This document shows, piece after piece, positions 1 through 32,000 of a stretch of 32,000 bases of DNA. A program made the position numbers and the translations under genes. The DNA lies in NCBI RefSeq assembly GCF_000092465.1, contig NC_014205.1, positions 690,001-722,000 of the forward strand, written 5' to 3'. The notes beneath the pieces were generated by a model. The model did not search any database. It had not been told where the DNA came from and saw only the letters and a list, made by a program, of their open reading frames with translations. The stretch comes from Staphylothermus hellenicus DSM 12710. Lineage in GTDB: Archaea; Thermoproteota; Thermoprotei_A; Sulfolobales; Desulfurococcaceae. How positions within the stretch are numbered: the stretch's first letter is position 1; each line of letters begins with the position of its first letter.

Positions 1-2
1 AT

Positions 3-824
3 AGGATACTTAGAGCTCTTAGAAGAATAGATTTCATAGTTGTACAAGATATATTTCTAACTGAAACTGCGAGAGAAGCAGACCTAGTATTGCCTGCTTC
101 TCTATGGGCTGAAAAAACGGGAACTATGACAAATACTGAGAGAAGAGTCCAGCTTATCGATAAAATAGTTGATCCGCCTGGAGAGGCTAGGTCCGATATT
201 GATATATTGTTAATGATATATAAGGAGCTCGGAATCACACCCTTATATAATGGGCCTAAAGAAGTATTTGAAGAAATACGTAGAGTAGTGCCAGCTTATC
301 ACGGCATAACATATGAGAGACTAATAAGTAATAGATATGGAATACAATGGCCTTGTCCAGACGAAAAACATCCTGGAACCCCAATATTACATGTAGAGAA
401 ATTTCCTACACCAGATGGTAGAGCCAGAATTATACCTGTAAAACCGGAAATTACTGTTAAAACAACTAAGGATTACCCATATATATTAATAAATGGTAGA
501 TTAATATCGCATTACAACACGGGAACAATGACTAGAAGAATATTGGAACTATTATTGAAAGAGAGCTCCTCAATTCTAATTATTAGCCCTGAGGACGCTG
601 AAAAGCTTAATTTATTGGATAGAGACGTGGTGGAACTAGAAACTCCATATGGCAAGGAAAGAATAAAGGTAAGGATTTCGCCAGAGGTGCCTCCAGGAGT
701 ATTGTTCGTTCCTAACCACTTCGTTGATCCACCAGTTAACTCTGTTACCGGAGACATAATCGACCAAGAGTCAGGTATACCGGAATATAAAGGAATACCG
801 GCCAGAATCAATGTTCTAAAATAA
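3..824 (+). CDS. Molybdopterin oxidoreductase catalytic subunit, C-terminal portion (formate dehydrogenase alpha-like); 5' end outside window
   Basis: Frame 3 is open from base 3 (RILRALRRIDFIVVQDIFLTETAREADLVLPASLWAEKTGTMTNTERRVQ...). The ORF-track TTG start at 90 is therefore a window-edge artefact. The sequence resembles the C-terminal molybdopterin-dinucleotide-binding domain region of the DMSO reductase/formate dehydrogenase superfamily. A MobA gene lies adjacent. Confidence 0.75.
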   Translation, partial: RILRALRRIDFIVVQDIFLTETAREADLVLPASLWAEKTGTMTNTERRVQLIDKIVDPPGEARSDIDILLMIYKELGITPLYNGPKEVFEEIRRVVPAYHGITYERLISNRYGIQWPCPDEKHPGTPILHVEKFPTPDGRARIIPVKPEITVKTTKDYPYILINGRLISHYNTGTMTRRILELLLKESSSILIISPEDAEKLNLLDRDVVELETPYGKERIKVRISPEVPPGVLFVPNHFVDPPVNSVTGDIIDQESGIPEYKGIPARINVLK

Positions 825-841
825 CTTTTTATAGTTTGTAA

Positions 842-1513
842 CTAGGACCTCTCACGGTATATGAGACATTCAAGACAGGGCTCAGGTAGTTTTTTGATTA
901 ATCCTTCCTCAACACATCTAATATCATCTCGAGTATTAACATTATATACACTAAGCTTTTGTTCAAGCGGGTAATCATCTAGATACAGTATTTTCTTATT
1001 ATCCAACTTGTTGATTAACCTAGTAATACTTAGTTCTCCACAACTAATACTTTTCTCAAAAACTGATAATAATTCCCCAGAATAAATTGCATGTAAGGGT
1101 TCGAGGAAACCTTTCCTCCAGCCCGGAACTAGAGCTAAGAACTTGTTTTCAATCCATATATTAAGCATTTCTATGAGAAGCTCTCTATTTAGACATGGCA
1201 TGTCTCCGCCGAAGACGAAAACATCTCCAAGATTCTTTAATGCTATATAGATACCTGATATAGGGCCTTTCAATATATCATCGATCAATACATTACTTAA
1301 TCCTATCTTCCTCAGCAACACCGCATTATGAGGGCTTGCTATAAAAAATATATTTTCTTCGTCGAAGATGCTTATGAGTCTCTCATAAACATATAGTATG
1401 AGGGGCTTTCCATTTATTGTATAGAATAGTTTGTTGCTGCCAAATCTAGTTGATAAGCCACCGGCAAGTACCGCTATCTTTAACTTCCCCATATCATCAA
1501 TAGCCTCAGCCAT
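842..1513 (-). CDS. mobA: Molybdenum cofactor guanylyltransferase (MobA-like NTP transferase)
   Basis: N-terminal KIAVLAGGLSTRFGSNK nucleotide-binding motif typical of MobA-like nucleotidyltransferases. About 220 aa. Convergent with a molybdoenzyme gene, 17 nt away. Confidence 0.7.
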   Translation of the reverse strand: MAEAIDDMGKLKIAVLAGGLSTRFGSNKLFYTINGKPLILYVYERLISIFDEENIFFIASPHNAVLLRKIGLSNVLIDDILKGPISGIYIALKNLGDVFVFGGDMPCLNRELLIEMLNIWIENKFLALVPGWRKGFLEPLHAIYSGELLSVFEKSISCGELSITRLINKLDNKKILYLDDYPLEQKLSVYNVNTRDDIRCVEEGLIKKLPEPCLECLIYRERS

Positions 1514-1787
1514 TCATTATCAACATCTATTATACTATTAATCATTTATTTTATACTTAGCATACATTATAACTAGGAGAAGCTTCATATGAGAATAGCT
1601 GATTACTCAATACTTGACTTCTATGAGGAGATGATTAATTTAAACATCGAATATATCAAATCAATCAATAATTAAGCAGGGAGGAGAATATTGGATAAGA
1701 GAAATGCTATTGTAGAAAGGGGCTCTAAGCGGTACTGGAGAATAATGTGAGATAAGAGATGAAAATAAAATATTTCTATATTATATT

Positions 1788-3338
1788 TTAGAGTAGATAC
1801 CTCCACACGCCTCTTCCACGATAACTATAAACTATTGTTTTCCATGCTGTTACTTCTTCTATACTATATCCTATTCCTTCTCTTCCTATGCCTGAATCTT
1901 TTCTGCCTCCAAATGGATAGTATCCTATTCCGTGTCTTGGATATTCATTGATATATATGGCTCCGACTTCGAGGAATCTTATTAGTTTCCTGATTTTATT
2001 GATGTCCTTACCAAATATTGCCGCGTCTAAGCCGTATCTTCTTTTATTGACTATACCTATTGCTTCGTCAATGTTTTCAATAGGTAATATCAACGCTACA
2101 GGCGCGAATACTTCATCAACGAAAAGTTTTGTCTTAAGTAGTTCATTTTTATCTGTAAACTCTATTAGTGTGGGTTCCATGTATGTTTCGCCGAGTCTTT
2201 TTCCACCATATACTTTTTTTCCACCTTTATTTACAGCGTCCTCTATGGCTTTCATCGCGTTGTCAACAGCATGTTTTGATATTAGGGGGCCAACACTATA
2301 TGCTGGACAGCGAGGATCGCCTACCTTATACTTTCCAAGCTCCTCTATGAGATTGGCCTTGAAATCTTCATAGACAGGTTTTTCAACTAGTATAAGTTTT
2401 ATTGCATCACATCTTTGCCCAGCATAGCTTGTAATTCCCACTGCAACATTTCCCGCTGCATGTTCAATATCTGTATCGCTAAGCACTATTGCAGGGTCTC
2501 CGCCTCCAAGTTCTAATACATACTTCTTTATCCCGCCAGTTCTCATCACTTCTAATCCTGTCTCTGTACTCCCAGTGAAGCTTATTGCTCCTATTCTTCT
2601 ATCCGGCAGTATTTCTCTCATCTCTGATCCCTTGATTGTTAATAATGCGAATGCTTCCTTCGGAAACCCTGCTTCTTCAAGTAGTTTGACAAATAAGATA
2701 ACAGGTATTGGGTCAAGTGATGAAGGCTTTAACAAGACAGCGTTTCCAGCTACAAAGCTATACGTAAACTTATTAGCTGTGTCGAAGAGAGGATAATTAA
2801 ATGGTGTAATAGCTAATACTATTCCATAAGGCTCCTTACGCACTATCCCTTCAGACTCTAATGTTAGCTGGCTCCAATCACCAGGAATATACTCGCCCAT
2901 AAGCCTTCTAAGATCCATTTTAGCTTTTCGCAGTCTCTCAATAGATGCATTAACTTCTCCCCTTGCTTGCGAATATGTCTTACCACTATCGATAACTAAT
3001 GCTTCAACTATGTCATCTCGGTGATGAGATAATAGATCAGCAAGTTTCTCTAATAGATCAAGCCTTCGATCACCTGGCGTGTCACGGACAGCCCACCTAC
3101 CTTTACTGTACATTTTATCAATGGTTTTATGAACAAGTTCGAGCGAGGGCTTGCTGACAAGAGCTATTAATGATCCATCAATTGGTGAATGAACCTCTAA
3201 ATAATCACCGCTATCTATCCATTGACCATCGATGAAGGTTTTAAAGACGAGTACACCATCTTCGCGGACACGGTAAATGTTCTTGAATAGATTATCTTTA
3301 AGGTCTAGAATAACATTATCCATAAGGATACACCCCAT
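1788..3338 (-). CDS. gapN: Non-phosphorylating glyceraldehyde-3-phosphate dehydrogenase (GAPN), aldehyde dehydrogenase superfamily
   Basis: ALDH catalytic motifs are present: ELGGGDP (Glu) and YAGQRCDAIK (Cys). Long stretches match my recollection of Thermoproteus tenax GAPN (ITPFNYPLFD, LEVGAIYINEYPRHGIGYYPFGGRKDSG). The start may be the ATG at 3338 or the Met 5 codons downstream (MDNVIL). Confidence 0.85.
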   Translation of the reverse strand: MGCILMDNVILDLKDNLFKNIYRVREDGVLVFKTFIDGQWIDSGDYLEVHSPIDGSLIALVSKPSLELVHKTIDKMYSKGRWAVRDTPGDRRLDLLEKLADLLSHHRDDIVEALVIDSGKTYSQARGEVNASIERLRKAKMDLRRLMGEYIPGDWSQLTLESEGIVRKEPYGIVLAITPFNYPLFDTANKFTYSFVAGNAVLLKPSSLDPIPVILFVKLLEEAGFPKEAFALLTIKGSEMREILPDRRIGAISFTGSTETGLEVMRTGGIKKYVLELGGGDPAIVLSDTDIEHAAGNVAVGITSYAGQRCDAIKLILVEKPVYEDFKANLIEELGKYKVGDPRCPAYSVGPLISKHAVDNAMKAIEDAVNKGGKKVYGGKRLGETYMEPTLIEFTDKNELLKTKLFVDEVFAPVALILPIENIDEAIGIVNKRRYGLDAAIFGKDINKIRKLIRFLEVGAIYINEYPRHGIGYYPFGGRKDSGIGREGIGYSIEEVTAWKTIVYSYRGRGVWRYLL

Positions 3339-3440
3339 AGAAGTGGTCTAAAAATAATTATTTAATTAACACCTAATAAACATGTGGTTATATATGCTAT
3401 TATAATTTATAAAAACCAAGAGTAAATCCTAGGAATATGT

Positions 3441-4679
3441 TTAAACCATTTTAGCCAGAAGATCTAAGTAGTTCTCTATATGTCTCACAATAGTAAAGTT
3501 TTTCAGAACGTGTCTATATCCATTATCTCCTAGCTCCTTTCTTTTCTGTGGGTTTTTAATTAAATATATTGTTTTCTTAGCGGCTTCCTCAACGGTTTCC
3601 ACAAGATACCCTGTTACACCATCGATAACTTGAAGCTTTATTCCTCCTCGTGGTCTAGCAACTACTGGTTTTCTTTTCCATAATGCCTCTGTTACAGCTA
3701 ATCCGAATCCTTCTCTTTTACTCATTTGTAAAACAACAGTAGCAGCTCTTTGGAAAGCATTAACTTCTAATGCACCAACCCCCTTGAGATTTGTAAGAAT
3801 AAATATGTCTTCATCCATACCTGCATATCTAAGTGTTTTTTCATAGTATATCCATCCCTCAGGATCATCTGTTGCCATGCTTGTTACAAGTAGTAGCTGT
3901 GTAGATGGAAATTCTTTTTTAACTAATCTATACACATCTATTGCTGCAAAAGGATCCTTCCATGGATCAAATCTTGCTACTTGTAATAATATAGGTTTCT
4001 CGGGATCAACTCCGTATCTATTAAGTATTTTTTCAATAGTGCTCCACGCAAGCTCCTTATTCTTATCACTTAATGGGTCTATTGAGGGGGGCATAACATA
4101 TTTTATAGGTGTAGGTGTTTCGGGATGTATATATTCTTTTAAATGGAAAATTGATGCTTCGTATCCTTTTAATAACTGTGATATAAATAACCATACCGGC
4201 TTATATGGCGTGCTTAAATCTATGTGGCACCTCCAAATCCATCTCTTATTGCTTTCCACGAATCTTCTTATGGGAAGGGGCTGTGGATCATGGACTATTA
4301 TATGTGTAGAATCAAGAGCGAGTTCGTTTTCAACGTTCCACTTATTTTTTTCTAGATATATCTTCTTCTCTTCATCGCTAAGCTCTATTTCTGCGCCCTG
4401 TAGTGCGTTATGTATTTTTTTAGTAACATTGAAGAATTCATTATCTCCTTTAATAACCTCCCATTTAGTCGTTATACCTATACTATTCATTAACGGGACA
4501 AGGTTGTAGAGTATCTCTGCTACTCCTCCACCCAGACTTGTAGAATTCACATGTGTTAATGTGATGTCTCCGAGTTTTTCTGCTTTTTCAATTATTCTAT
4601 TAATGTCTTCTTCACTATATATTGAAATGTAATCCTTTATGTTTCTATGTGGTAATTCATGTATTATCATGTAGACCAC
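3441..4679 (-). CDS. treT: Trehalose glycosyltransferring synthase TreT (GT4 glycosyltransferase)
   Basis: Blocks characteristic of Thermococcales TreT as I recall it: HVNSTSLGGGVAEIL, FFNVTKKIHNALQG, WRCHIDLS, MPPSIDPLSDKN, RFDPWKD, DDPEGWIYYEKT, NAFQRA..LQMS.REGFGL.VTEA.WK.KPV. 412 aa. Next to trmB and a sugar ABC transporter. Confidence 0.88.
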   Translation of the reverse strand: MVYMIIHELPHRNIKDYISIYSEEDINRIIEKAEKLGDITLTHVNSTSLGGGVAEILYNLVPLMNSIGITTKWEVIKGDNEFFNVTKKIHNALQGAEIELSDEEKKIYLEKNKWNVENELALDSTHIIVHDPQPLPIRRFVESNKRWIWRCHIDLSTPYKPVWLFISQLLKGYEASIFHLKEYIHPETPTPIKYVMPPSIDPLSDKNKELAWSTIEKILNRYGVDPEKPILLQVARFDPWKDPFAAIDVYRLVKKEFPSTQLLLVTSMATDDPEGWIYYEKTLRYAGMDEDIFILTNLKGVGALEVNAFQRAATVVLQMSKREGFGLAVTEALWKRKPVVARPRGGIKLQVIDGVTGYLVETVEEAAKKTIYLIKNPQKRKELGDNGYRHVLKNFTIVRHIENYLDLLAKMV

Positions 4680-4700
4680 AACCTGTAAGCGGCTCGGTAC

Positions 4701-4753
4701 ATTAATATATTTTTGTTGATGTAGTATATAGAGGTTTCCGAGAATTTATCACT
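4701..4753. promoter_or_regulatory. Divergent treT/trmB promoter region with TATA-like boxes and an ATTTATCACT motif
   Basis: The 100-nt divergent intergenic region holds three elements. ATTAATATATTTTT (4701-4714) sits about 25-35 nt upstream of the treT start. GTATATAG (4723-4730) is about 50 nt upstream of the trmB ATG. ATTTATCACT (4744-4753) lies between the TATA-like box and the trmB start. Positions were read by eye and no transcription start data exist. Confidence 0.3.
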
Positions 4754-4779
4754 CGAAAGAAGTAAATTTGGGGATATAG

Positions 4780-5829
4780 ATGAGTTCAGGGGATGCAAGA
4801 GAACTGATCTTCAAATATTTAGAATTCATTGGAATCAAAGGATATGAAGCAAAAGCATATCTAACACTATTAAAGTATGGAGAAGAAACAGCTCCCAAAC
4901 TAGCTACACGTGCAGGAATACCTTTGCCTAGAATATACGATGTTCTCGAGACACTTTCTAGGAAAGGGCTTGTTGAAGTAAAAGCTGGTAGGCCACGAAT
5001 ATACAGAGCTCTTCCCCCAAGTTTAGCTCTAACAAGATATGTTAAATCATATATTGAAGAAGTACTTGAAATGAATAAGCGGATAATGAATGAGTTAGAG
5101 AAAATATATGGTAGTAGGGAGAGCCATGAACCATATATTTGGTTATCTCATAGTTTAGAGGCTAGTATTGAGAGAACACGTGAATGGATCAAGAAAATGA
5201 GAGTTGATGGTTATGCGTCGCTGAATAATAATTTGGTCAAAGAACTAGCTTCTACGCTAGGCAGGAAGTTGAAAAATAATAAAGAGATAACGTTTAGCTT
5301 AACATTATTAGAAAAGCCGAAAAAGAATACTTATGAAGAACTCGAAAAAATAGATAATCTAATGATCCTGCTTCAACCAACTGGGTTTATAAACATGTAT
5401 GAACAGGATCTCAGCCATGCAGCATTATTTGGCGACAACTACACTCTTTTTACTACCGAGAACGAGTTATTAATAATATTAAATGATACATACTATTATG
5501 GTTATTGGCGGAGCGCGGAAATATTGAAACCCCTGAACATTAAGAGAGGAGACACATATAAAACAATGCATCAATGGTTAGCGGTTTCAATAATAAAGGA
5601 CGCGCTCAGCCAAGGCTATACAGTAGAACTATATGTTACAGGCTATCGGGCTAGAGATAGGAAACCAGTAGAGATCAAGGGATACGCTAAAAGCGTTTAT
5701 AAGAGCGCAGATGATAGGACAAGAACAATATATATAGAAACACCTAGAGGGGAAAAAGTCTCAGTAGGAGGTATAGGTGCTAGCAGGGAAGATGTTGAGG
5801 CCAGGTTTATGGAGATAAAAATTACCTAG
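4780..5829 (+). CDS. trmB: TrmB-family sugar-responsive transcriptional regulator
   Basis: N-terminal winged-helix region typical of TrmB (GIKGYEAKAYLTLLKYGEETAPKLATRAGIPLPRIYDVLETLSRKGLVEV...GRPRIY). About 350 aa with a C-terminal sugar-binding-size domain. Context is identical to the Thermococcales trehalose/maltose regulon. Confidence 0.85.
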   Translation: MSSGDARELIFKYLEFIGIKGYEAKAYLTLLKYGEETAPKLATRAGIPLPRIYDVLETLSRKGLVEVKAGRPRIYRALPPSLALTRYVKSYIEEVLEMNKRIMNELEKIYGSRESHEPYIWLSHSLEASIERTREWIKKMRVDGYASLNNNLVKELASTLGRKLKNNKEITFSLTLLEKPKKNTYEELEKIDNLMILLQPTGFINMYEQDLSHAALFGDNYTLFTTENELLIILNDTYYYGYWRSAEILKPLNIKRGDTYKTMHQWLAVSIIKDALSQGYTVELYVTGYRARDRKPVEIKGYAKSVYKSADDRTRTIYIETPRGEKVSVGGIGASREDVEARFMEIKIT

Positions 5830-6899
5830 AACTTAATCGTTTCCAATCTTTCCCCATTGGGTGCGAACACATGTAACCTACTTATTCTTATAGTTGCTAG
5901 ATCACCATGATCTATTTTTGTCTCCAACAAGACACGAATCGATAATCCGTTTCCAAGATCTATTTTTGCATATCTTCTAGAACCAACATATTCTATAATT
6001 GCAACTTTGCCAACAAGATGTCCCTCATCACCTTGTTTAAGAGCTACTGCTTCATCAGGTCTTATACCAATATATAGCTCACTATATTTGCCCTCATATT
6101 TCTTGCTAAGCCCTAGTTGTTCCAGTATTCTATGATTAACTGGTAATTTATAGATATTCATTGGTGGATCACCTATGAAGTTAGCTATGAAGACGTTTGC
6201 AGGCTCATTATATAATTCTTCTGGGGAACCCATTTGCTGTGTTTCACCATTTCTAAGAACCATTACTCTATCTCCAACAGCAAAAGCATCCGCTTGATCA
6301 TGTGTTACTAGGATCGTTGTTATTCCAAGTTTCTTCTGTATTTCCTTAACAAATTCCCTCGCAGTTACGCGGATTCGTGCATCAAGATTGCTGAAAGGCT
6401 CATCTAATAATAATATATCTGGTTGTTTAACCAGTGCCCGAGCAACAGCTACTCTCTGCTGTTGCCCGCCAGACATGTGTCCAGGTTTGCGATCCAATAA
6501 ATCAGCGATGCCTAGTGCTTCAGCTACTTCCTTCACTTTCTTATCTATTTCTTCTCGTGGAAGCTTTTTTAGTTTTAGTGGAAAAGCTATGTTATCATAA
6601 GCTGTCATGTGAGGATATAGTGCCCAGTTCTGGAAAACCATGCCGATGTTTCTATCTCTTGGCTCAACAAATATTCCCTTCTCTGCATCAACAACTATTT
6701 TATCACCAATTACTACTCTTCCCTTAGTAGGAACTTCTAATCCAGCAATTATTCTTAATAAAGTTGTTTTACCAGAGCCTGAAGGACCAAGTATTACATA
6801 GAACTCTCCGGGCTTTATCTCTACATTGATATTTTTTAATGCCACCACGTTGGGTGGGAAAATTTTCCATAAATTCTCTATTTTCACGCCTTTAACCAT
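5826..6899 (-). CDS. malK: Sugar ABC transporter ATP-binding subunit (MalK-like)
   Basis: Walker A GPSGSGKTT, signature MSGGQQQRVAVARAL, Walker B ILLLDEPFSNLD, H-loop VTHD. A C-terminal regulatory/TOBE-size extension is present. The 4-nt overlap with the convergent trmB end is seen in the coordinates. Confidence 0.85.
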   Translation of the reverse strand: MVKGVKIENLWKIFPPNVVALKNINVEIKPGEFYVILGPSGSGKTTLLRIIAGLEVPTKGRVVIGDKIVVDAEKGIFVEPRDRNIGMVFQNWALYPHMTAYDNIAFPLKLKKLPREEIDKKVKEVAEALGIADLLDRKPGHMSGGQQQRVAVARALVKQPDILLLDEPFSNLDARIRVTAREFVKEIQKKLGITTILVTHDQADAFAVGDRVMVLRNGETQQMGSPEELYNEPANVFIANFIGDPPMNIYKLPVNHRILEQLGLSKKYEGKYSELYIGIRPDEAVALKQGDEGHLVGKVAIIEYVGSRRYAKIDLGNGLSIRVLLETKIDHGDLATIRISRLHVFAPNGERLETIKF

Positions 6900-6906
6900 G
6901 TATTAT

Positions 6907-7779
6907 TCACCTCTTCATAGCCCATCCTCTAAAACCTCTCATATAGTATTTATTGAAGAAAGCATATACTAGGAGAGGGACAATCATAGCAATTATCGAG
7001 CCGGCTGAGAGAAGCCCCCAATCCACTTGGTATTGCCCCTTCAATCTTGGAAGCATTTGTGTAACAACCATTTTGTTAGGATCAAATATTAGCATTAAAG
7101 CGAAGAAGAAATCGTTCCAAACCCATGCGAATTGTAGAACCGAGGCAGAAATTATTCCGGGCAGAGACAATGGTAAAACTACTTTTGTAAAAACCTGGAA
7201 ATCATTGGCTCCATCAACTCTTGCCGCTTCCTCTAATTCAACGGGTAGCAGAGAGAAATAGTTTCTAAGGAAAAAAGTGATCCATGGGATCCCCCACGAT
7301 GAATGTACAAGTATTAATCCCAGATAAGTATTGAGTAAATGCATGTCTTTTAATAGGAAAAATATTGGTATAATAGTCATTTGCTGTGGGACAGCCATTA
7401 AGAACAATATTGTTGCAAACAAGTATTTCTTCATAGGTAGACTGAAACGAGCAAAAGCATAAGCTGTTAATGCAGCTACAAATACTGGTATAAGAGTGCT
7501 TGGTACAGCTATGATAAACGAATTAATTATTCCCCTAGATAATGAAAACATAGGGTGAAATAAGGCATTATAGTAGTTTTTCAATGTAGGATTAAATGGT
7601 GATAAAGCCCACCAACCATACAGTACTACTTCTCTATAAGGCCTTATAGAAGTCATGAATAATCCTATAAATGGCGTTATCCACAATATACCAATTATCC
7701 ATGCAACAATGTTTAGAACCAATAATTTAACTGGTGATCCTATAAGACCAGTTCTCCTGAAACGGAACAGCTTCTTCAC
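6907..7779 (-). CDS. malG: Sugar ABC transporter permease (MalG-like)
   Basis: Multi-pass hydrophobic protein with the EAA loop EEAARVDGANDFQVFTKVVLPL. Overlaps the upstream permease gene by 4 nt. Confidence 0.8.
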   Translation of the reverse strand: MKKLFRFRRTGLIGSPVKLLVLNIVAWIIGILWITPFIGLFMTSIRPYREVVLYGWWALSPFNPTLKNYYNALFHPMFSLSRGIINSFIIAVPSTLIPVFVAALTAYAFARFSLPMKKYLFATILFLMAVPQQMTIIPIFFLLKDMHLLNTYLGLILVHSSWGIPWITFFLRNYFSLLPVELEEAARVDGANDFQVFTKVVLPLSLPGIISASVLQFAWVWNDFFFALMLIFDPNKMVVTQMLPRLKGQYQVDWGLLSAGSIIAMIVPLLVYAFFNKYYMRGFRGWAMKR

Positions 7780-8693
7780 GTTCTCTCACCCTGCAAGGTA
7801 GCTTTAATCCATAATATAACTACTGGAATTATTATGATCGTTAATATTGTGGCTACCGTAGCTGACATTGCATAGTCTCCTAAACGAGCAAAATACTCCC
7901 ACATTAAAAGTGCTAGAACTGTGGATGCACCTCCCGGGCCTCCCTGTGTAGCAGCATATACTATGTCGAAGATTTTGAGATCCCATAGAATAGTCATGGC
8001 TACAACCGTTAATGTTACAGGTCTAAGCAATGGAATAATTACTTTAAACAATATTGTTTTGAAATCGGCGCCATCAACAATTGCCGCCTCTATAACTTCT
8101 CTCGGTATAGATGATAGACCGGCTGAGTACATTGTTACAGTGAAGCCGCTCCATAACCAGACGGATCCTAGTATTAGTGAGAATAAGGCTGTATCGGGGT
8201 AAATTGTCCAAGTCCTAACAAATGATCCCAAACCTATGGCTTTGAGAAGAATATTTACTACTCCTAAATCTTTATCAAAACTAAATGAAATAAGTAGTCC
8301 TCCAACTATCATGGGTATAACCATTCCTATAAAAACGAATGATCTTATAATGCTTCCGCCTTTAATGTATTGGAGATAAACAGCGAATAAAATACCTATG
8401 ATAAGTGTTAATGGTAAATGTATTACTAGCCATATAATATTGTGTACTATTGCGCCCATGGGAAACGTATGTGTTTTTATTCCTTCTAAATTAATGAACC
8501 GCTTATCGGTTACAACCTTGTAGTAGTTCTCTAAACCTGAAGTCCTATTTACTATATTTACTCCGGGAACAACATTTACGTTAAAGCTAAGCATTATGGT
8601 TGCGAAAATAGGGTAAACAACGAATATAAGGATGAGAATGATGGCCGGTATTAAAAAAGATGATCGGATTGGATTTAGCCTATACATACTCAT
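7776..8693 (-). CDS. malF: Sugar ABC transporter permease (MalF-like)
   Basis: Multi-pass hydrophobic protein with the EAA loop IEAAIVDGADFKTILFKVIIPL. Operonic with the binding-protein and MalG-like genes. Confidence 0.8.
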   Translation of the reverse strand: MSMYRLNPIRSSFLIPAIILILIFVVYPIFATIMLSFNVNVVPGVNIVNRTSGLENYYKVVTDKRFINLEGIKTHTFPMGAIVHNIIWLVIHLPLTLIIGILFAVYLQYIKGGSIIRSFVFIGMVIPMIVGGLLISFSFDKDLGVVNILLKAIGLGSFVRTWTIYPDTALFSLILGSVWLWSGFTVTMYSAGLSSIPREVIEAAIVDGADFKTILFKVIIPLLRPVTLTVVAMTILWDLKIFDIVYAATQGGPGGASTVLALLMWEYFARLGDYAMSATVATILTIIIIPVVILWIKATLQGERT

Positions 8694-8717
8694 TTTACCT
8701 ATATCCCCTTAGCTCTA

Positions 8718-10049
8718 TTATTTGCTTGGGAAGTTCTCCGTTAAAGTGTTTAGTACTTCGTCTAACTTATCTGGATTTACCCATAATAGTTTGAGCTGGT
8801 CCCAGAACAGCTTCTGCCATTCACCACCCACGCTGTCGTCCAGGTCTGGTAGGGGAGTCATTGTTTTCAATTTCTTATAAACAACCTGCATAGGCGCCCA
8901 GTGATCATTTATGTCGACTTTAAGCCATGTAGCGAATTTGCCTGCATGTGTTCCTACATGAACTCTTTGTCCCTCAGTGGCTAACCACTTAGCTAATAAT
9001 TTGGCTTCTTCAGGATGCTTGGTATACTTTGGCACGAACAAATAATCTGTGGCCATAACCGCTCCTTTACAGCCCGGTAATGGGAAGAATCCTAGATCAT
9101 CTGGATCATCAACCATTCCAGTTATCCATGTACCCATGAAGTATAATGCATATTTACCGTTCCACCATTCCTCAACGGCTTTTGTCCACTCAATGGGCTC
9201 GCTGAAATATCCTTTTTTAATAAGTGGAACAATATAGTTTTCGAATATTTGTTTAACCTGTGGATCATTGAACTTTAACTCTCCATTTATTAGTTTCAAC
9301 TGCATATCCGGACCGCCGAATGTGATGATAAAGTGTTCTACAACATCACTTATAGGCCATCCAACACTATCCCCTGTAACTATTGGTGCTTCGATACCTG
9401 GTATTTGTTTTATTTTCTCAAGTAATTGTAGGAATTCATCCCATGTCTTAGGCTCAGATAAGCCGTGTTGTTTGAAGAATGATTTACGGTACCAGAATCC
9501 TGGCTTGGCAGATGCTGTGAATGGTAATCCATATATTTTATTGCCTGATTTAACAGGGTCGAATATGCCTTTTATGTATTCATCCGGGTTGACAAGGCCG
9601 CTTAGGTCCATTATGTGTCCCTTCTCGCCATATTCCTTTATCCACCAACCCCACATGAATATTACGTCTCCAGGCGCCATACCCGCTTCAAACTGTGGCG
9701 GTAAAATGCTTGCTAGATCCTCAGCACGATATATTCGGTACTCTACCTTTATGTTTGGATACTCCTCCATAAACTTGTTTAATACTTGTTGAAATGCTTC
9801 CATCTCCGCGCCTGCCCAAGGCCCTATCACTGTTAGTGTTACTTTCTTTGCTGGAGTGGCAGTTGTAGTTGTGGTTGTTGGAGTTGTTGCGGTTTTTGTG
9901 ACTGTGGTTGGTGATGGTTGTTGTGGAATAGTAAAATATCCTATACCGTATCCTATCAGTATTCCTACAATGAGCGAGATCGTTATTGCAAGATATAATT
10001 TAGATGATGTGGCCGTGCTCATGGTATTACCCGGAGGATTATTTATCAC
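8718..10049 (-). CDS. malE: Membrane-anchored extracellular sugar-binding protein (MalE-like, trehalose/maltose-binding type)
   Basis: N-terminal hydrophobic anchor (LYLAITISLIVGILIGYGIGYF) followed by a Thr-rich linker (TKTATTPTTTTTTATPAKK), then a family-1 solute-binding-protein-size domain. It is the first gene of the malEFGK-like operon. The track start at 10049 is GTG. The ATG at 10022 (MSTATSS) is an equally good or better start. Confidence 0.75.
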   Translation of the reverse strand: MINNPPGNTMSTATSSKLYLAITISLIVGILIGYGIGYFTIPQQPSPTTVTKTATTPTTTTTTATPAKKVTLTVIGPWAGAEMEAFQQVLNKFMEEYPNIKVEYRIYRAEDLASILPPQFEAGMAPGDVIFMWGWWIKEYGEKGHIMDLSGLVNPDEYIKGIFDPVKSGNKIYGLPFTASAKPGFWYRKSFFKQHGLSEPKTWDEFLQLLEKIKQIPGIEAPIVTGDSVGWPISDVVEHFIITFGGPDMQLKLINGELKFNDPQVKQIFENYIVPLIKKGYFSEPIEWTKAVEEWWNGKYALYFMGTWITGMVDDPDDLGFFPLPGCKGAVMATDYLFVPKYTKHPEEAKLLAKWLATEGQRVHVGTHAGKFATWLKVDINDHWAPMQVVYKKLKTMTPLPDLDDSVGGEWQKLFWDQLKLLWVNPDKLDEVLNTLTENFPSK

Positions 10050-10223
10050 TATTAAGTATATAATTTCCCCCTAATATATAAGCTTATTCATTCCACCAAT
10101 CTCCCACAAACAAGAAGATAGATTTTCTGAAAATAGTGGAGATCATGGTATGCTCTTATATGCTTAAAGATAAAAGTATAACGTAGAGTATTGAAGAAAA
10201 ACAAATTCTTTATAGTATTTTGC

Positions 10224-11216
10224 CTAGTGTTTGAAGAACGGTTTGAAGGGGATAATATCGGTCATAAGGAGCAATCCCGGTGATAGATCGTTTATTATGT
10301 TTGCAATGTTTAGAATAACTGCTACTGTTCCATAGTCTCCAGGTGTACCTGTACTATGCCATTTTACTTCGTAATCTGTCCCTTTAACAATAATTTCTTC
10401 GTATTCTTCCGCCCCGAGAAAAGCATGGAACTCTAACCGTATTATTTCTTTTCCATTCTTGTATCCTGCACCATATCCTCTTATGCCCATTACTTGTCCT
10501 TTCTTAACCCTATATTCTCCTATGACCGTATCCTTATCAGCTGTCACGGGCTCCTGTCTTTCCTCTACTTTATCCATATGGATCCCGGCAGCATCTGCTA
10601 TCAGATATACTGATTCAGCATATCCTACATGGCCTGTCAGCCTCCCCTCTCTTAGAGCCTTCACATATTCATTGGGATCCATTCCTACACCTATCTTTTT
10701 AACAAAGCTTTTCCTCCGCTTCGAAGCGTCTAGGCTTCGTTTCGCTGTTATTTTTTCCACAATATTGAATGGGGCTGTCAGCACTATTGGTAGGGTGTCT
10801 AGGAGAAATCCTGGATTAATACCCGTTCCCAGAACTGTTACTCCATAGCGGAGTGCTTCTTCATTAAGCTTCCTAGCTAATACTGGGTAACGGTAGTATG
10901 GGTATGAGAGAGTTTCACATGTTGAAACAGTATCTATTCCAAGCCTTATCAAACTAAGAATTTGATCATATACTTTATCGAGATAACTACTCGTAGCATG
11001 AACAACAACGTCAGCATCAATTAACTCCTCAACATCCCTAGTCACAGCCACACCATATTTCTCCTCAAAACCGAGAATTTCACCTATATCCCTACCAATA
11101 ATTCTTTCATCAATATCTACTGCACCAACAATTTCCCATCCACGCCTAATAGCTTCTCGTGCTACGAGGCGACCAATAGAGCCGAAACCATATATTCCAA
11201 TCCTCAACAACATCAC
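10224..11216 (-). CDS. NAD(P)-binding Rossmann-fold oxidoreductase, DapB-like / amine-dehydrogenase-like family
   Basis: N-terminal GxGxxG dinucleotide fold IGIYGFGSIGRLVAREA, followed by a DapB-N-like layout. About 330 aa. The specific substrate cannot be inferred from sequence alone. Confidence 0.5.
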   Translation of the reverse strand: MMLLRIGIYGFGSIGRLVAREAIRRGWEIVGAVDIDERIIGRDIGEILGFEEKYGVAVTRDVEELIDADVVVHATSSYLDKVYDQILSLIRLGIDTVSTCETLSYPYYRYPVLARKLNEEALRYGVTVLGTGINPGFLLDTLPIVLTAPFNIVEKITAKRSLDASKRRKSFVKKIGVGMDPNEYVKALREGRLTGHVGYAESVYLIADAAGIHMDKVEERQEPVTADKDTVIGEYRVKKGQVMGIRGYGAGYKNGKEIIRLEFHAFLGAEEYEEIIVKGTDYEVKWHSTGTPGDYGTVAVILNIANIINDLSPGLLLMTDIIPFKPFFKH

Positions 11217-11444
11217 CGGTAATTCTCTATTTTTAGATAAGAAAAAAAGATTAATTGAAAAGTATCAATAAGTTCTTCACGAAGAATTATATTCTATAAA
11301 ATGTTTTTTCACTATATTTTGAGGCTACATATTCGGAAAACATGATGATAAGCTCTAATAAAAGCTTACTATTGCAGCTCTGCAGCTAATTATTTTGTCT
11401 TTATTATTTCCTGCGACAATATATTTTCGTAACAAATAAGATGT

Positions 11445-12731
11445 TTGAAGGTGTGGTATATGTTCGTTAAGGATCTGAGATGTAGTAAGTGTGGTAGAAT
11501 ATATAGTTTAGAAGAGAAGCCGGTAATGTGTATAAACAAGGATCTTGGTAGACTCGATATACGCTACGACTATGAAGCAATAAAAAACGCTGTTAAACCA
11601 GAAGACTTGGCGAAAAGAGAATTTCATATGTGGAGATACAGGGAATTCTTGCCTGTGCCTAACGGGAAATATATTGTTAGCTTAGGCGAGGGGGGAACGC
11701 CTCTAATAAAAGCTGGTAGACTTGCCGAAAAGCTTGGATTAAAGAAGCTATACTTGAAGGATGAAACACGCAATCCTACCGGTAGCTTTAAGGATAGATG
11801 TATGAGTGTCTCAGTATCTATGGCTAAGTATTTCGGGTTTAAGAGAGCAGTGGTTGCCAGCAGCGGTAATGCTGCAGCTGCATTGGCTGCTTACGGGGCT
11901 AGAGCAGGTATCGAAGTATATGCTTTCGTTCCCGACTTCGCAGGGTATGGTAAGATCGCCCAGTTATTATTCTATGGTGCAAAAGTTTTCAGGGTTAAAT
12001 GGGTTGAAGCAGAGGATCCAACAGTTAAGATGATGAGATTATTAGCGGAGAAATACGGTTTCTATCCATCACCAAGTTTCGGACCATTTAATCCATACCA
12101 GATTGAAGGCCCAAAAACTATAGCTATGGAGATCGTTGAGCAATTAGGGTGGAATGTTCCTGACCAAGTATTCGTGCCAACCGGTGCCGCAAGCTTATTG
12201 ACAGGAGTCTATAATGGTTTTCGTGACTGGAACAATGTGGGATGGATAAATAAGTATCCTAGAATGGTTGCTGTACAGCCTGAGGGTAATCATCCATTTG
12301 TTAGAGCGTGGATGGAAAAAGTTGATCCAGATAAGATAAGGCCTTGGGAGAAACCTCCAAAAACCATTGCTACAGGTCTCGAAGATACTTTTCCATGGGA
12401 TGGAGATGCAGGGTTAAGAGCACTATATAATACTAATGGTTATGGAGTAGTAGTTAGTGATGAAGAAATACTGGAGGCTATGAAGCTTTTAGCTAGCTTA
12501 GAAGGATTGTTCGCAGAACCAAGCGGTGCAGCGGGTCTTGCAGGATTAATTAAGGCATTAGAGGATGGAGAAGTGGATAGAGATGAAACAGTAGTTGTGC
12601 TTGTAACAGGTCATGGTTTAAAGGATCCAGATATTGTCAAGAAGTCTGCTGGAGATGCACCAACTATAAATCCTGATCCACAAGAATTCTTTGTAAAAGC
12701 TAAAGAATTCTATAAAGTTGATTTCAACTAG
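11445..12731 (+). CDS. thrC: Threonine synthase (PLP fold-type II) with N-terminal zinc-ribbon
   Basis: PLP-lysine motif TGSFKDR, glycine-rich phosphate loop region, and N-terminal CSKCG...C ribbon. About 420 aa, as in archaeal ThrC. A more likely start is the ATG at 11460 (MFVKDLRC). Confidence 0.75.
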   Translation: MKVWYMFVKDLRCSKCGRIYSLEEKPVMCINKDLGRLDIRYDYEAIKNAVKPEDLAKREFHMWRYREFLPVPNGKYIVSLGEGGTPLIKAGRLAEKLGLKKLYLKDETRNPTGSFKDRCMSVSVSMAKYFGFKRAVVASSGNAAAALAAYGARAGIEVYAFVPDFAGYGKIAQLLFYGAKVFRVKWVEAEDPTVKMMRLLAEKYGFYPSPSFGPFNPYQIEGPKTIAMEIVEQLGWNVPDQVFVPTGAASLLTGVYNGFRDWNNVGWINKYPRMVAVQPEGNHPFVRAWMEKVDPDKIRPWEKPPKTIATGLEDTFPWDGDAGLRALYNTNGYGVVVSDEEILEAMKLLASLEGLFAEPSGAAGLAGLIKALEDGEVDRDETVVVLVTGHGLKDPDIVKKSAGDAPTINPDPQEFFVKAKEFYKVDFN

Positions 12732-12765
12732 TTTTTCTTCTCCTTATCTATTTTTATTTTTGCTT
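12732..12765 (+). terminator. Oligo-T tracts downstream of thrC (candidate archaeal terminator)
   Basis: GTTTTTCTTCTCCTTATCTATTTTTATTTTTGC lies immediately after the thrC stop. Archaeal termination commonly uses T-runs. No experimental support. Confidence 0.3.
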
Positions 12766-12785
12766 AGAATCAAATTACTGAGTTT

Positions 12786-13106
12786 TTAATGGGAGTATAA
12801 AAGTTCAATAATGGTATCAGTATCTTTTACATATATTACTCTTGTTCTCCTATAATTATTTCTGGCTGTGTTTAAGGCGTTCTCTTTCCCAACTAGTTCA
12901 ATAAAATTCTTTGTCGGCTTATGTTTGCTACTACTTATTTTGAACGGTTTCTTTAATAAGAATCCTTTACCAATTACTGCTACTGGGTAATCGTTTTTCC
13001 TATAGTAATGCGGACTATACGTTATCTTAGGATATTTTCCTATAATATTTTCCCATCCAACCTTAAAAATATCTATTATTTCATCAACTATTATTCCCGT
13101 TTGTCC
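12786..13106 (-). CDS. 3' segment of an interrupted hypothetical gene (106 codons, open, no start codon)
   Basis: My hand translation of the minus strand gives GQTGIIVDEIIDIFKVGWENIIGKYPKITYSPHYYRKNDYPVAVIGKGFLLKKPFKISSSKHKPTKNFIELVGKENALNTARNNYRRTRVIYVKDTDTIIELLYSH*. It has no in-frame ATG, GTG or TTG, which explains its absence from the ORF track. It is in the same frame as ORF 13278..13790 (both low coordinates are divisible by 3). Confidence 0.6.
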   Translation of the reverse strand, partial: GQTGIIVDEIIDIFKVGWENIIGKYPKITYSPHYYRKNDYPVAVIGKGFLLKKPFKISSSKHKPTKNFIELVGKENALNTARNNYRRTRVIYVKDTDTIIELLYSH

Positions 13107-13292
13107 CTACCGTATCATTTTACATATTTATGTACTTGTTTGTATCTGCGGTAGGGACTTCCGCCTCTCCCATAGTCTTTTTCTCGATGACTATGGGGTC
13201 ATGGGCGGCTGTCGAGGCCAACGGCACGGGCCTCCCATCTACAGTGAACCTCTAGGGGTCTCGGAGCATTGCTCCCATCAACCCCTAGAGAC
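13103..13292. other. GC-rich structured insert separating the two halves of the gene (candidate intron, structured RNA or miniature mobile element)
   Basis: Four perfect stem-loops. (1) 13103-13112 pairs with 13149-13158. (2) 13161-13165 pairs with 13204-13208, enclosing 13169-13177 paired with 13189-13197. (3) 13214-13219 pairs with 13229-13234. (4) 13250-13258 pairs with 13282-13290, enclosing 13263-13267 paired with 13271-13275. G+C is about 59% over 13149-13292 by hand count, in an AT-rich background. Five stop codons fall in the host gene frame. Confidence 0.6.
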
Positions 13293-13790
13293 ATAAACCA
13301 ATACAAGAAAATACAATCTGAAATACTTAAAGTTTTCTGCCCCAACAATGAATATGCCTGCTTTACCATTAACTAGTGAATCCCTAAAGGCTTTCTTTAT
13401 TTCACGCAATCCTCTTCTCTTAGACCAGAATTTTTCCGGGTATTCGGCGAGTCCAGCCATAAACAATAAAAGATCGTTTTCCTCGAGCTTCTTGCCTTTT
13501 TTATGTGGGAGTCTTCCCTTCGGCATATAGTATCCAGTATAAATTCCTAGATCTAGGCGGGGATCATTGTGTATGGGGTTATTATCGTGTTCAACTGGAT
13601 AAAACTTTGAAAACTTTTCACCAGTGCATTGATCAATTATTTTCCCAGGCTGTAGATGGAGTGGTATTTCTCTAAGCCTATATGGATCTTCAGGTATTGG
13701 CAACAATGTATAACATTTCCTATATAACGGTGAGTAATAGCCTCCGTTACTTGTCTCCAGGAATGCTCTCAGAATTAATAGTTTAGCCAT
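13278..13790 (-). CDS. 5' segment of the interrupted hypothetical gene
   Basis: ORF-track protein MAKLLILRAFLETSNGGYYSPLYRK...GIFIVGAE... Its last ~20 codons (NFKYFRLYFLVLVYVSRG*) run into the insert and stop at TGA 13278-13280. I recognise no family signature with confidence. Confidence 0.55.
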   Translation of the reverse strand: MAKLLILRAFLETSNGGYYSPLYRKCYTLLPIPEDPYRLREIPLHLQPGKIIDQCTGEKFSKFYPVEHDNNPIHNDPRLDLGIYTGYYMPKGRLPHKKGKKLEENDLLLFMAGLAEYPEKFWSKRRGLREIKKAFRDSLVNGKAGIFIVGAENFKYFRLYFLVLVYVSRG

Positions 13791-13801
13791 TCATAGTCTC
13801 C

Positions 13802-14977
13802 TCAAGCACTTATTTTCGATAATAGTTTTTTGAGAATAAATGGTGTTGAAAGACTCGTTACATATATTAGTATTAGAGCTGATAAGTATAGCTCCATTGT
13901 TAAGACCCCAATAGTTAATCCTACAACAGCTATTACGAGATCAACACCTGCTCTAGGCATCATGCCGACACCTATGGTTAGAGATGATTTCTTATCTATC
14001 CTCAATAAATAAGCTGTGCCTCCACAACCCACTATTTTACCGACTATTCCAGAAGCAACTATTGCTAGCACAACACCTATTGTTTCCACTAAATTAATTT
14101 TGCCAATTACAATCCATGGATTCAACAATATACCGGCATATACGAAGAAGAACGGGGAAATTATTTGTACAAGTATCTCTAAAAAATCCCTTGTCCGAGC
14201 ACTTTTAACGACTCTACTCATAGCTAATCCTCCCAGATAAGCTCCTGGGAGAGGAGATAAGCCAAAATAAGCTGATATTATGGACATTCCAATACCAATC
14301 ATTAATAAGTGTATTATAGGGGCATCAACAAGTCTTGAACGCATTATTAACTTGTTGAACAGCTTGTTTGAAGAATAATAGAGGATTATGAACAATGAAA
14401 AAATAACTGCTAATCCTATACTGATCATAATTATTGATTCATGTCTTATTTCACCATAGAAAGCAATACTGGATACTAACGCGAAAAGTATCATGGCTAT
14501 TACATCATCCGCGAATGCTGCACCCAAAATTATTTCTCCGACCCGTGAACGTATGACTCCTAGTTCGAGTAGGGTCATGGTTGTAACACTGACGCTTGTA
14601 GGCGAGAGAATTGTCGCAATAAATAATGATGTTATTAAGCTATAATTGAAAAACAAAGCAATAATGAAGGCTAGGCCAAAAGTTAAAGCTACCCCGCCCA
14701 AAGCAACCATTATAGCGTCGAAACCATATTTCTTAGCAGTATCAATATCGGTTTCCAGCCCAGCAAGGAATATTAAGATAACTATACCTAACCATCCAAC
14801 TACTTCGACATTATGAGTAACAGTTATTAATCCAAGAATGCTGGGACCAACAATTATACCAGCCAAAAGATCCCCCAGTATCGGGGGCTGACCTATACGA
14901 GCCAAGATCTCCTCCAATATCTTAGCCATAAAAATAACAATAGCTAGATCAACAAGTATCATTAACTCATTAGCCAA
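13802..14977 (-). CDS. Cation:proton antiporter (CPA2, Kef/NapA-type Na+/H+ exchanger)
   Basis: About 390 aa with 11-13 predicted hydrophobic helices. The N-terminal region (PPILGDLLAGIIVGPSILG, LIFLAGLETD) is typical of the sodium/hydrogen exchanger family. Confidence 0.8.
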   Translation of the reverse strand: MANELMILVDLAIVIFMAKILEEILARIGQPPILGDLLAGIIVGPSILGLITVTHNVEVVGWLGIVILIFLAGLETDIDTAKKYGFDAIMVALGGVALTFGLAFIIALFFNYSLITSLFIATILSPTSVSVTTMTLLELGVIRSRVGEIILGAAFADDVIAMILFALVSSIAFYGEIRHESIIMISIGLAVIFSLFIILYYSSNKLFNKLIMRSRLVDAPIIHLLMIGIGMSIISAYFGLSPLPGAYLGGLAMSRVVKSARTRDFLEILVQIISPFFFVYAGILLNPWIVIGKINLVETIGVVLAIVASGIVGKIVGCGGTAYLLRIDKKSSLTIGVGMMPRAGVDLVIAVVGLTIGVLTMELYLSALILIYVTSLSTPFILKKLLSKISA

Positions 14978-15108
14978 AACCTATACGCCCCATACTGTTT
15001 AACTATTAATGCATAGATTATTAAATTATTTTAGAAAATAAATAAAATCCCATAAAGAACAAATACAATAGGATAAGATAAAATGATCACTTTGGAGAGC
15101 GGGGCAGA

Positions 15109-15813
15109 ATGATCAAGCTTGTATCATTCGATATATGGAAGACACTTCTAGATACAATGAAATTCTACCAATTAATATCTGAGAAGTTATCAAGCCAAAC
15201 AGGAAAACCAATAGAGAATGTGCATGAAGAATTAATAAATGCATACAACGCAGCTATAGAAGCTAGGCTTAAAGGCTTATTTAAAAAACCAGTTTATGAT
15301 TCCGCCAAGTTTTTCGCTGAGAAACTCGGGATTAGCATTGATGATTTATTTAAAGCAACTGTTCAAGCAATCCTTGATGAGAGAATAAAAAATATTCGAT
15401 TCCCAGACTCTGAGCAAGCACTAAAGGAATTGAAAAGCAGAAACTTGAAAATAGCTTTTCTAGGAAACGTATTGTTCTGGCCTGGAATGGCTACGAGAAT
15501 CATATTGGAACAGAATAAACTGCTAAAATACGCTGATATAACACTATTCGGAGACGAGATAGGTGTTCAGAAACCTGATAAAGAAGTATTTAAAATACTA
15601 GCTGATCTAGCTAATTGCAAGGTTGATGAAATACTTCACGTAGGTGATAGCTTAGTAAACGACTTCGCCGGAGCATTAATTGCTGGAACAAGAGCAGCAC
15701 TAATAAAAAGAGAAATGAAAAATGAAATCATTATATTAAACAATAAAGCATACATTATAAACAGTTTAATGAAGGTTCCGGAAATAGTGGATTTAATGAA
15801 CAGCTATAAATAA
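15109..15813 (+). CDS. HAD-superfamily hydrolase, subfamily IA (haloacid dehalogenase-like)
   Basis: Motif I is SFDIWKTLLDT. The second Asp is replaced, as in the dehalogenase-type FDxxGTL motif. Motif IV is HVGDSLVNDFAGA. About 234 aa. Confidence 0.7.
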   Translation: MIKLVSFDIWKTLLDTMKFYQLISEKLSSQTGKPIENVHEELINAYNAAIEARLKGLFKKPVYDSAKFFAEKLGISIDDLFKATVQAILDERIKNIRFPDSEQALKELKSRNLKIAFLGNVLFWPGMATRIILEQNKLLKYADITLFGDEIGVQKPDKEVFKILADLANCKVDEILHVGDSLVNDFAGALIAGTRAALIKREMKNEIIILNNKAYIINSLMKVPEIVDLMNSYK

Positions 15814-15854
15814 GTTGTTTCATTTATAACTCCATTTTTAAACACTATATATTA

Positions 15855-17045
15855 TTGTGGAACCCCAAAATGATGCTTGAAGGAATCGCTGAGCTCCCAC
15901 TACATCAAGGACATGTTCCTGCATGGCTAGCTAATATTATGAAGAGACTAGCCAAAGCCATTCTAGAGATCATGGTTGAAGAATTTGGTCCCGACAAAGT
16001 TGTTGAGAGATTCTCTAATCCATTATGGTTTCAAGCTTTTAACAATGTTATTGGTATGGATTGGGATAGCAGTGGCTCCACAACTGTTACAACAGGGATA
16101 TTGAAAGAAGTTACATGGAGAAACCCGGAACTTGGATTCTTAGTGTTAGGAGGTAAGGGGAGAAGTGCTAGGAGGGTTCCAGAAGAAATACCATACACAA
16201 TTGAATTGTTAGGTTTAAACTCTGATACTGGTAAGAAATTAGAGAAAGTATCGAGGATAGTAGCTAAAGTGGATTCTGCAATGCTTCAAGACAATTATAC
16301 CCTTTATCACCACTCATTATTTGTTTCCGAGAATGGTGTATGGGCTATTGTACAGCAAGGTATGAATTTAAAACAGGGAATGGCTCGTAGGTATCACTGG
16401 TTTCAAGACACAAGCTTTTATGAGGATCCACATAAAGCTGTGGCAGGAGTAAAGCATGATCTAGTGTTGAACCTTGTATCGCGTGGGAGCGGGAAGGCTA
16501 GAAAAACAATTCTCGACCTAGCTAAGGAGAATCCCAATGAAATAATTAATGAATATAGTAGCTTATTCAATAAGTTAAGGGGTCAACGAGAAATACTATC
16601 ATATATAACACCCTCTAGAACGGGAAGGATAAAATTTGAACACGTCAACAAAATAGCTGTTTATGAGCCTCTCCCACTACCTAAGTATTTATTGGAAAAA
16701 CTAAGAAGAACATATGAGATGCAGCCTAAGAATTTAGATGATCTATTGGTGATTAGAGGAATAGGTTCAAAAACAATTAGGGCATTAGCTCTTATAAGCG
16801 ATTTAATATATAATGAGCCGCCGAGCACAAATGATCCAGTAGATACTCCTTATGACCCCTTCATATATGCTTACGCGATAGGAGGCAAAGATGGAGTACC
16901 TTATCCAGTAAATAAGAATGATGCAGAAAAAATCATTGAAACACTTGAAGACATAATATTCTCGGCTAAGATTGGCAGAAAAGAAAAATTGCTGGCAATA
17001 AAGAAACTATCAAAAATCAAGATAAGATTCAGAATAACCTACTAG
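15855..17045 (+). CDS. Conserved archaeal protein with C-terminal helix-hairpin-helix motif (possibly DUF763-like)
   Basis: HhH-like LLVIRGIGSKTIRALALISDLI near the C-terminus. The conserved-looking N-terminal block LPLHQGHVPAWL...MDWDSSGSTTVTTG reminds me of the DUF763 family, but this is unverified. The track start is TTG and the ATG at 15870 is more likely. Confidence 0.45.
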   Translation: MWNPKMMLEGIAELPLHQGHVPAWLANIMKRLAKAILEIMVEEFGPDKVVERFSNPLWFQAFNNVIGMDWDSSGSTTVTTGILKEVTWRNPELGFLVLGGKGRSARRVPEEIPYTIELLGLNSDTGKKLEKVSRIVAKVDSAMLQDNYTLYHHSLFVSENGVWAIVQQGMNLKQGMARRYHWFQDTSFYEDPHKAVAGVKHDLVLNLVSRGSGKARKTILDLAKENPNEIINEYSSLFNKLRGQREILSYITPSRTGRIKFEHVNKIAVYEPLPLPKYLLEKLRRTYEMQPKNLDDLLVIRGIGSKTIRALALISDLIYNEPPSTNDPVDTPYDPFIYAYAIGGKDGVPYPVNKNDAEKIIETLEDIIFSAKIGRKEKLLAIKKLSKIKIRFRITY

Positions 17046-17057
17046 TTCACCCTATAT

Positions 17058-17987
17058 TTAAAGACAAAGTAAAACATCACTAGTATTTATACCGTATTTC
17101 CTGAAGAGGAACAATATCCTCTTCAATGCAGCCTCTGAGCCGACGTTTTTCTCTAAGTATATGCCTCTAGCTATTCTTGTTGTTGAATGAAATCTCTTCC
17201 CTTTAGGATGTAGTGGTTTTTTATTGAGAATATATGTTCTTCCACGCGGCAGCTTGATCGGCAGATCTTTTTCAGTTATATATCCCTTCTTATGTAGCCA
17301 TTTAACCGTTTTCACTAGCCATTCATTCCAATGATTTAATATGAATACTGATCCGTCAGGCATTATTACGTATTTGGGTAAGCCATGTTTTTCTTTCACG
17401 TAATTCTTCAATGATACAGCGTTTTCACATTTACTCCTAGGAGTTTGATGCAGTTTTCTAATGTATTCTTGAATCCATATCCAAAGTGGGTGTTGTTTAA
17501 GAAATGTTAGTGGATTTACTAGTCCCAATATATTAGAATAAAATTCATACATGTTATGTTCATCTATTAAGAGATTAAATCTCCCCCTCATTATTGGTTG
17601 TTCAAAGACATTATCTGGAATAACTAGTAGAACCCATTCAAGACCATTGGTTAAAACAATGTTTCTAGGAGATCTGCTGAGAACAAGTAGATCTTTAACT
17701 TTACTATCTAAAACAAGAGGTTCCCCCATCTCATAGACTAAAACATATGCCACCGGGATCCCATTTATTCGTAGCACATAATCTATCTCAACGGTTTCTC
17801 TATAGTGTTTAATAATATGTTTCTTAACTAAACTACCATCCTCACTTCTCCAGCCAAGAACATTTAGAAAAGACTCAACTATTTCTTCTCTAATTATCTC
17901 CCTGGATATTTTCTTCTCATATCCTAGTAAATCAGAGAGATTCTGAATTATTTCTCTTAGTTTAGAAAACAATTCTTCTATACCCAT
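17058..17987 (-). CDS. Uncharacterised protein, N-terminal HSDR_N-like (PD-(D/E)xK nuclease fold-like) region; last gene of the mre11-rad50 operon
   Basis: The pattern E..IVESFLNVLGW......V.........VEIDYVLRINGIPVAYVLVYE resembles the N-terminal domain of type I restriction R subunits (LGW ... DYVL ... acidic residue at the strand end). It starts 42 nt downstream of the rad50 stop on the same strand. The assignment is by pattern only. Confidence 0.35.
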   Translation of the reverse strand: MGIEELFSKLREIIQNLSDLLGYEKKISREIIREEIVESFLNVLGWRSEDGSLVKKHIIKHYRETVEIDYVLRINGIPVAYVLVYEMGEPLVLDSKVKDLLVLSRSPRNIVLTNGLEWVLLVIPDNVFEQPIMRGRFNLLIDEHNMYEFYSNILGLVNPLTFLKQHPLWIWIQEYIRKLHQTPRSKCENAVSLKNYVKEKHGLPKYVIMPDGSVFILNHWNEWLVKTVKWLHKKGYITEKDLPIKLPRGRTYILNKKPLHPKGKRFHSTTRIARGIYLEKNVGSEAALKRILFLFRKYGINTSDVLLCL

Positions 17988-18029
17988 GGCATTATAATTA
18001 TGGAAAAGAAGTATTTAAAAGAAAAAAGA

Positions 18030-20528
18030 CTAAGCTAGAAAATCGAATATGTTTCTAGGCTTACTTGTTCTCTTGCCTCTAAATTTTGGCTCGAATCCCG
18101 CGCTTAGGCCTTTCTCCGTTCTCTCCTCTTCTCTTATAGTTGTTATTGATTCGTCTCTTTTGGATAATAGGTTTTCTATGAATGTATAGTATTCTTTAGT
18201 TAAGGCAGTACATTCCTCATAGCTAACTATTGTTTCGTTGTTTTCTCTGTTAATATCAAGTTTTATTTTGCAATCTCCAACTTCTAGTAGGTTGCGATCA
18301 TGTGTTACAACAATTATTTGTCTTTTACCACGATTACTTATCTCGTATAGAAGCTCTCGGAGCTTCTCAACTCTTTCAGGGCTAAATCCATAAGTTGGCT
18401 CATCAAGTATTAACGTGCTATTTCTTAATTGGGGAGTCATTTTTCTAGCTACAGTATTTAGTGCTAAACGATAAGCTAAGCTGACACTTGTTAATTGTCC
18501 ACCGCTTGGCTGTGTAATTTCACCTGTTACCCTCCCAGTTTTTATTCGGAAAACTGGTCTAAATTTTTCATCTAGATCGACATCTAGTATCTCATGATCT
18601 TCCATCAGCCTTAAGAAGTATTCTATAAATAATGCTCTGAACTTATCATAAGCTAAGCTCCTAACTCTTTCCTCAACCTTTTCCACCAAGTCATAGAAAT
18701 AGCCTCTCCTAGTTCTTTCACCATATAGGAATTTCTTCATCTTTTCTAGGAAAATTCTTTGCTCCCTAACGCTTTGATACTCTTTTAGAAAGTCTTCAAA
18801 TTGTTGAATTTGTTTTTTATAATATTCTATTTCAGCCTTCATCTTTTCTCTCTTACCGATTAGCTCTTTTTCTTTCTCCATCAATAATTTCTGGTTTTTA
18901 GTTTTTTCATCAATTACTTCCTTTAACCTATTAATTGATTCTTCTACTTGCATAAGCTGTTTCTCTAATAGATCTCTATCCCTAATACTTTGTCTCAACT
19001 TCTCTATTTCGTCGTGAAGCCTTTCTATTTCTGAGAGCTTAGATAGTTTATTGTTTAACTCCATTTTTTCATTGATAAGCTTGTCTTTTTCTTCATCAAC
19101 ACTTTTTAGTTGCTGTTCTAAATGTTCGATTTCCTCATTGATCTCTGATTTTTTCTCCTCATATCCTTTTAATTCTTCATGGTTCTTTCTAAGTAGTTGT
19201 TCAAGCTCCAATATCTCCTTCTCGATCATTTCTATTTCGTTGTTTAATGAATCAATTAATTTAATGCCGTGTTCATGCGGGATCTTTTGTTTACAGAGAG
19301 GACATATTCCTTTCCTCAACAGCTCTTCTTTTTCACGAAGTTCTTCTTGTTTTTTAGATAAATCATCTTTTTTATCCTTGATCTTTTCTTTTAGTCCACC
19401 TATTTTTTCCCTATACTTGTTTATTTCTTCGTTTATTGTATCTAGTCTACGACTATATTCTTCGATTTTCTTCTGGAGTTCTTGTTTTTGTTGATCAACC
19501 ATCTTTATTTGTTTGTCTATTTCTTCTAGTTCACTCTTAATTTTAGATAATAAAACATGTGGTGGTATAGATTCATTTATTCCTAGAAGGCTTGTTAGCT
19601 GTTTTATTTTATCTTCTTTTTCTCGTAGTATTTTTAAGTTATACTTTATAACAGCTAGTTTCTGCTGTATATTGTTGCGTTCTTCCTGTTTTTTCTCGTA
19701 TTGTTCCTGGTATTTCTTGATCTCATTTTCCAGCTCTTTTTTGGCTTCTTCTACTTGCTGGATTTCCATATTAATATTGTTTATCTCTTTTTCATCCTCG
19801 CTGATCTTTCTTTTTAGCTCTTCTATATCATTTTTACTGAGAATGTTTTCGATTCTTTGTTCCTGGCTCTTCATGTTTCTTATTTCACTGTTGAGGATCT
19901 GGCGTGTTAGCTTATCTAGGTTTGTCTTTATATGATTGTATTTATCAATGTTTAATGCTTTATTTATTAATAATGTTCTCTCCTTATCTCCTAAGTTAAT
20001 AATGTCGTTTACACTGAATTGTGGAACATATATGGTGTTTGTGAATATTAGTGGTTTCTGCTTTGATATTATTTCAGGTATACCTAGTTCGTTTAGAACT
20101 CTCTTCTTTAATTCCTCAGAGGAGTAATACCTGTTAAGAATGGGTTTGATCTTTAGCTCACCATTCTCTTCCGTGTACTTGAATACTAATAATCTACCGC
20201 CCGTATCACTTACTTTACCATCTGATCTTCTAGATAGCCCTCTTTCAACAAGTATTATCCTGTTCTTTTGCAGAATTAATAGTCTAACATATCCATTTCT
20301 TTTCCCTATTCTTAGGAGGTCTTCGCCTTTGGGATAAGCATATCTCTCCATAGGATCAGGGATCCTGGATCTAGGTTGTCCAAATAATGCATATGCTATA
20401 CTTGATAATATTGTTGATTTACCTGTTCCAACATCTCCATATATTACTGTAATACCTTTTCGAGGAAATACTATTGTCTTATCTGTGTAGCTGCGAATGT
20501 TTTTTAGTCTAAGCCCTAATATGATCAT
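18030..20528 (-). CDS. rad50: Rad50 SMC-like ATPase (DNA double-strand-break repair)
   Basis: Walker A GDVGTGKST, with long E/K-rich coiled coils. A central zinc hook, CPLC in KGICPLCKQKIPHEHG, is encoded near 19262-19310. Signature SGGQLTSVSLAYRLAL, Walker B LILDEPTYGFS, H-loop VVTHD. 4-nt overlap with herA. Confidence 0.85.
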   Translation of the reverse strand: MIILGLRLKNIRSYTDKTIVFPRKGITVIYGDVGTGKSTILSSIAYALFGQPRSRIPDPMERYAYPKGEDLLRIGKRNGYVRLLILQKNRIILVERGLSRRSDGKVSDTGGRLLVFKYTEENGELKIKPILNRYYSSEELKKRVLNELGIPEIISKQKPLIFTNTIYVPQFSVNDIINLGDKERTLLINKALNIDKYNHIKTNLDKLTRQILNSEIRNMKSQEQRIENILSKNDIEELKRKISEDEKEINNINMEIQQVEEAKKELENEIKKYQEQYEKKQEERNNIQQKLAVIKYNLKILREKEDKIKQLTSLLGINESIPPHVLLSKIKSELEEIDKQIKMVDQQKQELQKKIEEYSRRLDTINEEINKYREKIGGLKEKIKDKKDDLSKKQEELREKEELLRKGICPLCKQKIPHEHGIKLIDSLNNEIEMIEKEILELEQLLRKNHEELKGYEEKKSEINEEIEHLEQQLKSVDEEKDKLINEKMELNNKLSKLSEIERLHDEIEKLRQSIRDRDLLEKQLMQVEESINRLKEVIDEKTKNQKLLMEKEKELIGKREKMKAEIEYYKKQIQQFEDFLKEYQSVREQRIFLEKMKKFLYGERTRRGYFYDLVEKVEERVRSLAYDKFRALFIEYFLRLMEDHEILDVDLDEKFRPVFRIKTGRVTGEITQPSGGQLTSVSLAYRLALNTVARKMTPQLRNSTLILDEPTYGFSPERVEKLRELLYEISNRGKRQIIVVTHDRNLLEVGDCKIKLDINRENNETIVSYEECTALTKEYYTFIENLLSKRDESITTIREEERTEKGLSAGFEPKFRGKRTSKPRNIFDFLA

Positions 20529-22546
20529 ATATCTTCATCCTCTTCCTCTGTGTTTTTAAATATTTGTGTTAATGCTTTCTTTTCTAATTCCTTGTTGTTC
20601 TCGATTTTTTCTATGTATTCTTTATTGAGCTCTTCTGCGAGCTCGAAGTATCCGGGTATATATATTGGTATTGGCTCCTTAACTCTTAGGTCTGGAGTAT
20701 ACAGGTATCCTTCACGATCACCTAGGCTTGTAAATGTTTCTCCAGGTATTCCTATGTTTGAGAAATAATTAATATCTGATACAAACTTTGTCCTCAAGGC
20801 TATGATTGTATTAAAGTTTGCAAGTATTTGTCTCTCAATCTGTGTTGCTAGCTGCGTAATCGCTATTAGTCCTAACCCGAATTTTCTGCCTTCACGAGCT
20901 ATTCGTGCAAATACGTTGTAGGGACTTCTAACTTTATCAGGGCTCAGATAGAGCGGTGCTTCTTCTGATACAATAGCTATTGGCGGGAGCTCTCTAATCT
21001 TTTCAACTCCTAGACCCATACGGGACTCGAATAATCTGCGGATAATGCTTTGAACAATAACATCTCCTTGGCCTAGAGGTATTTTTGATACATCAAGTAT
21101 TATTGTTTCACCTTTGTTTATGTTCTCAACGATTTTATCTATTGAAAACTTCCCTGACTCAATAACTCCAACGTTTGGTTCAATCTTTATTCCTAGCCAT
21201 GGATACCTTCCCCTCTCTCTTACATTGTAGACTTCTGATACAGCATTAACCATGGCTTTCATGATAATTACTAAACTATATGGATCCTTGAGTAGAGGTG
21301 AAACCTTGAATGCAGATGAATAATCATCTATAACTGTTACTATTACTTGCCTAGATATTCCACCCACTCTAACAATTGCTTTTTTACATATAAGACCGAG
21401 CGTTGCCAGTATTAAGCGTCTATAAGTTCTTAGTTTACGAATGTCTATTCCAGCATTTAATAATACTCTATAGATACCTTTCTTTTGCTGCTCACCTATA
21501 CCTTCATATCTAAAAACGTTATCGACAAGTAGTGGGAGAAGTGCTAGTACTTGGCCTGTTGGTTCATCTCTTTCATTTAGAAATACTCTTTTCCATGCAT
21601 CATCTATTTCCGATGCTTTGATAAGGCTTCCAATTATGTCTACTGCTTCTTCTAAATCGCTAATCTTATCAGGAGGTAGATCTAGGACGTTCGCTAAATC
21701 ATATATACTTATACTTGAAATATTCATTGTTCCAGATAATAGGACAGCAGTATCATTTGATAATGATATTGTTTCATTCTCTCCCTCATTAATTGTGAAC
21801 TCGTAGATCTTCGCCTTTGCTTCTAGCTTTTTATTCATATATAGTGCTTTAGCTAGTAGGTCTGCGAATCCATTATTTTCTGCTTTACCATATTCTCCGT
21901 GTCTATCAATTATTAGCCAAGCAATATTCTTGCCGCTGTTCCTAGCCCACTGAATCATTATTCCCATTACACTTGTTGTTTTACCAGCACCTGTTTGACC
22001 AGCTACTAGGTAGTGTTTAGGTATAGATAATGATAGATCAAGGTTTAACGGTGCATTTATGAAATATTTTTCTTCTCTAAGCTCTTTAGCAGGGGCTATA
22101 CCGCTTCTCAACCATCCAACAGGAACATTTTCTCCACTACTACTTATGCCTTTGCTTAGTAGCCTCATTATTTTTTCAGACTCGGGATCCTTGGGGCGGA
22201 GAATATATACTGGCGTATTAAGTGGTGGTGGTTGATATGGTTTTATAACAATTGGTTTTTCATCATTTATGTTTCTTATCTCAAAGAATAAGTATGCATT
22301 AGCAATCATTGATGTCTCTAAGCTATATATTGGCGGTGCCTCCTCGAGATCTTTTACTAGGGAACTACTGCTGATCGGTATTTCGCCTTCAAAACCAACT
22401 ATTTGGAGCAGAACATATTTATTATCAAGCTTGGTATACAGTATATCCCCTATTCCTGGACGATAATTTTCACGTGTAAGAATAATTTTTACATGGTCTG
22501 TGTTCCAAGAATAAATTAGACCAACCGGTTCAGACACATATATCAC
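20525..22546 (-). CDS. herA: HerA-type hexameric DNA helicase/translocase ATPase
   Basis: N-terminal HAS-barrel-like region, Walker A AGQTGAGKTT, HerA-type Walker B region LIIDRHGEYG, then EEAPLY and REGRKFGLGLIAITQ blocks characteristic of the HerA/FtsK-like clade. 673 aa. 4-nt overlaps on both sides. Confidence 0.8.
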   Translation of the reverse strand: MIYVSEPVGLIYSWNTDHVKIILTRENYRPGIGDILYTKLDNKYVLLQIVGFEGEIPISSSSLVKDLEEAPPIYSLETSMIANAYLFFEIRNINDEKPIVIKPYQPPPLNTPVYILRPKDPESEKIMRLLSKGISSSGENVPVGWLRSGIAPAKELREEKYFINAPLNLDLSLSIPKHYLVAGQTGAGKTTSVMGIMIQWARNSGKNIAWLIIDRHGEYGKAENNGFADLLAKALYMNKKLEAKAKIYEFTINEGENETISLSNDTAVLLSGTMNISSISIYDLANVLDLPPDKISDLEEAVDIIGSLIKASEIDDAWKRVFLNERDEPTGQVLALLPLLVDNVFRYEGIGEQQKKGIYRVLLNAGIDIRKLRTYRRLILATLGLICKKAIVRVGGISRQVIVTVIDDYSSAFKVSPLLKDPYSLVIIMKAMVNAVSEVYNVRERGRYPWLGIKIEPNVGVIESGKFSIDKIVENINKGETIILDVSKIPLGQGDVIVQSIIRRLFESRMGLGVEKIRELPPIAIVSEEAPLYLSPDKVRSPYNVFARIAREGRKFGLGLIAITQLATQIERQILANFNTIIALRTKFVSDINYFSNIGIPGETFTSLGDREGYLYTPDLRVKEPIPIYIPGYFELAEELNKEYIEKIENNKELEKKALTQIFKNTEEEDEDI

Positions 22547-23880
22547 CTATAACCATATCTCATACGCGTGGTTGGAGAGAATACTTGTTCAAGAATACGT
22601 GAAGAAAGATCGCCCCGTGATCTAAGTATGCGGCGAAAAGCTTGTTCAAAGAATTTACGTCTATCTTCACGGAATCTAACATCATTGTCTATCTCCATAT
22701 ATCCAAATGGGGGTTCTCCTATAGCTCTTGTTCTATAATGCATCATGGTATTCACAATGTATGATATATAGGGATTAACATTTGAAGCCTTATCCTTGTT
22801 TACCACGACTTTTTCTTTTCCTAGATCAATTATTGGTTGATCAAGATAAATATCGAGGATAAACACGTTTTTATAATCCGGCGTGATGGGGAATCTTGAA
22901 ACGTATACTCCATAATTGCTATAAACTATTCTATTGAAAATATGTATAGTTTCTCTAACAAAATCCTTACTTCCACCTCTCCCCCAGTATTCCTCGAGGA
23001 TCTTTGCAGCTTCGCCTATTCCTTCTAAGTCGACTAGACTATATAATCCCCTACCATTAATTATATCGGGTTTTTTAGCGTGGAATAAGCTATGGCTACG
23101 AATAATGTTTGTAAATTTCGATGTTTTTGATAAACCAACTATTCTAAACAAGTATTTTTTGATCTCATCAACGCTTATGCCTAGGATTATAGATAATATA
23201 TCTAAGCCATCAACACCTCTTGGACTACGCGGTATACTAAACCATTTAATAAGTGTTCCATCTAATACAATATATCTTGGCACAATACTACCATTTTCTT
23301 CGAGCAATAATAATAATTTCAATGCATATGCAAGCTCTAATAAGCCCTCAATATACTTGGTGAGCCTTACGAAAGATTTAGGGCTTTCGAAAATGGTTGA
23401 TCCACTAATATCTAGTAATAACTTATTTATTTCTCTTGAAGCTTCCTCAGCATCCTCTCTTTTATTAAATAATAAAGAGTTGTCATAGAAGGATTTAATT
23501 TTAATTGTGAAAATATATTTGTTCTCTCTTCTCTTCCTACTAGAATATAACATGAGGAAATCATTTACAGGTTTATCTAGGAGATTTTTAATCTTGTGAA
23601 GCTTTCCATTTTCATCTCTAACTATTCCGCTTATCTGTATAGGTATAATTATTGATACATCTAGCTGGTATGGTTTAAATCCTGCATCAACAAAGCCTAC
23701 GGGTACTTTTTCAGAATCCCTCTTTATATTTTCAACAGCGTAGAATTTATGGAAGACTTCTCTGCGGAGACTAATCAATTGATCTTGTTGTGTCTCTATG
23801 AAGTCACGCCTAAGATCATCTACAATGCTTGATAATAGGTCATAAAATATGTTATAGATATCATTATTTCTTATTGACAC
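22543..23880 (-). CDS. nurA: NurA-like 5'-3' nuclease
   Basis: Candidate NurA acidic motifs VGFVDAGF and YIVLDGTLIKW, plus the GLSKTSKF block. The size (445 aa) is similar to Thermococcales NurA. It sits between mre11 and herA. It looks divergent, so confidence is moderate. Confidence 0.55.
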   Translation of the reverse strand: MSIRNNDIYNIFYDLLSSIVDDLRRDFIETQQDQLISLRREVFHKFYAVENIKRDSEKVPVGFVDAGFKPYQLDVSIIIPIQISGIVRDENGKLHKIKNLLDKPVNDFLMLYSSRKRRENKYIFTIKIKSFYDNSLLFNKREDAEEASREINKLLLDISGSTIFESPKSFVRLTKYIEGLLELAYALKLLLLLEENGSIVPRYIVLDGTLIKWFSIPRSPRGVDGLDILSIILGISVDEIKKYLFRIVGLSKTSKFTNIIRSHSLFHAKKPDIINGRGLYSLVDLEGIGEAAKILEEYWGRGGSKDFVRETIHIFNRIVYSNYGVYVSRFPITPDYKNVFILDIYLDQPIIDLGKEKVVVNKDKASNVNPYISYIVNTMMHYRTRAIGEPPFGYMEIDNDVRFREDRRKFFEQAFRRILRSRGDLSSRILEQVFSPTTRMRYGYR

Positions 23881-25135
23881 CGAGGATCTCCTCCATGATT
23901 GGTTTTAATTCTTTGAAGAGGGATTCATAGAATTCTGTTTCATTAGTATCAGGTGATTTTTGCCTGCCTAAGATATTTATTAGCTCAAGTATTTTCTGGG
24001 GAGAAACATTTATACCGAGCTTTTTCACAAACTCCTCCACAGCTTTCTTCTCAATCTCTTCTATATCCCCTATATCCTCAAAACCAATCTCTACTTCACC
24101 CTTCTCCTTAAACCCTCTCATCTTCAAATGTATTAATATCTTCTTTTGCTGCTCTATTTCTCGGATATTATGGATTAATTTGTTCTTATCATCTAAAGGT
24201 ATTCCTTCAATATCGAGTATTAACACATTATATTTATCTGGTTGTAAATCTTTAATGGTTCTTTTAACTTCTTGAACAGTGTCTTTTAGTCCTTTATAAT
24301 AGTCCTTAATGTATTCAACATTTACATTGAACGGTTCCCATATGCTTTTAACAGTTGTTTCCTCTCCACTAATATCTATTAATAGAAACCTTCTATCTCT
24401 ACCATATTTTTTGCGTAGAAAATATGTTTCCTCAAGATCACTGGTATCTCTACCAACAGGAGCTCCTGGATAAGCAATATTGGTTGTGGCTTCGTCAAAT
24501 AGTGGAATAGGGAAATGAATATGTCCTAGAGCCACATATTTCGTGTTTCTAGGTAGAGCAGATAAAATATTCTGGTCTTCAATAATTGCTTTACCATACC
24601 TATAACTATAAACGCTTGGATCGTATCCAGCGAATTTAACACTAGTATGAGCTAGGACAACTATATTCTCCAACCTACCTTCAGGCTGCTTAAATACTAC
24701 CTTCCTATCACGTAGATACATAGTTTCCATATTATTTTTAAGACCGGGGACAGCGTAGAAAACAATGTCTCCTAGCCTGTAAGGGTATAAAACTAGTTCT
24801 CCACTGATTTTATACATGGGAACATGTATTAAGCCTGCTTCATTAAGTAGAGTAAGTATATCTGCTCCTCTAGGCGAGGAATCATGGCTTCCAGGAACAC
24901 TTACAACATATATATTCTTCTCTTTCAACCTCCTCAAAACCCTATATACTCTGCGAAGAACATCAAAATTCTCTATTCTCGGTCTCTCAAAGAAATCTCC
25001 AGCAATAACTAAGTATGGTATCTCATTATTAATCGCGTAATCAGCGATTTTCTCGAAAGCCTCAACATTGGCGTTTCTCAAAGGTCTATTACTAAAAGCA
25101 CCAATATGAAGATCAGCTGTATGTATAAACAGCAA
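23864..25135 (-). CDS. mre11: Mre11 nuclease (calcineurin-like metallophosphoesterase)
   Basis: Phosphoesterase motifs in order: HTADLHIG (I), IAGDFFERP (II), PGSHDSS (III, a variant of GNHD), LAHTSV (IV), ALGHIHFP (V). The C-terminal helical region is the size of a Rad50-binding domain. TTG start at 25135, preceded by GGAGGGG. Confidence 0.85.
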   Translation of the reverse strand: MLFIHTADLHIGAFSNRPLRNANVEAFEKIADYAINNEIPYLVIAGDFFERPRIENFDVLRRVYRVLRRLKEKNIYVVSVPGSHDSSPRGADILTLLNEAGLIHVPMYKISGELVLYPYRLGDIVFYAVPGLKNNMETMYLRDRKVVFKQPEGRLENIVVLAHTSVKFAGYDPSVYSYRYGKAIIEDQNILSALPRNTKYVALGHIHFPIPLFDEATTNIAYPGAPVGRDTSDLEETYFLRKKYGRDRRFLLIDISGEETTVKSIWEPFNVNVEYIKDYYKGLKDTVQEVKRTIKDLQPDKYNVLILDIEGIPLDDKNKLIHNIREIEQQKKILIHLKMRGFKEKGEVEIGFEDIGDIEEIEKKAVEEFVKKLGINVSPQKILELINILGRQKSPDTNETEFYESLFKELKPIMEEILGVNKK

Positions 25136-25140
25136 CTAAA

Positions 25141-25192
25141 CCCCTCCTCAACACCCTTCTAAACCTATCCTGAATCAATATATACTTAAAAA
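25141..25192 (-). promoter_or_regulatory. Candidate ribosome-binding site and TATA-like box of the mre11 operon
   Basis: On the minus strand, GGAGGGG (plus 25141-25147) lies 5-11 nt upstream of the TTG start. TTTTTAAGTATATATT (plus 25177-25192) lies about 45-55 nt upstream. Read by eye only. Confidence 0.35.
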
Positions 25193-25432
25193 CTTATAAA
25201 GCGAGCTTGAAGAAAAACAATAGAATAATCCCCTGACTTAAAAATCTTAGTCTTACCGACAAAAAACACTTGATCCAAGCTGGTTTTTCCATAAAATTTA
25301 AGTCGCCAACGCCCTGTAACCCCCCGGTTTCACGGGATAATAATACATTGCTCAAGTAAAAATAATGCTAACCTGACGATTTAGCAATACATTAACAGCT
25401 AGGAAAGAAAAAAATTTCGTCTAATTTCAGTT

Positions 25433-25522
25433 CTTTCTATGTTGCTACATGCATGGATAGAGAATGCTGTTTTCACACCCCTCAAAATCTTTCAATTCTT
25501 TTTGTGTTGTTACTTTGGTTCG
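25433..25522 (-). CRISPR. Mini CRISPR array A (2 repeats, 1 spacer), minus-strand orientation
   Basis: Repeat at 25498-25522 reads GTAACAACACAAAAAGAATTGAAAG as reverse complement. A degenerate distal repeat lies at 25433-25457. The 40-nt spacer is 25458-25497. The leader-proximal repeat abuts a leader copy homologous to that of array B. Confidence 0.7.
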
Positions 25523-25671
25523 AATACGTTGTTACATTTTTGTTTTTCTTCGAAGGACTATATATTATTTTCTCTATTTGATCCCTTGGTTGATCTTGTT
25601 CGACTGTTTTTCTATAGGTTTGATAGTATCGCTGGGGTGTTGATTGGTTTGTATAATGTGAAGTGTTCGAT
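25523..25671 (-). promoter_or_regulatory. CRISPR leader A (inverted homologue of leader B)
   Basis: The reverse complement of 25523-25671 aligns with 26055-26212. The first ~43 nt next to the repeat are near-identical apart from one A indel, and similarity is roughly three-quarters further out by eye. A TATA-like ACTATATATTA (25566-25576) lies about 49 nt from the first repeat. Confidence 0.6.
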
Positions 25672-26054
25672 TATGTTGCGTAGTTGTTTATGGGTTTTTC
25701 CGGTATGGAGGTTGCTTGATTATTTTTGTTTTGTCATTGTGTTGTTCATATATTTTATGGATGATTTTAGATTTTGATTAGATTTATTTAGAAGAGGAAA
25801 TATGTGAGGAATTGTTTTTGTGGAGTCTGAATGGTTGTATAGTATTAAATATTGATCATATTCTTTACGACTTTCTAAGCTTTACTAGATAATGATTGAA
25901 AATGTATAGCGTGTCCACATATAATATGATTAATGCCATACTCTTCATCATCATTATATGAAAACATAAATACACATTGTAGTAATACGAAGCGAAAACA
26001 ACCAAATACTATAACTATAATGGTAAATAGTACAGCAAACAATAAAGAAAACCA

Positions 26055-26212
26055 GTCGAACACTTATCATTATACAAACCCGTCGGGGGGTCAGTGATAC
26101 TATTGAATCTATAGTTGGCTGTTCGAACACGAACAGCGCAGATTAATCATAGAAAAGCATATATATCTGGTTCGAAGAAAAACAAAAAATGTAACAACGT
26201 ATTCGAACCAAA
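26055..26212 (+). promoter_or_regulatory. CRISPR leader B
   Basis: A/C-rich sequence directly upstream of the first repeat of array B. A TATA-like GCATATATATC (26157-26167) lies about 50 nt from the first repeat. Hairpins: GCTGTTCG-AACA-CGAACAGC (about 26123-26142) and GGTTCGAA...TTCGAACC (26169-26209). Confidence 0.65.
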
Positions 26213-26498
26213 GTAACAACACAAAAAGAATTGAAGGCTAACGTTTTCCTTATTGATCACTAAGAATATGGTATGTATGTAACAACACAAAAAGAATTGA
26301 AGGTTGAAAATCAGCATACGCTCTGGTCCTCTCGGTGCAAAAGTAACAACACAAAAAGAATTGAAGGACATTTAGCGATGTTGAATATGTATATATATGT
26401 GATGGCACGTAACAACACAAAAAGAATTGAAGGCCAATATCCTTTTGTAACAGTTCATTAAGATATTGCCTCAGTAGCAATCTAGAAAGAATTGAAAG
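26213..26498 (+). CRISPR. CRISPR array B (5 repeats, 4 spacers), plus-strand orientation
   Basis: The 25-nt repeat GTAACAACACAAAAAGAATTGAAGG occurs at 26213, 26279, 26343 and 26409. A degenerate terminal repeat GTAGCAATCTAGAAAGAATTGAAAG lies at 26474-26498. Spacers are 41, 39, 41 and 40 nt. The repeat 3' end ATTGAAGG/ATTGAAAG matches the 8-nt crRNA 5'-handle type known from archaeal Cas6-processed repeats, which sets the orientation. Confidence 0.9.
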
Positions 26499-26508
26499 TT
26501 ATTTATAT

Positions 26509-26913
26509 TCATTTACGTTCTAGGCTGAATGGGTTGGGAAATAATTCTTTCAGATTCCTTATAATGGTCTTGCCAGTTTTTACGCTATGCATTATTATGG
26601 TTGTTTCAGGATTAAACTCAGCTATAACTTGTCTGCAAGCTCCGCAAGGGGGGATAGGTTTATCTAGATCGGTAACTATTGCTACAGCTACTGGTTCCCG
26701 TTCGCCAGCAGTTATCATTGCTGATATAGCTGATCTCTCTGCACATATTGTTAAACCATAACTAGCATTTTCAACATTAACTCCTAAGAAAACATTACCG
26801 TTTCTAGTTAGAATAGCTGCTGCTACGTGTATGCCACTATATGGTGCATAACTATTCTTTAAGACGCTCTTAGCTTTCTCAATTAAGAAATCTATGTTGA
26901 GGTTTTCCACCAT
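26509..26913 (-). CDS. cdd: Cytidine deaminase
   Basis: 134 aa with zinc-binding motifs CAERSAI and PCGACRQ, typical of homotetrameric cytidine deaminases. Confidence 0.9.
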   Translation of the reverse strand: MVENLNIDFLIEKAKSVLKNSYAPYSGIHVAAAILTRNGNVFLGVNVENASYGLTICAERSAISAMITAGEREPVAVAIVTDLDKPIPPCGACRQVIAEFNPETTIIMHSVKTGKTIIRNLKELFPNPFSLERK

Positions 26914-26979
26914 ACTGTATCATCTAATATGGTTTTTCTACAATAATATGTAAGGGAGAAGAATAAGTATTTTATTATC

Positions 26980-27253
26980 TTACCATATAACATTAACATT
27001 TTCTTTTTCGGCAACATATCTAAGATCCTTATCTCCTGTTATAATAGGAGCATTTTTCCTCTTAGCTAATACTATCAATGTAGAATCAACTATGCTTAAT
27101 CTCCTATTCCTTAGGCTAGGTATTCTTGATTTTTTAAGAATATCATCTCCTCTAACTTTGATCTGGGCTACTTCTGCATATTCTTCGGATCTTATCATAT
27201 GCTATGGCTAGAAGAGTATATGTATCACTGATTACTTCTTTCTCCTCTTCCAA
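26980..27253 (-). pseudogene. vapC: PIN-domain VapC-like toxin gene, apparently frameshifted
   Basis: The track ORF 26980..27198 encodes only the C-terminal half of a PIN domain (SIVDSTLIVLAKRKNAPIITGDKDL). The N-terminal half, with the first conserved Asp (EEEKEVISDTYTLLAIAYDKI), is in another frame at 27152..27253, starting at TTG 27253. The two frames must be joined near 27185-27198. Confidence 0.55.
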
Positions 27254-27354
27254 AACTCTTCCTCCTCAAGATCTAGTTCTAACTCTGCTTTTTCAGCTGA
27301 TCCCTTGCCTTTACAACAACACCACACTTTCTCCCATAGATCAAGAGGTTTCAA
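27232..27354 (-). CDS. Possible remnant of a small antitoxin-like ORF upstream of the PIN gene
   Basis: A 40-codon TTG-initiated ORF (KPLDLWEKVWCCCKGKGSAEKAELELDLEEEEFWKRRKK) overlaps the PIN N-terminal segment by about 22 nt. The preceding residues NGKIALKPLDL resemble the ..NGVLKPL.. core of small archaeal antitoxins but are cut off by a stop. Weak. Confidence 0.2.
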   Translation of the reverse strand: MKPLDLWEKVWCCCKGKGSAEKAELELDLEEEEFWKRRKK

Positions 27355-27573
27355 CGCGATCTTACCATTTTATACCTTCAGTAGTTAAACTTATAAGTTT
27401 AACTAATAAGATAAACGATAAATCCACCTATAAATAGGCGGCTTAGAATAGTTAAAAGGATGATAAGCTAGTTGTGAAAATTGTTAATAATAGTAAAAAC
27501 ATAATTGATTAGCGTGTTTATTTTTATAGAGAAATGTGTTTGAATTTAAACCTCTACTACGATCTATAATGTT

Positions 27574-30500
27574 CTATAGTTGCTTTATCACTATAATGTA
27601 TTGTTCTCCTTGTATTTCCCATTCTTTCCTGTATCCTTGTATTTTTTCAAGTTGCTCAGGCGTGTCTATGTAGGCTAGTTTTTCTGATCTGGTTTCGTTT
27701 TTAATGTATTCTGTATATGGTTTTAATAGTTCAACGTGTTTTCTCGGTGCATAAATATATGTTTCTATTTTAGCATCTAATGGTAGGTTTATTTCTTTAC
27801 GCATTACTTGTATTCTTCTTATAAGATCTCTTGCTAGTCCTTCAGCTATTTCTTCTTCGGTGAGCCTAGTATCTATTGCTACACTTCCCCATTCACGTTC
27901 TTCAACGCTGTATCCTTCCACATATGATGGAGTGATTGATACTTGTTCTTTTGTTAATTTAATTTCTTGTCCTTCAATAATTGCTGTGTGTTCTCCCTTC
28001 CCAACAATATCTCTAGCTATACTCTCCTGATTCTCTCCAATATACTTAATCACCTTCTTGGCTAGCCTACGATATAATGGGCCAATAACTTTATAGATAG
28101 GTGAAACCCTGTATTTCACTATCTTCCCTATCTCAGCTACTGGTTTAGCTTCAACTTTTCTAACATTGATTAATCTAGCAAGTAATCCGCTGTGCTTCAA
28201 TGTTATCTCTCTTATTTCTTCCCTATCCGTATATACTGTGAGGGTTTTTACTGGTTGGCGAAGCTTTATTCCAGCCTTCATTCTAGCAGCAGCTGCTGCT
28301 TCATAGATTTCCCTGATCACATCCATTATTTTCTCTAAGTCCTCGTCAATGTATTCATCATCAATGCTTGGCCAGTCAAGTAAATGTATAGATATTGGCT
28401 GTTCAGGATCAGCTTTTCTAAATACTTCCTGGTATATTTTCTCCGCAAGGAATGGTGTGAAGGGAGCCATCATTCTCAGCCATTTCTCTAAAACATAGTA
28501 TAGAACTGTATAAGCTGCTAGTTTATCAGGCGTGTTCTCCTCGACCCATACACGAGGTCTTATTAAGCGGATATACCAGTGGCTAACATCTTCAACTATG
28601 AATTTGCGGAGCATTCTAGCTGCTTCATGTATATAGTATTTCTCAAGGTTTTCCGTTACTTTTTTGACAACACTATTTATGCGTGACAAGATCCATTTAT
28701 CCTCGTATCTTAAATGTTCTCTATAATCATCTATTCTGTGCTGGAGAGGATCATATTTGTCTAGGTTCATATATGTTGATGCAAATACAAATGTGTTCCA
28801 AGCAATACCTAGGTCTCTACGTATCTCATCTATACCTCTCCAAGAAAACCTTAGATCCTCCCATACAGTGTTTTGGCTGACCCAGAACCTTAAAGGATCC
28901 CTGCCAGCTCTTTCAATAGCCTCATCTGTCCCAACATAGTTTCCAAGACTTTTATGCATCTCTCTACCATGCTCATCCAACGCGAATCCATGAACTAAGA
29001 CTGTATTATATGGTTTACTCTGGAAACCCAGGACACCGGCACGTAGTAGTGAGAAGAACCATCCACGTATTTGATCATGTCCCTCCACTATGAAGTCCAG
29101 TATAATATCTTTAAGAGATAATTTTTCTGGATGACCCTTAGCTGCATAGAATGAAATAGCACTATCAAACCATACATCCATTACATCAGGAACACGTTTC
29201 ATCGGCTTACCACATATTGGACATTTTAGCTCGACCTCGTCTATCCATGGCCTATGAAGCTCCTTAGGCCTCTTTCCTCCAAGCTGCTCGAGCTCCTCTA
29301 CGCTTCCAATAACTACTCTATGACCCTCGGGACACTCCCATATAGGTAGTGGTGTCCCCCAGTATCTCTGCCTACTTATAACCCAGTCCTGAAGATTTTC
29401 AAGCATATGCATCATTCGGTCAAGTGCCCAGCTAGGTATCCAGTTAACTTTTTTCGCTTCATCTATTAGTTTCTCTTTTAGCTTGGTTACCCTAAGCACC
29501 CACTGCTTAGTAGCTCTCATAACTATGGGTGTTTTACAGCGCCAGCAAACAGGGTATTTGTGTGTTATTTGTGATGCATGGAGAAGAGCACCCCTCTCCT
29601 TTAGATCATTTATTATTTCGGGATTTGCTTCCCGAACTTTTTTACCAGCGAACTTGCCTGCTATACTAGTGAATTTGCCCTCATCATCTATTGGTGAAGC
29701 AATAAAATCTATTCCGATCCTTTTAGCAACTGCGAAATCCTCCATACCATGCCCTGGCGCTCCATGAACTAGTCCTGTTCCCTCAGTTGTTGTTACGAAT
29801 TCGGGCGCCAATACTACTCTATGATACTTGCTCAGCTTCTCCTGTAATGGAACAATATCTTTTAGTGGATGATCATATTCTAATCCCTCAATCTCCTTAC
29901 CGGGAAACTCTTCGAGGATCTCATATTCTTTAATTCCTGCTTCGCTCATTACTTTTTCCAGCCTAGGCTTGGCTAGAATATATATTTCTTCGCCGACTCT
30001 TACACGAACATATGTTATATCTGGATGAGCCATTACGAAAGTATTTGCTGGAAGAGTCCATGGAGTAGTTGTCCATATAAGCAAGTATTCCCTCTCTTTA
30101 CCCCTAACAGGGAATTTAACATAAATACTTGGATCAGTTAGAACCTTGTATTCAACCTCGTATTCTGCAAGAGTAGTCGAGCAACGAGGACACCAGTAAA
30201 CAACGCGCTCCTCTCTATCAAGTAATCCTTGCTCAGCAGCCTTCTTTATAAGCCACCATCCAGCCTCTATGTATTCATCTCTAAGGGTTAGATACGGGTT
30301 TTCCCAATCCATAAACACTCCTAGTTCTTTAAACCATTTAGTCAGGCTCTTAATATTGTTGAGAGCTAGTTTCTTACATTCATTAACAAACTTGTCCACA
30401 CCAATTTTTTCCTCAATTTCTCGTTTAACCTTAACACCAAGCTTTTGTTCAATTTTAACCTCTATAGGTAAACCGTGGCAATCGTATCCCGGCCTATCAA

Positions 30501-30750
30501 ATACGTTGTATCCCCGCATACGTTTATAGCGGAGAACAATGTCTTTCAATGTCTTGTTCCAAGCCGTACCAATATGGGGAACCTCACCGCTTGGATAAGG
30601 CGGGCCATCTATAAAGTTGAATCTATGAATAGATCTATTCGATTTCTCCTTGACTAATCTATAGATTTGGTTTTCATCCCAAAATCTTTTAACCCATTCC
30701 TCGACTTTGTGTGGATCATATTGTCCCTTTAGTTTTCCAATGATCGGCAA
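27574..30750 (-). CDS. ileS: Isoleucine--tRNA ligase
   Basis: 1058 aa class I synthetase. HIGH-type motif PHIGTAW, KMSKS-region variant HKSLGN, a CP1 editing-domain-size insertion, and CxxC pairs (CPRC, CWRC, CPIC). The overall layout is that of archaeal IleRS. Confidence 0.95.
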   Translation of the reverse strand: MPIIGKLKGQYDPHKVEEWVKRFWDENQIYRLVKEKSNRSIHRFNFIDGPPYPSGEVPHIGTAWNKTLKDIVLRYKRMRGYNVFDRPGYDCHGLPIEVKIEQKLGVKVKREIEEKIGVDKFVNECKKLALNNIKSLTKWFKELGVFMDWENPYLTLRDEYIEAGWWLIKKAAEQGLLDREERVVYWCPRCSTTLAEYEVEYKVLTDPSIYVKFPVRGKEREYLLIWTTTPWTLPANTFVMAHPDITYVRVRVGEEIYILAKPRLEKVMSEAGIKEYEILEEFPGKEIEGLEYDHPLKDIVPLQEKLSKYHRVVLAPEFVTTTEGTGLVHGAPGHGMEDFAVAKRIGIDFIASPIDDEGKFTSIAGKFAGKKVREANPEIINDLKERGALLHASQITHKYPVCWRCKTPIVMRATKQWVLRVTKLKEKLIDEAKKVNWIPSWALDRMMHMLENLQDWVISRQRYWGTPLPIWECPEGHRVVIGSVEELEQLGGKRPKELHRPWIDEVELKCPICGKPMKRVPDVMDVWFDSAISFYAAKGHPEKLSLKDIILDFIVEGHDQIRGWFFSLLRAGVLGFQSKPYNTVLVHGFALDEHGREMHKSLGNYVGTDEAIERAGRDPLRFWVSQNTVWEDLRFSWRGIDEIRRDLGIAWNTFVFASTYMNLDKYDPLQHRIDDYREHLRYEDKWILSRINSVVKKVTENLEKYYIHEAARMLRKFIVEDVSHWYIRLIRPRVWVEENTPDKLAAYTVLYYVLEKWLRMMAPFTPFLAEKIYQEVFRKADPEQPISIHLLDWPSIDDEYIDEDLEKIMDVIREIYEAAAAARMKAGIKLRQPVKTLTVYTDREEIREITLKHSGLLARLINVRKVEAKPVAEIGKIVKYRVSPIYKVIGPLYRRLAKKVIKYIGENQESIARDIVGKGEHTAIIEGQEIKLTKEQVSITPSYVEGYSVEEREWGSVAIDTRLTEEEIAEGLARDLIRRIQVMRKEINLPLDAKIETYIYAPRKHVELLKPYTEYIKNETRSEKLAYIDTPEQLEKIQGYRKEWEIQGEQYIIVIKQL

Positions 30751-30914
30751 AACCCTTCAACTCCTCTATACGCATTGCTTATTACTTTTTTAAAATAAGA
30801 ATTAATACATGATAAATATTTTCTAACCAGTAGATATGTGGAGTCTAATCTACAAGAATCTCTAAAATCATGTACATAACGACTATTAAGGCTAAACAAG
30901 AATACAGTTGAACA

Positions 30915-31937
30915 ATGAATAGGCAGGGGCGCGATATAATGCGGAGAGAAGCAATAGTTGCTGAAGACTTAAAGAAGAGATACATGACAAAGAAGAGGAA
31001 AGGATTGCTTAGAAGCGAGAAACAAGTAGTAGAAGCTCTTCGCGGTATAAGTTTTAAAATTTATGAGGGAGAAGTTGTCGGCTTACTAGGACCTAATGGT
31101 GCTGGAAAGACAACTACTGTAAAAATAATATCAACACTTCTAATACCGGATGAGGGAAATGCATGGGTATATGGATACCACGTGGTTAATGAAGCTAAAA
31201 AAGTACGTGAGAAACTAGGAGTAATGCTTACGGTTGAGAAGGGATTCTATGGAAAGCTCACGGGCCGGGAGAATCTAGAATATTTTGGAGCACTATATGG
31301 GTTAAAGGGAAAAGAGCTTAAGAAAAGAGTAGAATACCTACTGGAGCTCTTAGAACTCGAAAAACTTGGAGCTGGTGATAGATTATTTGAAGAATATAGT
31401 TTAGGTATGAAGGCAAGACTTAATCTTGCCAGAGCACTACTACGCGACCCACCTGTTCTACTCCTAGATGAACCAACTCTAGGCCTAGACCCGCCAAGTG
31501 CTAGGCGTATTAGAGAACTAGTAAAAACCCTAGCACATAAGCAGGGTAAAGCAATACTGTATACTACTCATAACATGTTTGAAGCAGAAATAGTTTGTGA
31601 TCGAATAATACTGATTAATAAGGGAAAAATAGTTGCTGAAGGAACCCCTGAGGAATTAAAGACTGCGATACCTAAGATTAAAACCATTAACCTTATTGTT
31701 AGAGGAACTGGAAGCGTTGACTCGATCTTTTCAGGTATAAACGCTGAGAAAGTATATGTTGAGCCAACTGATGGATTATACAATATTAAAATACAGGTTT
31801 ACAAGCCGGAGGAGATCATAGATATTCTGGTGAAGAAGCTTGTCAATAATGGTTTCGACATTGTCTCTTTAAAAATTGAAGAACCCACTCTCGAAGATGT
31901 ATTCATATATTTTGCTGAGAAAGGCGTTAAACAATGA
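30915..31937 (+). CDS. ABC transporter ATP-binding protein (ABC-2/DrrA-like exporter type)
   Basis: Walker A GPNGAGKTT, signature-region YSLGMKARLNLARAL, Walker B LLLDEPTLGLD, H-loop TTHN. The C-terminal extension is typical of ABC-2 ATPases. The start may be the internal Met at MRREAIV. Confidence 0.85.
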   Translation: MNRQGRDIMRREAIVAEDLKKRYMTKKRKGLLRSEKQVVEALRGISFKIYEGEVVGLLGPNGAGKTTTVKIISTLLIPDEGNAWVYGYHVVNEAKKVREKLGVMLTVEKGFYGKLTGRENLEYFGALYGLKGKELKKRVEYLLELLELEKLGAGDRLFEEYSLGMKARLNLARALLRDPPVLLLDEPTLGLDPPSARRIRELVKTLAHKQGKAILYTTHNMFEAEIVCDRIILINKGKIVAEGTPEELKTAIPKIKTINLIVRGTGSVDSIFSGINAEKVYVEPTDGLYNIKIQVYKPEEIIDILVKKLVNNGFDIVSLKIEEPTLEDVFIYFAEKGVKQ

Positions 31938-32000
31938 GCTTAACAGATCTAATATTGGCTGAAATGAAGTTTGTATACGGAGACATTATTCGTAGAAAAT
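31934..32000 (+). CDS. Start of the partner gene (probable ABC-2 permease), truncated by window end
   Basis: ATG at 31934 overlaps the upstream stop (ATGA). The translation reads MSLTDLILAEMKFVYGDIIRRK. Only 22 codons are visible, so the function is inferred from context. Confidence 0.35.
   Translation, partial: MSLTDLILAEMKFVYGDIIRRK

Follow-up and report, generated by a model that had tools for sequence, protein, structure and literature searches.

The window analysed here is a 32,000-nt stretch of the Staphylothermus hellenicus DSM 12710 genome in which a gene of the Nmad3 family, on the minus strand, is interrupted by a 243-nt insert. The 5′ part of the gene (13341..13790, minus strand; codons 1–150, ending ...AGIFIVG) can be followed colinearly in the orthologues P0001 and P0002, as judged from the ORF list and the alignment. 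The 3′ part (12786..13097, minus strand; codons 151–253 and the stop, from the translation) is also colinear with orthologues and keeps the near-invariant residues of the family. The first-pass annotation had described an ORF of 170 aa (13278..13790, minus strand), which is present in the ORF list, followed by a frame open from 13106 to 12789 in the same phase, free of ATG, GTG and TTG, with five in-frame stops between the two coding parts; this description was borne out. It had also taken both halves to encode one protein, and we agree: the N-terminal half matches Pfam PF18754 (Nmad3; model positions 6–116 of 247, E=1.5e-6, score 28.5 against a gathering score of 27), and full-length homologues (~253 aa) extend across both. 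Once joined, the sequence can be aligned with these 253-aa homologues over its entire length, spans the full-length domain (~247 positions) and has kept the residues that are invariant or nearly so. Both halves are undecayed. A relative-rate check on the 3′ half showed no excess of changes, with six specific to the window against four for the orthologue L001, numbers too small for significance. Because of the five in-frame stops and the lack of a start codon in the 3′ half, the gene has most likely been inactivated by the insert.

The position of the insert was established from uninterrupted orthologues. Two syntenic loci (L001 and L002), both with the order Na/H exchanger–Nmad3–PALP, carry the gene intact, and their sole difference in layout from the window is one clean 243-nt block (13098..13340, minus strand; 81 codons; DNA alignment A2). 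In-silico removal of this block yields a 762-nt CDS encoding 253 aa, identical in length to the orthologues. The boundaries are therefore shifted relative to the 186-nt insert (13106–13291) first proposed, and the join suggested at that time, ...LVLVY|GQTGII..., gives way to ...AGIFIVG|GIIVDEIID... (protein alignment A1 and DNA alignment A2). The junction had been called ambiguous; it is, but merely by ±1 nt, within the G runs 13343–13340 and 13098–13096. The last 20 residues of the 170-aa ORF (AENFKYFRLYFLVLVYVSRG) and the "GQT" that opens the second coding segment derive from the insert and not from the gene. The window junctions read GTTGG-GG-CAG...AAAC-GG-GAATA, with CAG...AAAC and a single GG crossover dinucleotide making up the insert. 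The empty site in the orthologues reads GT(T/G)GGGGGAATA, and an empty-site allele would read GTTGGGGGAATA. The polymorphism corresponds to one insertion event: the element occupies the Nmad3 site in a single genome lineage and is missing from L001 and L002. Protein P0003, derived from the NCBI genome, has the same junctions, as do, from both sides, independent Logan assemblies.

The right end (RE) of the insert aligns to elements encoding the proteins TnpA-S and TnpB in Thermogladius (L003), Desulfurococcus ("ISDka1", L004), Vulcanisaeta (L005), a Desulfurococcaceae MAG (L007) and Thermococcales (L008 and L009), as well as to L015. The Thermogladius locus was found in a genome collection using the RNA core of the insert, translated in two frames, as a pseudo-protein seed (the self-match was absent among the matches listed). 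Pfam domains in the relatives are Resolvase and HTH_17/MerR together with a Cas12f1-like_TNB domain. Homology ends exactly at ...GGGA(C/G)AAAC-GG in the window and in every full-length copy, and the flanks diverge beyond this point. The left junction is GG in seven of seven elements, and the right junction is AAAC-GG in all copies except the degenerate mini-element L010, whose terminus is ...GGAAAAAAC-TG (AAAC-TG rather than AAAC-GG). The closest sampled full-length elements share ~65–70% identity with the window core.

IS607-family elements are recognized by GG at their junctions, by having neither target-site duplications nor terminal inverted repeats, and by a preferred (G)GG target (PMC6188088; 10.1101/2023.11.20.567912). 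GG is present at both transposon junctions of the insert and in its target, which has the preferred (G)GG form. A target-site duplication, which the first-pass annotation had advised looking for, is not present, the empty-site alignment A2 showing a shared G run alone, and no inverted repeat is formed by the termini GGCAGAAAAC... and ...GGGACAAACGG. Because neither a tnpA nor a tnpB ORF is present in the 243 nt, we class the element as non-autonomous; its internal 41-aa ORF has no exact-protein record. Without terminal inverted repeats or a duplicated target it is not a classical MITE, and "MITE-like" describes it merely as miniature and non-autonomous.

The left end (LE) of the element (13292..13342, minus strand) reads GG-CAGAAAACTTTAAGTATTTCAGATTGTATTTTCTTGTATTGGTTTATG; it is AT-rich and measures ~49 nt besides the GG. 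It holds two TTGTAT direct repeats, a remnant tnpA ATG (13294–13292) and a BRE/TATA-like motif (~13335–13321) that lies ~26 nt upstream of the first hairpin and is assigned as a promoter from sequence alone. The LE aligns (A5) with those of the full-length TnpA-S+TnpB elements of Thermococcales (L009) and Vulcanisaeta (L005) and with that of L010, and the window, L005 and L009 share GG-CAGAAAACTTTA without a difference. The LE includes a tnpA promoter-like sequence.

The remainder of the insert (13097..13291, minus strand; ~195 nt) is a homologue of the ωRNA (reRNA) scaffold that comprises the former tnpB 3′ end and the RE. It contains four hairpins, H1 (~13291–13247), H2 (13234–13214), H3 (13208–13161) and H4 (13158–13103), and terminates in GGGACAAAC-GG. 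The GC richness and structure attributed to this block at first sight were both confirmed: GC reaches ~0.59–0.60 in the densest 100-nt windows and is 0.53 across the core of 190 nt, the window as a whole having 0.37, and the MFE z-score is −5.55, with 0 of 200 shuffles folding as well. An alignment of eight sequences (A4) analysed with RNAalifold gave 51 consensus pairs, 23 of them with compensatory changes. Paired cells made up 90.7% of this alignment compared to 35–48% in controls with slid partners, and none of 500 shuffles attained the observed values. The window copy keeps its helices despite two frame-breaking 1-nt insertions (A4). With the covariance model R1, it scores 199 bits over the full model length (E=2e-52), compared to 204–218 bits for the copies in full-length elements and 144 bits for the decayed L010.

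The tnpB ancestry of this region is seen in several comparisons. A C-terminal TnpB remnant is detected by tblastn within the insert (13260–13113), and a pairwise alignment (A3) identifies the GC-rich core as homologous to a tnpB 3′ end plus RE. The Thermogladius match (L003) covers the final ~190 nt of a 404-aa TnpB ORF and 10 nt more, and on the P. abyssi plasmid pGE2 blastn matches the core, at 73% identity over 184 nt, to the 3′ end of a gene annotated as TnpB. By homology, the putative ωRNA therefore occupies the tnpB 3′ end and the RE, and stops at the transposon boundary. Known ωRNA architecture places the guide beyond the RE (PMC10055086; 10.1101/2023.11.20.567912), and the first ~16–20 nt of the Nmad3 3′ part (13097..~13078, GGAATAATAGTTGATGAAAT) would accordingly serve as guide in an ωRNA that reads outward past the RE. 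Searches against Rfam, at the gathering threshold and, over 12700–13900, at E<=10, returned nothing relevant, and ARAGORN found no tRNA. K-turn and H/ACA readings of the hairpins were considered by eye and dropped, as the motifs misfit and ωRNA homology accounts for the fold.

Repeat search, blastn and the covariance model found no further copies of the element in the window, and tblastn found no TnpA-S or TnpB gene there. Two protein searches returned no Staphylothermus TnpB among the best 120 of ~900–1000 homologues. In metagenomes, an LE...RE pattern search for sibling mini-elements gave no matches; viral contigs gave none in three pseudo-protein scans, nor did a phage collection by blastn. 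Logan contigs from three read sets end within the element, at positions 13221 and 13179. These breakpoints suggest that an identical ~101-nt segment lies elsewhere in the genome, and hint at one further copy or more. L010 represents a second, independent element made of an LE and an ωRNA scaffold without proteins.

We conclude that the insert is very probably a 243-bp protein-less IS607-family derivative, consisting of the LE and the ωRNA scaffold, that recently entered the Nmad3 gene. Two alternatives had been set side by side at the outset: a small, non-autonomous mobile element whose arrival killed the gene, or a gene for a structured RNA lying inside it. Each was essentially right, in that both ends of the insert match transposon ends and its structured part is a TnpB ωRNA scaffold; they are the same thing. 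The parent would have been an IS607-family insertion sequence encoding the serine recombinase TnpA and the RNA-guided nuclease TnpB. An internal deletion would have reduced it to 243 bp, retaining just the ~49-bp LE, with its tnpA promoter-like sequence and subterminal repeats, and the last ~195 bp, which hold the ωRNA scaffold. This derivative would then have entered a (G)GG site inside the Nmad3 gene by serine-recombinase exchange across the GG dinucleotide, a mode of exchange that explains why there is neither a target duplication nor inverted repeats. As neither gene half has decayed, the insertion appears to be recent, and this recency, together with a length that is a multiple of 3, explains why the downstream half is still open in phase and mimics an intron. 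Once in place, the LE promoter may directly drive transcription of the ωRNA scaffold, which would take its guide from the Nmad3 3′ sequence next to it. Cognate TnpA-S and TnpB encoded elsewhere in the cell, if present, could excise the element scarlessly or move it in trans, and a TnpB–ωRNA complex could cut empty Nmad3 sites and so favour retention of the element.

The insert resembles members of the IS607 family (IS607 of H. pylori, ISC1926 of Sulfolobus and ISDka1 of Desulfurococcus) in the homology of its LE and RE, in the GG at its termini and target, in the absence of target duplication and inverted repeats, in the short direct repeats of the LE, and in an RE that overlaps the ωRNA. It differs from them in that tnpA is deleted from its first codon and tnpB is deleted except for its last ~190 nt, leaving 243 bp compared to ~1.9–2.0 kb in full-length relatives. 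Protein-less derivatives bearing an ωRNA, named PATEs, are known for IS200/IS605 elements (Meers et al., PMC10055086). As in PATEs, an LE and RE without proteins keep a guide-RNA scaffold, and both TnpA and TnpB would be needed in trans. PATEs, however, belong to the Y1-transposase (IS605) branch and the insert to the serine-recombinase (IS607) branch; it lacks the subterminal palindromes that direct cleavage of single-stranded DNA, resides in an archaeal hyperthermophile, and has the putative tnpA promoter of its LE fused directly to the ωRNA. Compared with the TnpB ωRNAs or reRNAs of ISDra2, Geobacillus and Sulfolobus (SisTnpB1), the scaffold is likewise a structured RNA of ~200 nt made of the tnpB 3′ end and the RE, with a conserved multi-helix fold supported by covariation, and it stops at the transposon boundary so that flanking DNA supplies the guide. 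In contrast to these RNAs, it has no Rfam match and stands apart from any tnpB ORF.

The mini-element may instead be an inert fossil, stranded without cognate TnpA-S or TnpB, its ωRNA unused and its sole effect a dead Nmad3 gene. We regard this as possible, if on balance unlikely. The lack of a transposase or TnpB in the window, of a Staphylothermus TnpB among the best homologues, of a close parent among the sampled full-length elements and of metagenomic siblings with the same ends is consistent with such stranding. The ωRNA fold in the window is nevertheless fully intact (199 bits against 144 for decayed L010), the contig breaks at 13221 and 13179 suggest an identical ~101-nt segment elsewhere, and the insertion is young. 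At the other extreme, the mini-element might function as a "solo guide" module, the tnpA promoter being fused to an intact ωRNA that takes the Nmad3 3′ half as its guide; we consider this rather improbable. If true, a TnpB acting in trans, encoded by a further copy or brought in on a plasmid like the pGE2 type of Thermococcales, would cut uninterrupted Nmad3 alleles, making the element a natural RNA-guided gene drive or allele-exclusion device, and scarless excision by TnpA-S would make the Nmad3 knock-out reversible. Under the same reading, the LE and H4 features common to Thermococcales elements would point to recent transfer from Euryarchaeota to Crenarchaeota at hydrothermal vents.

The first-pass annotation had also raised the possibility of a spliced mRNA intron. 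Introns in the pre-mRNA of the crenarchaeal cbf5 gene are cut by the tRNA-splicing endonuclease at a bulge-helix-bulge (BHB), and a similar intron here would leave the Nmad3 gene functional. The cbf5 introns are far shorter than 243 nt. As in cbf5, the insert interrupts a protein gene in frame in a member of the Desulfurococcales, the order that also contains carriers of the cbf5 intron (PMC2738675). In length the insert is divisible by 3, neither exon half is damaged and both are conserved, complementary stretches flank it in the exons (UAUUC/GAAUA), and close to the junction one can sketch a UUGU/ACAA helix of 4 bp carrying an ACG bulge of 3 nt. Yet, examined by hand, all three in-frame, colinear cleavage pairs fail the canonical geometry (a 4-bp central helix and two 3-nt bulges, each cut after the second nucleotide), and the lone BHB-like drawing gives a join 2 nt short, i.e., a frameshift. 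A permissive scripted scan returned only chance AU-rich candidates, none of them at 13341/13097. The homology-defined junction thus has no BHB, there are no group I or group II features and the ends break the rules for such introns, and the homology of the LE and RE to IS607-type transposons at both ends fully explains a block that, unlike the cbf5 intron, is transposon-derived and present in one lineage only. We consider a pre-mRNA intron very improbable.

We attach just as little probability to the pair of readings in which the insert is a structured RNA gene domesticated by the host inside a gene, or an artefact of assembly. Its stable fold and what may be its own BRE/TATA promoter, ~26 nt before the first hairpin, would suit a domesticated RNA; against this, one lineage carries the insert at the site and the orthologues lack it. 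An artefact is contradicted by the identical junctions in P0003 and the independent Logan assemblies. An IStron-like element, self-splicing through a group I ribozyme so that its insertion is phenotypically silent, is the least credible of all, even if IS607-family IStrons of Clostridia interrupt genes in the same way (10.1101/2023.11.20.567912; see also PMC4227781) and share with the insert a transposon of the same superfamily within a protein gene and an intron-like appearance: no group I or II intron is matched in Rfam even at E<=10 over 12700–13900, the last base of the 5′ exon is G where the group I end rule, which also asks for a terminal G in the intron, wants U, the LE (49 nt) and ωRNA region (195 nt) use up the whole 243 nt and leave no space for a ribozyme core, and the intron module is absent from the full-length relatives too, so that RNA-level repair of the host gene is not expected.

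The insertion of a mini IS607-family element into the Nmad3 gene is an event of an ordinary kind, but a very clean example of it. It removes an apparent case of a rare archaeal protein-gene intron as a false candidate, and illustrates how an IS607-type insertion can imitate an intron, as it brings a GC-rich structured RNA without target duplication or inverted repeats and has a one-in-three chance of being in frame. The annotation of S. hellenicus is also mended: the Nmad3 gene behind its 170-aa "hypothetical protein" is truncated, and the final 20 residues come from the transposon. The covariation-supported structure and the covariance model are a resource on the ωRNA belonging to a large TnpB clade of Thermoprotei/Thermococcales, which lacks an Rfam family; for genome editing, thermostable TnpB–ωRNA pairs of this sort have practical interest. 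Together with the second, independent mini-element, the insert provides a clean archaeal case, within the IS607 branch, of an LE and ωRNA scaffold devoid of proteins, which bears on how ωRNA modules persist and spread apart from tnpB.

The minus strand carries a 170-aa ORF (13278..13790), and beyond a GC-rich block the same frame runs without stops from 13106 to 12789. ATG, GTG and TTG are all absent from this distal stretch, and five stops in frame separate it from the first ORF. The GC content of the block reaches ~0.59–0.60 in its densest 100-nt windows and is 0.53 across its 190-nt core, compared with 0.37 for the whole window. The predicted RNA fold of 13320..13080 has an energy of -90 kcal/mol (z = -5.55), equalled by none of 200 dinucleotide shuffles. 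The first-pass annotation had described this arrangement correctly, as re-reading of the ORFs, translation and GC content showed, and its term "structured" is borne out by the fold. It had also taken the two segments for one gene. Pfam Nmad3 (PF18754) matches the N-terminal half, at profile positions 6–116 of 247 only, and a protein search with the joined sequence returned 34 homologues, nearly all of ~245–280 aa and spanning both halves, which confirms the single gene. The lone exception is a 170-aa "hypothetical protein [Staphylothermus hellenicus]" (P0003), 100% identical to the window ORF; the window is thus DNA of this organism or of a strain very near to it. P0001 and P0002, the two nearest homologues, come from contigs that share the window gene order (Na/H exchanger, Nmad3, PALP/threonine-synthase-like) and are true orthologues of the split gene.

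Protein and DNA alignments place the limits of the insert. The orthologues pass directly from ...AGIFIVG to GIIVDEIID..., and the window departs from them by a single clean 243-nt block, 13340..13098, uncertain by ±1 since the junction falls within a G run. Its deletion in silico leaves a 762-nt CDS, exactly the length of both orthologues. The interruption noticed earlier is therefore real, but its limits were misplaced: the 186-nt block and the junction "...LVLVYGQTGII..." are wrong. The C-terminal 20 residues of P0003 (AENFKYFRLYFLVLVYVSRG, window 13278–13337) are translated transposon left-end sequence; this tail is an annotation artefact, and the entry should be corrected to "Nmad3 family, interrupted".

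To identify the insert, its RNA core was translated in two open frames, and the genome collection was probed with the resulting pseudo-protein as a multi-seed query. Among the matches listed was a locus in Thermogladius sp. KZ2Tp1, where the matching DNA comprises the final ~190 nt of an ORF of 404 aa and the 10 nt that follow it. This ORF has the Cas12f1-like TNB domain of TnpB, and upstream lies an ORF with Resolvase and HTH_17/MerR domains, an IS607-type serine transposase. The same gene pair and 3' sequence occur in Desulfurococcus amylolyticus ("ISDka1 orfB"), Vulcanisaeta souniana, a Desulfurococcaceae MAG and two Thermococcales-type metagenome contigs (L008, L009), whose TnpB is 95% identical to a Pyrococcus kukulkanii TnpB. 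A blastn match in Pyrococcus abyssi plasmid pGE2 (184 nt, 73% identity, E=7e-20) falls under a CDS annotated as TnpB. This plasmid copy (1310–1883) lacks a recognisable left end, and its tnpA is an unannotated remnant truncated at the 5' end; it is therefore probably itself immobile. The window copy and all full-length copies terminate in ...GGGA(C/G)AAAC-GG, beyond which the flanking DNA is unrelated. The tnpB 3' end and right end are where the TnpB guide RNA (ωRNA/reRNA) is encoded, the flank supplying the guide (PMC10055086; 10.1101/2023.11.20.567912; 10.1101/2023.03.06.531077).

The AT-rich first ~49 nt of the insert, GG-CAGAAAACTTTAAGTATTTCAGATTGTATTTTCTTGTATTGGTTTATG, align to the left ends of two full-length elements, on L009 and L005 (Vulcanisaeta), up to the tnpA start codon, GG-CAGAAAACTTTA being identical. 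They include a BRE/TATA-like motif and a direct repeat, TTGTAT, in two copies; IS607 ends typically bear short direct repeats (PMC6188088). With a 5' part aligning to the left end and a 3' part aligning to the tnpB end and right end, the insert is a left end fused to the ωRNA/right-end region, tnpA being gone from its first codon and tnpB save for its last ~190 nt. Archaeal promoter-to-start spacing is usually ~26 nt, from which the BRE/TATA-like sequence would start transcription near 13299, a few nt upstream of hairpin 1.

The filled site reads GTTGG-GG-CAG...AAAC-GG-GAATA and the empty site GT(T/G)GGGGGAATA. Both junctions are GG, and comparison with the empty site reveals neither a target duplication nor terminal inverted repeats. 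These traits are those published for IS607 serine-recombinase transposition, which uses an invariant GG target, favours (G)GG and excises without a scar (PMC6188088; 10.1101/2023.11.20.567912). Left flanks end in (G)GG or AGG in 7/7 elements examined. In the uninterrupted orthologues (~5440–5465 on both contigs), the target GG run falls in what could be a hairpin loop (UAUUC-loop-GAAUA). The element works like members of the IS607 family and, judged by the homology of its ends, belongs to that family as a non-autonomous derivative; the ωRNA-bearing PATEs of IS605 (PMC10055086) offer a functional parallel. A search of the window revealed no cognate TnpA-S or TnpB, and neither did the best-ranked protein matches (best 120 of about 900–1000).

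The RNA fold is conserved among the aligned copies. RNAalifold on an alignment of eight ωRNA sequences gave 51 consensus pairs in four hairpins, as in the window, with compensatory double changes in 23 of the 51. Under this structure 90.7% of cells were paired, falling to 35–48% when partners were slid by 1–3 columns, and the observed values were reached in 0/500 column shuffles. A covariance model built from this alignment matched the window copy end to end (13097–13301, 199 bits, E=2e-52), comparable to the 204–218 bits of full-length elements. Two single-nt insertions set the window copy apart from all seven relatives; they break the TnpB frame but preserve the helices.

We reject the most exciting earlier reading, an intron in a protein-coding gene, and take the insert instead for a mini-transposon with a guide-RNA scaffold. 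Three colinear cleavage pairs would preserve the frame, and none of them fitted canonical bulge-helix-bulge geometry (4-bp central helix, two 3-nt bulges, each cut after its second nucleotide). The sole BHB-like drawing (UAUUC/GAAUA, UUGU/ACAA, bulge ACG) gives a join 2 nt too short, and a permissive scripted scan returned only chance AU-rich candidates elsewhere. An Rfam search up to E<=10 found neither an intron nor another family in the insert. An IStron is rejected by this lack of an Rfam intron family and by the 5' exon, whose final base is G, not U; nor does the insert start with GUGYG. The lack of TIRs and of a TSD rules out a classical MITE.

Elsewhere in the window, Rfam reports a small CRISPR array (CRISPR-DR27, 4–5 repeats, 26210–26498, minus strand) and a lone repeat lies on the opposite strand (25489–25513). 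The repeat and 34 adjoining nt form a 57-nt inverted repeat (96%; 25491–25547 / 26179–26235), as if an array end had undergone an inverted duplication.

Because five stops precede it and it holds no start codon, the 3' half of the Nmad3 gene, on its sequence, cannot be translated, and the gene is most likely inactivated. All family-invariant residues are kept in both halves, and the 3' half shows no excess of lineage-specific changes (6 vs 4, small numbers), which argues for a recent insertion. The apparent "in-phase" continuation needs no more than coding sequence that has not decayed and an insert length divisible by 3, for which the chance is 1 in 3. The 34 homologues include no intact allele of this exact protein.

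Within the window, repeat, sequence and covariance-model searches found no second copy of the insert. Logan contigs from S. hellenicus read sets (three SRA runs overall) end at 13221 when coming from the gene 5' side (two runs) and at 13179 from the thrC side (two runs). Assuming 31-mer graphs for these assemblies, we infer an exactly repeated ~101-nt segment (13150–13250) elsewhere in the genome, and therefore at least one more copy, mini or full-length, is likely, as another ωRNA or TnpB copy. A metagenome scan for sibling mini-elements with the same ends found none. An independent protein-less element lies in an intergenic region of a Thermococcales-like metagenome contig (Ga0190313_1000054, 510–743; 144 bits). 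Its left end is followed by ~20 nt from the start of tnpA and then by the ωRNA region; its 3'/right end is decayed, and its deletion breakpoints differ from those of the window element. We conclude that protein-less derivatives of this kind arise repeatedly. A further, weak covariance-model match (19 bits) lies on the same contig at 3928–4023 (minus strand).

Two left-end types occur in the TnpB clade, both with the same right ends: GG-CAGAAAACTTTA in the window (13342–13329), Vulcanisaeta (L005:1816) and Thermococcales (L009:6300), and GG-CTGTTT(T)C in Thermogladius (L003:~1130), Desulfurococcus (L004:~1790) and the Desulfurococcaceae MAG (L007:~1795). The window element is 63–68% identical overall to each sampled relative in the eight-sequence alignment. 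With the Thermococcales (Euryarchaeota) elements of L008, L009 and pGE2, the window element (13098–13342) has in common the left end, the hairpin-2 G:C variant and the hairpin-4 stem CCCTACCGC...GCGGTAGGG, which suggests cross-phylum transfer between Crenarchaeota and Euryarchaeota among vent hyperthermophiles.
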